From a virus, in IMG/VR virus record IMGVR_UViG_3300046810_000466, positions 1 through 64,000 of that record: 64,000 nucleotides of DNA. One strand, 5' to 3'. The notes beneath the pieces are model-generated. The model searched no databases, was not told the origin of the DNA, and saw only the letters and a program-made list of their open reading frames with translations. Position numbers and translations under genes: made by a program. Position 1 is the first letter of the stretch, and each line of letters opens with the position of its first letter. Shown here piece by piece: positions 1 through 64,000 of the stretch.

Positions 1-804
1 GCTATTGGCAGCGATAGCGCCGTCAGCCAGTGCACCAGGATTGGCAACGGTCACGCTGACCGAGAAGCCCAGACGAACTGGCGCTTTATCGCGACGGTTC
101 TGACCAGCGGCATCCACATAACGCATGGTTGCCGCGTGCATTGGTTGCGTCGGGTCTTGCGCCAGCGTCACTGCGCCAGAGAAGGTTGCGCCGTCCAGAC
201 GAGCGTAGATGCCAGCCAGCAGCGCTACCAGATCGGCAGCAGCCACATTGGACGTGCCGGTCACGCGACCGTAGGCATCTTGGGTGAACTTCTTGAAGGC
301 GCCACCGCCAGCATCGGTAACGGTTGCCAGATCCAGCGCAACGTCGCCAGCGATACCGGAACCATTGGCCACCGTCAGGCGGGCATTGGATGCGGAAGTG
401 ATCGAACGCTGTGCCCATGTATCAGCAGCGGTGCGCACTGCAAAGCCAGTACCAGCCAGTGCTTCCAGCGCAGCCATGTCATTGGCCAGCGCGAAGGTTG
501 GATTACCAGCGTCACCCGCTGGATTGGTGATAGTAATGCCAGCCGCAGGCGCTACCAGTTGACGCATGGCGTAGGCACCAGCCGCAGTGCGGTGGATAGC
601 GCCACCAGTATTGAGCGCAGCGATCGCGTCGAGGGCTGTACTCCAGGCCTGCACATTGGTGCCGATCTCAACACCGAGTTTGATACGGGCACCAGCTGGC
701 GTGATTGCACCAGTACCACCCATGTTGGTATCGATGTAGTCGCCAGCTTGGAGCTGTTGAACGTCGCCCAGGTTACTGAGGACTAACGGTTTCTTTTGAG
801 CCAT
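1..804 (-). CDS. Tail fiber protein, N-terminal part (runs off the left edge)
   Basis: Not in the ORF track because it is truncated. ATG at 804 follows an A/G-rich RBS-like stretch, and the frame is open to position 1: MAQKKPLVLSNLGDVQQLQAGDYID...GGTGAITPAGARIKLG...AGNPTFALANDMAALEAL...DAYGRVTG...PTQPMHAATMRYVD. These are typical fiber shaft motifs. Confidence 0.8.
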   Translation of the reverse strand, partial: MAQKKPLVLSNLGDVQQLQAGDYIDTNMGGTGAITPAGARIKLGVEIGTNVQAWSTALDAIAALNTGGAIHRTAAGAYAMRQLVAPAAGITITNPAGDAGNPTFALANDMAALEALAGTGFAVRTAADTWAQRSITSASNARLTVANGSGIAGDVALDLATVTDAGGGAFKKFTQDAYGRVTGTSNVAAADLVALLAGIYARLDGATFSGAVTLAQDPTQPMHAATMRYVDAAGQNRRDKAPVRLGFSVSVTVANPGALADGAIAANS

Positions 805-819
805 GATGATTCTTTCTTT

Positions 820-1392
820 TTAGAGGGCGATAGTTCGGTCGATGCGGATGATGAGTTCTGTTTCAGTCAGGGCGTACCCGACTGGACAGAGATGATGCCC
901 AGGTTCAGAGGAGGGATAAGGCGTGATTCGGCCTGCCGCGATATCGAGGTAGTAGGTGCGGTCAGGAATCAACCCACCTGCTAACCCGGTCGTAGTCTCC
1001 CACTGCTCTCTGGAGCCTGTCAACGTACCGGTTGACAGAACGGAGCCACGTCCTGACTGACTGAGAATCAAGTCGTCAGCGACTAATCCGATCACATTTT
1101 TTTGGGTGACGGATGATGCATTTGCTGGTGCTCCCAATCCCGGCCCTGGCGCATACACCGCCATACCCAAGATCAAATCAGCGTTACTGGTGTTGACGAT
1201 AGGGATGGCTTGGAGCAAGCGAAGTTTGGTTTGGGATTGGGCGGCGAGTTTCGCGAGGGAAGGATAAGAGCCACTAACGCCTTGGACATCAACTGACGCA
1301 TCACCACGGGTGTAGTCATCGGCGAGTCCTGAGGCGTTTTTGAATCGCGCAATGGCTTCTTGAAGGGATTGCTCTTGGGTGGTGTCGGGCAT
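820..1392 (-). CDS. Tail-fiber-associated protein (fiber-type N-terminal anchor plus a small DUF2190-like beta domain)
   Basis: 190 aa. The N-terminus (RGDASVDVQGVSGSYPSLAK) resembles the N-termini of the 912-aa and 2053-aa fibers. The C-terminal part has 'GMAVY...IGLV...G.L...YYL...G.IT...VGYA'. Confidence 0.6.
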   Translation of the reverse strand: MPDTTQEQSLQEAIARFKNASGLADDYTRGDASVDVQGVSGSYPSLAKLAAQSQTKLRLLQAIPIVNTSNADLILGMAVYAPGPGLGAPANASSVTQKNVIGLVADDLILSQSGRGSVLSTGTLTGSREQWETTTGLAGGLIPDRTYYLDIAAGRITPYPSSEPGHHLCPVGYALTETELIIRIDRTIAL

Positions 1393-1407
1393 GCTGGCCT
1401 CTTGGCG

Positions 1408-1902
1408 CTATGGTCGCGGAAGATGGTGGTTCATGAAGTCAAACAACTCATCGCTATTCGGAGGCAGGCCATACAACAACGCGACCTCTGCTGTACCAGT
1501 CCAACCAAGCGAATCATCTTTTGCAACTACCTGCACCGTAACGGTGTCCCCTACTTGAAGTTCAGGAACGTCCAATGCTGTTAGGTCTTGGAGAGACAAC
1601 TGCACTTCTGGATGTTGATTAAGGTGAGCAATGATGGACTCAGAACTAATGGGTATTTCTGACATCAGGCCAGAAGTCGAAGCTTTGGCTAACTCGATGC
1701 GGCTGTAGAACACATCGACACTTCCTTTATATCCCGATTCAGGGGCAGCGTCAACTGTCAAACGTGTGTTATGCAACTGCCCAAGGTCTTGCACTGGTGT
1801 CCGATAAGCTACATCGGAGGGCTTCAGCGGGACTGCGAGTACGTTCGCCGCATTGATCAACTCAACAATTTTATCTTTGGTTGTCATGGGGAATATTGCC
1901 AT
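1408..1902 (-). CDS. phiKZ-like small virion/tail adapter protein (paralog 1 of 4)
   Basis: 164 aa. Motifs LINAAN..., HNTRLTV...GYKGSVDVFYSRI...SLGWTG are shared with the ORFs at 8975, 15164 and 15848. Confidence 0.65.
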   Translation of the reverse strand: MAIFPMTTKDKIVELINAANVLAVPLKPSDVAYRTPVQDLGQLHNTRLTVDAAPESGYKGSVDVFYSRIELAKASTSGLMSEIPISSESIIAHLNQHPEVQLSLQDLTALDVPELQVGDTVTVQVVAKDDSLGWTGTAEVALLYGLPPNSDELFDFMNHHLPRP

Positions 1903-2024
1903 AGAGAAATAAACAACAGAAATGTTACTTTTATAACGTTACTGCTTTAACAAACACGGAGGATTACCGTCTGCATAGGATGAAATATAAAAATATTGAA
2001 CAAAAGAAAAAGTCATAGCTAACG

Positions 2025-2052
2025 CTCCTTCCCACCTTTTGGTGGGAAGGAG
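2025..2052 (-). terminator. Intrinsic terminator after the protease gene
   Basis: Perfect 12-bp stem CTCCTTCCCACC-TTTT-GGTGGGAAGGAG. A T-rich tract follows on the minus strand. Confidence 0.75.
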
Positions 2053-2056
2053 TTGG

Positions 2057-2632
2057 TTAGTTGTAACGACCAATACCTTGGCGCCATGCAGCAACTCGTT
2101 GACACTGATACGGACGATCCTGTTTACACAGGGTTTCCATGAATGTCAGCGCTTGATCTACCTTTTCATTTGGGTAAATCGTTACAGCGTAAACATTGGC
2201 GATCCGTTCATACGTTTCTTCCGAATGCATTTGAATGTTACTGCGGCGTTCTTCGAGCAGCTTTGGGTAGTGGAGAAAAGAGATAGCATGACCCCATTCA
2301 TGGGCAATGATAATGTCTTGTTCTTGTTTTGGTAGTTCACACATGTCCGTATTGAGACGAATGATGAACTTGACAGCATCAGTATCAGCCCATCTGCCTG
2401 CATGGCCATTCAGACGAACAAAGCGATAGCGCTTGATAATTTCGCCATGCTCAACCGATACTTGGGATAATGTCCGAGCACGGGCTGCTTCAAACTCCTG
2501 TTCTGCTCGCAGCATGCAGCGCTCAACGTCTATGCCCTTGATGGTAACCGAATGTTCGACGACGGACGCAGCTTCTTGAGAGAACGAGTTCAGCGAAAAT
2601 AACAGGCACAAAGTAAAAAGGAATTGTTTCAT
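2057..2632 (-). CDS. Putative exported zinc metallopeptidase (HEXXH; M48/IrrE-like)
   Basis: 191 aa. Signal-peptide-like N-terminus MKQFLFTLCLLFSLNSFS, 'EQDIIIAHEWGHA' zinc motif, and a downstream 'ERIANVYA' third-ligand-like helix. Confidence 0.65.
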   Translation of the reverse strand: MKQFLFTLCLLFSLNSFSQEAASVVEHSVTIKGIDVERCMLRAEQEFEAARARTLSQVSVEHGEIIKRYRFVRLNGHAGRWADTDAVKFIIRLNTDMCELPKQEQDIIIAHEWGHAISFLHYPKLLEERRSNIQMHSEETYERIANVYAVTIYPNEKVDQALTFMETLCKQDRPYQCQRVAAWRQGIGRYN

Positions 2633-2684
2633 GGTTAGCTTTCACAGTAAAGGTGGGAGAGTACATCTGGTTTATTCTTCCCAC

Positions 2685-2708
2685 TGAGAATATAGACTTG
2701 AAAAAATC
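2685..2708 (-). promoter_or_regulatory. Possible early-type promoter of the protease gene
   Basis: The minus strand reads GATTTTTTCAAGTC-TATATTCT, a variant of the phiKZ early consensus TATATTAC with an AT-rich upstream tract. Confidence 0.3.
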
Positions 2709-2725
2709 TATTGCAACAGCATACA

Positions 2726-2749
2726 GCCAGGGCACTTTCGTGCCCTGGC
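2726..2749 (-). terminator. Hairpin/terminator after the giant fiber gene
   Basis: GCCAGGGCAC-TTTC-GTGCCCTGGC, a perfect 10-bp stem preceded by GCATAC. Confidence 0.65.
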
Positions 2750-2773
2750 CTTAGCTTACAACTTTACTTCTTA

Positions 2774-5700
2774 TTACGCGTACGCAACTGCACTAGCCAG
2801 AGCCGCATCCATCGTCCACGGAATCTGATACGTATCGCTATCGATTGCCGCGACAACTGAAGCCAGCGTATAGCCGCCACTCGAACCCAGGAACAGTTTA
2901 TTGTTCGCGGTGGAAACACTGGTCCAAGCTGTTGAGGCTTTTGGCAGTGTACGAGTGGTCCACGTAATACCATCCGGTGACGTGATCAGGGTCGATGAAC
3001 CTTGACCCAGAGCAACGAACAACGAGCCAACACAACCGGTGAACGCCCAGGTACTGCCAGTTGGAGCTGGCGGCATGGTACGTACGGTCCATGTAGCACC
3101 GTCTGGGGAGGTCAATGCAAAGCCCGTGGTACTAAACGCGCAGAACACCGAACCATTCCAATACACCGACGTGAATGTCGCTGCACCGATACCGTTACCG
3201 ATATCGCCAGTCGACCACGTAGCGCCGCCATCGGCAGAAGTCAGCGCCAGACTACCGCTGATCATGCAGTAGATCCCGAGGGATTGACTCCATGCTACCG
3301 CGCCTTGAACAGTGCCACCACCACCTGGCGTAACCGCAGTCCAGGTAATGCCATCTGGCGACGTCATGACCGTGTTGGAGCTGACGAGTACGAACGTGCC
3401 ATTACCAGTTGTCATTGACACCCAAGTCAACGAGTTAGGCAAGACACGTTGAGTCCATGTCGCACCGTCTGGCGACGTCGCTGCAATCGTACCGCCTGGA
3501 ATAACTGCGCAGAACACTGTTCCGTTCCACGCCACGTACTTCCAGTTACCAGCAACTGGCATTGGGCGCTGTGTCCAGTTGATGCCATCCACCGAAGTCA
3601 GCACGAAGGTCGCACCAGTCACACCGTTAACCGTCGCAACATACACACTGCCGTTCCATGCGACTTGGTTAACGGAGAGCGCAGCACTGACATGACCCGT
3701 GTACAGGCTCACTGCATCCGAGCTATACACGTTGATACCCGCGTTTGCCAAGAACAGACCTTTACCAGCGCCACTGGCCGTAGCTACCGGCGCTGCTGTG
3801 ATCGGAAGCGCCGTACTGCGTTGCGTCCATACACCACCGTCAAGACTGGTATACGCAGCAGATGCAGTGCTAGGGACGATCACAAATGAACCGCCCACAA
3901 CACCGCAAAGTGACATGCTCGCAAAGGTAGGATTGGCAGTCGGAGTTGCCCACGTAATGCCATCAGGGCTAGCGATACCGTTCTGGTTAGCCAGAGCTAT
4001 GGCAGCGAAAGTACTATTGCCGTAAGCAACTCCAGCCCACGTCCCACTCGGTACTACCCGTTGAGTCCAGGTGATCCCGTCTGGCGAGGTGGAACCATTC
4101 GTGCTATTGCCAAGGGTAACAAACACACCGTTACCGAAAGCAATCGAACTCCAGTTAGAACTAGCCGACAACACCCGTTGAGTCCAGGTAATGCCGTCCG
4201 GTGATGTTGCGGCCACCGAACTACCAGTTCCAACAGTAACGAACACGCCGTTACCAAACGCCACAGCGCGCCAGTTGACGTTCGTTGGCAAGACGCGCTG
4301 CGTCCAGGTGATACCATCTGGGCTAGTAGCAGCGATAGTACTGCTGCCAGCAATGGCAACGAACACACCGTTGCCGAACGTGATCCCTTGCCAGTTAGCA
4401 CTTACAGGCAAGACCCGTGCTGTCCAAGTGATGCCGTCTGGTGACGTAGCGGCGATAGTACTGCCCCATGCAACAGCACAGAACACCGTGCCATTCCATG
4501 CAACGGAATACCAACCACTGCTCGACGGCATTGCCCGTTGAGTCCAGTTGATACCATCCGGGGATGTCGCCGCAGTTGTGCTACCGTTCGCAACCGCAAC
4601 GAAGAGACCGTTGCCGAACGTAACTGACTGCCAGCTGACACTTGCAGGCAGAGCACGCAGTGTCCAAGCGATACCGTCTGACGACGTTGCTACCGTGGTG
4701 CTGCTTTGTCCGATTGCGACGAACACGCCGTTACCGAAAGCCATGCATGCCCAGCTAGCAGCAGACGGCAACTTCGGCGTGTACCAGGTCAGCGCATCTG
4801 CACTCGAATAGATTGCAGAGGCCGAATTAACTACGAACTTCGAACCATTGTGCGCCAATCCCGCCTGAACAACTGCAGCCGGAAGAGAAGCATGCTGCCA
4901 CTTCAGACCATCGGTGGTGCTGCACAAAGTGCTCGAGGCGCCCGTACTTGCTATTGCAACCCGTGTACCAGACGACGCATTGATAAAACTCAATGCGGTA
5001 TAGCTCAGCATCTTTCGAGTCCAAGTCACACCGTCTGGCGACGTAGTGGCAAAGGTGCTATTACTAGCTACGGCACAGAACACGCTACCGTTCCAAACGA
5101 TTGACACCCATCCACCACCGCCAGATGGCGCGGTTGCCGAAGTCCAGGTAATGCCGTCTGGCGACGTAGCAACGGCACTACTACCGTTTGCAACAGCGCA
5201 GAACACCGTACCGTTCCACGCGATCGCAGTCCAGTTCAAACTACTCGGCAAGACGCGCTGCGTCCAGGTGATACCATCTGGGCTAGTGGCCGCGATGGTG
5301 GCACCGTTTGCAACAGCAACATACACACCGTTACCGTAGGTGACGGCTTGCCAAGTGGTGCTAACAGGCAAGACACGCTGTGTCCACGTGATACCATCCG
5401 GGGATGTCGCAGCGATGGTAGTGTTGTAGGCAACAGCAACGAACACGCCGTTGCCGAACGTAACTGACTGCCATGCACTACTTACTGGTAATGCCCGCTG
5501 GGTCCAGGTAATGCCGTCTGGCGACGTCGCAGCAATCGAACTACCGTTTGCGACGGCGACAAAGACACCGTTGCCGTAGGTCATTGACTGCCAGCTAACG
5601 CCTGCTGGCAAGACACGTTGTGTCCAAGTCACACCGTCTGGCGACGTCGCTGCAATGGTACTGCCCAGTGTAACGGCAACGAACACACCGTTACCGTAGG

Positions 5701-8700
5701 TGACGGCTTGCCAGTTAGCGCTCACCGGCATTGCGCGAAGCGTCCAGTTGATGCCGTCTGAGCTGGTGGCGGCGAGACCGCTGCTTTGTGCGATAGCAAC
5801 GAAAACACTGTTACCAAAGGCGACTGATTTCCAGGTGATACTCGCCGGCAGTTCCTGATTTTTAACTGTCCAGGTAATGCCATCCAGGGAAGTAGCCACC
5901 GCTGCATTGCCGCCGGTTGCTGTGGCGCAGAACATGCTACCATTCCAAGTAAGGCCATACCAGCTAGCACTCAACGGCATCACGCGTTGTGTCCAAGTCA
6001 CGCCATCTGGGCTGGTGGCTGCGATGGTGCCGGCACTGGCCACTAACGCGCAGAACACTGTTCCGTTCCAAACAATCGTTTGCCAGCTAGCACTTACTGG
6101 CAAGACGCGCTGCGTCCAGGTAATGCCGTCTGGCGATGTTGCTGCGATGGAAGTGCCACTTGCTACGGCGCAGAAGACGGAGCCGTTCCAAGCGATTGAC
6201 GTCCAGGGGCTACTCACTGGCATGGAACGTGCTGTCCATGTAATGCCGTCCGGAGAGGTAGCTGCAACGATATCGCCGAAGATAACAGCGCAGAACACAC
6301 TGCCGTTCCATGCAACGGAATACCAGTTACCACTCTGAGGCATCGCGCGTTGGGTCCACGTGATGCCGTCTGGACTGGTCACTGCGATACCTGTGGTGGA
6401 TGACACAATAACAAAGGTGCCATTGCCATAGGCAATATCTGTCCAGCTAGCACTTACTGGCAAGACGCGCTGCGTCCATGTGATGCCGTCGGTGGACGTC
6501 GCGGCATTAACCGAGGCGTTTGCCGTAACGACGAAGATGCCGTTGCCGAAAAAGAGGTTTGACCAGTTACCGCTTGTTGGCATGGTGCGCCGGGTCCAAG
6601 TCACCGCATCTGGCGATGTCGCTACAATGTTATTGCTGGTGGCGACGAAGATGCCGTTGCCGAAAGCAACCGATCCCCAGTTATCGGTCGTTGGCAACAG
6701 GGCATTGGCAGCAATCCAAGTTACGCCGTTATCATTACTGATGTAGACGTTCGTAATTGCCACCGCGATCAAGCGCGCGCCAACAGAAGTAATGGAGGTA
6801 CCGGCGCTGCCTGGCACAAGACGCAATGTCCAGGTAATGCCATCTGGCGATGTGGCGACCACGTTACGAAGGCTGGATGCAGCGCAGAACACCGTACCGT
6901 TCCAGGTAATCGACTGCCATGCTTCCGATGCTGGCAATTTCGACTTAGTCCAGGTCAGGCCGCCATCGGTACTGTAGGCCGCAGCATCTGAACGAGTAGC
7001 CGCCGCTGGACCAGACACAGCCACGTAACGATCACCGCCGAAAGCCATTGCCGTCCAACCGGTCGAGTATGGCATAGCTGGCATCATATCCGTCAGTGAC
7101 GTGACCATGCCGTCAGGCAGAGCCAAGGAAGCCAGATCCGTATTCGCGGCTTTCGATACAGCGCCGCCGCGAGTCGTAACCTGATAACCTGCCAGCTGAA
7201 TGCCTGCGGTAACATCATCCAACAGTGCCACTGTACCACTCTTGTTGGGCAGGTCGTATTGACGTTCTGTGGTGTTGGTGTTACTGAACAGCGACGTGAT
7301 GGTGCCGGCGACGTTCTTCATCTTCAGCTGGTACGACGCGGACAGGCCAGCGTAGCCGTTGGCGGCATCGCGCGCCGTAACGTTTTCTGGCACATAACCA
7401 ATATTTGTCTCCAGCACATCCCAGTTAGCGGCATTTTGCCCTGGATTGTCAACCAGCGCCCGCACGGAATCGCCAACGGCAACCGCAACTCCACTCAGTT
7501 GACCTGCCACCGAGATGAAGAACAAGTTACCTTTCTTGATAGCGCCGCCGGCGCCAGTTCCGCCGGTAGCTGGGTACGCGTTGCCTGAAGCGTTCCAGCT
7601 GCCACAATCAACGACAACGCCAGTGGTAACAGCGTCGACCAGCGTCTTTACAGCCAAGGACGTGGGGTAGGTTACGTCGCTTGGAGCGCCGAAATTAACC
7701 ACCTTGTTCGCAACAGCTTCCGCACCCAGCGAAGCCAGTGTCTGGTCACCCGTGTTGCTGCCGGTAACAACAGTTGCACCCAACTTGGCCAAGAGGCCCG
7801 CTTGTGTCTCATCACCGGTATTCGAACCAGTTACTGCGGTGGCGCCGAGTTTGCCCAGAATACCAGCCTGGGTCTCATCGCCAGTATTGGCGCCGGACAG
7901 GGTGCTGATGCTCAGTTTCGATTTGATGGACGCAGTAGTTTCATCACCGGTATTGCTGCCGCTCACCTGATCGAGGGCGGCACGGTTAGTGTGGTCAATC
8001 GCCGCTTTCTCGGCAGGAGTAACGAACACCTTGGTGCCTGATTCCGTGATCGAAGCGGCAGGCTGCGAACCGGTGTGATTGGCGCGATCGAGCAGGAACG
8101 CATCGGCCTGGTTGGCAGTGAAACCGGCAGGATTGGAAGCGTTGTAGGGAACGAAGCCCAAGTTCGACTCCATGCCGTCCCATTTCGCAGCCACTTGACC
8201 TGGATTGTCTTCCAGGGCACGGAAGCTGTCGCCCACGTTGTACGACACGCCACCCAGAACACCAGGAGCGTTAACGTACCACAGGTTGCCCTTTTGGATG
8301 GAGCCGTCTACGGCCGAGCCACCGGTGGTTGGGAACAGGCCGCCGGATGCATCCCAGCTGCCGCGGTCATTGAGAACACCGACCAACGCGGAGTCGATGG
8401 CGCCTTTGACGGCCTTCGTGGTTGGATATTTTTCGTCGTTGACCACGTTGAAGTTGGTCGCTTTGTTAGCCGAGACTTCTTTCGTTGCCAGTGCCGAATT
8501 GACGGCAGACTGTTGGGCAAAGATGATGTTGGCGTCAATCAGCTTCTGTTCGATACCTGCGCCGGTTTCATCACCAGTGTTGACACCGGTAACTTGATCG
8601 AGAGCGGTGCGATTTGCATGCACGACACCTTCGACGGCCGTTTCCACATCGGCTTGGGTAGCCAGATGGATGTCAGCATTTTCCAGCTTCGCCATGATAC

Positions 8701-8935
8701 CAACAGCAGTCTCGTCGCCGGTATTGGCATCAGCCACGGCTTGAACTTGATCAGCCAGACCGGAGTAGTCGCCGAGGATATTCTTTTGGAGTTTACGGAT
8801 CGAATCAATTGATCCGCCACCAGGCAGGGCTGCGCTGGTTTCGTCGTCGCCTGTGACGACGGTGTGCATAATTGCACTGTCAGCAACGAAGGAAGCTTTC
8901 GCGGCTTCCAGGTCTTGATCATTTACTGGGGGCAT
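2774..8935 (-). CDS. Giant tail fiber/receptor-binding protein with multiple Asp-box (BNR) beta-propellers
   Basis: 2053 aa. N-terminal anchor, NTGDET shaft repeats, two 'GSW(D/N)AS..TGG..I.KGNL' modules, then ~34 repeats of ~40 aa ending in S.DG.TWT. Confidence 0.85.
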   Translation of the reverse strand: MPPVNDQDLEAAKASFVADSAIMHTVVTGDDETSAALPGGGSIDSIRKLQKNILGDYSGLADQVQAVADANTGDETAVGIMAKLENADIHLATQADVETAVEGVVHANRTALDQVTGVNTGDETGAGIEQKLIDANIIFAQQSAVNSALATKEVSANKATNFNVVNDEKYPTTKAVKGAIDSALVGVLNDRGSWDASGGLFPTTGGSAVDGSIQKGNLWYVNAPGVLGGVSYNVGDSFRALEDNPGQVAAKWDGMESNLGFVPYNASNPAGFTANQADAFLLDRANHTGSQPAASITESGTKVFVTPAEKAAIDHTNRAALDQVSGSNTGDETTASIKSKLSISTLSGANTGDETQAGILGKLGATAVTGSNTGDETQAGLLAKLGATVVTGSNTGDQTLASLGAEAVANKVVNFGAPSDVTYPTSLAVKTLVDAVTTGVVVDCGSWNASGNAYPATGGTGAGGAIKKGNLFFISVAGQLSGVAVAVGDSVRALVDNPGQNAANWDVLETNIGYVPENVTARDAANGYAGLSASYQLKMKNVAGTITSLFSNTNTTERQYDLPNKSGTVALLDDVTAGIQLAGYQVTTRGGAVSKAANTDLASLALPDGMVTSLTDMMPAMPYSTGWTAMAFGGDRYVAVSGPAAATRSDAAAYSTDGGLTWTKSKLPASEAWQSITWNGTVFCAASSLRNVVATSPDGITWTLRLVPGSAGTSITSVGARLIAVAITNVYISNDNGVTWIAANALLPTTDNWGSVAFGNGIFVATSNNIVATSPDAVTWTRRTMPTSGNWSNLFFGNGIFVVTANASVNAATSTDGITWTQRVLPVSASWTDIAYGNGTFVIVSSTTGIAVTSPDGITWTQRAMPQSGNWYSVAWNGSVFCAVIFGDIVAATSPDGITWTARSMPVSSPWTSIAWNGSVFCAVASGTSIAATSPDGITWTQRVLPVSASWQTIVWNGTVFCALVASAGTIAATSPDGVTWTQRVMPLSASWYGLTWNGSMFCATATGGNAAVATSLDGITWTVKNQELPASITWKSVAFGNSVFVAIAQSSGLAATSSDGINWTLRAMPVSANWQAVTYGNGVFVAVTLGSTIAATSPDGVTWTQRVLPAGVSWQSMTYGNGVFVAVANGSSIAATSPDGITWTQRALPVSSAWQSVTFGNGVFVAVAYNTTIAATSPDGITWTQRVLPVSTTWQAVTYGNGVYVAVANGATIAATSPDGITWTQRVLPSSLNWTAIAWNGTVFCAVANGSSAVATSPDGITWTSATAPSGGGGWVSIVWNGSVFCAVASNSTFATTSPDGVTWTRKMLSYTALSFINASSGTRVAIASTGASSTLCSTTDGLKWQHASLPAAVVQAGLAHNGSKFVVNSASAIYSSADALTWYTPKLPSAASWACMAFGNGVFVAIGQSSTTVATSSDGIAWTLRALPASVSWQSVTFGNGLFVAVANGSTTAATSPDGINWTQRAMPSSSGWYSVAWNGTVFCAVAWGSTIAATSPDGITWTARVLPVSANWQGITFGNGVFVAIAGSSTIAATSPDGITWTQRVLPTNVNWRAVAFGNGVFVTVGTGSSVAATSPDGITWTQRVLSASSNWSSIAFGNGVFVTLGNSTNGSTSPDGITWTQRVVPSGTWAGVAYGNSTFAAIALANQNGIASPDGITWATPTANPTFASMSLCGVVGGSFVIVPSTASAAYTSLDGGVWTQRSTALPITAAPVATASGAGKGLFLANAGINVYSSDAVSLYTGHVSAALSVNQVAWNGSVYVATVNGVTGATFVLTSVDGINWTQRPMPVAGNWKYVAWNGTVFCAVIPGGTIAATSPDGATWTQRVLPNSLTWVSMTTGNGTFVLVSSNTVMTSPDGITWTAVTPGGGGTVQGAVAWSQSLGIYCMISGSLALTSADGGATWSTGDIGNGIGAATFTSVYWNGSVFCAFSTTGFALTSPDGATWTVRTMPPAPTGSTWAFTGCVGSLFVALGQGSSTLITSPDGITWTTRTLPKASTAWTSVSTANNKLFLGSSGGYTLASVVAAIDSDTYQIPWTMDAALASAVAYA
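2830..7075 (-). repeat. ~120-bp coding tandem repeat array (~34 units)
   Basis: Consensus QRVLPxSxxWxxVx(F/Y)GNGVFVAV or WNGTVFCAV...IAATSPDGITWT. Identical DNA stretches include 4287-4327 = 5247-5287 and 6083-6118 = 6443-6478. Confidence 0.9.
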
Positions 8936-8974
8936 GATTTATTTCCTTTGAAATTACATCAGGTGCGACAACAT

Positions 8975-9658
8975 TTATTGCGGAGCACTCGGAGCGATGG
9001 AGGTGTAGTTCCAGTAGCCAGGAGTAGCCATCATGGACAGCGTTTCATTCAACGCGCCAGCAACAACCACCATTGGTGGCGGCAGCTCAGGATCGCCGTT
9101 TGGATAATGCAGACCGCCCAGTTGGGTATACTGAATGTTATCCAGATCCCAAGCATCCGGGAGAATGCGGAGGTTAACGCCACCAACGAAGATCTTACTC
9201 GCCGCGTTCGCTTCAAAGCGCACATACGCGTTAGCGTACGGGGGCGGTCCTTCGAACACAGGGAGTTGAGCATCGAACACGTCTTCAGGGCGAAGATTGA
9301 TGCGATAGAATTCGTTGATATCGGGCAGCAGATCGAGCAAGTTGTCGTGCTCATTCTTAGCGATGCCGTCGATGGTGTAGGGATAGCGAGTCGATTCCGT
9401 GTCGTCCGTACGGAACATGTCACGGACACGAATGCGATTGTACTTGATGTTGGCTTGGTTGATATAGCCTGAGTTTGCGGCCGGTGAAACAGTCAACGCC
9501 GTACGGGTGTTGTTGAATGTTTCGCGGCCGGAAACAGGATCGGGGGCGATCGAGATCGAACTGAGTACAACGTCGGAAGGTTTGATGTTCCGGCCGTTCT
9601 CCTCATTGATCAAGGCCACCAAGATCGAATCAGGATCTTGAGTGAGGTCAATTGCCAT
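8975..9658 (-). CDS. phiKZ-like small virion/tail adapter protein (paralog 2 of 4)
   Basis: 227 aa. ILVALINEEN...SGYINQANIKYNRI...INEFYRINLRPEDV...SKIFVG. Confidence 0.65.
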   Translation of the reverse strand: MAIDLTQDPDSILVALINEENGRNIKPSDVVLSSISIAPDPVSGRETFNNTRTALTVSPAANSGYINQANIKYNRIRVRDMFRTDDTESTRYPYTIDGIAKNEHDNLLDLLPDINEFYRINLRPEDVFDAQLPVFEGPPPYANAYVRFEANAASKIFVGGVNLRILPDAWDLDNIQYTQLGGLHYPNGDPELPPPMVVVAGALNETLSMMATPGYWNYTSIAPSAPQ

Positions 9659-9743
9659 GACTTGTGCCGTTTACAAAAGAGGTTTAACTACGAGCGTGAG
9701 GCATACGATAAAGTAAAAAAATATCCATTGAAATACCGTGACA

Positions 9744-9776
9744 CACCCTGTATCCTCACAGGAGGATACAGGGGTG
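9744..9776 (-). terminator. Hairpin/terminator
   Basis: CACCCTGTATCCTC-ACAG-GAGGATACAGGGGTG, followed by CTATGC. Confidence 0.65.
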
Positions 9777-9788
9777 CTATGCTCTTAT

Positions 9789-10706
9789 TTAGTTTGCAAC
9801 AAACTCTTGGTAAGTTTGCGGCCAGCCACCAGAGTAATCGTAACTGTCCGGATCAGTGGCAGCCATCATGGCCTGACGATGCTGCTCTGCAATAACGAAC
9901 AATTCGCTCTCTTTGTCTACGCCTGCATCGATGATCTGGTGCAACAGGTTCTGGGTGAAAGGAACAAACTCGCCCGACATGGTTTTCCATGACGTGAAGA
10001 CTGTCGTTGGAGGAATCCCTTTACGGGTCAGCGAACCGTCCAACAGGGCGTACTGGTTACGGCTAGCCGCATCAGTCCAGAACCAGTACGACTTGGTGCC
10101 GACCGTCAGCTGTACACCACCGGCCTTACGGCGTTCACGTTCGTCGTGGATGCGCAACCATTGATCATCCTGCTTTTCTTTTTTGGTGTACGCGATTGCT
10201 GGCGCCTGCATCATGGCAACGAATTCATCCGTGATGCGGGTAACGCTTTCAACGTCAATAGCTCGCAGGAAATCCAACTCAGCAGGAATAGCTGGCCACG
10301 CAATCGTGTACAGCGAATTCTGTTGCGGGATATCACGCAGAGCTTGGCGGAAGGAGCTGATCCGACGTTGTGAGACTACGTCGTACGACGCCCAACGATC
10401 GCTGGTAGTGACAGCGTCCGTAGCTTCCAGCAATGGGTTACGCATCGAGCGAACCCAGTCGTCAACAGTTGGCGTGCACATCGTGACAATCGCATCAATG
10501 CTCGCCTGACTGATACCGAACTGAACAGCAGTGTCGACCGTCATGAAACCAACCCCATGGTTCTGGGACCAGGCCAAGTTAGCCAATGACTCGTCAGACA
10601 GATCGCAGAGACTGGCAATGTTACGCCACGTGTCAGGGAGTTGAATCAAGTCAACTGCCACCTTTGCATCCAAATCGCACTGCAGATACCATTTTGCATT
10701 CTTCAT
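9789..10706 (-). CDS. Tail fiber assembly chaperone (tail assembly chaperone domain plus DUF4376-like domain)
   Basis: 305 aa. 'RSMRNPLLEATD...FRQALRDIPQQ...IAWPAIP' followed by 'ERERRKAGGV...WFWTDAASRNQY...WKTMSGEFV...AEQHRQAM'. Confidence 0.75.
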   Translation of the reverse strand: MKNAKWYLQCDLDAKVAVDLIQLPDTWRNIASLCDLSDESLANLAWSQNHGVGFMTVDTAVQFGISQASIDAIVTMCTPTVDDWVRSMRNPLLEATDAVTTSDRWASYDVVSQRRISSFRQALRDIPQQNSLYTIAWPAIPAELDFLRAIDVESVTRITDEFVAMMQAPAIAYTKKEKQDDQWLRIHDERERRKAGGVQLTVGTKSYWFWTDAASRNQYALLDGSLTRKGIPPTTVFTSWKTMSGEFVPFTQNLLHQIIDAGVDKESELFVIAEQHRQAMMAATDPDSYDYSGGWPQTYQEFVAN

Positions 10707-10723
10707 GTTGCTATCCTTTTCTT

Positions 10724-11569
10724 TTACGTACCAGTAATGGTGACATACCCACCAGCTGGCACAGTAATCGTTACGCCATTCGTTGAGTATGCGATGCTTG
10801 ATGGCGTTGGCCCGATAACGGGGGCGAGACTATCGCCTGGTCCACCCGGGAAGGTTACGCCGAAGATGTTCGTTGGCGAGCCTGGAGTTCCAGGGACATA
10901 CGGGTTATACACTGCATTGCCCGGGACGTAGGGATTGTACTCAGCATAGCCCGGTTCGTCTGGGTTGTAATACGCATTCCCTGGAACATACGGGTTGTAG
11001 TTCGCATTCCCTGGGTTACCAGGGTTGTAATACGCATAACCTGGTGTCGATGAGTTCTGATAGCCATTACCTTCAATGGTTTCAGGACTGACGTCGACAC
11101 TGTAATAAGACTGGTTTGTCGGATTGTAACTGGAGAACGGACTCACGGTGAAGTAGGGATTTACCGTATAAGACGAATAACTCCCGTTCGGAGACGAGTG
11201 GTATTCGTACAAACCAATCCCTGGTTTAGATGGATTGGTTCCTGAATTACCAGGGATTGGCGGATTGTAACCAGCTACGTTACCGGGCGACGGAGGATTC
11301 GTCCCAGTGTAGTTACCACCACTGCCGGGATTGGTGCCAGCATAGTTACCTGGCTCATCCGGGTTGTAGTAGGCGACATTCCCGCCCGTAGCCGGATTGT
11401 AATACGAGACATTGCCACCGTAAGAGTAGTTACCAGAGGCACCTCGACCAGCAATCTTAAACACGCCCTTACCGTAGGGTGGTTTGTAGACTCCAGTCGA
11501 GTTCATCGTCGTCGTTCCTTTGACGGCGAGATTGCTCCGCTCACGGCGAAGCATGTTTGCTAGTTTCAT
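10724..11569 (-). CDS. Pro/Gly/Asn/Tyr-repeat protein A (putative fiber-tip adhesin)
   Basis: 281 aa. PGNxxYNPxx repeats flank a unique core. Paralog of 11582..12334. Confidence 0.7.
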   Translation of the reverse strand: MKLANMLRRERSNLAVKGTTTMNSTGVYKPPYGKGVFKIAGRGASGNYSYGGNVSYYNPATGGNVAYYNPDEPGNYAGTNPGSGGNYTGTNPPSPGNVAGYNPPIPGNSGTNPSKPGIGLYEYHSSPNGSYSSYTVNPYFTVSPFSSYNPTNQSYYSVDVSPETIEGNGYQNSSTPGYAYYNPGNPGNANYNPYVPGNAYYNPDEPGYAEYNPYVPGNAVYNPYVPGTPGSPTNIFGVTFPGGPGDSLAPVIGPTPSSIAYSTNGVTITVPAGGYVTITGT

Positions 11570-11581
11570 AATGCTCGCATT

Positions 11582-12334
11582 CTAAAGAGTGGTGATCGTC
11601 ACATATCCTCCAGAACCAACGGTAATGGGGATTGGACTGGCTGTATATCTGAGTGTAGATGGTGCTGGCGCCACCACTGGCGCCAAGCTGTCAGCAGCGC
11701 CTCCAGGAAAGACAACACCACCAACTGAATTAGTTGGCCCAGGGTTTCCTGGGACGTATGGGTTGTAGTTCGCATTACCCGGGGTTGGCGAATTGTAATA
11801 CGCATAACCGGGTTCTGTTGGATTGTAATAGGCAGTGCCAGGAGTGTCTGGATTAGAATACGCATTACCAGGCACTTCAACATCATCGTACTCTGCTTCG
11901 TTCAGCGTCCAATCCCCATTACCGTATTCTCGGTACTGTGAATCGCTTGGTGGATGTGGTCCGCTGCCAGACCAGTGGCCGGAGTAGCCCGCACTCGTGA
12001 ACTGTCCATCAATGGTGCCGTATTGAAAGAATGTGGTAATGTTCCACGGACCAGGCTGTGGAGGGTTATAGCCTGTGTTACCTGGTTCTGGCGAATTATA
12101 TCCAGCGACATTACCAGGTTCCGGACTATACGATCCGGCATAGTTGCCAGGAACCGTTGGGTTATAATAACTTACATTTCCACCTGAAGCATAATTCCCA
12201 GCTGCACCCCGTCCTCCTACTCTCACCGCACCTTTTCCGTATGGGAGAACAAGGTTACCAGGCGCATTCATTGTGTACGACCCTTTAAGAGGTCGATTGG
12301 TTACTTCCCGCATTAACATTCGAGCTAATTTCAT
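11582..12334 (-). CDS. Pro/Gly/Asn/Tyr-repeat protein B (putative fiber-tip adhesin)
   Basis: 250 aa. Same N-terminal (MKLA.ML.RE..N...KG..TMN) and C-terminal (FPGG..DSLAPV...ITV..GGYVTIT) framework as protein A. Confidence 0.7.
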   Translation of the reverse strand: MKLARMLMREVTNRPLKGSYTMNAPGNLVLPYGKGAVRVGGRGAAGNYASGGNVSYYNPTVPGNYAGSYSPEPGNVAGYNSPEPGNTGYNPPQPGPWNITTFFQYGTIDGQFTSAGYSGHWSGSGPHPPSDSQYREYGNGDWTLNEAEYDDVEVPGNAYSNPDTPGTAYYNPTEPGYAYYNSPTPGNANYNPYVPGNPGPTNSVGGVVFPGGAADSLAPVVAPAPSTLRYTASPIPITVGSGGYVTITTL

Positions 12335-12352
12335 ATTACTCTCACAATCGAT

Positions 12353-12379
12353 AGAGTCGCGAGCAGTGCTCGCGACTCT
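12353..12379. other. Perfect intergenic hairpin with no U-tract (RNA processing/stability element?)
   Basis: AGAGTCGCGAGC-AGT-GCTCGCGACTCT, between the fiber and adhesin genes. Confidence 0.5.
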
Positions 12380-12391
12380 GTTGAACTGCGT

Positions 12392-15130
12392 TTATTTTGC
12401 GTCTGCAACTGCCAAGCTACCGAAGTACACACCGTTGTCGACAAAGAACGTCCACACGTCAATCGCATTCGCCGTCGTAGTCCGTGGTGGGAGGAAGCCG
12501 CCTGCCCACTTGATGGTGTTGCCGAACGCCAGACCACGTCCAGCCGTGCCGTCGTTGGTAGTGATCAGCGTGAAGCTGAACAACTCACCATTGGTCGGTG
12601 TAGGTGGATTGCTAAACGTTACTGTGGTGTTGGCCGCAACCGCAACTTTGAAGACGACTGCTTGGTCGCCAGTGTTGAGGTCCACTGCTGTAGCTGCTGT
12701 GTTAGCCGTAATCGAACGAGACTTATCCAACAGGCCGCCCACCAAAGGCGCACCAGTCGCACGATTGTAGGACACGCAGTGCACAACACCACCAGGACGA
12801 CCGACAAACGTCGCGTAATCGCCGGCGGCGGTCTTGATGTCCAGGCCGGTCGGCAACACCAGGTTCACGCTATTGGTCAGGGTCAAGATGCCAGAGAACC
12901 GAACCAGACGTTCTGCACCATCAGTCAATACAATCGACGTGATGTTCGTCGTACCAGTGACGTCAACAACGTTACCGGTTGCATTGGTCAGGTTCAGCGC
13001 AGCGATCGAAGCCAAGTCAGCACCACGCGCAACGTCAAACGTACCAACGACGTTCACACCTTTGATAGTCACAGCCAGACGGGTAACAAGGTTGCGGTCA
13101 GCCAATGAAACGTCCGCAGCAGAACCGTTACCAACAACAGTAGCGCCACGAGTGGTGTCCGATGCCACCATGCCAAGACCAGCTGTAGCCTGAGCCGAAG
13201 CTGCGGTTCCTGTTGTCACCAAGCGGCCGCCACTGAACGTACCCGCAGCCAGCGTATTCGTGCTAGGGTTATAGTTCAGCTCCGTATCAGCCTTCAGTGC
13301 GGTCTGGGAATTGATACCGTCGCCGAAGGAAATGTAGTACGTTGCATTGGTGTTGGCGGCATCGTTAAACTTAACCGAACCGTTGACATTCAGGGTTAGT
13401 GGACTACTGCCCAACTTCCCCAGAATTGTGCTTTGATTCTCATCGCCAGTGTTGGTACCAGACACCAGATCGAGCGCAGCGCGATTTGCGTGAGTGATAG
13501 CCACCTTTTCGCCAGCGGTCACAAACACACGACCCACCGTTTCATCAATCGTCAATGCCGATTGCGTGCCGGTATGGCTCGAACGTGCCACCAGATAGGC
13601 GTCGGTTTGGTTGCTAGTGAAACCCAACGGATTCGTAGCGTTATACGGCACGTACCCAATGTTCGATTCCAACACATCCCAGTTCGATGCAACTTGACCA
13701 GGATCATCAACCAGCGCGCGGAAACTGTCGCCAACGTTGACAGCCACTCCACCCAACAGACCGACAACACTAACGAACCACAGGTTGCCCTTCTGAATGC
13801 TTCCAGTAGGGCTAGAACCGCCCGTGGTGGGCCAAGCGTTAGAACTAGCATCCCAACTACCCCGATCGTTCAGAACGCCTGTGAGACGCGTATCCAGATA
13901 GGACCGAACGGCTTGGGTGGTTGGATACAACGTGTTGTTGATCGTGGCGAAGCTGGTTGCTTTGTTCGACAGGTTTTCTTTGATCAGTGCCAGGTTGGTT
14001 AACTCAGCGAAAGCCGCATTCAGCTGGCCTTGGATCTTCCCTATCGCCAGCAACACCGTATCAGCGGCCGCCACCGCTGAATTCGAACCCACCGCATAAC
14101 CAGCCAACACGGACGAGATGGAACGCAGTTGCGTGAAATACAGGTTCAGATTACCTTCGGCCAGCTGATTGGTGCTGTTGAGTACCACGTTCAGCAGGTT
14201 GTAATTGGTGCCGTTCCAGTAGTATACGCCGCCGTTATCTTCAGCGATGTAAATCCGTTTCTGAACCCCAGGCTGAGGAATCACCCCGTAGTTAGCAACT
14301 GTGACCACCGATTCAAACGCAGCGGGCAAGTTCTCGGTCGGCACCAGACGGTTCGCATCCAGCGGTGCTACACCGTTAAGTGCATTGCGGGCACCCAGTG
14401 GCATGATCTCATAGCCGACTTTAGCAACGATGCTCTCACGGGTTTCGTCACCAGCGTTCACACCGGAGATCGAAGGGATCTGCAGCTTTGACAGAATGGA
14501 TGTCTTAGTCTCGTCACCGGTGTTATCGCCAGACAGAACAGTAATGTTCAGCTTGGCACGAATGGTGGCAGTTGTTTCATCGCCGGTATTAGTATTGCTG
14601 TTGATGCCTTTGATGTCACTCTTCAGTGCCAACACGCCGTCGCCATCAGGCAGTTCAATCATGCGGCTGACGTTGTGGTTATGGAACAAATAACTAAAGA
14701 TGCTGTCTGCACCATTCCGGATTGGCAGCTTGGCGCCTTCGTAGCCGAAGTAGCCGCCGACCTTGTTGCGATTGGCTGGCGTTTCACGACCGTCGATCTG
14801 AGCGATCAGGGTTTCAATGGCACCTTGTACAGCAATGGAGAGCGGCAACTCAGATGGCGCCAAGTTCTCAACCTTGTCCAAGTTGAGGTTAGCGCGACCC
14901 CAGGCCTTCTGGTTGTTATCGTAACCGCCATCACCATCAAGGCGCAGTCGGTTACTCAGGTCAGGCACCAGCTGGTCAATGCGTTCAGCTGCCAAGCGGG
15001 CTTGTTTCGCGATGCTAGGGACCGGGCCATTCGGAGTAGCCACATCGGTCTGGTCATCCCCTTTTGCATACTGACCAGCCTTGCTCATGCTGTCTTTAAA
15101 GCCGACAATCAGATTGTCTAATTCGGACAT
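12392..15130 (-). CDS. Tail fiber protein
   Basis: 912 aa. Anchor (KGDDQTDVATPNGPVPSIAK), NTGDET repeats, 'EGNLNLYFTQLR', an NDRGSWDAS module, and a C-terminal 'IKWAGG..P..TTTANAIDVWTF' tip domain. Confidence 0.85.
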   Translation of the reverse strand: MSELDNLIVGFKDSMSKAGQYAKGDDQTDVATPNGPVPSIAKQARLAAERIDQLVPDLSNRLRLDGDGGYDNNQKAWGRANLNLDKVENLAPSELPLSIAVQGAIETLIAQIDGRETPANRNKVGGYFGYEGAKLPIRNGADSIFSYLFHNHNVSRMIELPDGDGVLALKSDIKGINSNTNTGDETTATIRAKLNITVLSGDNTGDETKTSILSKLQIPSISGVNAGDETRESIVAKVGYEIMPLGARNALNGVAPLDANRLVPTENLPAAFESVVTVANYGVIPQPGVQKRIYIAEDNGGVYYWNGTNYNLLNVVLNSTNQLAEGNLNLYFTQLRSISSVLAGYAVGSNSAVAAADTVLLAIGKIQGQLNAAFAELTNLALIKENLSNKATSFATINNTLYPTTQAVRSYLDTRLTGVLNDRGSWDASSNAWPTTGGSSPTGSIQKGNLWFVSVVGLLGGVAVNVGDSFRALVDDPGQVASNWDVLESNIGYVPYNATNPLGFTSNQTDAYLVARSSHTGTQSALTIDETVGRVFVTAGEKVAITHANRAALDLVSGTNTGDENQSTILGKLGSSPLTLNVNGSVKFNDAANTNATYYISFGDGINSQTALKADTELNYNPSTNTLAAGTFSGGRLVTTGTAASAQATAGLGMVASDTTRGATVVGNGSAADVSLADRNLVTRLAVTIKGVNVVGTFDVARGADLASIAALNLTNATGNVVDVTGTTNITSIVLTDGAERLVRFSGILTLTNSVNLVLPTGLDIKTAAGDYATFVGRPGGVVHCVSYNRATGAPLVGGLLDKSRSITANTAATAVDLNTGDQAVVFKVAVAANTTVTFSNPPTPTNGELFSFTLITTNDGTAGRGLAFGNTIKWAGGFLPPRTTTANAIDVWTFFVDNGVYFGSLAVADAK

Positions 15131-15163
15131 GGTTCTTCCTTTTATCTATGCTTGTGTTTTGTA

Positions 15164-15649
15164 CTAAGTGAACAGGTCCGCGGCTTCGTTATTCCAGAAG
15201 TCCAACAGTCCAGGTGCTTCAGCGGGAATCCCGTTCAAAAGCGTCACCTGTGTGTTCCCCAACCAAACTAGGGAAGAACTCTTTGCACTCAGAATGAAAT
15301 TGGTAATCACACCATTATCGACTAGAGGCAAGCCGTCGTTGGTGAAATCGTCCGCAGTCATCTGTGCGTCTTTTTGATAGTTGATGAGACCGAGCAGTTC
15401 GTCGTAACTGAACTGTTCTTCCCGGACAAAGATCAGGTCACCCAAGGCCGTCAAGTTCACTCGGGTATAGAACAAGTCAACTTGACCAGTGTAGCCACGT
15501 CCATGCACAGCACGCATGACTGCGCGGGTGTTGTGAGTAGAAGCACCTTCCACCACTTGTTCGCCGATAGTGACCACACCTTGAACCAGCGGGTACGTCG
15601 GCCGATTCTTTTCGTAGATCATTGCAACGATACGATCGAAGCTTGACAT
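15164..15649 (-). CDS. phiKZ-like small virion/tail adapter protein (paralog 3 of 4)
   Basis: 161 aa. HNTRAVMRAVHGRGYTGQVDLFYTRV...SLVWLG. Confidence 0.65.
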   Translation of the reverse strand: MSSFDRIVAMIYEKNRPTYPLVQGVVTIGEQVVEGASTHNTRAVMRAVHGRGYTGQVDLFYTRVNLTALGDLIFVREEQFSYDELLGLINYQKDAQMTADDFTNDGLPLVDNGVITNFILSAKSSSLVWLGNTQVTLLNGIPAEAPGLLDFWNNEAADLFT

Positions 15650-15681
15650 GTTCTTTCCTTTTATACATGCAACAAAAAAAG

Positions 15682-15840
15682 TAGCATCCCTACCCTCACT
15701 CGCCTAGATGAGGTAAGTAAGGGTAGGGATGCTATTTCATTGGCGTCAAAAATGAGAGCAGAATGAAAGAAATAAAGGAGGAGGATTTCTCCCCCTCCTT
15801 TATCATTCCTATCCCTCGGGATAACTCGAAAGGTATCCCG
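15682..15840. other. Cluster of three intergenic hairpins
   Basis: Stems at 15682-15734 (15 bp), 15772-15803 and 15817-15840. The first is followed by T7 on the minus strand, which is terminator-like. Confidence 0.55.
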
Positions 15841-15847
15841 CTACGGA

Positions 15848-16363
15848 TTAGTAGACAGGGTAGGACAGGCCGTTCAGTTCGGTCACGGTGATCAGGGTGG
15901 CCAGGTCGACGTCGTTACCGTCGATGATCAGTTCCAGCGAGCCGCGGAAGATGTACGAACCGGTTTTGGCGCGCAGCGTGAAGGCTTCGGTTTCCAGCGG
16001 ATCGCTGCCGTCGAAGGTTGGCATCGCGTCGTCTTCGATGTCTTCCGGCTGCAGGTTCAGCTGGTAGGCGGCGTTCAGTGCCGGGATCAGGCCGTGTGCC
16101 GACGTGACGGAGCCGATGTTGAAGGTCTTGTTGCGCGCGCCAGGGATGGCAGCCAGGTCAACGCGGTCGTAGGTCAGATCGCGCTGGCCGGTATAGCCGC
16201 GGCCGTTGACAGCGGTGATGCGCACGCCGGTGTTCTTGTTGCCGGAGCCGAGAACGGAAGGCGCCGTGAAGGTGACGTCCTGGGTGGTCAGTGCGGTGAC
16301 GTTGGTTTCATTGATCAGATCGATCAGGATCTGCAAGGGTGCTTTGGTGAAATCGGTTGCCAT
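15848..16363 (-). CDS. phiKZ-like small virion/tail adapter protein (paralog 4 of 4)
   Basis: Likely start MATDFTKAP at 16363 after a GAGG RBS. KNTGVRITAVNGRGYTGQRDLTYDRV...LNAAYQLNLQPEDI...SYIFRG. Strongly biased codons. Confidence 0.7.
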   Translation of the reverse strand: MATDFTKAPLQILIDLINETNVTALTTQDVTFTAPSVLGSGNKNTGVRITAVNGRGYTGQRDLTYDRVDLAAIPGARNKTFNIGSVTSAHGLIPALNAAYQLNLQPEDIEDDAMPTFDGSDPLETEAFTLRAKTGSYIFRGSLELIIDGNDVDLATLITVTELNGLSYPVY

Positions 16364-16484
16364 GGAAGTGCCTCGGATAGAAGTGGATGGTGGTTTGCTT
16401 GAGCCAGGAAATGCAGAAGCCATTAGCTCAGTATGGCATAAGATAAATAAATATTTGATTTATGCAGAGAAATAGGAAAGTCTC

Positions 16485-16859
16485 CTACTGACAGGGATCT
16501 GCTGATGGCTTGCCAAGTATGTAATCAATTACTGACTTAGGACGAAACAAGCGCACAAACATTCCTGTCGAGATGAAGTCAAACCGTTTGAACGGGTCGT
16601 CCTCATCGTAGATCTCCACATGGATCAAACCCGTTTCAAGGTCTTGCATCAACACTTCTACATGTAGTTGACCGCAACGGCTGTCATACGTGCCGCGCTT
16701 CACAACTACATGGGAAGGAACGTAGTTTGGCACCATGGATGGCTTAAAGTCGCCCTCCGTAGTACCAGGAGTCGTTTGCAGTTGTCTTGCCAGCTCTGCA
16801 AACGACTTATCAACAAAGGAGTGGAATTGCTCCTTTGCTTTGTTCAGCTGGTCGTCCAT
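16485..16859 (-). CDS. Hypothetical protein
   Basis: 124 aa with an AAGGAG RBS, packed directly after the upstream gene. Confidence 0.6.
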   Translation of the reverse strand: MDDQLNKAKEQFHSFVDKSFAELARQLQTTPGTTEGDFKPSMVPNYVPSHVVVKRGTYDSRCGQLHVEVLMQDLETGLIHVEIYDEDDPFKRFDFISTGMFVRLFRPKSVIDYILGKPSADPCQ

Positions 16860-16868
16860 ACGGACTCC

Positions 16869-18230
16869 TTAAGTTTCGCTACTATCCTCAACTGGTTTGA
16901 CAAACACACTCAACGTTACTGTGCTCGTGTAACGGGCAGAAGTTGGTCCAGGTTCACGCAAGCTCGTATACTCGTGCACACCCAGCAAGACACCCATCGC
17001 TTCTTTGATGTCTTCGCCGTCCAAGTACATGACCTTGGTTGGCATGCCAGGATACAACAAGCTCCGGTCTGCATTCTCCCACACCAGACTAATGCCGCTA
17101 CCCTGACGCTTTGCTAGCGCCGAATACTCCACAAAGGGATTGGCGTTGATCTGACGCAGCGCTGTAGTAACGTAGTTCATTTTGTTCTTGCGCTCTTCAC
17201 CAATTGCTTCGGTGTTGAGTTTGGCTCGGGATGCGATGGCCTTATTGCCCTTGGTGACAACAAAGTCTTCCATCATCTTCGATGCATCTGCAAAGCGAAT
17301 GCCGTTACCATCATTCAACTGGGCGGTGTTACTCAGATCCCGGAACGACACTTGACCCGTGGCAATGACAACCAGGTTATCGCCATCCTTCCGGAAGGTA
17401 CGCTCAATACCCGGCATGCGTTTCTCCGGGACATTGATCACTGTCAGCGTTGGACTGCCGTCATTGAAACGGGTGATGTCGAACGTTGGGTAAACATACC
17501 AGTGATTATTCTGCAGATAGTAACCCAACCCTGCCGCATACAAGCCACCGCAGTGGTAGTGGATGTGGTGAGGGACGTCGACTAACTGCAAGCCCTGAGG
17601 GATGATCAACATCTCCCGCTTCTTTTGATTCGAAGCAGGGATCATGTCCACCCCTTTGAGTTTACGATCGTCGTTGACCTTTGCTGACTGCGACCCTTTG
17701 GTCAGAACCGCTTTCACCACATCTTCGCCAGTCATGTTCCGGTAGATACCACCCACCGGGATCATGCGGATTTGTTCCAGCGATTTGTTGGTCAACTGGA
17801 ATTGCACCGTCAGGATGTCCATCCGGTTCAAATCTTCTTCCGACGTGATATTCCCCACTGATGCTTCGATGATGGGGTTGCCAGTGTCAATCATGGTGGC
17901 GGTATAACGTTCGGTCTGGGGAGCGCTATCTTCATCCACAGAGTCGCTACGCTCGCCAACACTTTGCCGAGTCAACTCGATGTCGAGGTCATCCAGGAAA
18001 GGATAGACACGCTTAGCGTACGTCCCCAACGGAATGACAACCGTGACCAAGATGAAGTCGGTATAGTTGTTCAAGTAATCCTGATTGAAGTCGATCGACA
18101 AGATGCGGAATGGGATGACGTAGTCTTCCCCATGGAAGATGGTCAGCTTCCATGCCAAGTGCACTGGCTTCTCACCACTCTGGATAATATCTTCGACTTC
18201 ATTCCAAAGAGAAGAGTCATCAATGATCAC
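16869..18230 (-). CDS. Virion structural protein, putative baseplate hub (phiKZ gp101-like)
   Basis: 453 aa. GTG start overlaps the upstream TGA. Size and order match the phiKZ structural block. Confidence 0.55.
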   Translation of the reverse strand: MIIDDSSLWNEVEDIIQSGEKPVHLAWKLTIFHGEDYVIPFRILSIDFNQDYLNNYTDFILVTVVIPLGTYAKRVYPFLDDLDIELTRQSVGERSDSVDEDSAPQTERYTATMIDTGNPIIEASVGNITSEEDLNRMDILTVQFQLTNKSLEQIRMIPVGGIYRNMTGEDVVKAVLTKGSQSAKVNDDRKLKGVDMIPASNQKKREMLIIPQGLQLVDVPHHIHYHCGGLYAAGLGYYLQNNHWYVYPTFDITRFNDGSPTLTVINVPEKRMPGIERTFRKDGDNLVVIATGQVSFRDLSNTAQLNDGNGIRFADASKMMEDFVVTKGNKAIASRAKLNTEAIGEERKNKMNYVTTALRQINANPFVEYSALAKRQGSGISLVWENADRSLLYPGMPTKVMYLDGEDIKEAMGVLLGVHEYTSLREPGPTSARYTSTVTLSVFVKPVEDSSET

Positions 18231-18928
18231 GAACCACCTCCCCAGTTCATGCCTTCACGTTTCTGGTGCTCGAACAACCGCTCCAGGCTAACGCGTTTCG
18301 GCAAGTTTGGATCGTCTTTGACTTCCATCATTTCCGGTTCACGCAACGGATCAGGGCGCGGCGCATCTTGACCCACGCCATAGTCACGACCCATGCCACC
18401 CGCTGTTGCTGATGGCGCTGCAGCGGCTTCTGTGCGACGTTGACGACCCAGTTTACTCAGACCAGAGAAACGGTCCGAGGAGAAGCGTTGTGCCATTTTG
18501 GAGTGCGGTGTATCCGACTTCATCTGGTAGCGTGCGTGACCGAAGATAGCCTCTGCAAACTTGTCCAGACGAATCAGCTCGTCCAGCGTCTTGACGTCAT
18601 TGGTCACGTTCTCCGACAACGTCATCACATTGCGCATGGCAATGAGGTGATTGGTGATCAGCTGATAAATCGTTTTGGTGTCTTCGTACTTGACGATAGC
18701 CACCGTGTAACCACGATTGAACATGTCTTCCATCTGTGCGATGTGCAGCATCACGACGGTTTCGTTCTTCGCCATCTCTCGGTCAACTTCTTCATTGCCG
18801 GTAGTTAGCGTGCCGTACAGTTTAATTTCTTCCACTGAACGGACTTTAAGTGGATTGACCCGGACGTAGAACAGCTTGTTGAATAAGTACCAAGCTGTAT
18901 TACGTTGGGACTCTTTCACATAGCCCAT
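18227..18928 (-). CDS. Conserved phiKZ-like protein (gp100-like)
   Basis: Likely start MGYVKES at 18928 (TAATG coupling, GGAGG RBS). Assigned by synteny. Confidence 0.55.
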   Translation of the reverse strand: MGYVKESQRNTAWYLFNKLFYVRVNPLKVRSVEEIKLYGTLTTGNEEVDREMAKNETVVMLHIAQMEDMFNRGYTVAIVKYEDTKTIYQLITNHLIAMRNVMTLSENVTNDVKTLDELIRLDKFAEAIFGHARYQMKSDTPHSKMAQRFSSDRFSGLSKLGRQRRTEAAAAPSATAGGMGRDYGVGQDAPRPDPLREPEMMEVKDDPNLPKRVSLERLFEHQKREGMNWGGGS

Positions 18929-20292
18929 TACAACCTCCGAATAGCGGAGCGCATCAGTGCCATCAGGAATGGCATTTGATAGAATTGCTCCAGTGGTCCC
19001 CATGACGTATAGGTTTTTGCCAAGTCAGTCAGAGTCGACAAGTCGTACGCTTTGCCATCCAAGTAATCATGGAAAGCAATCTCCAGGCCGGACTGACCTG
19101 GATGCGTGTCAGCATAGAACGCCGGTGAGAAGATGTAGGTGTCGTATGCCACAGCGTTCACTGCAGGTGCCTTGTTACTTGGCAGGCCATACAGCTCACT
19201 GATCTGGATCAGCTCGAACAGATCCACCAGACGGGTTGGCGTAGGTTTGATCGCTACGCTGCTGATCGTCTTGGTGTAGTTCTTGCGACGGTAGTCTTCG
19301 GACAGATCCGGGTCAGCTGGATAGACCGCGAAGTCGATACCGGCATAACGAATGCTGTCCATCACGGGGTCAGCCGAGAAAGCACGGGTCAACACCAGAC
19401 CAATCTTACTCATGCAGTTGATCAGTTCCTTGCGACGTTTAGTCAGCAAAGCGGTCCAGACATTGGAGATGTCGTAGTTGTCGTCTTCACCAACGTTCAA
19501 CTCACGCAGGTACTTGATGTTCGGATGATTCTCATCACGGAACATCTTCAACACTGCGCGGGTCAGGAAAGGATCGTACATCGAACGGTCTTGACCAGGC
19601 AGAAGCAGCGTGCGATATTCTTGACTGAAGAAGCGGGTGAAGTAGAAATCCACCAACTCCTCGTAGTAATTACGCAGCTCTTTGATCAGGCGATTTTCAT
19701 CGTACGAGATCAACGGGTTCTGACCGTTCTCCAGGAAGTCACGTTCGAAGTAAAGATTCTCTACCACCTTGCTGTTCAGATCATTGACCCGGTTGTCCTG
19801 CTCAGAGTAACTGACTTGCACGTAGTCAATTACGAATGCGGCGTCTTTGTAGATGGAGCGGCGTTCTGATGAGGTCACCATGAACAAGCCCTCACGCCCA
19901 TCGCCGACATCGGCCAAGAAGTGATCGCCCTCGTTCGGGACCAAGCCGCAAGGGAACACATTGGCTTGACCAGTGACATTGAATCCCTTGCTGCCGGGAT
20001 CTTGCGACTGGTTCAATGCCGTTGTTACCTTCAGTTCAAACTTCTGAATCAGCTTGTATTGTTGGTAGACCGCAGGACGATCCAGACTTTGTCCGGACAG
20101 TGCATTGTCGGCACCCAACACTTGGCTGTAGTAATTCACAGTCCATGACGCACCTTCAACGTGCGTCAGCAGCGACGTCGCTGGTTCGTACGTGGTGTCA
20201 ACTGTCACTCCACGGAACTCTTTAGCGGTCACTAGCACAGCAACCGGTTGTTCTACCGGTGGCGTGGTATTGGTATCACCAATGATTGGCAT
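18928..20292 (-). CDS. Virion structural protein (phiKZ gp99-like)
   Basis: Start MPIIGD at 20292 after AAGAGG. 'LLTHVEGASWTVNYYSQ...PNEGDHFLADVGDGR'. Synteny. Confidence 0.6.
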   Translation of the reverse strand: MPIIGDTNTTPPVEQPVAVLVTAKEFRGVTVDTTYEPATSLLTHVEGASWTVNYYSQVLGADNALSGQSLDRPAVYQQYKLIQKFELKVTTALNQSQDPGSKGFNVTGQANVFPCGLVPNEGDHFLADVGDGREGLFMVTSSERRSIYKDAAFVIDYVQVSYSEQDNRVNDLNSKVVENLYFERDFLENGQNPLISYDENRLIKELRNYYEELVDFYFTRFFSQEYRTLLLPGQDRSMYDPFLTRAVLKMFRDENHPNIKYLRELNVGEDDNYDISNVWTALLTKRRKELINCMSKIGLVLTRAFSADPVMDSIRYAGIDFAVYPADPDLSEDYRRKNYTKTISSVAIKPTPTRLVDLFELIQISELYGLPSNKAPAVNAVAYDTYIFSPAFYADTHPGQSGLEIAFHDYLDGKAYDLSTLTDLAKTYTSWGPLEQFYQMPFLMALMRSAIRRL

Positions 20293-20305
20293 AACAGCCT
20301 CTTTC

Positions 20306-21847
20306 TTAAACTGAGTGGTCGTGGTTCGTTTCAACGAAGAAGATCTGAACCGTGTTGAAATGGTTCAAAGCGCTCATTGGGTTGTTGTTCGGACGCACGT
20401 TTTGAATGGCAGTAACCAGTGCCACCTTGGAAATGAAGTTATCGCCGATGAGTGGCGGAATCAATCCACGAGGCAGCAAGGTAGGGTCGATCGCCATCAA
20501 GATCTGAATGGCAGCTTGACCATGTTCTTGCAGTCGTGCCAGCGCGTTACCGCGAAGCAGCTGCAAGTCCGTCAGCAGACCAACACGAATGTGGTGTTGG
20601 TGGCGCAGGTCAGGCTCAGTCAGCAACGTGATGTTCAGGTCAGCATCGATTGCAATCGAAGGTGGATCAGGTTCGATCTGCGACGTGTTCTTGTACAACG
20701 CTACATGGAGCGCCGACAGACAAGGTCGGAGCAAATAACTCTGCTCTGACTTCATGTACTCGATAATCTCAGGTGTGAATTTCTTCTGGCCGAGATCTTG
20801 CAAGCTCAGCACCTGTCGTGTGTTGGCCTGGTCGATGTCAAACAACACCGTGACCACCCGACGACTCTTGATTGGGATGGACGCTGGAACGAACTCATCG
20901 AACGTAGGGATCGCATAACCAAAATCAAAACGCTGCTTGTCACTGATCTGCGCACCTTCAAATGGCGCCAAGACACGGCTGTGGTAAGCATAGCTCTTAA
21001 CTGTGTCAGTGTGGTCGCGCAGCGGAGGCTGACGGTATTTCAGGTCGATCAGCTGGTTATGCACCATCAATGGATAGACCATTACCACGGTCTCTGGTCG
21101 CTGGTAACCGAACTTGTACGAGAAGCTGGTGATTACTGCTTCACCATCGCCACCGCGTGCTGCCTCTTCTGGTAGATCGAAATCAAACCAGCCCTGTACC
21201 CGCACTTGTGTTTCGGGCACTACCCACAGGGAAGCCGACCCACTCATGTTCGTCAGCTTGCGCATCTTAGGCAAACGATTAGCATCGAAGTACTCGTCGA
21301 ATGTATCGCCATAACCGGCCACATTCTCCCGCAAGCCATGCAGGTACTTCAGAATGTACAGGTACTCTTCCGGCACTCCGAAACTGTAGGTGATATCATG
21401 CAGGTTCAGATCACGGTGTTGACTGATCTTGGCCTTCATAGCCGCACGCCACTGGATGGCCTGGTTCTTATTGCTGGCCCGGTACTTGACAGTGATAGTC
21501 GAATCCATCGTCGCGTAAGCCGGTTTCATGATAATGTCCAGAGCAGGATCGTAGAAGATCAACAGGTTCTCTGGATCAAACATCGGTTCGTTCGGCACGC
21601 GATCGGGAGCATAGATCTCGCTCACCTCCAACTCGATTTTATCGTTGTGCACGAACATGTTCAGGTCATCGCCGTGCTCGGCAATGGCCGATTGCAATTG
21701 CTTCTGCTTCTCCATATCGCCGAAGTAAACTAAGTTCGTCTTCGGGCTAATGCCGGTCAATTGCATTAATTGGCGAACGACTTCCAGCATCACGGGACGC
21801 GTGATGCTTTCCGTGGTCTCCGGGATTGGTAACAAAGTCATTGGCAT
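20306..21847 (-). CDS. Virion structural protein (phiKZ gp98-like)
   Basis: 513 aa. 'PIPETTESITRPV...YPLMVHNQLI...IPTFDEF'. Synteny. Confidence 0.6.
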   Translation of the reverse strand: MPMTLLPIPETTESITRPVMLEVVRQLMQLTGISPKTNLVYFGDMEKQKQLQSAIAEHGDDLNMFVHNDKIELEVSEIYAPDRVPNEPMFDPENLLIFYDPALDIIMKPAYATMDSTITVKYRASNKNQAIQWRAAMKAKISQHRDLNLHDITYSFGVPEEYLYILKYLHGLRENVAGYGDTFDEYFDANRLPKMRKLTNMSGSASLWVVPETQVRVQGWFDFDLPEEAARGGDGEAVITSFSYKFGYQRPETVVMVYPLMVHNQLIDLKYRQPPLRDHTDTVKSYAYHSRVLAPFEGAQISDKQRFDFGYAIPTFDEFVPASIPIKSRRVVTVLFDIDQANTRQVLSLQDLGQKKFTPEIIEYMKSEQSYLLRPCLSALHVALYKNTSQIEPDPPSIAIDADLNITLLTEPDLRHQHHIRVGLLTDLQLLRGNALARLQEHGQAAIQILMAIDPTLLPRGLIPPLIGDNFISKVALVTAIQNVRPNNNPMSALNHFNTVQIFFVETNHDHSV

Positions 21848-21900
21848 AATCTTGCTTTCCTCTAAGTAGTCTTTTTAAAGCTCATAACATCCTTTCGACG

Positions 21901-21943
21901 GTCATACCCCTCCGCCCCGTGTAGGGAGCGGAGGAGTCATGGC
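21901..21943 (-). terminator. Intergenic hairpin
   Basis: GTCATAC-CCCTCCGC...GCGGAGG-AGTCATGGC. Confidence 0.5.
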
Positions 21944-21947
21944 GTGA

Positions 21948-23294
21948 TTACATACCGGCGGGTTTGAAATCCTGCGAACCTTCTTTGGCAGCTTTTGGCA
22001 CATACATCTTGATCGACTGCTCGACCATGTTCAGAACTGCCTCAAACGTACCCATGGTGCGCTTGGTCAAATCCGTCATGGGTTGCGTCGCCAGCTGACA
22101 GTACACGTTCGGCAGGTTCAACATGACATTCAACGTCGTACGGGCTTCTGGGTTCACTTCCGCTGCGCCATCCAGACGTTTGCTGACGTCTTCGATGACT
22201 TTGCCGAACTTACCACTGACATCTTCCATCCGGCTGGTTTGCGCCTTCTCCAGCTCGCTCATCAGTACCAGTCCTTTCTGGACCGACTCCAGCGCGAGCT
22301 TCATACCAGACACTTTGAATGCCGGCATGGTCAGATGGTTCGACGGCGCCGCTTCACGTTCTTGCGTTACGTGGCAACGAGCGATGGTCAGATCACGCAG
22401 CACTTGCGCAATCGGCTGATCACTCTTACGGTCCAGGAAGAAGGTGTTCATCAGGTTACCCCAAGTGAACGAGACCCGGCAGCTGCCAGCCAACGGAGGC
22501 GACGTCGCTGTGAAGGTATTGGTGATGTGGCTGTCGATCGTATCGCGCTTGAAGTCCTTCACGCCGAAGGCATCGAAGTAACGCCAGAATGCCGGGATGA
22601 TCTTTTCTGCCACTGTCTTCTGCAACGTTTCGTTGGTCGAGTCAGGTTGAACAGATTCGATCGTGGTCATCATGGCCTGTGCCATGTTGGTGATCACCAC
22701 AGGGCCGTCACGGAAGTTCTTGCGAACGTTCTTGAAGATGTCTTGCATCACCACCGAAAACGATTTGGTATCGAGCAGCTTCTGACCAGGCAAGGTGAAG
22801 ATCTTGCCATCACGCATCGGCACATTGATGACGGGATTGGGTTGCAGCGGTTCTTCGGTCAGGTCGTTGATCTTGGTGCTCAGTTCTTCTGCGCGGTGGT
22901 TCAAGTAGTTGCGGTAGCTGAAGATGCGCTGGAAGAAGTTGGTAATGAAACCCCACGCTTTCTTCAGCAGCTCCACAATCTTCTTCCACACATCGCTGAC
23001 ATGATCCGCGATGGATTCGCAGGTAGGTGTATAGTCCACCACCGTTACCGAACCGGTCAGGGTATTACCCATGCCTGTCACGATATCGTTCAATGCCAAC
23101 AGTTCAGCGTTGTCGAAATCGCGAGCCATGGCTTTGGCATCCTGATAAATCACAGCCACTTCAGAAGTGGTGGTCATGGTCGTCAGGGTAGCGGAAAGGT
23201 TTGCAGCTTCTTGATCCGTTTCGTCGGACAGAATGGCAGCTTCTTCGACGGAGAGGTTCAAGCTTTCAGGCGGTGGGAGTGATCCGGAACGCAT
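21948..23294 (-). CDS. Internal head (inner body/ejection) protein, phiKZ gp93-97 paralog family
   Basis: 448 aa. Acidic propeptide with LSVEE, then an amphipathic 'VWKKIVELLKKAWGFITNFFQRIF' helix. Confidence 0.65.
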   Translation of the reverse strand: MRSGSLPPPESLNLSVEEAAILSDETDQEAANLSATLTTMTTTSEVAVIYQDAKAMARDFDNAELLALNDIVTGMGNTLTGSVTVVDYTPTCESIADHVSDVWKKIVELLKKAWGFITNFFQRIFSYRNYLNHRAEELSTKINDLTEEPLQPNPVINVPMRDGKIFTLPGQKLLDTKSFSVVMQDIFKNVRKNFRDGPVVITNMAQAMMTTIESVQPDSTNETLQKTVAEKIIPAFWRYFDAFGVKDFKRDTIDSHITNTFTATSPPLAGSCRVSFTWGNLMNTFFLDRKSDQPIAQVLRDLTIARCHVTQEREAAPSNHLTMPAFKVSGMKLALESVQKGLVLMSELEKAQTSRMEDVSGKFGKVIEDVSKRLDGAAEVNPEARTTLNVMLNLPNVYCQLATQPMTDLTKRTMGTFEAVLNMVEQSIKMYVPKAAKEGSQDFKPAGM

Positions 23295-23412
23295 GGTAAA
23301 CTTTCATGTAAAGGGTTGGGTCGTTCTTCATAAAAATAGCAATACATTATCAAACGGCATAAAGAACACCACCACTCCGAAGAGCAGTAGTGTTCTCTAC
23401 GTCTAACCGAAG

Positions 23413-24822
23413 TTAGTACTGTGCCAGCGATTTCTCGACCAGCACCAGCGACACGCGGACGGTCTGGTAGACCTTCTTCGACACCGGCATGGTCAGGTCG
23501 GAGACCCAACGCGTCAGCGAGGTGTTGAAGTTGGCCATGGCCTTCATGGCGTCGACAGCGTAGGCACGCTCAGCGCGGCCGGCTTCATCGTTACCAGCCA
23601 GCTTACCCACGGCTGCAGCAGCAGTGCCGCCGCCTTCCAGCAGGTCAGCGCGGGTCTTCTCGATCGCCTTGGAGTCGGCACTGCCTTCGTGGGCAACAAC
23701 CTTCTTGATCAGGGCTTCCGCCGCATTCAGCGTCGCGTCCATTTCCTGGTACGACATGGTGACGAATGCATTGGTGCTGCTGATCAGGGCGGCACGACCT
23801 TGGCGGGCTTCGATCTTCACGCCGCTGTTGCGCAGCGCTGCCACGATCTGGGCGTCGGACAGGTCCTTGGTCTTGTTCTTGTCGAGGCGGTGAGCGACGA
23901 CGTTGAAGCAGCCCAGGTAACCGGTCGGCGGGTTCGATGGCAGGTTGGTGAAGTTGTTCTTCTGCAGGCCGACAGCGATGGTTTTGATCGCTTCAGCAGC
24001 CTTGTGCGGATCGTACTTCTTCAGTTCCGAAGCCACCTGGTCGCCCATGGACTTGCAGTCCTTCAGGTACGGACCGAACGCGTAGGTTGCCAGTGTGCTC
24101 AGTTCGCCCATGCCCTTGCCCAGTTCCTTGGCGTCTTTGATGACGTAGTCCGGATAGGAGATGGCATTGGTGCCGACGTTGACCGTGATCTGGCCCAGCT
24201 TCGGCTTGTCGCCGCCGGCCTTCTTCTTGGTGCCGACCAGTTCCTTCAGCACCTTGATGCGGTGCAGCAGGCGCGGCGCAACCATGAAGATGCGCTTGAA
24301 GAACTCGGTGATGGTGCCCCAGATGTTCAGGCAGAACTGGCGGATGTTATTCCAGACTTCCTGGGCGTGCTGGCGGATGTTCTCCACGAAGCTTTCCAGA
24401 GCCAGTTGCTTTTCTTCCGGGGTACCGACCAGCAGCGGTTCAGCCGATGGGATGACGTCGTCCGGATTGCCATCGGAACCGGCCACTGCCATTTCGGAGG
24501 CGGTGTCGATCAGCATGGCTTGTTCCGGAGTCAGCTCTTTCACTTCGCTGACGGTGTCAGCAACGTTGAGCATGACGTCGGTGACGTCTTCAACACGGGT
24601 CGTTTCAGCAACGTCCTGGTTGACTTGGGTTTGCAGGGCATCTGCTTCTTGCAGCGCCATGACTTCTTCTTCCACGGACAACATGGAACGACCTTCCAGG
24701 ATCTGGTCGATCGACATGCTCTCGATGGAGAGAGTGCCGTTGCCCGCATTGGTGTCGATGCCGCCTGGATTGGCAGCATGGGCAGCAGGAGCAGCAGTTT
24801 TGTTCAGATATTGACGACGCAT
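23413..24822 (-). CDS. Internal head protein, gp93-97 paralog family
   Basis: Start MRRQYL at 24822. LSIES, LSVEE and LALESF protease-type sites, then 'VWNNIRQFCLNIWGTITEFFKRIF'. Confidence 0.65.
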   Translation of the reverse strand: MRRQYLNKTAAPAAHAANPGGIDTNAGNGTLSIESMSIDQILEGRSMLSVEEEVMALQEADALQTQVNQDVAETTRVEDVTDVMLNVADTVSEVKELTPEQAMLIDTASEMAVAGSDGNPDDVIPSAEPLLVGTPEEKQLALESFVENIRQHAQEVWNNIRQFCLNIWGTITEFFKRIFMVAPRLLHRIKVLKELVGTKKKAGGDKPKLGQITVNVGTNAISYPDYVIKDAKELGKGMGELSTLATYAFGPYLKDCKSMGDQVASELKKYDPHKAAEAIKTIAVGLQKNNFTNLPSNPPTGYLGCFNVVAHRLDKNKTKDLSDAQIVAALRNSGVKIEARQGRAALISSTNAFVTMSYQEMDATLNAAEALIKKVVAHEGSADSKAIEKTRADLLEGGGTAAAAVGKLAGNDEAGRAERAYAVDAMKAMANFNTSLTRWVSDLTMPVSKKVYQTVRVSLVLVEKSLAQY

Positions 24823-24872
24823 CACTGTTACCTTTAAGTGAGGATTCGGGTAATTGAAAAAAAGAAGTAACA

Positions 24873-24905
24873 CCCTTCACCCTCGTTGTTGCTGAGAGTG
24901 AAGGG
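24873..24905 (-). terminator. Intrinsic terminator
   Basis: CCCTTCAC...GTGAAGGG stem, followed by TTACTTCTTTTTTT on the minus strand. Confidence 0.6.
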
Positions 24906-24923
24906 CATTAACTTACCGCTTGA

Positions 24924-26318
24924 TTAGGCGGCCGCTTCAGCAGGCTTGGCGCCTTCAGCGGGTTTGGCTTCTTCTTTCTTTGGGGCGGCGCCGTACTGCT
25001 TCAGCGATTGCTCGCCGTATTGCAGGACGTAGCTGCCGGCGTTCAGCACGAAAGCGGCGATCGGAGGCGCAGCGTTGACCACCATGGACATGGCGCCCTT
25101 GGCGATAGCGCGAGCGTCGGCGTCAGCGATGGCGCCTTCAACTGGTTTGCCGTCGGCACCCTTGCCGCCTTCTTTGGCTTTCTTCTCGGCAGCAGCGATC
25201 ACTGCGCTAGCAGCGGTCTCGGCTTCCTTCTGGGCTTTCTTGTAGCCCAGCACCAGGTCGGCGGCTTCGGAGATCTTCTTGGCAGCGGTGCCGACGTCGA
25301 CAGCCGACAGGGTTGGCAGTTGGGTCTTGTCCGCTACTTTCTTCGACGCATCGAACACGCCCAGCTTGTAGCCGGCCTTGCCGATTGCTGCAGCACTGGT
25401 GCCGTCGGATGGGATGGTTGCGATCACAGCCTTGTTACCTGGCAGCGCTTCGCCTTTCCACAGTTCCAGACCTTCGCCAGGTGCCGAGGCGCCGACCGAT
25501 GCTGGGTCGCCGACTTTGGTGAAGCCTTGGCCGGTCATCTTACGCGCTTCAGCGGTCAGGAAGGACAGGGCGTCAGCGCCGCCTTGTTCGATCGACTTGG
25601 CAGCGCCGGTGGCGAAGCTGGCAGCGTGGTTAGCCATGGCCGACAGGACAGATGCTTCTTGCACGATGGCTTGTGCGGCGGCGCCGACGTTGACGGTACC
25701 GTTGATGTGCAGGTTTTCAGCCAGCTTCTGGCTTTCGAAGGTCTTCGAGGTGGCTTCACCTTTGGTCGCGCCGGCGGCGGAGACGACCTTGTCAGCACGG
25801 GCCTTCATCTTGGTAGCGGTGTCGAAAATGCGGTTCCAGATGGCAACGATGGCTTTGGCCGCATTGCGGAACATTTCCAGGATCGCGCCCCACAGCTCGC
25901 CGGCTTTCTCGGCCAGGCCTTCAGCGGACAGCTGGGTGGTGCCAGCACGGCCGGCGGTGCCGCCGAACGATTCGACCGACAGGGTCTTGTGGTTTTCGGG
26001 CAGACCCAGGCGACGGTTCCAGGATGCGTGCATTTGGTTCAGCAGGATGGCGCCGTTGCGGTCCAGGCCGCCGTTGGAGGCGATGATGCGCAGCGATTCG
26101 GTGGCGGCTTCCATTTCACCAGCAACTTCAGCAGCGGCGTCGACGGCGCCTTCGGTGTTGTCGATTTCGACGATGTCGTTGTTCACTTCGACCAGATCGG
26201 CTTCCAGGCTATCGGCACCGGCTTCGATCGGCGCTGCCGGCGCTTCTTCGCCCGGTGGTACTGCTACTGCTTCGATTTCTTCACGTGCCAGATTGGCGTA
26301 GATACGGTGGTTACGCAT
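24924..26318 (-). CDS. Abundant internal head protein, gp93-97 paralog family
   Basis: 464 aa, Ala-rich, very strong codon bias. 'NGGLD...LSVESFGG...LSAEG...LWGAILEMFRNAAKAIVAIWNRIF'. Confidence 0.7.
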   Translation of the reverse strand: MRNHRIYANLAREEIEAVAVPPGEEAPAAPIEAGADSLEADLVEVNNDIVEIDNTEGAVDAAAEVAGEMEAATESLRIIASNGGLDRNGAILLNQMHASWNRRLGLPENHKTLSVESFGGTAGRAGTTQLSAEGLAEKAGELWGAILEMFRNAAKAIVAIWNRIFDTATKMKARADKVVSAAGATKGEATSKTFESQKLAENLHINGTVNVGAAAQAIVQEASVLSAMANHAASFATGAAKSIEQGGADALSFLTAEARKMTGQGFTKVGDPASVGASAPGEGLELWKGEALPGNKAVIATIPSDGTSAAAIGKAGYKLGVFDASKKVADKTQLPTLSAVDVGTAAKKISEAADLVLGYKKAQKEAETAASAVIAAAEKKAKEGGKGADGKPVEGAIADADARAIAKGAMSMVVNAAPPIAAFVLNAGSYVLQYGEQSLKQYGAAPKKEEAKPAEGAKPAEAAA

Positions 26319-26397
26319 GTTGGTAATACTCCCATTGCAATGGATTTGAGGAAAAAGAAATAAATAACTACTTCATTCCGCGCGGAATATGAAACGA

Positions 26398-26445
26398 TGG
26401 CTGGCTTGCCACTATACTATCTACTAGGAAGGGGCAAGCCAGCCA
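26398..26445. other. Intergenic inverted repeat (13-bp arms)
   Basis: TGGCTGGCTTGCC-N22-GGCAAGCCAGCCA. Confidence 0.5.
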
Positions 26446-26452
26446 AGGGGAA

Positions 26453-27064
26453 CTAGCCTTCGACTTCGCCGAACAAAACGTGCAACGTTTGGATCATGTC
26501 AGCGAAACCGTTAGGATGGGAACACCAGCGTTGGATAACGTCGATCAGCGCCACATTGCGGGCTGACTTGTTGTCATCCACAAAGAACCAGGTAAAGGAA
26601 CCGTCGTCTTTGGTTTGGTTGTGGGTGATATCCATGGTGGACAACATGGTCGTCCAGGCATGCAAACCAACTGCACGTTTGCCGGTTTGGATGAACTCGA
26701 GCGTGTTGCGCAAGAACTCCATATGCATATCACCCGTGGAAGGACCATTCTGCTGGATCATGACCCATTCCAGGAAGTCCGAAGTGCCGAAAGCGTTGAG
26801 CGCAATGCGCAACACCTTCTCACGGAACTCCATGTCATCGATCGAATGATGATGGTCGTTCATGTGACGCCACATGCTTTCGATGTTGCGGTTCACTTCC
26901 TTCGGATTGGTCAAGCCTTTGAACCAGTCCGGGTGGTAGTTATGGGTCTTCAGCGCTGCTGCGCCGGCGCGTTCGGTAGGCTTGATCTGCTCACCCAGGC
27001 TTGCGCCCAAGAAGCCACGCGGATAGATCCGGTAGCCCTTGTAAGAAGGTGCGGTATCAGGCAT
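26453..27064 (-). CDS. Head-associated protein (phiKZ gp91-like)
   Basis: 203 aa. 'IYPRGFLG...IQRWCSHPNGFADMIQTLHVLFG'. Synteny. Confidence 0.5.
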   Translation of the reverse strand: MPDTAPSYKGYRIYPRGFLGASLGEQIKPTERAGAAALKTHNYHPDWFKGLTNPKEVNRNIESMWRHMNDHHHSIDDMEFREKVLRIALNAFGTSDFLEWVMIQQNGPSTGDMHMEFLRNTLEFIQTGKRAVGLHAWTTMLSTMDITHNQTKDDGSFTWFFVDDNKSARNVALIDVIQRWCSHPNGFADMIQTLHVLFGEVEG

Positions 27065-27971
27065 ATTGCTCCTCGGTCTTACGCAGCAGCGCGCTCAGGT
27101 CTTCGATGCGTTTCTGGTTGTGTTCCAGTTGCTTCTCGATCGACGGATCTTTCTTACCCTGGAGCAGACGTTCCATGCGCAGGCGGCGCAGTTCCAGCGC
27201 TTCCTTCTCGGCCTTGGCCTTTTCGTAGCGCAGGTGCTGCCATTCAGCCACTGCCATGCGGACATGGTAGATCGGGTTCATGAACAGCGGCACCACGCCG
27301 TGGCGGAACGGATCGAGCTTGGACAGGCCGATGCTGTTGGAGACCACTTGGTCGCCGCTGGCAGTGATGACCACGTCGGGGATGGCTTCGAAGTCAGTAC
27401 GCAGCTTGTCCGATGGTTTGGACAAGGTGTCCATCACTGCACAGAAGTCCAGGAAGCGGTCGCTCACGTAGCGCACCTCGGCTGGGGTCAGGATGGTTGC
27501 TGCATCGTCTGCTTCTTCTTCGTCATCGTCCAGGCGAATCTCGGCGGACTCCACCACGGTGACGTAGTTCAGGTAGCGCAGGGCGAAGTCGGATGCGAAC
27601 GAAACCGACTCCAGCATCTGCAGAACGGCCGCCTTGTAGTAGGTGATGCCGGCGCCTTCGATGTCGTCGCTGTAGTCTTTCTCGACCAGCTTCTCGATCA
27701 GGTCCAGCGTCGCCAGCATTGGCTTCAACGTTTTCTCGATTGCGGCGATGGTGTTGGCGCCGTTGGCACCTTTCACATTGCGGCGATAGACTTCCCAGTC
27801 TTTCAACAGACCAGGGTTAGCCAGCTTGCGGCTGCCGAACAGACGCATCGAGCTTTCATAGCTCGGCACCGTGATGGCAGTCAGCACCAGGCGAGTTGTG
27901 CGGATGTCTTCCAGCACCGTTTGCTTGGCAAAGTTCGGCAGGAGGGACCGCAGGAAGTTAAGTGCTTTCAT
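27057..27971 (-). CDS. Internal head protein (phiKZ gp90-like)
   Basis: 304 aa. 'FLRSLLPNF...NPIYHVRMAVAEWQ' plus a C-terminal coiled coil. Confidence 0.6.
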   Translation of the reverse strand: MKALNFLRSLLPNFAKQTVLEDIRTTRLVLTAITVPSYESSMRLFGSRKLANPGLLKDWEVYRRNVKGANGANTIAAIEKTLKPMLATLDLIEKLVEKDYSDDIEGAGITYYKAAVLQMLESVSFASDFALRYLNYVTVVESAEIRLDDDEEEADDAATILTPAEVRYVSDRFLDFCAVMDTLSKPSDKLRTDFEAIPDVVITASGDQVVSNSIGLSKLDPFRHGVVPLFMNPIYHVRMAVAEWQHLRYEKAKAEKEALELRRLRMERLLQGKKDPSIEKQLEHNQKRIEDLSALLRKTEEQYA

Positions 27972-27992
27972 GTTGTTATGTGCCGGTTTTAG

Positions 27993-29255
27993 TTAGAGGG
28001 ATGGTGCATGACCGCCCATCAGGGCTTTCAGGATGTCACCGATGTCAGGACCGCTACCTTTGTTCGACGCCTTCAGGTCCTTGATGCGGACGGTGGTTGG
28101 CATCGCGATGTTGCGGTGGTAGAAGGTAACGTTGTTGTAGTCGACTTCGTCCACGACCGCCATCATCATCAGCGAGGTCTGTTTGAACATGCGCTGACGG
28201 ATGTCGAACTTCGCCAGCTTGCCTTCCAGTTGCAGCTCGAGCTGTTCGGCGGTGTCCTTGGTGATGACCACCATGTTGGTGGACGACGCGATGGTTGGCG
28301 AACCGGATACCAGGGTCGACAGTTTGTTGTTCAGGTTGGTGCGGCCGATGTTACCCAGTGTGCCGGACGGATCCTTCAGCAGATCGGAGCGGTGTTTGTC
28401 CACCAGATCGTTGCACAAGACCAGGTCTTTCCAGAACGACAGGCGACCGGACTTCCAGCCGTGCCAGCGCTCTTTGAACGAGTTGTCTTCGCTGCCCGTG
28501 GCTAAAATATGAATCAGATCCGGACCTGGCAGGACCGAAGCAATCAGGCGGATGTTCACCTGGACTGGCAACGAACGCTTGCCGTCGGAGATCTGGATCT
28601 CGTACGACTTACCAACTGACAGGTTCGCCAGTTCGGTCATGGTGCGGCCGATGTCTGCTTTCGAAATGGCTTCGATCTTGCCGTCGCGCATGTCAGTGCC
28701 GTTTTCGCTGACGGACAGGTTGTTGCCTTCAGCTGCATCGGCAGTGCCCATGCCACCCATGGCGCCAGCGGTATTGCCACGGCTCTTACCGCCACTGCCG
28801 ACACCACCTTCGCCGGTGCTCATGCCTGGTGTTTTCTGTGCTGCGCCGCCCAAGCTACCCAGACCGGATTCGATCGACAGGCGCAGCTTGTTGTTGGTCG
28901 GGAACGGCAGACCGTCTTCGTAGGCTTCGGTGGCAATCATCCAGGTCGACAGACCGGCGTTAACCGGATTACGGTTCGGGTTCAGGGTGTCGAGGCGGTC
29001 GATCACACGGATGTTGCCCATGACGTTGGACAGCGACGCTGCTTGCAGGTAGTAACCAGCGAAGATCGACAGAAGGGATTGCTGTACTTCACCGATGCAG
29101 TCGAGGTGCATAGCAGCCTTTTCGATCAGCACCAGCGGCTCGACACGACCTACACTGGTGAAGTCCACCAGCGAATCCGACGTACCACCACGACGCATGA
29201 GATCGCCTGCTCGGTTGAGGACGCTCAGTCCGGTATTCACGAGATCGCTATACAT
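27993..29255 (-). CDS. Inner body protein (phiKZ gp89-like)
   Basis: 420 aa. 'SLVDFTSVGRVEP...SIFAGYYLQA...LDTLNPNR...NLSVGK...ERWHGWKSGRLSFWKDLV'. Confidence 0.65.
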   Translation of the reverse strand: MYSDLVNTGLSVLNRAGDLMRRGGTSDSLVDFTSVGRVEPLVLIEKAAMHLDCIGEVQQSLLSIFAGYYLQAASLSNVMGNIRVIDRLDTLNPNRNPVNAGLSTWMIATEAYEDGLPFPTNNKLRLSIESGLGSLGGAAQKTPGMSTGEGGVGSGGKSRGNTAGAMGGMGTADAAEGNNLSVSENGTDMRDGKIEAISKADIGRTMTELANLSVGKSYEIQISDGKRSLPVQVNIRLIASVLPGPDLIHILATGSEDNSFKERWHGWKSGRLSFWKDLVLCNDLVDKHRSDLLKDPSGTLGNIGRTNLNNKLSTLVSGSPTIASSTNMVVITKDTAEQLELQLEGKLAKFDIRQRMFKQTSLMMMAVVDEVDYNNVTFYHRNIAMPTTVRIKDLKASNKGSGPDIGDILKALMGGHAPSL

Positions 29256-29291
29256 ATTACATTTTCCTTTTCAGTACAGGGGTTTTTCTAA

Positions 29292-30383
29292 ATGGCCGAA
29301 TATACTTCAACTTCCAATGGCGGTCCGTTTGCCAACATAAAGGTCAAATCAGACGATGTAGACCAGGTTTTTCGTGTATCGCCCAGTGGGCAAACCACAA
29401 CGGCCATCGGTGATAACTTTCGTGGATTTAACCACAGACAAGCGCCGAGTCTCATACCAATTAATAAGGATCAGTACGGGATGACGTTTTTCACCCGTCC
29501 GCGGATGAACATGACGGATGAAAATCTGCGTGTTTTGCGCAAGTTTGCGCCGCTGCTTTCGACACGTGAAGACTCGATCCAGCGGATCATTCGTTGCTGG
29601 TTGGACCCAGTGTCCAATAAGAATGGATCGATCAAAAGTCCCTACGTTGATGAATGCATGCCGTTCATTCCGTTGCTGTCCAACTTGCTCATTAACTTGC
29701 CAGGCTGGCCAGACGAAGCGCTGCCTTACTCCACCTCACAAGAGGGTATCCGTAAGGAGCAGTTCAATCTGGTAGACGGTACCGAAGAGATCTTGCGCAC
29801 GGTTGACTTGACTGCGAACTTCCGCAACGTGTCCGGCAATCCAATCACACCGCTGTTCCGGTACTGGTTGGCATACGCTCGTGCTGTGTACTTCGGCGAA
29901 ATGAATCCATACCCAGAAGCCATCCTGGAAAACGAAGTCGACTACGACACACGCATCTACCGTCTGATCCTGGACGACAAGAAAAAACATGTACTCAACA
30001 TTGGCGCCACTGGCGCCGGGTTCCCTGTCTCCAATCCGATCGGAGCACTGTTCAACCATGAAGCGGATCAAGGCGAAGGCCTGATTAATACAGGGCTGCA
30101 ACAGGTGAGTGTGCACTTCGTTAACATGGGCGCCATGTACGACGACGATATGTTGATGTGGGAATTTAACCAGTGTTCTGAACAGTGGTTCAATCCCAGT
30201 TTGGCAGATGGCACGCGACAAACGATGTATACCAAAATTCCAATGGACGAGCTGCCGATCTTCAATTACCGTGGTTACCCTCGCATCAATCTCGAGACTT
30301 ATGAACTCGAGTGGTGGGTGCGGAACACTGAATACAGGCAGCTGGCTGGTCTTGCTAAAATCTACAAAGAAACCCGAGGATAA
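29292..30383 (+). CDS. Tail/baseplate structural protein, tube-initiator-like (phiKZ gp88-like)
   Basis: 363 aa on the opposite strand. 'GFNHR...GMTFFTRPRMN...FIPLLSN...DYDTRIYRLILD...YPRIN..TYELEWW'. Confidence 0.6.
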   Translation: MAEYTSTSNGGPFANIKVKSDDVDQVFRVSPSGQTTTAIGDNFRGFNHRQAPSLIPINKDQYGMTFFTRPRMNMTDENLRVLRKFAPLLSTREDSIQRIIRCWLDPVSNKNGSIKSPYVDECMPFIPLLSNLLINLPGWPDEALPYSTSQEGIRKEQFNLVDGTEEILRTVDLTANFRNVSGNPITPLFRYWLAYARAVYFGEMNPYPEAILENEVDYDTRIYRLILDDKKKHVLNIGATGAGFPVSNPIGALFNHEADQGEGLINTGLQQVSVHFVNMGAMYDDDMLMWEFNQCSEQWFNPSLADGTRQTMYTKIPMDELPIFNYRGYPRINLETYELEWWVRNTEYRQLAGLAKIYKETRG

Positions 30384-30388
30384 CTTCC

Positions 30389-33334
30389 ATGGCTCTCGCA
30401 ATTCAAGAAATGATCGACAACGTCACACGCTATCGCTTCAACCCGGCTAGTATCCAGCGGGTGGCGTTGCGTGGGCTGGCGGAGATCAACAATGGTCAAC
30501 AGCTTTACTTCGATGCAACCAATCCGTTTATTCAAGCGCTGCAATGTGGCGCAGTAGAAACGGCAGCATTCATGCAGTCGCACGAAGCCGAGTGCCGTCG
30601 TCGTTATCCGTGCCTGGCACAGACACAAGAAGATCTGTACCTGCATATGTCGGACCAAGCTTATATCAATCGCTTTGCTGTTCCGGCACAAGCGAACTTC
30701 AGCTTCCGCTTCTTCAAGCCCGAGCTGGTGAACGCCATGGTCTACGATAATGCAACCGGCTATACCAAGCTGGTTATTCCTCGTAACACCTACTTCACTG
30801 TGGGTGGCACCGTCTTCAGTTTACAATACCCTATCGACGTGCGTCAGTTGGCCAATGGCGCGTTGTCAATCGTGTATAACAACGAGCAGGTATCGCCACT
30901 GCAAACGTTGGAAAGCAACTCGATCCCTTACGAGATCCAGGATGGCGCTGAAGGTGAGTACGTCAAGTTCGATGTGCTGGCCACCCAATTCAACATCACT
31001 CAGATGGTGGAGTCCATCAGCAAAGCGAAAGACGTATCGATCGCAATGCCGATCACCGATCAGATTTACTTTGCTCGGGTGTACCACAAGAACTCGGCGA
31101 CCGGTAAATGGGATGAGCTGGCTACCACCCATGCCGCCAGTATTTACGATGCCACGAAACCAACAGCAGTCCTTCACGTTGCTGACGGGGTCTTGCAGGT
31201 GAAGATTCCGCAAGTGTATGTTCGCACTGGGCTGCTGTATTCGAATATCCGGGTGGACATGTACGAGACCAAAGGCGCCATCAATCTGCCGCTGGCTGAG
31301 TACCCATCGAATGCGTTCTCCATTACGTGGAAAGCGTTCGACAGCTCCGAGCAGAGTAATGTCTTCTCGGCGCCATTGCCGAACATGAACGTGAATGCTT
31401 TCTCCAACGAGATCGTCATCGGCGGTCGCAATGAGATGGGGTTCGAAGAGTTGCGCAAGAACGTCATCAACAACGCGACGGGTCCTATCCACCAACCTGT
31501 TACCGAAGCCCAGTTGGAAGCACAGTTGAGGAACGCTGGTTACGACATCGTTAAAGGTAAAGACAACATCACGGACCGTATCTACTTAGCGACCCGTGAG
31601 ATGCCATCGCCTGAGCTTGTTACAGCCACCACAGCGGCCTCAACAGGCAACAAGCTACTCACGGCAGCCGCAGCCTCTATTGAGACCCTGACGGTCGCTA
31701 CAGAGTCTCTCGCTGGCTTGCCTACGGTGATTGATAACGGCGACAGCATTACCATCACACCAGACACGCTTTACCAGATCGTGGACGGCATTGCACAGCC
31801 GGTACCGCAATCCGATGTAGAGAACATCTTGTCGATGCCGGCTGACAAACGCGCGTTGGCAGTGACCAACGGTAACTTCCTTTACACGCCATTCCACTAC
31901 GTGCTCGATTCATCGAATGCGTCGTTTGAGATTCGTCCGTACTACTTGGACAATCCGATGGCCACCTCCAAGGTGTTCGTCAAACAAAATGACACAACAC
32001 TGATGTTGGTGGGAACGTCGTTGTACGGTCTGGTGCGCACGACGACAGGTTTCATCATGCAAGTACAAACGCGTTCTGACGATGTCTATAAGTCATTGCC
32101 GGACAGCCAAGTGTTTGCACAGATGGCTTTCATCCCGCACGGTGAGCGGGATCGTGCCTACGTTAACGGTGTGATGGTTGGCAAGACGTCGAAAGGTGAA
32201 CGGATCTTTAACTTCGATCTGTCCACCACGTTCAATGTGGACTCCAGCGACAACATGGAGATGACCAAGTTCACCATGTACAACACGGAACCTCGGATCA
32301 CCAAGACCGCGTTGCTCAACTCGTTCGATGTGATCTACTCCACCTCCGTGGTATTGACGTCCCGTTGGACGCCAAATGAAGTGGATGAGGTGTTGGGTCG
32401 TCATCTGTTGCCGAACCAGATCGCCGGTATCAACCACGAACAGATCCGGATCAAGTTCGGCGAACCACTGGACATGCTCTGGACTCGTGCTCGCACTGTC
32501 GCTTCTTCCATCACGTACCAGGTGTGGGAGGAGGATCTGCAAGCCTTCTACAAAGAAGACGTGTTTGAGTACGGCGCTGACGGTTTGCGGTTGAGTGTGG
32601 TGGAAGGGCAGCTGGTCTATAACAAGTTGCATCTGAAAGGTGATCCGATTCTCGGTCCTGAGGAAGCCATCACGTACGAACACCGTAAAGGTGATCTGAA
32701 ACGCGATTCGTCAGGTCAGCTGATCCCAGCCAACCCACGGGGTCTGAAACGTCAGATCGACTTGATGTTGCTCGAGGGTGTGTACTGGTTCGCCACCGAT
32801 GAAACGACGGCCAACTACCGCACGACATTGACCCGGGCACTGGTGTCATGGTTGGTGAACGATCTGGAGTCCTTCAAAACGGGACTGCTGGACAAGACGC
32901 GGATCTACTTCTATCCGAAGACTACCTCGGGTACGGTCAACGTTTATCTGTGGGATGATGTTCGTAAGGCTATCTCTGCTGGTCAGTCGTTCAACGTAAC
33001 GTTGGCGGTGTCCAAGCAAGTGCATGAGAACCTCAACCTGCGTGATCGTCTGGAAGTGGCAACCATCCAAGTGCTGTCGACGATGCTGCAACAGAAGACC
33101 GTGTCGACATCGCAGATGCTCGAAGCGCTGCGCAAGAAATACGGCAGCGATGTTATCGACGTGCAGTTGTCAGGTCTGGGTGGTGAGTTCAACTATCCCG
33201 TGCTGACCATGGCAGATGACACCGACCGTCTGTCCATCCGTAAACGTCTGGTGGCTTTGGCCGACGGTAAGTTGGCAGCTGAAGAAGATGTTACCGTGGC
33301 TTTCGTCATTCACAAAGGCAAAAGCGCTACTTAA
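30389..33334 (+). CDS. Large baseplate (wedge-like) structural protein (phiKZ gp87-like)
   Basis: 981 aa. 'DATNPF...DLYLHMSD...LQYPI...GGRNEMGFEELRKNVI...DNITDRIYLATR'. Confidence 0.6.
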   Translation: MALAIQEMIDNVTRYRFNPASIQRVALRGLAEINNGQQLYFDATNPFIQALQCGAVETAAFMQSHEAECRRRYPCLAQTQEDLYLHMSDQAYINRFAVPAQANFSFRFFKPELVNAMVYDNATGYTKLVIPRNTYFTVGGTVFSLQYPIDVRQLANGALSIVYNNEQVSPLQTLESNSIPYEIQDGAEGEYVKFDVLATQFNITQMVESISKAKDVSIAMPITDQIYFARVYHKNSATGKWDELATTHAASIYDATKPTAVLHVADGVLQVKIPQVYVRTGLLYSNIRVDMYETKGAINLPLAEYPSNAFSITWKAFDSSEQSNVFSAPLPNMNVNAFSNEIVIGGRNEMGFEELRKNVINNATGPIHQPVTEAQLEAQLRNAGYDIVKGKDNITDRIYLATREMPSPELVTATTAASTGNKLLTAAAASIETLTVATESLAGLPTVIDNGDSITITPDTLYQIVDGIAQPVPQSDVENILSMPADKRALAVTNGNFLYTPFHYVLDSSNASFEIRPYYLDNPMATSKVFVKQNDTTLMLVGTSLYGLVRTTTGFIMQVQTRSDDVYKSLPDSQVFAQMAFIPHGERDRAYVNGVMVGKTSKGERIFNFDLSTTFNVDSSDNMEMTKFTMYNTEPRITKTALLNSFDVIYSTSVVLTSRWTPNEVDEVLGRHLLPNQIAGINHEQIRIKFGEPLDMLWTRARTVASSITYQVWEEDLQAFYKEDVFEYGADGLRLSVVEGQLVYNKLHLKGDPILGPEEAITYEHRKGDLKRDSSGQLIPANPRGLKRQIDLMLLEGVYWFATDETTANYRTTLTRALVSWLVNDLESFKTGLLDKTRIYFYPKTTSGTVNVYLWDDVRKAISAGQSFNVTLAVSKQVHENLNLRDRLEVATIQVLSTMLQQKTVSTSQMLEALRKKYGSDVIDVQLSGLGGEFNYPVLTMADDTDRLSIRKRLVALADGKLAAEEDVTVAFVIHKGKSAT

Positions 33335-33337
33335 TAC

Positions 33338-33381
33338 GGCATACACTCCCATCACCCCGTAGGGTGATGGGAGCTATGACC
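33338..33381. terminator. Hairpin between convergent genes (bidirectional terminator-like)
   Basis: GGCATA-CA-CTCCCATCACCC-CGTA-GGGTGATGGGAG-C-TATGACC. Confidence 0.7.
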
Positions 33382-33382
33382 T

Positions 33383-34768
33383 CTAGGCGAAGCTAGCGTC
33401 TTTCATCTCGACGATGCCGTCCAGCGTGGCTTTCATCTCGTTGAAGTTTTCTTCTGGCATTTGCAGCGTGTCCTTACATTGCAGGATCGCTTTCCATGCC
33501 ACGTCCGTCACTGCTGTTACCAGTGTTGCAGCGAAGCTGGTTGCCAAGCCAGCATTACCGCACCACTTAGCGATCTCGCCGACACCGCTGCACATGCCGA
33601 GGTTGCTCTTAGCGAACTCCGTCGTCAGTTTGTACAGGGTGTCGTTTACGAACGTCAGCTTTTCCGACTGGCTGTCGTAAGACGCAATGAAGCTGGCCGC
33701 TTCTTGCAACGTGCCGAGCAAAGCCTTGGCCGCTTCGTTGTACGACTTCAGGCGATCGACGATGACTTCGACTTTGGATTCCTGCGCAGCGTTGCTGATC
33801 TGGTGTATCCAGCGCAGCGTTGACATAGCAGTAGCTTCCGGATCGACCATCTTGTCTTCTGCTGAACGGAAGACGTCCGCCACATTCACCACCGACGTTA
33901 CCTTGGCGCCGGCGCCGAATGCAACAGTTGGTGTCGTAGGCAGTGTCAGGGAAACACGACCCGAGTCGGAAACCTTGAGGGCTGCCAAATGTTGATCAAA
34001 TGCGTCTTTCCATTGCGTCAGATGCGTGGTCATGGTTTCGATAGCCGCTGGTGCTTCCAGGTGCGCAGTGTAGTAGGCGTCCATGGTAGCGAACGAATAC
34101 GGCACACGGCGCGAGATCTTCAGGATATCGGCCACGATTGGCGTCTGGGTCTGATCAGCAGGCACAGCTTGGAACAGAGGATCGTCCCAGCTGAAACCAG
34201 CATCGGTTGCCAAACGCTGGAAGTCCCGCAGGCTGTAATACAGCATCGACACCTTGTTGGCACGACGCTTGAAGTCCAGCGTATTGATCAGGAAGTCCTG
34301 ACCTGGGTTAGCAGAGACTTGTTCCAGACGAATGATCTGCGCTTGGATTTGCGTTGCCAGATCGCCGGCCATGGCTTTGTCGATCTCTTCCAGCGAAGCC
34401 TGGTAGCCGGTGAATGACGGGTGCTTGCTGTACCAGTTCACCGGCTTGTGCTTACCGAAGTTCGGCAACACACTGATCGCTTCCGTGGCCAACTTCTGGT
34501 TCATGCCGCGTTGCGTAATCAGATCGTCACGCAAATACGACAATTCCACGTACAGCGATTCAGCGACCGCCGCTTCTTCCGGATTGAGCTTCGGGATCAT
34601 TTCCATGATGACCGATGTGTCCGTCGCCACTTCGTTGGTCAGGACGTCCGGAATGGGTTCGCTCGGCAGCAGAGCGCCAGCGTTAAGGCTTTGGTCGGTC
34701 GGCGCGCCATTGATGACCGACTGGTTCATCGCGGCAGCCAAGGTAGCGGTGGCGTCGATGTCAGCCAT
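33383..34768 (-). CDS. Internal head protein (phiKZ gp86-like)
   Basis: 461 aa. Acidic N-terminus, 'GMNQKLA...YSKHPSFTGYQASLEEI' cleavage-like site. Confidence 0.5.
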   Translation of the reverse strand: MADIDATATLAAAMNQSVINGAPTDQSLNAGALLPSEPIPDVLTNEVATDTSVIMEMIPKLNPEEAAVAESLYVELSYLRDDLITQRGMNQKLATEAISVLPNFGKHKPVNWYSKHPSFTGYQASLEEIDKAMAGDLATQIQAQIIRLEQVSANPGQDFLINTLDFKRRANKVSMLYYSLRDFQRLATDAGFSWDDPLFQAVPADQTQTPIVADILKISRRVPYSFATMDAYYTAHLEAPAAIETMTTHLTQWKDAFDQHLAALKVSDSGRVSLTLPTTPTVAFGAGAKVTSVVNVADVFRSAEDKMVDPEATAMSTLRWIHQISNAAQESKVEVIVDRLKSYNEAAKALLGTLQEAASFIASYDSQSEKLTFVNDTLYKLTTEFAKSNLGMCSGVGEIAKWCGNAGLATSFAATLVTAVTDVAWKAILQCKDTLQMPEENFNEMKATLDGIVEMKDASFA

Positions 34769-35272
34769 TTACTGTGCTCCCATTGGAACAGCAGGCGGCG
34801 ATAGCAGCATGGCCACGTCGGATGCGATCAACATGATCTCGACTTTGTACTTGTTCATGAACTGGCTCAGTTCGTCCGAGATCTGGGATGCGCCACCGGA
34901 GTACAGCATGGTGATGTCCATGTTCTTGGCGGCTGGTTGGCTCAGCAGGTACTTCAGACGGTACTCGCTGTCTTGGGTATAGGCCGCCGGCCATGCTGCG
35001 AAATAACGCATCTTCCAGAACACCTGGGTGTATTCCAGTGCGGACTTGGCACCGAACACCACGCTCTCGTTGACTTCGGAGATCTTCTCCGATACCACTG
35101 GCAGCACTTGCTGGGCGAAAAATGCTGGGATGTTCTCCAGCTGTGCCGAAGGCAGGTGAGCTTGTGCCGAGGCGGCCAGCGCCACTGCGATCGCAACGAT
35201 GCGTCCTTGATCAGCCGGCGCCTTGACAGTGCGGCCAATCGTTTCATTCAGTCCAAAGTACTTCGGGTCCAT
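34769..35272 (-). CDS. Internal head protein (phiKZ gp85-like)
   Basis: 167 aa, directly abutting the next gene. Assigned by synteny. Confidence 0.5.
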   Translation of the reverse strand: MDPKYFGLNETIGRTVKAPADQGRIVAIAVALAASAQAHLPSAQLENIPAFFAQQVLPVVSEKISEVNESVVFGAKSALEYTQVFWKMRYFAAWPAAYTQDSEYRLKYLLSQPAAKNMDITMLYSGGASQISDELSQFMNKYKVEIMLIASDVAMLLSPPAVPMGAQ

Positions 35273-35295
35273 GGGTTGTTTTCCTTGTCGGGTAA

Positions 35296-36612
35296 TTACA
35301 GTAATACGGCCAGCTCAGCCGAGCGAACGAACAGCGGGTTGTTGCCCAGTTGCTCGAGTTGTTGTTGCAGCATCTTGGTCTTGCGGTTGCGACGGTAGAC
35401 CGGGATCAGCGTGGTGGCGATGTATTCACGCCATTCACGTTTATCCTTGATTCCTTCCATGGCTTTTTCCATGGCTTCGACATCGGTGACGATCCGTTTC
35501 TTCTCGTCAGCCGAGATGTTGCGGTTCTTCAGGCGATTGATCGTGTCCTGTTTAATGCGGCGGAAACGAACTTCCGGGGTATCGTAGGTGTTGTCGCCGT
35601 CGTCGCCGAAACCGCCCAGCAGGATGCCGATAACGTTAATCGGAATTGCCAGCAAGCTAATCGGTGGAATGAACATCAACGCGATCGAAACGATCTGGCA
35701 GAAGATGAACCACGGTTGCGACATGTGAGCATAGTCGTCGCCGTAGATTGCCGTCAACTTGTTCAACGCAGTCATCAGGTGACGGCCGGCGCCGTGACGG
35801 GTGGCGAATTGATCAGCCAGGAATTCCGATGCCGTGGAATCGTAGATGCTGATGCCCAGCTCGCTGCGGGATTTTTCAGCCGTCTCGAACACGATAGCGG
35901 TTTCGATGATCGACTTCTTGTCGGTAGCAGCAATTGCCGCGACATCCACGTCCTTCAGCTTCAGGTCGTCAACGCACTTGGCAATGATCAGGTGACGCTG
36001 ATCAACCGAGTAAGCGCCATCCAGGGCTTTAGTCATGGCGGCCAGCGCCATGTTGGTCGTTACCGTACGGCAGAAGGTTTCGCAGTAGGTAAAGAAGTGG
36101 CCAACTTCGTGCAAGAACACTGCTGCCATTTCTTCGGAGCTGAAGCGATGCTTGTCCGCTAAGCCAGAACCATCTTCCGTCGAGAACCAACCTTTCTTCA
36201 GTTGGTCGATCGGCAGGTAGATCGTAAATGGCAGTTCAGAGAACAAACCAGACGTCTTGGCGGTGTTGATGTCGATCATCGACGTGCGACCGCCTGAACC
36301 TCCGATGAAGCGCTTGGTGAAGTTCAGCTGGGCGGAATACCACTCGCGGTAGTTGTTACGGACCAGGACGCTGTTGTGGTACTCGTCGAAGATCATCATG
36401 CATGGCGGCAGTTCGCCAATCTCAACTGAACAGTTGATGTTGAAGGCGTTCTTAACAATAGCTTCCAGCAGCTCTTCGTTACGACGTTTCTGGCTGTCGA
36501 ACTCCCGGCCGGCTTGGAACATGATGTCGCGGAAAGCCAGCTCCAGTTCTTTGAAGGTCTGGGTGCTCTGGTAATTGATTGCCTCGGTAGAGAGCAGGGG
36601 CATGCGTTGCAT
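35296..36612 (-). CDS. Virion internal protein with HEXXH metallopeptidase motif and hydrophobic hairpin (phiKZ gp84-like)
   Basis: 438 aa. LSTEAI at the N-terminus, 'EEMAAVFLHEVGHFF', 'SEFLADQFATRHG', hydrophobic WFIFCQIVSIALMFIPPISLLAIPINVIGILLGG, and 'YDTPEVRFRRI'. Confidence 0.7.
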   Translation of the reverse strand: MQRMPLLSTEAINYQSTQTFKELELAFRDIMFQAGREFDSQKRRNEELLEAIVKNAFNINCSVEIGELPPCMMIFDEYHNSVLVRNNYREWYSAQLNFTKRFIGGSGGRTSMIDINTAKTSGLFSELPFTIYLPIDQLKKGWFSTEDGSGLADKHRFSSEEMAAVFLHEVGHFFTYCETFCRTVTTNMALAAMTKALDGAYSVDQRHLIIAKCVDDLKLKDVDVAAIAATDKKSIIETAIVFETAEKSRSELGISIYDSTASEFLADQFATRHGAGRHLMTALNKLTAIYGDDYAHMSQPWFIFCQIVSIALMFIPPISLLAIPINVIGILLGGFGDDGDNTYDTPEVRFRRIKQDTINRLKNRNISADEKKRIVTDVEAMEKAMEGIKDKREWREYIATTLIPVYRRNRKTKMLQQQLEQLGNNPLFVRSAELAVLL

Positions 36613-36759
36613 GGTTGGTATCCTTGTTGACCTGATTCAGAAAGTAAAAATAACGAGTAGGGCTATCATTTGGTCCCAAACATGCAACGCAAAAAGAAAC
36701 ACCCGTTATCAGTGAAGTCATACTGATATTTACCGAATACCCTCTGATCGAGCCGCAAT

Positions 36760-38694
36760 ATGTCTACTAAACCAGCAGTCGTTACAAGAGCAAAAGATAT
36801 TCACGGTCATGAAGTAGAGTTTACTGCCAACGATATTTTAGGTCATGAATGTCGTCACGTCACGTATTGCCAGCCACCAGAACCAGGTATGCGTGACTTA
36901 CACCTCATCAAACGTGTTACTCATGTGAAGATTGGGGAGAAAACGCACTTCATTCCAAACACGGTTCCGAAGTGGGACTACGAGCGCAAGTTCTGGATTA
37001 CAAAAGAAGGTCGGCAGCAGCACAAAGAGAAGCGTGAGTTTGCCGACATGGAGGACTTGCTCGAAGTTGTTTGCACACAATCGAAGCTGCGTGACCGAGT
37101 CCGTGACACGCTGGTTTCCATGACCGAGAAAAGTCGTAAGCGTTTCGGTCTGCCTTTCCCAGGTAAAAACGACAGCTTACGCAAGTTAGCCCGCAGTCCT
37201 TATCTGTACGGTACCGACATCAGCTCAACGACCTTGCTCAAGCGGATGTACATGGACATGTTCCCACATCTGCGCTCCAACTCTAGCATGGCGGCGACCG
37301 ATACGGAAACCAACATGTTCAGCAAAGAGCAAGAGATCATCATGCAGACCATGACCATGAAGGACAAGGTCTTTACGGTGATCAAGAAAGACTTCTTCAA
37401 GGGTCACGAATACGTTGAAGAACGTCTGCGTCAAACCTTTGAGCAGCATCTCGGTGAAGACATCAAAGCGCGTGGCCTGAAGTGGGAGGTCATGTTCGTT
37501 GATACCGCTGGTCAGGTAGTGGTTGAGGTCATGAAGAAAGCCCACGAGTGGGGTCCAGACTTCTTGGCGATCTGGAACATCAAGTTCGACATGGTAAAGA
37601 TGTTGGAAGCGCTGCGCGCCGATAACATCGACCCTGCCACGGTGTTCTCTGATCCATCGGTTGTCAGGGCTGGCTACCACCACTTCGACTTCAAGATCGG
37701 TCCTGCTCAGAAGGTCAAAGCCAATGGCGATGTACAGCCGCTCTCGCCATCGCAGCAGTGGCACGTTGTTACTACCCCAGCTTCGTTCTCCTTCATCGAC
37801 GCTATGTGCGCCTTCCGTCAGATCCGTACGGGTCAGCAGGAAGAACCGTACTACGGTCTTGATGAGATCATGGAAAAGTACATCAAGCGTAACAAGCTGA
37901 ACTTCAAAGAAGCTGATGGCTTCCGTGAAGGTGAGTGGCACAAATTCATGCAGGAGTTCTACAAGTTTGAATACGTGATCTATAACGTGTTCGACTGCAT
38001 CGGTATGGAAATCTTGGACGAAGAAACTTCGGACTTGAATCTGAACTTCCCGCTGTACTCCAATGCTTCGGATTACTCCATCTTCCCATCGCAACCGAAG
38101 AAGCTGTGCAACAAGTTGTTCTTCCATCTCTTGCAACACAACCGTGTCTTAGGGTCGACCTCTGACCAGATGCGAGATGAGAACGACGATAAGACAGTGA
38201 ACGGCAAGGGCTGGATCACCATGCTACCGGCACACCAGGTCATGGACAATGGTTTGCAGTGCTTGGAAGAGATCAACGGCATGCCAACAAACATCCGAGT
38301 CGGCGTTGGTGACTTGGACATTGCTGGTACTTACCCGAACGAAGGTATCTGCATGAACATCTCGAAGTACACGACGCATCGTGAACTGATCGAGATCGAA
38401 GGTATCCCAGATCACATCCGTCGTCGGATTGGATTTAATCTGGCAGGTGGTCATGTTAATGCAGTAGAGATCTGCTGCGACTTGTACAAGGCTCCGTCCT
38501 TGGACGACATGTACATGAGTTACCTGAAGAAGAAAGGCTTGGCTCCTCCGACGGTTGGTAAGGTATTCGATACACCGCCTTATAAACCAGACGAAACAAA
38601 ACCATTCATGCCTCCTGAACCCATGTTAGGTGACGAAGTTTCTGAACCCAATCCGCTGGATGACGATTACGACGCTCAGCAAGCTGCCGCCTAA
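36760..38694 (+). CDS. Split family-B DNA polymerase subunit: 3'-5' exonuclease plus motif A (phiKZ gp82-like)
   Basis: 644 aa. ExoI DTET, ExoII WNIKFD, ExoIII YNVFD, and PolB motif A-like DLDIAGTYPN. No motif B/C before the end of the ORF. Confidence 0.75.
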   Translation: MSTKPAVVTRAKDIHGHEVEFTANDILGHECRHVTYCQPPEPGMRDLHLIKRVTHVKIGEKTHFIPNTVPKWDYERKFWITKEGRQQHKEKREFADMEDLLEVVCTQSKLRDRVRDTLVSMTEKSRKRFGLPFPGKNDSLRKLARSPYLYGTDISSTTLLKRMYMDMFPHLRSNSSMAATDTETNMFSKEQEIIMQTMTMKDKVFTVIKKDFFKGHEYVEERLRQTFEQHLGEDIKARGLKWEVMFVDTAGQVVVEVMKKAHEWGPDFLAIWNIKFDMVKMLEALRADNIDPATVFSDPSVVRAGYHHFDFKIGPAQKVKANGDVQPLSPSQQWHVVTTPASFSFIDAMCAFRQIRTGQQEEPYYGLDEIMEKYIKRNKLNFKEADGFREGEWHKFMQEFYKFEYVIYNVFDCIGMEILDEETSDLNLNFPLYSNASDYSIFPSQPKKLCNKLFFHLLQHNRVLGSTSDQMRDENDDKTVNGKGWITMLPAHQVMDNGLQCLEEINGMPTNIRVGVGDLDIAGTYPNEGICMNISKYTTHRELIEIEGIPDHIRRRIGFNLAGGHVNAVEICCDLYKAPSLDDMYMSYLKKKGLAPPTVGKVFDTPPYKPDETKPFMPPEPMLGDEVSEPNPLDDDYDAQQAAA

Positions 38695-38697
38695 TAG

Positions 38698-38752
38698 CGG
38701 CATACAACCCCTACCGGCCTCGCAGCTGGTAGGGGTTGTATCACTTATGCCG
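38698..38752. terminator. Hairpin between convergent genes
   Basis: CGGCATACAACCCCTACCGGC...GCTGGTAGGGGTTGTAT...TATGCCG. Confidence 0.7.
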
Positions 38753-38763
38753 TCGTAACGGGA

Positions 38764-39549
38764 TTAGTAGTTGAAGTAAGCCAGCACACGCTGACGGGCT
38801 TCTTCTTTGATCTGCTTGCCGGACAGGGCTTGCTCGATGTTGATCTGACGTTTGGCCGCGGCGCGTACCAGGGCGGTCGGATCGGCCAGGGCCGTCAGCA
38901 CGTTCACCAGGTAACGCAGGTGCTGTGCCGATGCCGATGGCAGCGTGACGTGCGGGGTGAAGCGGTGGATGTTCTCGTCAGCGAACACGCCCTTCGGACC
39001 CATGTTGTCACGGATCAGCTTCATCACCATGCCGAAGACCATGTCGAATTCTTCAGCCTTGGTGTTGATGGCCTGGATCAGGATGTGGTACAGCATACCT
39101 TGGATCTGGCCGCCGGTGTCGTGGTCCATGCGGACTTTGCTCGACATCTTTTCGATGTAGTCCTTCAGTTCCAGGATGGTCATCTTGGCAGGGCCGGAGG
39201 CGCCCAGCGGCAGCTCGTAAGCCGATGCCGGGAAGACCGGCAGCTGTTTCACATCGTTGGACGAGACGGCTGCCACTGGGGCAGGTTCCGGTTCAGCCGC
39301 TGGCTGTTCGGTAGCCTTGTGCTCAACCAGTTCGCTGGCAGGAGCAGCTTCGTTCGCAACGAAGTTTGCAGTGATAGCGTCGCCTTCGCGAGTAACGCTT
39401 TCCAGAACTTCTTGGCTGCCGCTGTCCACAGCAGGGGGAGTCAGCGTCACGCTGATGTCTTGATCGGACGAACCCGATTGTTGTTCTTGATCTGCCACGG
39501 CAGTATCCTTTCGAGGTTGGGTGGATTGGTTGTTACGGTTCTTACTCAT
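38764..39549 (-). CDS. Hypothetical protein (acidic disordered N-half, helical C-half)
   Basis: 261 aa, strongly biased codons. Confidence 0.6.
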   Translation of the reverse strand: MSKNRNNQSTQPRKDTAVADQEQQSGSSDQDISVTLTPPAVDSGSQEVLESVTREGDAITANFVANEAAPASELVEHKATEQPAAEPEPAPVAAVSSNDVKQLPVFPASAYELPLGASGPAKMTILELKDYIEKMSSKVRMDHDTGGQIQGMLYHILIQAINTKAEEFDMVFGMVMKLIRDNMGPKGVFADENIHRFTPHVTLPSASAQHLRYLVNVLTALADPTALVRAAAKRQINIEQALSGKQIKEEARQRVLAYFNY

Positions 39550-39620
39550 GGGATTTCCAGTAGAAGTTAATCAGAAGATCGCGTGAGCGACGCTCAGAAG
39601 ATTAGCCGCAAAATGTTATT

Positions 39621-40970
39621 TTACAAGATGCGGGCCTTGTAATCGTACTTGGCCAACAGCAGCGCTTTACCGTGAACGGCTTTCATGCACATCAGCAGCA
39701 TGGTGGAGCCGTAGTTAGCGATTGCCGATGAAGCACCCGTTGGATTGGCTTCCAGACGCGGACCAACGCAGACACTGCAGTAATCCGTGAACGGCAGCTT
39801 GCAGTACATTGGCGAACGAACACGAATCCGTTTACCGATGTAGTTGTCAATGACTTCTTCGGTCAGTCGAACTTTCTCCAAGCCTGGTTCATCTGAGACG
39901 ATAGTGAAGTTCAGGTAACGCTTACGGTTCTCTTTGGTCAGCAACACTTTCACGCCGAGACGAGAACCGCAGTCCACAGGCTTGATGTTTACGTTCGAGG
40001 AGGCGCGCAGCAACCACTTCACCGCTTCACCACCGCGCATGGTTTCAGCGCCACGGTTAAACGAACCAGCACGCAAGTTGTTGACCATGGCCGGCAAGCT
40101 GTCGATGTCCCAACCTTCGTGCAACGAACGCGGGATGAGTTCCACTTCTTGGCCGTCACCCAGACCAGCTTCAGCGCCGACCATCAGGAACTTCTTAGCA
40201 CGGACCACTTCGAAGCTCTTTGACTTGATCAGGAAGTTCAGCGTATCATCGCCAGCCAGCCACTGTTGATCCAGGTCGCGCAGTTCTTTGGCGATCACAG
40301 CCAGCGTTGCTGGATCTTTCAGGCTATCCTTGTACTGTGCAAACAGTTTCTCTTTCAGCTCTTTCAAGCCGGGAGGAGGCAGCAGGGATTTCTCCGTACC
40401 AGCACTAACCCACAGACTAGCAAAGCCAGAGATGTAGGTCATGGCATTGGTAAACTTCAAATACTCCGGCACGAAGATCGCGTTGGGTTTTTTCGGAGCA
40501 ACTGTCGCGTTGGCGTCTACATACACCGGCTCATCCACGAACAATGGCAGAATCATCTCTTCCAAGCGATCGGGCATCATCCGACCTTGGACGAAAGGAA
40601 TCTTCGCACCGAATGGCCAGATCAGCAGAATGTAGTTTGCCAAGATATTGCCATAGCTAACAACTGCATCCACACTCAGGTTGGGTACTTGGCCGGCCTT
40701 GAGTGCCACCTTCTCAGCCTTCATGAAGGGTGGTTGAATCTCGCCTGCTGGCAAAACACGGTCGCTCATGTCGAGCGGCAGCAGTTCGCTGATATCATCC
40801 GGGTTGACGTAGAACACGCCAGTAGGCGACTGCACCAAGCGATACGGGTAAGGATCTTGTTTGTACTGTTCAGGCGCTTCCTGGATGGTGGCGAAGGCCG
40901 AGATCACCCAGGACTTATTACGGTACAACTCCGCCTTCATGGCGGCGATAAAGTAGTCTAAGCGGTTCAT
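39621..40970 (-). CDS. rpoC: Virion RNA polymerase beta'-like subunit piece (phiKZ gp80-like)
   Basis: 449 aa. 'SLHEGW...RAGSFNRGAETMRGG' (bridge-helix region) and 'DCGS...RSPMYC...YCSVCVG' (beta' Zn site). Confidence 0.75.
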   Translation of the reverse strand: MNRLDYFIAAMKAELYRNKSWVISAFATIQEAPEQYKQDPYPYRLVQSPTGVFYVNPDDISELLPLDMSDRVLPAGEIQPPFMKAEKVALKAGQVPNLSVDAVVSYGNILANYILLIWPFGAKIPFVQGRMMPDRLEEMILPLFVDEPVYVDANATVAPKKPNAIFVPEYLKFTNAMTYISGFASLWVSAGTEKSLLPPPGLKELKEKLFAQYKDSLKDPATLAVIAKELRDLDQQWLAGDDTLNFLIKSKSFEVVRAKKFLMVGAEAGLGDGQEVELIPRSLHEGWDIDSLPAMVNNLRAGSFNRGAETMRGGEAVKWLLRASSNVNIKPVDCGSRLGVKVLLTKENRKRYLNFTIVSDEPGLEKVRLTEEVIDNYIGKRIRVRSPMYCKLPFTDYCSVCVGPRLEANPTGASSAIANYGSTMLLMCMKAVHGKALLLAKYDYKARIL

Positions 40971-41818
40971 GCTTGATATCCCATCATCAACTGGCGCACT
41001 TCCACCATAATTGCCGAGATTGCTTTTGGCTCAGCAATGAATTGTTCGAGGTTGGCTTTCACCGTTTCGTTTGGATTACCGTAGCCATCGCTTGACACCA
41101 ACGCTGCTGCAAACAACTCAGCTGCTGCTTGCTTTGGTTTCATGCCTTGCAATGCTTCGTTGGTGTCGATCAGCATGGCATACATCAAGAACGGTAACGA
41201 TGGATTAACTCCCGAACGCAGGATCGCTGGCATCTGGGTAATTGTCAGCGAGATAGACAACATGAAAGTTTCGAACTTGCGATACGCATGCATGCGTTCA
41301 CGGCGATCGGTCAACATGTTCTCGTCTTCATGCTGTTCGGTCTGATTGATTTCTTTCAGACGCAGCAAGAAACCGTCTGCCACATCTTCAATCATCACCA
41401 GCAACTCGTCAGCAGTGTAACGTGTCACCTGGGACATCATCACACAGAACTTCTCCAAGGTAGGAGCTTCTTCGTCAGCCAGTTCAAACAGCGACTGTGG
41501 GTTTTCGTAGTTGTCGATGTCCAACAAACCGGTAACAATGTTAGCCAGTTCATTCAATCCCAACTCTGGCACAACGGTGATGCTGTGCAAGGTCAACAGC
41601 TGGAACAATTGCTGACGGTAAACTGCCAAGATATTAGCCAGCGGCAGGCCGCTATCTTGCTCTTCTGCAGTCATGATGATTTCTTCAATCACCTGTTCGT
41701 AGTTGTCCATCTCAGCCCGTACCAATACACGATCAGCAAGGGCGATGTGGTTCTTCTCTTCTGCCGTGGTATTGGCATCGAGGAATTCACGCAGAATGTC
41801 TAACATGGTGAGGGTCAC
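40967..41818 (-). CDS. Conserved phiKZ-like protein (gp79-like)
   Basis: ~280 aa, acidic and helical. Its stop overlaps the next ATG (ATGA). The start may instead be the ATG four codons downstream. Confidence 0.55.
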   Translation of the reverse strand: MTLTMLDILREFLDANTTAEEKNHIALADRVLVRAEMDNYEQVIEEIIMTAEEQDSGLPLANILAVYRQQLFQLLTLHSITVVPELGLNELANIVTGLLDIDNYENPQSLFELADEEAPTLEKFCVMMSQVTRYTADELLVMIEDVADGFLLRLKEINQTEQHEDENMLTDRRERMHAYRKFETFMLSISLTITQMPAILRSGVNPSLPFLMYAMLIDTNEALQGMKPKQAAAELFAAALVSSDGYGNPNETVKANLEQFIAEPKAISAIMVEVRQLMMGYQA

Positions 41819-42049
41819 CTAAAAAGTGTCAAATAGGAAATGCATGCCTGTTATTTATGCCTTAGGCGTGGTCAAATGATTGGGTTCGGTTCATCTCATT
41901 CTTTGTAACTACGCTGTGCTCGTTAGAATTTCTAATAGATAAAAAAATATCTATACAGAGGCATCGTCTGACCGTTGCCGTAGTACAAGGCTTTTAGAGA
42001 TGTTTGACATCTTTCAATTGAACAAATAAAGATTAACTGGAGTTAAGAA

Positions 42050-42550
42050 ATGACCCGTAAAAGCGATGGCCGGATTAAACGCGATCTGGCAGCGGCAGCG
42101 CTCGCTGACCAAAATGTCCGCAGTCCTTATCTGGACTTGGAAGACATGTACGCTACCCAGCGCCGGCTGTTCGGTCCGTACTACCAGATGGCCAAACTGA
42201 TCAGCGATCCCGAAGTTTCCAAGTACCTGGTCGACATCGTCAAGACCCTGAACCTGGTACGCGGCCTGTCCGCCGACGTCAAGGATCTGCATGAACGCAC
42301 CGAGGCGTTGCACACCCGTCACGCCGGCAAGACCACGATGCCTGACCTCATCAACGAAGATGAGAACATGGACATCCTGATGATGTTCGAGAACTACAGC
42401 ATGCTGTTCAACGTGCACCAGCAAACCATCGTGCCGATCCTGACCGAGCTGGACGAACACCTGCGCGCCGCACTGCGCAACAAAGAAACAGCTGAAAGCC
42501 AAACGGCGGCGCCGGTGGCAGAAGTTGAACAAGTGGCCAACCACGGCTAA
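42050..42550 (+). CDS. Conserved phiKZ-like helical protein (gp78-like)
   Basis: 166 aa with a GGAG RBS. Confidence 0.55.
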   Translation: MTRKSDGRIKRDLAAAALADQNVRSPYLDLEDMYATQRRLFGPYYQMAKLISDPEVSKYLVDIVKTLNLVRGLSADVKDLHERTEALHTRHAGKTTMPDLINEDENMDILMMFENYSMLFNVHQQTIVPILTELDEHLRAALRNKETAESQTAAPVAEVEQVANHG

Positions 42551-42561
42551 CCGAGGACGAC

Positions 42562-44211
42562 ATGAGCGATCAAGAACAAGCGCAACCTGGCGGCATTCCA
42601 CAAGTGGATGATGTCGCTGGCGGTCTGCCGCAAGAATTCCATCCAGCACAACCTTACGTTCCGCCTGAAGAATTGCTCCAAAGCACCCAGGTAGCAGAAC
42701 TGTCGGCGCCTGTCGACGAAGAAGCGGACATGCTGGAAGTGGACCTGCCGCCAGTCGGCGAACCGCAAGCATTCACATCCGACACTGCTGACGAGTTCAA
42801 CTGGCCTGCTCCGGCACCCAACAACAACGCCACGCTCGAGATCCCGTACTCGACGCCGGTCGCGGAAGACAAGTGGGATGACCTGGCGACAACGCTGGCA
42901 ATGCCACCTGACACCGCAGCGCGCTGGATCAACTACGCTGAACAGCAACCCAATCCTGACCTGGGCAACAACGAAAAGGGTGAAGAATGGGTCGGCGTGA
43001 TCACCGATGGTCTGGGCAATGGTTCGTTCCAAGACAACATGGCGCCAGCTGCTCGCCGCGAAGGTGCTGACTACCGTCAACGCATCATGGCTGGCGATAA
43101 GATTCTGGCGATTGCCTCGCCACGCATCCATGACGACGAAGGTCCGCTGCTGACCGGAGAACGCGGCATGCTGCGTGTGAACGCATTGCTGGGTCGCGGT
43201 GCGTTGATCCAAGTACCGCTGTGGCATTCCGGCTTCTGGATCACGTTGAAGTCGCCGGGCGAAACCCAACTGCTGGACACCTTCCAGCGCATCATCGACA
43301 ACAAGATCACCTTCGGCCGCGCCAGCAATGGACTGGCCTTTGCTAATCACGCTGTGTATACCAATGCCGCGGTGGTTGATCTGGCGATGCAATGTCTGTA
43401 CGAAACCTCGGTGCAAGGTCTGAGCAGCTGGAGCGAAGTACGCACCATGATCAAGGCGCCTGACCTGCACATGCTGGCATGGGGCCTGGCGTGCGCTGTT
43501 AACCCTCGCGGCTTCCAGTTCGAGCGTTCGTTGATCGATCCGAAAGGTCTGGCTACCACGGTGGTGCGTGAAAACCTGAATGTCGGCGCGCTGCTGTGGA
43601 CTGACCGCAACAGTCTGGACGACTGGCAGATCGCCCACATGGCTCGCCGCGTCACCGGCAGCATGACCAAGGATCAGGTCAAGTTGTATGGCGATCACTT
43701 CGTGCGTGGTACACCGAAGAGTGTGCTGTTCAACGACGACCTGGGCATGACCATGCGCGTACCGTCGATCGACGAATACCTGATCACTGGCCAGCTCTGG
43801 GTTGATGAACTGGTGGCTGCCGTGAACGAAGCCTTCACCCAGGAAACGGATCACAAGCAACGCAACAGCTTGATCCTGGATCGCGCTAAGGCAACGTCTA
43901 TGCGCCAGTACTCGCACTGGATCGAATCCTTCGACTTGCCGAAATTGAACAAGAAGATGGTCGATCGCGAAACGCTGACCAAGACCTGCGCCAGCCTGTC
44001 GTCGGACAACAGCATTCGTCTGAAGTTCTACGAGACCATGAAGGCGTACATCAACGACTCGATGGTTGCGCTGATCGGTGTACCCCAAGTGCACCCTGAA
44101 GAAAGCGGCCAGGTCAAGCCTCGTTTCGAGAACATCATCCCGCTCGATCCGATCTCGGTTTTTTTCAGCCTCCTCTCCCAAAAAATCCAACAAATCCGGA
44201 TGCGTCAATAG
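42562..44211 (+). CDS. Conserved phiKZ-like protein, putative baseplate hub assembly factor (gp77-like)
   Basis: 549 aa with a GAGG RBS. 'VPLWHSGFWITLKSP...LAWGLACAVNPRGF...MRQYSHWI...IIPLDPISVFF'. Confidence 0.55.
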   Translation: MSDQEQAQPGGIPQVDDVAGGLPQEFHPAQPYVPPEELLQSTQVAELSAPVDEEADMLEVDLPPVGEPQAFTSDTADEFNWPAPAPNNNATLEIPYSTPVAEDKWDDLATTLAMPPDTAARWINYAEQQPNPDLGNNEKGEEWVGVITDGLGNGSFQDNMAPAARREGADYRQRIMAGDKILAIASPRIHDDEGPLLTGERGMLRVNALLGRGALIQVPLWHSGFWITLKSPGETQLLDTFQRIIDNKITFGRASNGLAFANHAVYTNAAVVDLAMQCLYETSVQGLSSWSEVRTMIKAPDLHMLAWGLACAVNPRGFQFERSLIDPKGLATTVVRENLNVGALLWTDRNSLDDWQIAHMARRVTGSMTKDQVKLYGDHFVRGTPKSVLFNDDLGMTMRVPSIDEYLITGQLWVDELVAAVNEAFTQETDHKQRNSLILDRAKATSMRQYSHWIESFDLPKLNKKMVDRETLTKTCASLSSDNSIRLKFYETMKAYINDSMVALIGVPQVHPEESGQVKPRFENIIPLDPISVFFSLLSQKIQQIRMRQ

Positions 44212-44273
44212 AGAACATCGATCACGTCGCTCACCCGCTGTTCGCAGCAGAGTTACAGAAAGACCCCGAGCAC

Positions 44274-44684
44274 GTGATCGAGGCGCTCCTCGAGCAGTTG
44301 GCACCGTACTTAGAAAGCGAACCCAAGCTTACTTCGGTACAGGCGGAACAAGTCTTGCGCAAAGCTTACTTGTTCCACTATCACTTTTCTGACGCCAACT
44401 CGTTAGCTGCACAACCCGCATCCTTGGTGCGCTTCCATTCTGCTGAAGACTCCTTCCGCGGCTCCATGATGGAAGACCATGCAGAACATTTTGCCGATCT
44501 TGACATTGGTGACGTGTTCCGCATCTCGTGGTTGGAATACGTTTCTCTCCCTCGCCATGAAATGCAAATCCTGCGTAACATTGCGGAGAAGATCAAGAAA
44601 CGAAAAATTAGCAGCGATAACAATAGTCTAGACGAGGCCGAGAAGTTATTGCGTGCTGCTGGGAGAAAAGTGGGAGGAGGGTAA
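44274..44684 (+). CDS. Hypothetical protein (gp76-like)
   Basis: 136 aa, GTG start (uncertain). 'IGDVFRISWLEYVSLPRHE'. Confidence 0.5.
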   Translation: MIEALLEQLAPYLESEPKLTSVQAEQVLRKAYLFHYHFSDANSLAAQPASLVRFHSAEDSFRGSMMEDHAEHFADLDIGDVFRISWLEYVSLPRHEMQILRNIAEKIKKRKISSDNNSLDEAEKLLRAAGRKVGGG

Positions 44685-44686
44685 TC

Positions 44687-45151
44687 ATGGCAATCCGTTA
44701 TATCAGAAACTACCGCCTGGTATTCGACGATGCTCAGGTGTTGGTGTGTACGACCAACAGTGTTGGCGTCATGGGTGCGGGAGTGGCGAAGATATTTCGG
44801 GAGCAGATCCCCAAACTGTTCTATCGTTACAAAGCGCACTGCAAGAAGCATGAGCCTAAGGAAATGGTGCCGTATGTCTTCGACCGAGAATCCGGGAAGT
44901 TTGTGTACTGCCTCCACACCAAGTGGCAATGGTGGAATCCTTCGAAGCTGGAATACGTTGAGAAGGGACTCGAGTCCTTCGTGGCTTGGTGTAAGGAGCA
45001 TGATATCAAATCCGTTGCTATGCCTCCTCTGGGATGTGGTAACGGGGGCTTGACGTTTGAAGGCGGGGAGAATCCCGACGAAGACATCAAGAACGTGATG
45101 GAACGCTACCTACAAGAGCTGGATGCGGATGTGCGTATTTACTGTCCGTAG
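44687..45151 (+). CDS. Macrodomain protein, DarG/TARG1-like ADP-ribosyl glycohydrolase
   Basis: 154 aa with a GGAGG RBS. 'VCTTNSVGVMGAGVAKIF', 'YCLHTKWQWW' (equivalent to NFPTK.HW), and 'SVAMPPLGCGNGGL'. Confidence 0.85.
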   Translation: MAIRYIRNYRLVFDDAQVLVCTTNSVGVMGAGVAKIFREQIPKLFYRYKAHCKKHEPKEMVPYVFDRESGKFVYCLHTKWQWWNPSKLEYVEKGLESFVAWCKEHDIKSVAMPPLGCGNGGLTFEGGENPDEDIKNVMERYLQELDADVRIYCP

Positions 45152-45172
45152 AAACAAAAAAAGAAACATAGC

Positions 45173-45215
45173 GCATACCTCTCCCCTACCGTTAAGGTAG
45201 GGGAGAGGAGTATGC
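45173..45215. terminator. Hairpin between convergent genes
   Basis: GCATAC-CTCTCCCCTACC-GTTAA-GGTAGGGGAGAG-GA-GTATGC. Confidence 0.7.
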
Positions 45216-45222
45216 TGTCTCG

Positions 45223-45726
45223 TTAGAAATCGTAATCGGTTAAGGATGCCAAGACGTTAAACTCGACAAAGCCTTTTTCAGGTACTGTGGTGTTGATCAG
45301 TTTCAGCAATTGTTCGCTGACTTCTGTACCAGGTAGTTTACCAAACAACAGGTAATCGCGTACGTCGTACGCGGCAGCATTCAGATTGTCGATCTGGTAG
45401 ATAGCACGGTGGTCATCTGGGAAAGCCAGTGCCCAGTCTTTCGTTTGGCGTAGCACTTCAAGTGCCATTTGTGTTTCTTCTTTATCGCCATACCGCACTA
45501 CTACTGTTTCGCCAATGTCTTCGATAAATACATTGCGTACTCCAATGTACTCGTATACATCTTGCGTTACAAACAGACTGAGCTTGAGCGCATCACGCGA
45601 CCCATGTGAAAAACTTCCCATGAGAATCTTCCCGTGTATCAGCACAATCTCATCCGTCAAGGAGTCAAGCAGCTTCAGTAGCCCCTCGGTGCCTGCCTGC
45701 TTGGGGGTTGTGTGTATGATCGCCAT
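45223..45726 (-). CDS. Hypothetical protein
   Basis: 167 aa with an AAAGGGA RBS, flanked by hairpins. Confidence 0.55.
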   Translation of the reverse strand: MAIIHTTPKQAGTEGLLKLLDSLTDEIVLIHGKILMGSFSHGSRDALKLSLFVTQDVYEYIGVRNVFIEDIGETVVVRYGDKEETQMALEVLRQTKDWALAFPDDHRAIYQIDNLNAAAYDVRDYLLFGKLPGTEVSEQLLKLINTTVPEKGFVEFNVLASLTDYDF

Positions 45727-45815
45727 CGGGTCGTTCCCTTTCTTTTGGTCCCTTCTTATGATAACGTGGCCAAATGATATCGTTAGAACGCAGGAGCGGC
45801 TCCGTATGACGTCAT

Positions 45816-45843
45816 AAAGCGCCGACCCGTAGGTCGGCGCTTT
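45816..45843. terminator. Intrinsic terminator after the helicase
   Basis: AAAGCGCCGACC-CGTA-GGTCGGCGCTTT. Confidence 0.75.
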
Positions 45844-45844
45844 A

Positions 45845-47392
45845 CTAGATCATTGTGCCGTAGAAACGCTTCTCGTACGTCAGTGCGCGGAACTTGAGTA
45901 GCTCCACTTTGCGTTGGTGATACTCGATATGTTTCTCGAAGTCGTCGCAGACAAAGTACACGAAATACATTTTACGATCCAGGCTTGGATCTCTCAGGTT
46001 CAGGTCACGCAAGCGACCAAAGCCCTGTAGGTTCGATGGGGAGCTGTTAATTGCCACAGTCAGAATCACTGTAGTCAATCCCGGGATGTCTTTCCCCGTA
46101 CCAGCCGAACCGATGGTGGAGACGCTAATATCAGCCGTCATTAAGTCCTGGAAGTCATCACCGCCCACAAAACGACAAACCTTCAAGTGCGGGTACAAAT
46201 CCTGGACGTAATCTGCAAACATCGTACACATCTCGACGGAAGCAAAGTACACCAAACACTTGTCACCGGGCTTGTAGTTCAAATCGTAAGTGAACTTCAT
46301 GCTCTCATGAACCATCCGGAAGTAGGCGTCTACTTTCCGTCTGTACTGCAGGATACTACTTTCAAACTCATGGTGCGAATACGACCCCATGCCTTTCTGC
46401 AACGTCTTAATTTCAGACGGCACCCGCACACTGTAATGCAGCGAGTAGGCAGTGACATAGCGATCGAAGTCCCCTGTGTCGTAACGGTCTGACTTAGGGT
46501 ACGCCACCTGCATCATGTTGTTAACGAACATGTTATCGTTGAACATCGTAGCCGACAACGTCAGTGAATCATGGACGTTGGTATACAGATCGAGCTTGAA
46601 GTTGAAATGGAAGTTCTCGTGCCCTTCGTCAATCAACCGTAAGCCGGCTTTAATATGCTCAAAAAATTTATGCGGTGGCACGCAGTAGCCCTCCTCTTCG
46701 AGAAGGGCTTCATGTTCTTCGTACTTGTCGATGTAACCGCGGAACGTATCCGAGCTGACAATCACAACGTCGTAAGGGAGATCCCCTGCTTCCGCCATCA
46801 GGAGCAGCGACTTTAACGTATCACCTCCTTTGATGACAACGATGCGCTTAGGTTCGATCACACAGTTCTGCTTAAAGTCGCGCAGCCACTGGTCGATGTA
46901 TTTGGGGCGAAGCATGACACACACACGCTCAGCTAAGATCGAAGCGATCCGCATTGCAGTATATGTCTTGCCTTTCCCCATTTGCATCACAATCATCTTC
47001 GAAGTCGGAGATTCAGGATTGACGCCATATGCCACAGCTGGAATCTGGTGTTCACGATCCGACAGGTGCGACTGAATCAACAGCTCCATCTTGGCTGCCT
47101 TATACGGCTCCACCGTCTTCCACTCAATCAAGTGGTCATCAATGTAATGCCGATGCAGGACTTTCTTGAACTCCTTCAGATGGTTGATGTGGTAACGAAA
47201 CTCGTTTCTCGACCCCGTTGAGGCCGAGAACACCTTGAACGGCATTTCTTTAAAGGACCTGCCACGTCCTACCTTCTGCAAGGAATACTGCACCAGCGTC
47301 CTTGAGAATTCGTTAATGGCAGACCTCATGCGCGCGCTTACACGGTTGATCACGAAGTGGTGTGATGCAACCGTGATACAGGCTAATGTCAT
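45845..47392 (-). CDS. SF2 (UvsW/Rad25-like) helicase (phiKZ gp75-like)
   Basis: 515 aa. Walker A MQMGKGKT, Walker B LIDEGH, motif III LSAT, GTGKDIPGL, and motif VI QGFGRLR. Confidence 0.85.
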   Translation of the reverse strand: MTLACITVASHHFVINRVSARMRSAINEFSRTLVQYSLQKVGRGRSFKEMPFKVFSASTGSRNEFRYHINHLKEFKKVLHRHYIDDHLIEWKTVEPYKAAKMELLIQSHLSDREHQIPAVAYGVNPESPTSKMIVMQMGKGKTYTAMRIASILAERVCVMLRPKYIDQWLRDFKQNCVIEPKRIVVIKGGDTLKSLLLMAEAGDLPYDVVIVSSDTFRGYIDKYEEHEALLEEEGYCVPPHKFFEHIKAGLRLIDEGHENFHFNFKLDLYTNVHDSLTLSATMFNDNMFVNNMMQVAYPKSDRYDTGDFDRYVTAYSLHYSVRVPSEIKTLQKGMGSYSHHEFESSILQYRRKVDAYFRMVHESMKFTYDLNYKPGDKCLVYFASVEMCTMFADYVQDLYPHLKVCRFVGGDDFQDLMTADISVSTIGSAGTGKDIPGLTTVILTVAINSSPSNLQGFGRLRDLNLRDPSLDRKMYFVYFVCDDFEKHIEYHQRKVELLKFRALTYEKRFYGTMI

Positions 47393-49455
47393 ATCAACGC
47401 TTTTCCAAATGCTTGAATTGGATGTTTTCCAAATACTTGAGTCGGAGTATAGATACCGTCGAACGGGTGATCGAAGCGATTGGTGTTGATGAAGCTGGCA
47501 GGCGCCTGCAGCGCTTCGTATTGTTTCTCGAAGGCCATCAGTACCGACAAGCTACGGCCGTTCATGGTCATGGACAACACCGACGGTTGCGATGTAGTCC
47601 ACGGCTTAGGCAGGCTGTAGTCGTTGTGTTCCGCCGAAACGATCGTGGTCGCGTAGAGAATGACCTCCAAGCACGACAAGTTCACGTTCAGCTTCCAGTT
47701 CACGTAATCGAACAGCTCAAGTATCATCTTGTCTGCCGATTCAATGCGTGCACGCTTGCGCATTTCTGCCACACGCGATTCCAACATCCGTGCCACTTGA
47801 TCCACGTGGTCCGAATTGTTGAAGTGTTTTGCAGGCATCACCAGGACCGGGTCGTCCCAGTTCCATTCCGACATGTCGATGCGGTACTTTTCTTCGGTCG
47901 AAGTCTTGGTGCTCTTCTCACGAATCGTTGTCCAGCCTTTCTCACGGATGTAGTTCAACATCTCATGCGACAAGCTGGCATCCCGGCTACCGGCCACGCC
48001 AACAGGAACAGGGATTTTGTGCCGGATAATCCCTTCGAGTACTTCGATATTCAATACCGTCAGTTCCGAGTAGTGTTCTGGTGGATGTTCTTCCACATCG
48101 TCCACGCTTCGGATGTCATTCAAACTCTCCACTTGCGAGCGGAGCAGAATGATTGCCACTTCTTTATCTTCAATCTCCTTACTCAAGCAGTACGACGAGT
48201 TATCGGGACCACCAATGACGAACTTCCGCAATTCTGGCGAGAGTTCAATCTTGTCGAGCGCACTGGAGCGATCCAAGTGCTTGGCCGACAGCAGGGCCTG
48301 GGTAGCCTGTTCTGCCATGTTGGTAGCGCACCACTGGCCAATGTTGGCGCCAGATGGTACATTCAATGCCAGTTCGCCGAAGCAGGTCGAGCACACACCT
48401 GCTGGATCGGGATGGGCACAGTGCAGCGTTGTACGCAACCGCACCGTTTGGCCAATCAGGTTCACCATGTTCGGCCGGATGGTTTCCAGCTGACCGGTGA
48501 GTTCGTTCAGGTAGTACTTGCCGTCCAGCAGAATCAAATCACTGGTCCGGACAATGTCACCTTGGTCATCACGTTTGTCCGGACGAATCGTCCAGTCCAG
48601 ATACTCCTTCGAACCGCAATCACAATCCTGGTGGAGGTTCTGTACGTTCTGAGAAACGAACTGCAGCTTACGGGAGAAGTACTCGGACATCCGCAGCGAT
48701 TCCGCCGCGTAATACGACGAACGCGCAGCGGAACGTGTTTCCACCGCCGAGCTGTAGATGTCACGGATACCTTCCACGTAACTACGGGTGATCGCTGTGC
48801 TGAAGATCCGCGAGTTCATGTCCGTTGGATTACCACGTGGGCCGATGTTCTGGTGCACCTGGGTTTGCTTCAGCAACTTGGAGCGGTACTCTGCTGCAAT
48901 GGGGTTGCCAATCAAACGGGTTTTGTCGTTGAAGATCTTGTCAATCACGGCGTAGACTTCATGGACATGGATCTCGCCGTTCTGGACAGCACGGTTGGCT
49001 TCGTAGATCTCCGGCTCATCCATTGCTTCATGGAAGTGCAGGATATCAATCGTGCCAACGAAAGCGTCCGCATGCTTGATGATGCCGCAATACGCTTTGT
49101 TGTGGATGTCGTATGCCAAACGCCACAGGTCTGGATCGAGTTTCACGCGCTCTGGCGCGCTGAACGCACGATAGGTGTCATACACACACATCATGGTTGT
49201 ACCGAGCAGCTCGCTGTCGATCCCGATCGACAAGCGACGTCCCTTGGACACGCCGCGCAGATGGTGCTCCTTCAACAACGGAGTGGCCGGGTAAGCGCGA
49301 TGGAAGTCCCACACGTAACTACTGTAGCAGGTCTCCGCTGCATTGGTTTTGAATTCCTCACCATTGTCCATGACGAGGATGAATTCGCCGGTAAGCCAGT
49401 CCCACAGCTCATCGGCAGGTATGCCTAGCAAATAACGGGCGTCGATACGTTTCAT
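47389..49455 (-). CDS. rpoC: Non-virion RNA polymerase beta' C-terminal subunit (phiKZ gp74-like)
   Basis: 688 aa. 'IGPRG...SYVEG...SEYFSRKLQ...DCGS...LRTTLHC...VCSTCFG...TQALLSAKH'. Confidence 0.85.
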   Translation of the reverse strand: MKRIDARYLLGIPADELWDWLTGEFILVMDNGEEFKTNAAETCYSSYVWDFHRAYPATPLLKEHHLRGVSKGRRLSIGIDSELLGTTMMCVYDTYRAFSAPERVKLDPDLWRLAYDIHNKAYCGIIKHADAFVGTIDILHFHEAMDEPEIYEANRAVQNGEIHVHEVYAVIDKIFNDKTRLIGNPIAAEYRSKLLKQTQVHQNIGPRGNPTDMNSRIFSTAITRSYVEGIRDIYSSAVETRSAARSSYYAAESLRMSEYFSRKLQFVSQNVQNLHQDCDCGSKEYLDWTIRPDKRDDQGDIVRTSDLILLDGKYYLNELTGQLETIRPNMVNLIGQTVRLRTTLHCAHPDPAGVCSTCFGELALNVPSGANIGQWCATNMAEQATQALLSAKHLDRSSALDKIELSPELRKFVIGGPDNSSYCLSKEIEDKEVAIILLRSQVESLNDIRSVDDVEEHPPEHYSELTVLNIEVLEGIIRHKIPVPVGVAGSRDASLSHEMLNYIREKGWTTIREKSTKTSTEEKYRIDMSEWNWDDPVLVMPAKHFNNSDHVDQVARMLESRVAEMRKRARIESADKMILELFDYVNWKLNVNLSCLEVILYATTIVSAEHNDYSLPKPWTTSQPSVLSMTMNGRSLSVLMAFEKQYEALQAPASFINTNRFDHPFDGIYTPTQVFGKHPIQAFGKALI

Positions 49456-49475
49456 TGTTGATTCTTTCTAAAAAC

Positions 49476-49500
49476 ACCACTCCGGGGTGAACGGAGTGGT
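49476..49500. other. Intergenic hairpin between nvRNAP genes
   Basis: ACCACTCCG-N7-CGGAGTGGT, with TTATGC downstream. Confidence 0.45.
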
Positions 49501-49519
49501 TCGTGCTGTTATTATGCTT

Positions 49520-51679
49520 TTAGTGCGATGCGTACTGATAAGGCTGGTGGGTTGGCGTGTAAGGCGCCCAGGCGAACTCCCAACCGCCGCAAGCCGCGAC
49601 GTGGTTAACAGTTTGCAGGGAACGCGAGCCGTCAAGTGGGATGACGTCGCGATCAACCGCTCGGATGATGCGGGTAGGCTTGTCCGAGTTCATGATACTC
49701 CAGCACATGGCCTTATGCGTCTCCACGCTATTGTTACGGTCCAGGATCTCAGCTGCGGTTAGCGTGCCGGAGTACGAGACCACGATGCGAATTTCCGATT
49801 CGCCATACGCTTTGGTTGGTTGGTTACGAATACGTTCCGAGTACTTGTCGCTGTTAGACAAGGTAGCGGCGACGCCGTGGTGTTGACGACGGGTGGACGA
49901 TACAGCAGACCAGCCATCGGCGATCTTTTCCAGCATGATGATAGTCAACGGCGCAATGCGGATATCCGCACGCGTAGTGGTCATCTTGCCGGAGGCGCCA
50001 CGATACTGGATTGGGCCGAATACTGGCGGGTACAGACGTTGGATGTCCGACACCATGTTCTTCAGTTCCAGATCGTGATCCGAACGCATGTACATGACCA
50101 GGTAACCCTTGGACAGGATATACGCCAGATGGTTCAGCGGTGTAGCGCCATACAGACCTTGACGGAAGATAGCTGCTTGTTTAGGCACCACGATCTCGTA
50201 GAAGCCCAGCAGATATTCCCACGCATCATTGATCACGTCCGGCGAGATCTTCTTCAGTTCCTGCAACATGATCGTGCGGCGCAGCTTCGGTGTGATACCG
50301 ATGCGACGTTCAATTTCATGGAACACATCGCGGGCGGCGCCGTTGATATAGTGTTCATACAGGCGACCAGGAATCATGCGGTTATTCACCGCCGCTTGGT
50401 CGAAGATCATTTCTGCACGATTGCCGTGTGCATCCACCGGCATGTCTTCATCTTCCCAGATGTGGCACACCACGCCTTTACCGCCGAACAGATCGGTGAA
50501 CTTATTGCCTTTGTTCGGAATGATCTTGTGCTTGATCGTGAACTCCAAACGGTAATCGTCGATGCGGGTCTTCTTGTGCACCTTGATCACGTTGTTGTTA
50601 CTATCTTGCACTGGTGCCACTACCGAGATGGCTTCAACCACCAGGCGCTGCAGATCACCAGCCAGTTCTGGGTCGCGACCCAATTCACGTGCCAGGTTGT
50701 TGTACCAGCGATAAATCTCACCGAAGAACTCACGGCGCGCAGCATCGTATTTCAACGGCTGCGCTTCCATGGCCGCTGGCGTACCAGGCAACCCGGTGTT
50801 CAGATCGTGGTGCATCTTGATGTCGATCACTTCACCGTCCGCCACAACTTTGCGGTCGAAGGTGTAGTCAATGCGCTGACAAGCTTTGACACTCATCTCA
50901 GCGATCGCCAGATCAGGACGATAAGATCGCATACCCATCAGCACGCCGTCTGGATTGACGTACTCGCCGATGTTCGGATGGATCTTGTAGTTGTCGTCGT
51001 CACCGTAAAGGTTCAACGGGAATTCATTCTGGCCGAACTCCACTACACGCTTCTCGAACGTTGGGAAACCGAAGCGGCGCAATGCCGAACGAGATACCAC
51101 AATACCGTCCTCAGCAACGCCAGGCAAGCCCATCATGGCAATTTCGCACGTAACGCTGAATGCGTAGTCACCTTCATCCGTTACCCCTGGCGAGTCACGG
51201 AACACTACATCCTTTTCGATCGTGTGGTTGATTTTGATTTCGCTGATACCTGGCTTATCAACGTAGCTGAACCCGAGGTATGGGTGCAGCGTGCTGTAGT
51301 CCGTCAGGTTGATCATGCCGTATTCGTACTGGGCCTCGCCATCAAGCGAGCGGAAGATGGCAACCGTTTGCGGAGGGTTGCCTTTGAAGACCTCATCACC
51401 TTCTTTCCGCTTGTAGCGATTTATGATCGCAATAATCTGACCTTTCGCAGGCATGCGCTGCGAGAAAGTAGTTTCTGCCAACAGGGTATCCATGCCTGTT
51501 TGAATACGGCGTTCTTCTACGCCATCCACAACGACGATCTGACCGAGGTTATTCCCGTACATCTGCTTACGGGCGGCCGAGATTGCGCTGTTGAACGGGT
51601 TAATAGCCATGATACTTTCAGCCTGCGGGAAGTGCTGATTTGGCTGTGGTACCGAACGCTTGACGTTCACGTATGTCAT
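49520..51679 (-). CDS. rpoB: Non-virion RNA polymerase beta C-terminal subunit (phiKZ gp71-73-like), uninterrupted
   Basis: 719 aa. 'SAARKQM', 'EDGIVVS', 'GNKFTDLFGGKGVV', 'DMPVD', 'NRMIPG', 'LEKI', 'YGESEIR'. Confidence 0.9.
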   Translation of the reverse strand: MTYVNVKRSVPQPNQHFPQAESIMAINPFNSAISAARKQMYGNNLGQIVVVDGVEERRIQTGMDTLLAETTFSQRMPAKGQIIAIINRYKRKEGDEVFKGNPPQTVAIFRSLDGEAQYEYGMINLTDYSTLHPYLGFSYVDKPGISEIKINHTIEKDVVFRDSPGVTDEGDYAFSVTCEIAMMGLPGVAEDGIVVSRSALRRFGFPTFEKRVVEFGQNEFPLNLYGDDDNYKIHPNIGEYVNPDGVLMGMRSYRPDLAIAEMSVKACQRIDYTFDRKVVADGEVIDIKMHHDLNTGLPGTPAAMEAQPLKYDAARREFFGEIYRWYNNLARELGRDPELAGDLQRLVVEAISVVAPVQDSNNNVIKVHKKTRIDDYRLEFTIKHKIIPNKGNKFTDLFGGKGVVCHIWEDEDMPVDAHGNRAEMIFDQAAVNNRMIPGRLYEHYINGAARDVFHEIERRIGITPKLRRTIMLQELKKISPDVINDAWEYLLGFYEIVVPKQAAIFRQGLYGATPLNHLAYILSKGYLVMYMRSDHDLELKNMVSDIQRLYPPVFGPIQYRGASGKMTTTRADIRIAPLTIIMLEKIADGWSAVSSTRRQHHGVAATLSNSDKYSERIRNQPTKAYGESEIRIVVSYSGTLTAAEILDRNNSVETHKAMCWSIMNSDKPTRIIRAVDRDVIPLDGSRSLQTVNHVAACGGWEFAWAPYTPTHQPYQYASH

Positions 51680-51751
51680 GCTGCATCCTTTTTGTTCAGA
51701 AAATCAAAACAGTTCTTCTTGTTGCTTTTTGGAGTACTTGACTCTAATTTA

Positions 51752-51775
51752 GTGATATAGTCCTACAAATATTTA
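51752..51775 (-). promoter_or_regulatory. Putative early (virion-RNAP) promoter
   Basis: The minus strand reads AAATATTTGTAGGAC-TATATCAC, one mismatch from the phiKZ early consensus TATATTAC, ~70 nt upstream of the betaC gene. Confidence 0.55.
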
Positions 51776-51795
51776 ACACACTTCGAGGTGAAACG

Positions 51796-52134
51796 ATGTC
51801 CATCAATGACCTGCTGATTGACATGGGTCCAGATATCTACTACGATCCAAACTTCCGCAACGTCTTGGAAGACCACATGACGTTCTTACGCACCCATCCA
51901 AAGACAGCGTTGTTCACACTCACACCGGACGAGGCATACCAGTGGCGTGGCGATTTGTTTGGTCTGTTGCTTGCAAAGAATCGTCCAGCACAATTCCACT
52001 GGCTGATCATGCGTTTGAACAATTACACGTCTCCTACCCAGTTCAAACAAGATACAATCGGCCTGATCGAACCTGACTACACAGTCGTAGACAAGATTCG
52101 CCAAAGCAACAATAGTTCAGGGCGCATCAGCTAA
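51796..52134 (+). CDS. Small baseplate wedge-like protein (T4 gp53/LysM-like)
   Basis: 112 aa with a GAGGTG RBS. 'EAYQWRGDLFGLL...HWLIMRLNNYTSP'. Confidence 0.55.
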   Translation: MSINDLLIDMGPDIYYDPNFRNVLEDHMTFLRTHPKTALFTLTPDEAYQWRGDLFGLLLAKNRPAQFHWLIMRLNNYTSPTQFKQDTIGLIEPDYTVVDKIRQSNNSSGRIS

Positions 52135-52188
52135 TAAGTCTGCTGGATCTTTTTTAACTATATAGAGAAAAAATTAAGGCAGAGAAGA

Positions 52189-52234
52189 ACCAACACCACC
52201 CTAACACTGGGTGGTGTTGGTCTTATTTATGCCG
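52189..52234. terminator. Hairpin between convergent genes
   Basis: ACCAACACCACCC-N7-GGGTGGTGTTGGT, then TTATTTATGCCG. Confidence 0.65.
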
Positions 52235-52243
52235 TTTCAGCAA

Positions 52244-53554
52244 TTAGTAACGACGACCGCCGCCGTAGCCACCGCTAGCTGGTGGTGGATAGCCACCCTG
52301 CGTTGGACCGGACGACGGATAGCCGTAACCACCTTGAACCTGACGGCTACCGCCGCCACGAGCCATCGAGTTGTGCATCATGCCGCTGACGCTCACCGTG
52401 TTACCGTGGCCACCAGATACCGGTGCGCCACGCTGTGGCGCTGGGTAACCCGTGCTTTGTGGGCTTGGGTAACCGCCGCCGGTTTGACGTGGCGCTGGAT
52501 CTTCCCACGGTGCCGGAGCACGCGCTGCTTGATGCTGCTGGGGGCGATTGGCTTGCGGTGCTGCAACGGCTGCCACCGGCACAGGTTCTTCGATGACACC
52601 CTGGCTTTGTGCGGGGATCGCGCGGATTTGCGGCCACAGCACGTCCAGGTTTTCGAAGGCTTCGGCCCAGTCCAGATCGAACGTCATTTCTTCCAGAGAA
52701 CGATCCATGCGGGGATCGAGACCCTTGAACACTTCCATCACGTCGTTCAGATGACGTGCCATCGGCAGGAAGGCGCGCATCATCGCGTCCATTGCCGGAG
52801 CGATACGGGAATTGCTGCCCAGATCGTAGGCGTGCTTGGTGTCCAGATTCGGGATCAGGTATTGCATCAGGCCGAGGAATGCCGAACGGTCTTTACCACG
52901 CAGCTTCACGCCGAAGACTTCCGATTCAGGCTTGGTGCCTTTCTTCGCTTTCGGCGCTGCTTTGTGTTCAGCCAGTTCTTCTTCCAGCTTGTGCAGTTCT
53001 TCGAAGAACGGGAAGTTCACCGAAGCCACACGGTTGTACGACTTGCCGTCCAGGACTGCCGCCGGACGAACGTACAGTGTCGTAAACACACGTTGCAGTT
53101 GATTTGGCTTGGCTGCCAGCTCCGAGATCTTGTCGAAGGCATCGGCCGCGTCGGTGTCTGCTTCAACCACCAGCTGCATGAACTCGGCTTGGTCTGGCTT
53201 CAGACGTTTGCACAGTTCTTTGTCCGCAGCGATACGCAGCAGCGAAGTACCCAGGCCGCCGATTACGATGTTGATGCGGTTGATCGCCCAGTGACGGTAA
53301 CGCGTCATCAGGTCGGTCGAGTTGGCTTTGGCTGCGGAGGTTTCGCTCAGCAGGTGGAATACTTCGTGTTCGTTAACGCGAGCATCGCGCAGACGTTCCA
53401 CCAACGGCAACACCACCGGTTTACCATCTTTGGCAATCACAGGCAGGTATTCACCTTCGCCGATGTCCATACGGAAGTAACCATCATCCGTCACCTCCAT
53501 AGCCGTGAATGCAGCCATCGAACGATAAACGTCCAGGAGTTGAATACTTTCCAT
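52244..53554 (-). CDS. Conserved Chimalliviridae core protein (phiKZ gp70-like) with a G/P/Y/Q-rich disordered tail
   Basis: 436 aa with a GAGG RBS. 'GKPVVLP...VFHLLSE...GSNSRIAP'. Lies directly downstream of the picA-like gene. Confidence 0.6.
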   Translation of the reverse strand: MESIQLLDVYRSMAAFTAMEVTDDGYFRMDIGEGEYLPVIAKDGKPVVLPLVERLRDARVNEHEVFHLLSETSAAKANSTDLMTRYRHWAINRINIVIGGLGTSLLRIAADKELCKRLKPDQAEFMQLVVEADTDAADAFDKISELAAKPNQLQRVFTTLYVRPAAVLDGKSYNRVASVNFPFFEELHKLEEELAEHKAAPKAKKGTKPESEVFGVKLRGKDRSAFLGLMQYLIPNLDTKHAYDLGSNSRIAPAMDAMMRAFLPMARHLNDVMEVFKGLDPRMDRSLEEMTFDLDWAEAFENLDVLWPQIRAIPAQSQGVIEEPVPVAAVAAPQANRPQQHQAARAPAPWEDPAPRQTGGGYPSPQSTGYPAPQRGAPVSGGHGNTVSVSGMMHNSMARGGGSRQVQGGYGYPSSGPTQGGYPPPASGGYGGGRRY

Positions 53555-53605
53555 TGTTTCCTCTTGTAGTTGTACACAACCCCGTCCGGAGACGGGGCGT
53601 GCGTT

Positions 53606-55252
53606 TTAGTAACGTTTGCCGGATGGCATTGCCTGATAACCCTGGAGATCATGGATCAACGGGCGAACCGGAGTGGCTGGCAGGACTTCTTGTTGCAGGT
53701 TGTGGAATGCAACCGCCAAGTTGTCCAGCGTATCGCGACGCGACGTCAGAACAGGCGACATCACGGACGAGCAGTAAGCCGGCTGCACGTAAGTGTAAGC
53801 CGGCTGACCTTGCAGACGTAACGTGATGCTGATCTCGCCGAACAAGTCAGCACGAACATCCATCTCATAAGCGATACCACCATTGAAGGTCATCGGCATG
53901 ACAACCTGCTGCTCGAACTGCACACCCAGCGCTTGCATCTGAGGCGCCAGATTGATACCGGCCACCACAGGCACACCGCCAGTTGCTACACAGATCGGCA
54001 ACCCTTTCAGGTTGCTGGCGAAGATGTCGATCTTGCGCACGGTCAGGTCGGTCATCAACGGTGGCAACATGTTGGAGATTTGCACCGCTACTTGTGTTGC
54101 CAAGTCTTGACCGTTCCAGTCCGACGTCGTGCCTGCCGTGTGCATGTTTTCACCGACGGAGCCGATGAATTGCAGGCGATCACGCCATTGCACAAAGCAG
54201 ACCTGATCGCGCTCGGCGTTCGGGTCGATGTTGAGCATGTCGCGCCACTTGAACGAAGCGGTGAAATGCCCTGGACCGTTGCGACTGATGGCCATGATGA
54301 ACGGATCTGTCGAGAACGATGCATCACGCAGCTGGCGAGCTGCCGCGTGATACGGTTCCGTAACGCCGTTGCGATTGGTCTGGCGGGACAGATCGCGGCC
54401 GTTCACCAGACCGGAGATCACATTGGCCATGTAATCGTTCGGATTGGTGTGATGCTGATTCGAGAACTGTGGCGTGCTGTTCTGCGTACTGCGGGTGTCA
54501 ACCACATGCACAGTCGAGCCTTGCAGTTCTGGATCATTCAGGCGTGCCAGCGATACAGCGACTTCGTACGGACGCAGACGAATCGTGTCGGCTTCATCCG
54601 GACCTTGGTAACCATGGTCAACCAGCACTTGGTTCACACTGACCAGCTGTTGTTCAACCATGGTGCCGTAGCCGCGGTCGATCTCGATGTCACGGATCTC
54701 GTACATGGTGTTGATATTCAACTCCATCTGCGGGTCGATAGCACCACTTTGGGAGAAGCCAGCGTGGTCAGTGTAACCGATGATCACATAACGGTTTGGC
54801 ACAACCGCTTGCGTACGCTGAACGCTGATCACCATCATGAAGCGACCGGTCGGTTCATTCCAACCCATCTTCATGTTGGCGTAAGCCTGGACTTCAGCAC
54901 TAGCTGCTGGTTTGATGAACGAAGCCGATACCGGCGCCAGATCGGCCGGATTGACCATGTACTGGGTTTCGTTGTGGATCTTACCAGCTTCTTTCGCTAC
55001 CTGATGCTGGTGGTACGCTTGCGCCACCACGTCGTGGATAGCTGCCGCGTTTTGGACATTGTAGTCCGTCGTCCATGGCCGGCGCCACTGCTGATTGTAG
55101 CTACCGGTCGGGGTGAAGACGATGGTCTCTACCGTGATCTTCGAGGCGCCTTGATGAGGAAACTTCGGTTCATTGTAGGTTTTGTATTGCTCGTCGTAGG
55201 CACCGTACGGATTGTGCTGCTGTGGTTGTTGATTATAAGCGTCGTACGTCAT
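53606..55252 (-). CDS. picA: Phage-nucleus protein import factor PicA/Imp1 (phiKZ gp69-like)
   Basis: 548 aa. Positioned immediately after the gp68-like subunit. 'TGSYNQQWRRPW...GWNEPTGRFMM...IGYTDH...IDP'. Assignment is mainly by synteny and size. Confidence 0.65.
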   Translation of the reverse strand: MTYDAYNQQPQQHNPYGAYDEQYKTYNEPKFPHQGASKITVETIVFTPTGSYNQQWRRPWTTDYNVQNAAAIHDVVAQAYHQHQVAKEAGKIHNETQYMVNPADLAPVSASFIKPAASAEVQAYANMKMGWNEPTGRFMMVISVQRTQAVVPNRYVIIGYTDHAGFSQSGAIDPQMELNINTMYEIRDIEIDRGYGTMVEQQLVSVNQVLVDHGYQGPDEADTIRLRPYEVAVSLARLNDPELQGSTVHVVDTRSTQNSTPQFSNQHHTNPNDYMANVISGLVNGRDLSRQTNRNGVTEPYHAAARQLRDASFSTDPFIMAISRNGPGHFTASFKWRDMLNIDPNAERDQVCFVQWRDRLQFIGSVGENMHTAGTTSDWNGQDLATQVAVQISNMLPPLMTDLTVRKIDIFASNLKGLPICVATGGVPVVAGINLAPQMQALGVQFEQQVVMPMTFNGGIAYEMDVRADLFGEISITLRLQGQPAYTYVQPAYCSSVMSPVLTSRRDTLDNLAVAFHNLQQEVLPATPVRPLIHDLQGYQAMPSGKRY

Positions 55253-55255
55253 GGT

Positions 55256-56935
55256 TTACAGGCTCCTGGTTGCAATGCTGATTGCGAGTTCAGCAAATTT
55301 ATTACGGATGTCAGACTTTACAGAGTAACGTCGTCCACCGGGGTGGTTAGGCAATTTATCCAGCCATTGTTTCGGCAGGTTCAGCAGCCAGCTGTTACGG
55401 CTCAGTTCGTCCCTGATCAACTCGATGTTTTCCACCGCGACGTTGGGAAGATTGGTGTGACGGATGTCGTCGCTACGCCGTTTGCCTGGCGGACGTTGCG
55501 CATACGGATACAGCCGTTGCAATGCTTCTTTATTTTCTTTCGTCAATGCAGCAGGAGGGGCGCTGCTAGCATTGTTGAAACCGTCGCGTTCTTTAGCGAC
55601 AGAAGCAGTCATCAAGGCGGCGATATCGTGATGGCCACGGTGCCACAGCAAGGCGGTAGCGACAGCCATCATGCAGAGATCTTCGAGCAGATTCATCTCG
55701 TCGATTCCACGTGGCGGGAACAGCGCATCCCAACGCTCACGGAACTTAGGATCGGCTTCCCAAGCGCCATCGCGTTGCAGACATTCTGCCCCCAACACAT
55801 TTTGCAAGATCGTGAATTGGATTGGCTGCGGTGGATTCTTCTTCAGATTTTCCACGACAAGCAATGCGCTTGCCAAGATCTCACGCGGCATGTCTGGCGC
55901 AATGCGGGCGATGAACAGCTCGCAGTCTTGTGCGCTGCTTTCCAGGATGGTCAGGTCGCCGGCCGTGTAAGGCTCTTTGATCTTGATCGTCTCGGAAACA
56001 GATTGCCGGTTTTCGTTGTCATTACCAGTGCCGCCTTCAGGGATCTTCGGCTTGATGGACTCGTTCAGCTGGCGATCTGCGCTGTCCATTTGTTGGTCGA
56101 TGAAAGAATACACACGACCAACCAACGAGAAGTTAGGATCACGGCCGGAGAAGTCCACCCACGCCATACGGCGAATCACTAGGATTGCCATGATTTGGAA
56201 CGGCACGTCTTCCTTCGATACCCCGCCGCCGATGACGGAGTTCTTGTACTTTTCCGAAGACAAGTACAGGTTGACGTATTCTTCCAGGCGCTTGAAGCCG
56301 TCAGTTTCCACCAAGGCTGTGCGGGTGGCTAACCGCAGCGCGTAGATTTCTTTCAGGTCGTTACCGATGGCTTCGTAGGTGTTCGCCAAGAAACGACCCC
56401 ACACTGGCACCAGCATACGCAGCAATACGACCAGCACCACCAAGCCCCAGTAATCTTTGCGGAGATACGTGGCACTTACTGGGCGGGAACGCAGACCGAA
56501 TTGGTCGCCGCGTTCTGCGGATTCTTCCAGCGTTTCGTACACCCGGATGCCTTCAGGGAAGCGGATCGTCGGGGTCGTGCGAACCCAAGACGACACATTT
56601 TCTGGCGTACAGATCTCGAAGATCTTCTTGATCAGCGGAGGCAATTGCTTGCGCAGATCCGGAATGTTGTTGTCGATGTTGTCCAACACGTTGAAGATCG
56701 AGTTGTAAACATCAAACAATTGGTCTTGCGTCTGCCGTGGCAGCTGTGCGAAGTATTGGTTCAGATGCTCGAATGGTTCGACCGAGGGGAGGTCTTCCAC
56801 ATCCGGATCACGGGCAGCCATAGCGCCTGCTTTCGCACCACGCTTGTTACCACGTTCCAAGATCTTCACATTCCAGGCTAACTCCTGGCCGTTGTGTTTC
56901 AGTATAACGTTCGAATCTATTTTGTCGAATCTCAC
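55256..56935 (-). CDS. Non-virion RNAP promoter-specificity (sigma-like) subunit (phiKZ gp68-like)
   Basis: 559 aa. GTG start with an AAGGAG RBS. 'HNGQELAW...TYLRKDYWGL...LVPVWGRF...LQRLYPY'. Synteny. Confidence 0.7.
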   Translation of the reverse strand: MRFDKIDSNVILKHNGQELAWNVKILERGNKRGAKAGAMAARDPDVEDLPSVEPFEHLNQYFAQLPRQTQDQLFDVYNSIFNVLDNIDNNIPDLRKQLPPLIKKIFEICTPENVSSWVRTTPTIRFPEGIRVYETLEESAERGDQFGLRSRPVSATYLRKDYWGLVVLVVLLRMLVPVWGRFLANTYEAIGNDLKEIYALRLATRTALVETDGFKRLEEYVNLYLSSEKYKNSVIGGGVSKEDVPFQIMAILVIRRMAWVDFSGRDPNFSLVGRVYSFIDQQMDSADRQLNESIKPKIPEGGTGNDNENRQSVSETIKIKEPYTAGDLTILESSAQDCELFIARIAPDMPREILASALLVVENLKKNPPQPIQFTILQNVLGAECLQRDGAWEADPKFRERWDALFPPRGIDEMNLLEDLCMMAVATALLWHRGHHDIAALMTASVAKERDGFNNASSAPPAALTKENKEALQRLYPYAQRPPGKRRSDDIRHTNLPNVAVENIELIRDELSRNSWLLNLPKQWLDKLPNHPGGRRYSVKSDIRNKFAELAISIATRSL

Positions 56936-56986
56936 GTCTTCTCCTTTTTGTTGATAAAACTAGACTACTATTTACTGCTCATCGTA

Positions 56987-57010
56987 GTGATATATGCCTA
57001 AGATTTTTTC
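56987..57010 (-). promoter_or_regulatory. Putative early (virion-RNAP) promoter
   Basis: The minus strand reads GAAAAAATCTTAGGCA-TATATCAC, the same core as at 51752, ~50 nt upstream of the gp68-like gene. Confidence 0.55.
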
Positions 57011-57028
57011 CATCCTTGTTGTCTCTAG

Positions 57029-57068
57029 GGCATAGCGGCCACGCGACCCGAAGGCCGCGTGGTCCTAT
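57029..57068 (-). terminator. Hairpin after the chmC-like gene
   Basis: GGCATAGC-GGCCACGCG...CGCGTGGTC-CTAT. Confidence 0.55.
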
Positions 57069-57098
57069 CTAAAACAACTCACCCGATGGTGTTACGGG

Positions 57099-57899
57099 TT
57101 AGTACGGGATGTCGTCATCCATGTCGCTGAACTCCGGCGATGCTTTGGCCGTACCACCGCCGCCATTGCTTTGACCACCGCCGTTACCGCCGCCCGAATT
57201 GCCACCACTGCGGTTACCACCGTTGTTGCTCTGGCCGCCACCTTGACCGCCGCCCTGGCCTTGTGCTGGCACGTATGGCGGTTTGTAGTCGTCTGGTTTG
57301 GCGTTTTGCAGCAGACGCGACTGGGTGATACGTTGGTGCAGTTCGAGCAGCAGCTTGTGGTAAGCGCGGGCGCCGATCAGCGAGTTCTCGGCGTCGGTGA
57401 AGGCATTGCCGTCGCCGTGCTTGAAGATGAACTCGGGACGTTCGTTGATGAAGCCGAATTCGATTTCGGTTTTCTTGAACTGGATCAGCGACATGTAGAA
57501 CACGCCGTTGCTGTCCTTGCCGAAGAACAGCTTGATGCCGTCGCGTGGCGCTTCCAGCGGAACACGTTTCTTCAGGTTGTTGTCCCAGCTGAAGCGAACT
57601 TGCTCGACCAGAACGAACTTGCATTCACCTTTGTGACGGATAGCTTCGCCGAACTGGATGACCCACTTCTCGTAGTCTTCCAGGTTCAGCTTGATGCGGA
57701 TGTTGTCGCCATCGCGCATACGCTCTTTGTCGGCAGGATCGCCGGTACGCACCATCAACGATACGCGGCCAGCGAGGTCTACGTCCAGATTGAACGAAGC
57801 ACTCTTACCTTGAGCGGTCGATTTTGCCCAGCGCGTGAGCGAAAACAGATCGAAGGGAGCGCGAGGACGGTTGTCTTTTTCCTGTTGGTTATATGCCAT
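57099..57899 (-). CDS. chmC: ChmC-like phage-nucleus nucleic-acid-binding protein (Whirly-like; phiKZ gp67/Imp6 position)
   Basis: 266 aa. Beta-rich N-domain (FFGKDSNGVFYMSL), a Gly/Asn/Gln-rich disordered linker and an acidic tip. Lies directly upstream of the gp68-like and picA-like genes. Confidence 0.6.
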   Translation of the reverse strand: MAYNQQEKDNRPRAPFDLFSLTRWAKSTAQGKSASFNLDVDLAGRVSLMVRTGDPADKERMRDGDNIRIKLNLEDYEKWVIQFGEAIRHKGECKFVLVEQVRFSWDNNLKKRVPLEAPRDGIKLFFGKDSNGVFYMSLIQFKKTEIEFGFINERPEFIFKHGDGNAFTDAENSLIGARAYHKLLLELHQRITQSRLLQNAKPDDYKPPYVPAQGQGGGQGGGQSNNGGNRSGGNSGGGNGGGQSNGGGGTAKASPEFSDMDDDIPY

Positions 57900-57975
57900 T
57901 TTCTTAAAATCCGTGTAGGTGGAATGAAGGTGTTTCGGTCTACATCTAATAGCGTGGTTGGATATTTTTACACTA

Positions 57976-58839
57976 CTAGACTAGCACTTTGTACAACTGT
58001 TTAAGCTTTAAGACGTGTGCAGGGTTCGGTAATTCACTGATCCCCTCCACAATCCTTGCTCGGGTGGTAACACTACTCCAGTTCCTGCGAGTAGCGAGTT
58101 CCACAATGGCTTTTCGAAGTCTTACATCCAACGGATGGAATGTTTCGATGTCGCCAAATACTTGCAACAATTCCTCAGTAAAGGGAATCATTGAGAGATC
58201 ACGCCCGTTGTAGTACTTAGAGTACCAGAGCGCTTTCGGTTTGATCTTGCCGGTGTGTGACTCAAGCAGCGTCAGGCTGCCGAAGTTACTTTCCGACAGC
58301 AGGTCGTACACCACGTGGGTGATGATCAAGGTCTTACCTGGACTTCCTGGTAGCTTATCGTCGACAACGGTAAACGTCTCAGGGATTTCCCTGATTAAGA
58401 TCTTCATCACATCACCCAGCGTCTGGGTGAACTGCTGGGCCTTCGACGTGACATCCTTTCGAATCTCAGCTTCAGGGTATTTCGATTCAATGCGCTTCAG
58501 GTTGTTAAAGTAGTACTTCACTGGGACAACCTTGCCAGCGTATTCACGCAGCATGTCAGGGATGATACCCATCTCCTCGGCCATGATTTGTGCGATGTTA
58601 GCGACGTTAATGGTCGCCGCAATGTCTTTCGACATGGCACCCATGATGTTGCGGTATAACGTCCGCAGATTGATCCAAACTTCATCAAACTTTCGTATGG
58701 GCATCATAGGGGGCTTGGGCAGGTCGGGATGAATCCCGACCGCGGCTTCTATGGCTAACGAGGTAGCAATTGATAAATGAAAGAATCCTAATGCACGTTC
58801 ATCTGCGGTATTAGCGTAGTTGACTTTGTTGTCGTCCAT
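57976..58839 (-). CDS. Conserved core protein, PIN/5'-nuclease-like fold (phiKZ gp66-like)
   Basis: 287 aa. 'SIATSLAIE...WINLRTLYRN...ITHVVYDLL...LLESHTG...WYSK...QVFGD'. Confidence 0.55.
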   Translation of the reverse strand: MDDNKVNYANTADERALGFFHLSIATSLAIEAAVGIHPDLPKPPMMPIRKFDEVWINLRTLYRNIMGAMSKDIAATINVANIAQIMAEEMGIIPDMLREYAGKVVPVKYYFNNLKRIESKYPEAEIRKDVTSKAQQFTQTLGDVMKILIREIPETFTVVDDKLPGSPGKTLIITHVVYDLLSESNFGSLTLLESHTGKIKPKALWYSKYYNGRDLSMIPFTEELLQVFGDIETFHPLDVRLRKAIVELATRRNWSSVTTRARIVEGISELPNPAHVLKLKQLYKVLV

Positions 58840-60041
58840 GGGAATAATTCTCCTAAGATGTCTGTGGCCGCATCCATGATCTGCCCCGACGCACCCTCAC
58901 TCGCGATGCGTTCCAGGATAAGACCTGAGATGTTTTCGCGGGTAATGGTAATCGGTACGAACTTGATGTCAGCTTCAGCCAGAGGAGCTAAGGCTTTTTC
59001 TTTATCCCGAACAGGATCTTTCGCAAAGAACAACAGCGGCGCAATGCGAATCAAACTATCCATATTCGTGAAGATCGGGTGGTTGCTTTCTGCCCGTATC
59101 CTGACGTGTGAGAAATCTGGCAGTTGGTCAACGTACTCCCGAATAAACGAGAGTGTATCTTCCAGTGACTTACCACTCACATTCAGAGTATTGAACCTCA
59201 TGGCGTTGGTATTCTCGATGAAACGAATTTCCCAAGCGCCGTCTGGCTGATACTTTGCCCGCATGTGCCCCTTAGGGGTTTCATAGCCATGCCCCAAGCG
59301 ATCAAACGAACCTTGCACGTAGATACGCTCAAAGCTCTTGTGCCCGTGGTCGTGGCCGATGAATGTGTTGTGTTTCACTATAGCGAGGTATTCAGCCTCA
59401 TCATGCGCTACAGTATTATCAACATACGGGATTTGGAACTTAAACAAGCCATGCATGATCGCATGGTCCACTTGGTCTATGCCACGAGCACGCATCAGAT
59501 CTTTCACTGATCGCAGCGTTGCTGCTGCGCCGCCAGGCAGTTCGTCAGGCACGTACAGGACGTGGATGTCAAACTCTGGCATGTACTCGATGTCAAGCTG
59601 TTCGATGTACTTCAGATCCGCATCAATGTTGTTGATGCGGTTTTCCATCTCGAAGTAGCCCGACTGTTTCCGATCGTGCCCTGGGGTACCTTCCAAGACA
59701 CGCAATTTGATGTTGTACTTCTTGCACAGGTTCAGAAGGTAGTTCACCCAATGCTTGATGCCGTCGATGTCTTCGTCGTTGAACATCAACACGTCATCGA
59801 AGACGTCGCCAGCGACGAAGATAATGTCCAGGCTAGCTGTTTCAGCTGTATCGGGGAATGCATTAAAGAGGTTCTGTACAATCCTTGCTGCGGGGTTTTT
59901 ATTGTGCCCCAGATGGATGTCACTAATAACGGCGTAATACAAACCACCGTTCTTACCGTATCCGATTTCCTGAAGGCTCTCCGCTAAGGCGGTCTTAGCA
60001 GAGGGAATCGAATTCGGAGCTATCGCGGGCAATGTCGACAT
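58788..60041 (-). CDS. sbcD: Mre11/SbcD-like metallophosphoesterase nuclease (phiKZ gp65-like)
   Basis: SDIHLG, AGDVFD, LEGTPGHD, MHG, IGHDH and QGSFDR motifs. Likely start at 60041 or slightly downstream; the longer track start overlaps the upstream gene. Confidence 0.85.
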   Translation of the reverse strand: MSTLPAIAPNSIPSAKTALAESLQEIGYGKNGGLYYAVISDIHLGHNKNPAARIVQNLFNAFPDTAETASLDIIFVAGDVFDDVLMFNDEDIDGIKHWVNYLLNLCKKYNIKLRVLEGTPGHDRKQSGYFEMENRINNIDADLKYIEQLDIEYMPEFDIHVLYVPDELPGGAAATLRSVKDLMRARGIDQVDHAIMHGLFKFQIPYVDNTVAHDEAEYLAIVKHNTFIGHDHGHKSFERIYVQGSFDRLGHGYETPKGHMRAKYQPDGAWEIRFIENTNAMRFNTLNVSGKSLEDTLSFIREYVDQLPDFSHVRIRAESNHPIFTNMDSLIRIAPLLFFAKDPVRDKEKALAPLAEADIKFVPITITRENISGLILERIASEGASGQIMDAATDILGELFPWTTTKSTTLIPQMNVH

Positions 60042-60597
60042 TGGCAGGCTGGGTACTTTGTGTGGCGTTGGTTGGGATCGGTTCGCGACCGTAGCGTTTG
60101 TAGATCTCGTTCCAGCGGCCGATGTTTTCCGAGTTGTCGATGTCCTTGTTGAACATGAACGAACGGCGGTCCATCTCGTTGGCCATGTAGTTCTCGGCCG
60201 CAGCGGCACCACGTGGCGCATGCATACGGGCGGTCATCAACATGTCGGTGACGCTTGGCATCGTGGCGGCTTTGCCGGTGCCGTCCAATGGATTGATAGC
60301 GGCTTGGGTGAAGAAAGGCGGAACGACGAACAGTTCGGCACCTTTCATATCGACCACAGTGACTTCGTTGAACGGACCGCGCGCCAGGTTAAACCACATC
60401 TCTGGCGTGATTGGCGTGCTGGTGTTGGGGTTGACCTCGCCGCAGAACATCGGCAAGAAGATGTTCACGAAGTAGTCTTCGCGCAGGTGAACACGGTTAG
60501 CGGTCGACGTGGTCAGATCGTGGGATACTTCCTTGATCATGTCGAACAGGGATTGTTCAGCCATGGACATGGGGGCTTGAGTGGCTTGAGTGTTCAT
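59995..60597 (-). CDS. Conserved core hypothetical protein (gp64-like)
   Basis: 200 aa with a GAGG RBS. 'EDYFVNIFLPMF...WFNLARGPFNEVTVVD...LFVVPP...WNEIYKRYG'. Confidence 0.55.
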   Translation of the reverse strand: MNTQATQAPMSMAEQSLFDMIKEVSHDLTTSTANRVHLREDYFVNIFLPMFCGEVNPNTSTPITPEMWFNLARGPFNEVTVVDMKGAELFVVPPFFTQAAINPLDGTGKAATMPSVTDMLMTARMHAPRGAAAAENYMANEMDRRSFMFNKDIDNSENIGRWNEIYKRYGREPIPTNATQSTQPANVDIARDSSEFDSLC

Positions 60598-60612
60598 CTT
60601 GGTTTCCTCGAA

Positions 60613-61029
60613 TTAATTGGCACTGCCTGTATTATTAAGCTTCGTAATTTTTTCAAATTTGCCATCGATCAATGACAGCAAATGTGAGACATCGTAACGC
60701 TCGCCGCCTTGGGTTACCAAGGCCGACAACATGATCTTGACACGGTTCGATGGATTGGTTTCGGTATCATCTTCAACGTTCACCACGACAACGTCGTAGT
60801 AACGGCCCAGATACCGCTCCAGGGTCGTGCGAATGCTTTCCTTCAGCCGCGGGATATCATTGCCTGCTTGCTGGATCAGGATGGACAGATTGGCGATCGA
60901 GCCGTTATACAGATAGCTCTGGTTCGCATCTGATGCAAAGAAGTGTGCGATCAGGGTGTCTGTCTTTTCAACGATCGAATAGATCAGTCCTTTGGCGGAC
61001 AATGTTGGGACTGGTTTCACGTTATTCAT
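60613..61029 (-). CDS. Conserved core hypothetical protein (gp62-like)
   Basis: 138 aa with a GGAGG RBS. 'VPTLSAKG...SDANQS...LERYLGRYY'. Confidence 0.55.
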   Translation of the reverse strand: MNNVKPVPTLSAKGLIYSIVEKTDTLIAHFFASDANQSYLYNGSIANLSILIQQAGNDIPRLKESIRTTLERYLGRYYDVVVVNVEDDTETNPSNRVKIMLSALVTQGGERYDVSHLLSLIDGKFEKITKLNNTGSAN

Positions 61030-61085
61030 ACTACCCTCCTCGGTGTCAGGCTACGATATGCAAAAAAAGATACATAACATCACGA

Positions 61086-61116
61086 CCTGCCTACCGCCTT
61101 GTGAGCGGTAGGCAGG
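61086..61116 (-). terminator. Intrinsic terminator
   Basis: CCTGCCTACCGC-N7-GCGGTAGGCAGG, followed by TATG...T7 on the minus strand. Confidence 0.65.
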
Positions 61117-61124
61117 CGCGACTA

Positions 61125-61760
61125 TTACAACATATCGTTTTCTGGCGAGGATGGGTCCAGCAAGCTATGCTTCAACGAGTAGCGCAGGCGTTCCCAAGTA
61201 TTGGTAATTGCCTTCTGCTCATGGAAGTCCAGCTCCCGGTCACCTTCGAACAGTTCTTCGACATACACTTCAAACTTCCAGCCACCGTCCGGTTGTTCTT
61301 CGGTTGGTGCCGTGGTCTGAAGCATGCCGTTCATTACACGCCGGTAATTGTAATCCTGATCCCCAATCTTGCCTGGGAAAGGATCAACGTAACTACCAGC
61401 ATAGCCGTTGCATTGGCCATTGTGATACATTTGCCGCAGCGTAGGCTCCGACATCACATACCGCTGCATGATCAAGCCGGCCTGCTGGATGTCATACATC
61501 GACTCCAGATCACTGATCTTATCGGATTGGAAGTAATTCTTCACCTTGGACAGCGCTGCACGTGCATGACGCAACGCACCATCGCTGTGATAAGTCTCGT
61601 ACGAGGTGAGCACATTCTGGGCGAACTGGCTACCCGTGGTCTGAATGTAACTCCCCAATACGCTGGCCTGCTCTTTCATGAACTGCAGCATGGACGGATG
61701 TGGTTCACCAGCAGTGAACAAGTTCAACTCCCGTTCACCACCGAACATCACCGTTGCCAT
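61125..61760 (-). CDS. Conserved core protein (phiKZ gp59/Imp3-like)
   Basis: 211 aa with an AAGGAG RBS. 'MQRYVMSEP...GYAGSYVD...YNYRRVMNG...ITNTW...DPSSP'. Follows beta'N as in phiKZ. Confidence 0.55.
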   Translation of the reverse strand: MATVMFGGERELNLFTAGEPHPSMLQFMKEQASVLGSYIQTTGSQFAQNVLTSYETYHSDGALRHARAALSKVKNYFQSDKISDLESMYDIQQAGLIMQRYVMSEPTLRQMYHNGQCNGYAGSYVDPFPGKIGDQDYNYRRVMNGMLQTTAPTEEQPDGGWKFEVYVEELFEGDRELDFHEQKAITNTWERLRYSLKHSLLDPSSPENDML

Positions 61761-61786
61761 AATACTCCTTCCTTTTTTGGTACTAC

Positions 61787-63322
61787 TTAGGCTGCATCAG
61801 GGATCAATTCCATCCGTTTAAGAATCGTTGGGTCCGGAGGCAGAGTAGGTGCTGCTTCCAGAAGATTCGCGACAGTGGAGATCCATGGTTTGGTTTTGGC
61901 CAGATTGCCTGAGATGGTACGCGGGACCGACGTGGACATGGTGCTCTTGTAAGGAGCCATTGCTTCGAATCGTTCTGCCATGTAATCGTCAACCAACAAC
62001 GTGCCATTCATTTCGTCGCCGTCGAAGTCCGCGTTGAAGCCGCGCACCGTCAGGATCGACATCGACACGGTCTGGTCAGCCGTATCGGTTTTCACTTTCG
62101 TGATGTAGAACAACTGCATCGAACCTAAGCCCAAGCTCGGGTTACGTTGGAACACCACCGGCAGACCCATGTACTTCGATTCTGCGATGAGTTCCTGGAA
62201 CAGCTCGTCGATCAACGGGTTGTAGTCCGTCGCATAACGAGACAAGAACCGGAAGATCTCGTTGGGTAGCCAGCCACGGCGCTTCAGCTTTGCTGCCAAA
62301 TGCTGCCGCAACAAACCAACCGACACACCCCACGGCGTATGCAACTCGCGGTGATAATGGTCTTCAGTCAACGATGTGATCACAGCACGGAACGACCAAT
62401 CGCAGCGCGTCGCCACCAAGTGCTTACGCGAAATACCTTCCTTGGACGAGAAGGTCTTCTTGTTGAAGTCCTGGTAGTACGTTGCCAACTGTGCCAATGC
62501 CCGCACGAAACGGTTTTGACGGACGATTGCTGTGTAGCCATTCAGCGGATCATCCAGACCAATCAGCGAATCGATCGCATCCACAGCGAGTGGCACGTTC
62601 GAATCCACATAAATGGCCATGTCCGTATCTTCGACTACCAGCAACGTTTTGTTGGGCAGTGCGAGATAGTTCGAGAAAATCTTGTTACGGTTCTCATCCA
62701 GCAATCGCAGGATGTGGTGCACTTCGTTCGGGTTGTCCTGCTTCTTCTTGCGGAAGTCACTGATGGTCAGCAGCTTCTCAATGATGCCAGGGCCGATCTG
62801 GAGACCAGTCTTAGGATCAATGGTTGCAAAGAAGTTCTTAACGAAGTAGTTATACCCCCGTGTGATATCCAGCGACAGCAATTGCTGGAAGATCTTCGGT
62901 GGCTTATCCGGCGTGGGATACTTCGTATCGCACAACCAGTGAATAACGTTGAAGCGACCCTTCTTGAAGTGGTTCGACAAGATCGTCCAAATAATCGGAT
63001 AGATCAAGCGCTCCACACCAGTTGGTTGTTTCAACCACACCAACGACTCCAGCTTCTGATCCCGGATGTTCATCACAGGCTTGTTGCAGGAATCGCAGAT
63101 TACACCAAGAAAACGCTTGCCTTCCAAGCCACCCGACACACACTCACAACGTGGTTTGTTGGTGAGCATATCCGACGGCTGGTACCGAGTGAAGATCTTA
63201 TCGCGGAAAGCTTTACGTTCTTCCTCGGTATACCCTTGGAAGTGATTGACGATGACCGGATCGGTTCGCGACTGACGGAAAAACAAATCGTCGTGGCTAA
63301 TGACGCGAAGGTAAGTACCTAT
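61787..63322 (-). CDS. rpoC: Non-virion RNA polymerase beta' N-terminal catalytic subunit (phiKZ gp55/56.1-like), uninterrupted
   Basis: Zn finger CECVSG...CDSC, 'KEGISRKH', 'FRAVITS', 'QRNPSL', and catalytic NADFDGDE. The start is probably ATA at 63322 (see findings); the track start is TTG at 63340. Confidence 0.9.
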   Translation of the reverse strand: MGTYLRVISHDDLFFRQSRTDPVIVNHFQGYTEEERKAFRDKIFTRYQPSDMLTNKPRCECVSGGLEGKRFLGVICDSCNKPVMNIRDQKLESLVWLKQPTGVERLIYPIIWTILSNHFKKGRFNVIHWLCDTKYPTPDKPPKIFQQLLSLDITRGYNYFVKNFFATIDPKTGLQIGPGIIEKLLTISDFRKKKQDNPNEVHHILRLLDENRNKIFSNYLALPNKTLLVVEDTDMAIYVDSNVPLAVDAIDSLIGLDDPLNGYTAIVRQNRFVRALAQLATYYQDFNKKTFSSKEGISRKHLVATRCDWSFRAVITSLTEDHYHRELHTPWGVSVGLLRQHLAAKLKRRGWLPNEIFRFLSRYATDYNPLIDELFQELIAESKYMGLPVVFQRNPSLGLGSMQLFYITKVKTDTADQTVSMSILTVRGFNADFDGDEMNGTLLVDDYMAERFEAMAPYKSTMSTSVPRTISGNLAKTKPWISTVANLLEAAPTLPPDPTILKRMELIPDAA

Positions 63323-63388
63323 GACATTCTCCTTTGGCAAGAAGGAATAAAAAACAATTACTCTCTTTGACGCTCTCCGTAAAGAAAA

Positions 63389-63418
63389 AAAAGTGAAGCC
63401 CTTGCGGACTCCACTTTT
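63389..63418 (-). terminator. Terminator after chmA
   Basis: Imperfect AAGTG...CACTT stem, followed by a T-run on the minus strand. Confidence 0.45.
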
Positions 63419-63440
63419 CTCGTTTACGAGTTAACCGCGA

Positions 63441-64000
63441 TTAGTACTTGCGGGTATGCGTCATGCCGCGGTAGCCGCCGCCGCTGTACGAGCTGCCGCC
63501 GGTGGTGTACATACCGGAGGTGAAGTTCGTCATCAGGGCGCCCGATTGCGCCAGGCCAGCAGCGTGACGGATCTGCAGGCGTGCGTCTTCACGGGACATG
63601 TCGTTACGCAGCTTCAGGCCGGTGTCGGTGATCGCACGGTCCAGGCTGCTCAGGAAATCAGCAGTGAAGGACTTGTGGATTGCGATGCCGGTGAAGGTGA
63701 CGTTGGACACGACCGATTCGATCAGCTTCGCACGTGCTGCCAGTTGTGCGTCGCTGCTGCCGCCGAAGGTAGCCATCCACTTCTTGCCGATGTCCGGGTC
63801 TTGATGACCGTCGCGGTTCAGCAGGTACAGCATGTCGATGATGCGGATGTCTTTCATCACACCGTGGTCATCGATGAAGTAGCCCATCAGCACGCGTTCC
63901 ATACGCGGCACGGTGATCAGGCGCGAATGGGTGGTGTTGAAGATGGCGCTGAAGCGGCCGTCGGTCAGGCCGTCGGCTGCCTTAACGATGGCTTGATGTG
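63441..64000 (-). CDS. chmA: Chimallin (major phage nuclear shell protein), C-terminal part
   Basis: Frame is open to the right edge: ...AIVKAADGLTDGRFSAIF...MGYFIDDHGVMKDIRIIDMLYLLN...F...FLSSLDRAI..., with a Gly/Tyr-rich tail. Strong codon bias. Lies immediately upstream of nvRNAP beta'N, as in Chimalliviridae. Confidence 0.8.
   Translation of the reverse strand, partial: HQAIVKAADGLTDGRFSAIFNTTHSRLITVPRMERVLMGYFIDDHGVMKDIRIIDMLYLLNRDGHQDPDIGKKWMATFGGSSDAQLAARAKLIESVVSNVTFTGIAIHKSFTADFLSSLDRAITDTGLKLRNDMSREDARLQIRHAAGLAQSGALMTNFTSGMYTTGGSSYSGGGYRGMTHTRKY

Follow-up and report, generated by a model that had tools for sequence, protein, structure and literature searches.

The host range of tailed phages is set by the proteins at the tips of their fibres, of which, to our knowledge, only a few architectures are understood. 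Chains that leave a base and fold back to it are known from other settings. In SMC and Rad50 proteins, which are DNA-handling ATPases, the N and C termini join as a head and matched antiparallel arms, formed by alpha-helical coiled coils, carry a domain at their far end. In the ultralong CDR-H3 of bovine antibodies two strands, one running up and one running down, pair and keep a small variable knob clear of a conserved scaffold, the stalk being a plain beta-ribbon without unit repeats, the knob a disulfide-rich mini-domain and the diversity somatic. The closest described phage system is the gp38 adhesin of Salmonella phage S16 and T2-type phages which, according to the available portions of three reports, sits on the gp37 trimer (PDB 6F45; PMC6851490, PMC3157838, PMC12032242). 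Excerpts of the first of these describe an N-terminal helical bundle by which gp38 attaches, ten poly-Gly motifs and five short variable loops (PMC6851490).

The genes described here lie in a stretch of 64,000 nucleotides (the window; positions 1 to 64,000 of IMG/VR record IMGVR_UViG_3300046810_000466) from an uncultured giant phage whose 85-kb record is 31 % complete. The phage is present in contigs of two rhizosphere runs, contigs giving presence and not microdiversity. Two neighbouring genes in the window, A and B, belong to a family whose arms are matched and contact each other in register and whose gene order is conserved. The overall explanation that we favour, at a probability of roughly 0.6, is that they are two paralogous members of a so far unnamed protein family with fold-back arms that caps the tail fibres of phages. 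About 47 conserved N-terminal and about 55 conserved C-terminal residues would together form a base, from which the chain would run out through n units of 11 residues to a core and come back through n units of 10 residues. Outgoing unit i would lie against returning unit n+1-i, which would make a ladder with its length set by n and the core at its far end. The base, judging from gene order, would dock on the product of the upstream fibre gene, at its conserved C-terminal domain. The core would act as a receptor-binding knob, and the tandem paralogues would supply two different knobs per fibre on arms of 6 and 4 rungs. A P4H-type Fe(II)/2-oxoglutarate oxygenase together with DUF6065 proteins may modify X-Pro-Gly sites. 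A receptor-binding role at the fibre tip is probable, and the proteins are presumed to be located in the virion.

A word-indexed search identified 105 relatives, and an exhaustive profile search 241 representatives with E ≤ 1e-3, of which 148 have E ≤ 1e-10. Long profile matches such as P0163 and P0205 proved to be low-complexity proteins with no relation to the family and were rejected. HMMs of the conserved segments, about 47 aa at the N terminus and about 55-56 aa at the C terminus, match 122 (N-domain) and 123 (C-domain) of 124 family sequences, and within the N-terminal segment E10, K34 and the columns G33, G41, G43 and G46 are invariant or nearly so. Repeat matches of at least 4 bits number 378 for type-1 and 487 for type-2 units in the family, compared with 2 and 4 in shuffled copies.

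So far the family is known only from metagenomes. In 50,697 isolate phage records neither A (tblastn, E ≤ 1e-3) nor P0004 (tblastn, E ≤ 10) had a counterpart, positions 9000-16500 of the window had none by megablast, and none of the 37 pattern matches in GTDB genome contigs was confirmed. No model in Pfam (nil at E ≤ 0.1), PHROGs or NCBIfam matches A or B, a gap in the annotation of uncultured phages, and a cluster look-up of five members returned neither names nor accessions, the source databases giving only 'hypothetical protein'. Scanning members individually against Pfam produced weak 'Pro-rich' noise in 14 of 45 (best E = 0.0035, below the curated cut-off), and a PDB sequence search with the family profile one chance-level match (E = 1). 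For A the ESM Atlas offers a poor model (mean pLDDT 0.43) and the nearest Atlas clusters are weak (feature scores ≤ 0.85, TM ≤ 0.27); the Atlas lead Gly_rich_2 (PF21722; feature score 0.84, TM 0.25) has 0 matches in the whole record at E ≤ 10. The preliminary description of this locus had not recognised the architecture as one already described, and in agreement with this full-text searches on fibre adhesins, hydroxylases and oxygenases listed no description of the design, nor did literature searches with four exact unit motifs and with DUF6065 find any paper. The fold-back family is likewise not described in the available part of an account of a host-recognition cluster (PMC7029224).

Gene A (281 aa; 10724..11569) and gene B (250 aa; 11582..12334), both on the minus strand as are all features located below, are ORFs that align full length with the family profile (E = 1.4e-97 and 1.4e-71). 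They are 45 % identical to each other over their full length (BLASTP E = 2e-62), with identity concentrated in the termini and arms and reaching 54 % in the bases, which agrees with their earlier description as paralogs sharing N- and C-terminal halves. In A the N-terminal base segment (aa 1-47, 11429..11569), delimited by parsing, column conservation and the N-domain HMM, is followed by an outgoing arm of six units, five of 11 aa and the last of 10 aa (aa 48-117, 11219..11428; matrix tiling and parsing). A parsed variable core of 48 aa (IGLYEY...SPETI; aa 118-165, 11075..11218) leads into a returning arm with a degenerate first unit and five clear 10-aa units (aa 166-226, 10892..11074; tiling and parsing), and the C-terminal base segment with the stop codon completes the gene (aa 227-281, 10724..10891; C-domain HMM and parsing). 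B is built in the same order, with an N-terminal base segment placed by family-conserved columns and the N-domain HMM (aa 1-47, 12194..12334), an outgoing arm of four units, three of 11 aa and the last of 10 aa (aa 48-95, 12050..12193; tiling and parsing), a parsed variable core of 59 aa (PWNITT...DDVEV; aa 96-154, 11873..12049), a returning arm of four 10-aa units (aa 155-195, 11750..11872; tiling and parsing) and a C-terminal base segment with the stop codon (aa 196-250, 11582..11749; C-domain HMM).

Outgoing units follow xx[G/P]GNxxxxNP (11 aa) and returning units xxPGNxxxNP (10 aa; family form xxPGNxxYNP). Position-matrix tiling called 6 outgoing and 5 returning units in A, and 3 of the 4 outgoing and all 4 returning units in B. 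The sixth return unit of A, EGNGYQNSS, is a degenerate copy below the matrix threshold, as is the second outgoing unit of B, GNYAGSYSP, so that the exactly matched counts of 6/6 and 4/4 claimed at the outset hold by reading, with the weak copies counted, whereas the matrix gives 6/5 and 3/4. A collagen-like triple helix was considered and rejected: there is no (G-X-Y)n, the periods are 11 and 10, and Gly falls at positions 3-4 and 8 of the 11-mer.

Like gp38, A and B are small separate proteins encoded right behind a distal fibre gene; they are proposed here to cap the fibre tip, as has been demonstrated for gp38, and conserved Gly-/Pro-rich short repeats frame hypervariable parts that would determine host range. 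The two show no sequence relation: when the 45 aligned members were compared with Pfam at E ≤ 10, five weak matches to unrelated families came up, and gp38 was not among them. Gly runs separated by short hypervariable segments are not found in A and B, where the longest Gly run is GG and the units are GNxxxxNP and GNxxxNP; instead both termini form the putative base, the units are of 11 and 10 residues rich in Asn, Tyr, Pro and Gly, and there is one variable core of 40-130 residues. The oxygenase set beside the family also has no counterpart in the available portions of the gp38 account (PMC6851490). Unlike those of SMC and Rad50 the arms are non-helical Pro/Gly/Asn/Tyr repeats of two kinds and belong to a phage fibre protein, and unlike in CDR-H3 the arms grow by whole repeat units and carry knobs of many types without relation to one another.

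To compare the arms across the family we utilized 92 single-hairpin proteins, of which 74 were evaluable, with at least 60 % of each arm tiled, and 18 were dropped. Outgoing and returning counts are equal in 56 of the 74, differ by 1 in 12 and by at least 2 in 6 (P0095 3/8, P0098 4/7, P0017 6/4, P0052 8/10, P0069 1/3 and P0102 7/5), with a Pearson r of 0.87, while random re-pairing over 10,000 trials gave a mean of 12.2 equal and a maximum of 30. Before the tiling filter raw arm lengths correlate poorly (Pearson 0.20) because the two matrices miss arms and misplace the core in members with other unit dialects. Among 37 disjoint nearest-neighbour pairs 26 differ in the count of one or both arms. 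Both arms differ by the same number of units in 11 of these and in the same direction in 19, and the differences correlate at r = 0.77. Arms range from 1 to 10 units, and three members (P0064, P0068 and P0075) turn tightly, their arms of 6 or 7 units being joined by 8-9 residues. The two arms also differ in kind, since among 24 hairpins with uniform arms 21 have the 11-mer followed by the 10-mer, 3 the reverse and 0 the same type in both. P0212 is 6/6 in reversed order, and P0094 alternates in blocks, TTPPPPTT on the way out and PPTTTTPP on the way back. Matching extends to other unit lengths, with 6 ten-residue units against 6 nine-residue units plus one long base-end unit per arm in P0050 and 4 sixteen-residue opposite 4 fourteen-residue units in P0056, P0059 and P0114.

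Contact between the arms was examined in 31 hairpins comprising 139 rung pairs. In the mirrored register 71 of the 116 rungs with Gly at position 8 of the 11-mer have Tyr opposite it, at position 7 of the 10-mer. Of the rungs with a non-Gly residue there, which number 23 and come from 16 proteins and rungs 1 to 6, 0 have this Tyr (Fisher p = 7e-9, a value that overstates independence because the sequences are related). Control registers show no association, non-Gly facing Tyr in 13 of 21 rungs at a shift of +1, 6 of 13 at -1 and 16 of 23 in the parallel register. Mutual information for this position-8/position-7 pair is 0.417 in the mirrored register against 0.08-0.17 in the controls. Only specific position pairs single out the mirror, since total mutual information is 12.81 mirrored against 12.55-13.44 shifted, and complementarity of unit type is no better in the mirrored (27 of 36) than in the parallel register (25 of 36). 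By reading, A and B themselves obey the Gly/Tyr rule in the base-anchored register. The confinement of this covariation to the mirrored register indicates that the arms pair antiparallel and in register, and fold-back arms that pair in this way are, on these alignments, very probable. The rung covariation thereby provides a contact rule from sequence alone. Together with the matched counts and the co-change in independent pairs it supports what the preliminary description had conjectured from A and B only, namely antiparallel arms of tunable length whose repeat counts would covary in homologs.

Paired arms could be arranged as a long stalk or as a compact two-layer pack, and both fit the data. 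For the stalk we tentatively suggest a non-helical rod built from two complementary repeat alphabets, in which the number of rungs would set the distance between the fibre tip and an interchangeable receptor-binding knob, and X-Pro-Gly would be hydroxylated by a dedicated prolyl hydroxylase of the phage with the help of DUF6065 partners. Each 11-mer/10-mer pair would then place a Gly hole opposite a Tyr knob, and the 10/9 and 16/14 combinations would be dialects of the same pairing. The pack keeps the family and its role but has the units as short strands or polyproline-II segments, each with a turn, and the two arm layers face to face in a compact body that grows in width with n. Rather than a long stalk of two strands, it would recall the polyglycine-II sandwich seen in S16 gp38. 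The turn-prone motifs N-P-x-x and P-G-N, both present in every unit, are compatible with such a body, the covarying small/large pair of Gly and Tyr suits face-to-face packing, and an isolated two-stranded ribbon with 66 residues per arm would be unusually thin. The distal domain of S16 gp38, in the available portions of its description, is itself made of short helices joined by turns (PMC6851490). We nevertheless consider the pack unlikely: units of very different length occur within one arm, each matched only by its own partner (P0050, P0025), which fits independent rungs better than neighbouring strands of one sheet, and the outgoing unit is longer than its partner in the 11/10, 10/9 and 16/14 combinations alike, pointing to a rule that acts rung by rung.

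The cores, about 40-130 residues long in the family, were clustered with composition correction; an uncorrected run, which placed 64 of the 65 in a single cluster, was set aside. The 65 cores fall into 37 types, 25 of them singletons. The core of A belongs to a type of seven members (A, P0006, P0009, P0010, P0014, P0015 and P0024) and that of B is a singleton, so of the initial claim that the two cores are unrelated and unique the dissimilarity stands, as they lie in different clusters, but the core of A is not unique. Core types are found across bases: that of A occurs on bases 40-45 % identical to its own, more distant than the base of B, in line with the swappable tip that had been suggested. 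Tandem paralogues with different or diverged cores number 2 in the window and 4 in the locus L015.

In 21 of 21 loci the family gene comes immediately after one whose product ends in a common C-terminal fibre domain, and in 19 of 21 a Tfa-like chaperone is encoded downstream of the family gene. The window has the same order, and the location between a fibre gene and its chaperone that was noted at first is conserved in relatives. The 912-aa tail fibre gene directly upstream of B (12392..15130, minus strand) matches the PHROG 'tail fiber protein' family phrog_9017 over residues 809-901, and its C-terminal domain (aa 780-912, 12395..12793), the proposed docking site of the base, is the only part of the upstream gene common to relatives. 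Downstream of A lies a 305-aa tail-fibre assembly chaperone (9789..10706, minus strand) with a Tfa-like N half (PF16778, E = 3.9e-9) and a DUF4376 C half (PF14301, E = 8.7e-14), which also matches PHROG tail-fibre-assembly families. A Tfa identity for A and B themselves was rejected, as neither has a Phage_tail_APC match (PF16778) while this neighbouring gene does. The genes are tightly packed, with gaps of 12 nt from B to A and 17 nt from A to the chaperone. A second large fibre in the window has 2053 aa and many SPDGITWT-type repeats, and in cultured phages other large tail proteins come after the same fibre C-terminal domain.

The proteins could alternatively help to build the fibre itself, as a segment of the distal shaft, a cap or a spacer, with the core as a tolerant loop and host recognition left to the fibres, of which the 912-aa and 2053-aa proteins of the window hold candidate binding domains of their own. 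The precedence of the shared domain before other tail proteins in cultured phages would agree with this, as the domain may merely join fibre segments. The most variable part of the family is the core, however, with a conserved base and a core type independent of base similarity, which is the pattern of a receptor-binding tip, and the tandem paralogues with their different or diverged cores also argue against a structural part, making this alternative improbable.

In 18 of the 21 loci the family gene is followed by an oxygenase gene and two DUF6065/phrog_7084 genes. The 3 exceptions are loci of jumbo relatives with the gene order of the window, and each of the three jumbo relatives has exactly one PF13640 and two phrog_7084 genes, at a second family locus. 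This cassette of most relatives is a feature that the preliminary description had missed; the oxygenase and DUF6065 genes were not found in the 85-kb record of the window's phage, itself 31 % complete, and the phage probably carries them in the unsequenced part of its genome. The cassette oxygenase matches PF13640 (E = 2.9e-16) and phrog_61 (E = 7e-35), and its HxD...H...R motif is invariant (H114, D116, H177 and R187 in 8 of 8 aligned sequences), corresponding to a predicted 2-His-1-carboxylate iron site and a basic 2-oxoglutarate-binding residue. Among solved structures it comes closest to PKHD-type hydroxylases and prolyl 4-hydroxylases (E = 1e-14 to 3e-12), and the matches include PDB 5c5t, which we take to be the viral prolyl 4-hydroxylase from chlorovirus PBCV-1. 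As in that viral P4H system, a virus-encoded P4H-type oxygenase is co-encoded with X-Pro-Gly or Pro-rich repeat proteins; the difference is that here its gene has a set place after that of the putative fibre-tip protein, in a cassette with two DUF6065 paralogues and a chaperone, and that the cassette was not found in the window's record.

With this oxygenase set adjoining the family gene in most relatives, the X-Pro-Gly present in nearly every unit becomes a likely hydroxylation site, and hydroxylation of the arms is conceivable, though at somewhat less than even odds. Excerpts of a study of PHROG 61 phage 2OG-Fe(II) oxygenases describe them as structural look-alikes of the human prolyl hydroxylase EGLN3 that are spread among phages of marine bacteria, and those excerpts name no substrate (PMC12774648). 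Here, unlike in that account, synteny offers a candidate substrate. In a further paper a 2OG-Fe oxygenase is mentioned only among replication genes (PMC9004378). Phage oxygenases are commonly classed with the auxiliary metabolic genes, and the fixed link to the cassette gives them a concrete candidate substrate; a hydroxylated rod would, if true, be the first defined substrate for these widespread phage 2OG-Fe(II) enzymes.

Very improbable is an assembly factor or other non-virion product, for example a fibre-folding scaffold or a decoy substrate for the hydroxylase, absent from mature particles. The adjoining chaperone gene could be taken that way, as could T4 gp38, which occupies the same gene position and, in the available portions of the report, acts only in assembly (PMC6851490). 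Such a factor would be expected to be conserved, yet the cores are hypervariable and the arm lengths vary, and a separate Tfa-like chaperone is already present in the 19 loci noted above. Disordered low-complexity repeats, with equal counts as a by-product of duplication and not of pairing, are hardly credible despite the biased composition (G+P+N+Y make up 53 % of the residues of A), the low-confidence Atlas model and the matches of the family profile to unrelated low-complexity proteins, because outgoing and returning units differ in type and length while DNA-level likeness within an arm is 74-77 %, so that a single duplication event cannot add a unit to both arms, and because the mirrored-register covariation and the complementary block switching of P0094 would be unexpected without contact.

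The combination of a conserved base, countable rungs and a swappable knob makes these fold-back proteins an attractive natural scaffold for studies of reach and specificity with pairs of phage and host in the laboratory. A strong RNA stem-loop (12343..12390, minus strand; -28.2 kcal/mol, z = -5.4) lies in the 57 nt that separate B from the fibre gene; its folding energy is reached by 0 of 200 shuffles.

We located the two adjacent paralogous ORFs of the preliminary description, each with an out arm, a core and a return arm, on the minus strand of the window at 11582-12334 (B, 250 aa) and 10724-11569 (A, 281 aa). Across the full length the proteins share 45% identity, and they parse into an N segment (aa 1-47 in both), an out arm (A aa 48-117; B aa 48-95), a core (A aa 118-165, 48 aa; B aa 96-154, 59 aa), a return arm (A aa 166-226; B aa 155-195) and a C segment (A aa 227-281; B aa 196-250), the N and C segments together making up the conserved base. 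Out units follow the consensus xx[G/P]GNxxxxNP (11 aa) and return units xxPGNxxxNP (10 aa), and the composition of A is extreme, with G+P+N+Y accounting for 53% of residues. A position-matrix scan across the family recovered 378 out-type and 487 return-type units compared with 2 and 4 in shuffled copies. Matrix tiling gives 6/5 (out/return) for A and, in B, does not pick up the second out unit; the 6/6 and 4/4 originally counted for A and B are obtained only when A's degenerate first return unit is included. The public gene predictions for A (P0001) and B (P0029) begin at Met22 and lose 21 conserved residues. Since the residues preceding Met22 are conserved across the family, with E10 present in at least 90% of 45 family sequences, the first ATG is, judged by this conservation, the true start of both genes.

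A word-indexed search with A returned 105 relatives, all named only 'hypothetical protein', while an exhaustive profile search identified 241 representatives at E <= 1e-3, a number that falls to 148 at E <= 1e-10; a few long matches in the latter search are unrelated low-complexity proteins. No matching model was found in Pfam, PHROG or NCBIfam, no relative among solved structures, and no family match in 50,697 isolate phage records or in one genome per prokaryote species. Full-text literature on fibre adhesins, hydroxylases, oxygenases and host-recognition clusters yielded no description of the family and no mention of four unit motifs, and the fold-back architecture would be new to print as far as the literature was searched.

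To compare the arms, two unit matrices were used to tile 124 family sequences and two small HMMs to find the base, both base segments being present in 122 of the 124. Sequences with fewer than 2 units (16) and multi-hairpin or >420 aa proteins (14) were left out, and 18 of the remaining 92 single hairpins were dropped with <60% of an arm tiled, most of them using other unit dialects. Among the 74 evaluable hairpins, whose counts per arm span 1 to 10, out and return counts were equal in 56, off by one in 12 and off by at least 2 in 6 (Pearson r = 0.87), while random re-pairing gave a mean of 12.2 equal and a maximum of 30 in 10,000 trials. Shared ancestry was handled using 37 disjoint nearest-neighbour pairs by base identity; 26 of these differ in at least one arm, with an identical change in both arms in 11 and a change of the same sign in 19, and the differences within pairs correlate at r = 0.77. 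The co-variation of out and return counts expected among homologues is seen both across hairpins and in the pair differences. Arm count showed no significant relation to core length (r = -0.19, p = 0.10). The six hairpins with arms unequal by at least 2 units are real exceptions. Three reversed-order members, in which the 10-mer arm precedes the other, differ clearly in the counts of their two arms (P0095 3/8, P0098 4/7, P0102 7/5) and have a second arm that alternates two unit types; their longer arm might fold on itself.

The two arms always differ in kind. Among the 24 hairpins with uniform arms, the 11-mer arm precedes the 10-mer arm in 21 and follows it in 3, and none is homotypic; in P0064, P0068 and P0075 just 8-9 residues separate arms of 6-7 units. 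Other unit dialects also occur as fixed pairs in equal numbers, the longer member always being the out unit. Ten-residue TYPY-type units lie opposite nine-residue units, as in P0050 (6 and 6), where each arm also has a single long unit at its base end, a mirrored arrangement; sixteen-residue units lie opposite fourteen-residue units, 4 and 4, in P0056, P0059 and P0114; P0212 is 6/6 with the order reversed; and P0094 switches in blocks, TTPPPPTT out and PPTTTTPP back. Unit type alone did not separate the mirrored register, in which out unit i faces return unit n+1-i (27 of 36), from a parallel one (25 of 36).

Covariation was measured in 31 equal-count, fully tiled hairpins, related to one another in sequence, comprising 139 heterotypic rungs (an out unit with its facing return unit). 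Total mutual information in the mirrored register was 12.81 compared with 11.63 +/- 0.35 when return units were shuffled within each protein (0 of 300 shuffles reached the observed value), and was no higher than in shifted registers of the same hairpins. The top pair was 11-mer position 8 with 10-mer position 7, at 0.417 in the mirrored register and 0.08-0.17 in control registers. Gly at the former position lies opposite Tyr in 71 of 116 rungs, whereas a non-Gly residue (N, S, Y, T or F, in 16 proteins and across rungs 1 to 6) does so in none of 23 in the mirrored register, against 13 of 21 after a +1 slide, 6 of 13 after a -1 slide and 16 of 23 in parallel. The rule is kept by the rungs of A (Y-V, Y-E, G-Y, G-N, G-Y) and B (Y-N, G-Y, G-Y) when anchored at the base. 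Because the arms are heterotypic, the dialects matched and the covariation unit by unit, the antiparallel pairing first proposed for the arms, in register, is well supported as a prediction from sequence, as is the structural reading of A and B as fold-back proteins with matched arms. Long and short units mix freely within one arm, which favours a long ladder of independent rungs over a compact two-layer pack. SMC and Rad50 are also fold-back proteins and the ultralong CDR-H3 of bovine antibodies has a stalk-and-knob form; their topology is alike, but the present family appears to be built from non-helical complementary repeats.

Of the 74 cores, the 65 that are at least 30 aa in length were clustered with composition-corrected BLAST, giving 37 clusters, 25 of them singletons, in keeping with the hypervariability anticipated. 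A and B have bases that are 54% identical and carry unrelated cores of separate types. The core of B is a singleton; that of A, which had been thought unique, belongs to a YF.ISP...YN..NQ type common to six other proteins whose bases are 40-45% identical to that of A. Jumbo-relative loci with the gene order of the window have a different core again, which contains a Cys pair and an added tier of short repeats. The cores as a whole show the pattern of an exchangeable, apparently fast-evolving tip on a conserved base.

The placement of the pair between a fibre gene and its chaperone extends to relatives. Local profile searches of 21 viral loci identified the family gene directly behind a gene ending in the ~110-aa domain of the window's 912-aa fibre in all 21, this terminal domain being the sole constant part of an upstream gene that varies from 131 to 1143 aa, and a Tfa-like chaperone downstream in 19. 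Two loci (L010 and L013) contain two complete fibre-plus-family modules each. In cultured phages the domain stands at the end of a tail fibre or minor tail protein, at 2882-7011 of L024 (Roseobacter phage CRP-603) and 2300-5853 of L025 (Curtobacterium phage Shrew). Since another large tail protein comes next in these phages, a role of the domain in joining on the following, more distal protein would fit. The downstream proteins in both begin M-S-x-[VR]-[KL]-x-[LQ], with a faint likeness to the family start M-x-L-x-x-x-L-x-R-E. At L015 5899-8696 there are four family paralogues in tandem, each of 229-231 aa, whose arms are very short and whose aromatic core is shared among them but has diverged. 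Large members of 606-757 aa with at least 2 hairpins in series were found at L016 6882-9131, L021 6771-9035, L017 6114-8387 and L013 2139-3959, and in them 7-9-aa repeats form a third tier around a Cys-pair core (CPxGW...C).

The functionally closest system would be the gp38 adhesin of S16/T2-type phages, which the published account describes as a small, separately encoded monomer on the tip of the gp37 trimer, with ten poly-Gly helices and five variable loops (PMC6851490). The fold-back family is ruled out as a member of the gp38 group: there is no profile match, its proteins contain no Gly runs, its attachment part differs and its variable part is one large core. We infer that A and B are separately encoded fibre-tip proteins, of an architecture not found in print, with an adhesin role.

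Immediately behind the family gene, 18 of the 21 loci encode an oxygenase and two paralogous phrog_7084 / DUF6065 genes (L003 9495-10953 and the same position in the others), this pair always occurring with the oxygenase. The latter is a 2OG-Fe(II) enzyme of 197-244 aa (PF13640 E = 2.9e-16; phrog_61 E = 7e-35) with an invariant HxD...H...R set; among solved structures, PKHD-type hydroxylases and prolyl 4-hydroxylases come closest to it. In the strict sets, 251 of 281 ten-residue and 79 of 249 eleven-residue units contain X-Pro-Gly, the classical site of prolyl 4-hydroxylases. With the oxygenase set behind the family gene and this site in the units, it is reasonable to suppose that the arms may be hydroxylated. 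Among 16 phrog_7084 proteins, 8 matched DUF6065 and 3 had a weak dUTPase match; sequence search found no solved relative, and DUF6065 had no mention in the full-text literature searched. The three loci without the set (L007-L009) have the gene order of the window, and their genomes (100%, 83% and 100% complete) each encode exactly one PF13640 and two phrog_7084 genes behind a second, larger family member. No PF13640 oxygenase or phrog_7084 gene was found in the window's record, from which two thirds of the genome is missing. In L015 the oxygenase set comes after the four paralogues, and the 606-757-aa members are those that adjoin it in jumbo phages.

The source of the window is an IMG/VR virus record that is 85,168 bp in length, an estimated 31% complete, and its DNA was found in rhizosphere metagenomes. 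A 453-aa protein encoded nearby is 31-41% identical to its matches in phiKZ-like jumbo phages of Burkholderia, Xanthomonas, Ralstonia and Pseudomonas. On the minus strand two DUF7941 genes precede the 912-aa fibre; a gap of 57 nt separates the fibre from B, one of 12 nt B from A, and one of 17 nt A from a 305-aa Tfa-like chaperone whose C half is DUF4376, followed by another DUF7941 gene and a 2053-aa fibre. Most of the 57-nt gap ahead of B is occupied by a minus-strand stem-loop (12343-12390; perfect 12-bp stem, -28.2 kcal/mol, z = -5.4) that begins directly after the fibre stop codon, has no clear U-tract behind it and could reduce or stabilise the downstream transcript. The three DUF7941 / phrog_1037 paralogues (8975-9658, 15164-15649 and 15848-16423, minus strand) lie upstream of fibre genes, those of 227 aa and 161 aa each immediately before one and that of 191 aa with one gene between it and the 912-aa fibre; L007-L009 share this arrangement. 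The 2053-aa fibre-like protein (2774-8935, minus strand) carries dozens of ~40-aa ATSPDGITWT-type units, which we take to resemble Asp-box/BNR repeats, and has near its N-terminal part NTGDET-type repeats in common with the 912-aa fibre.
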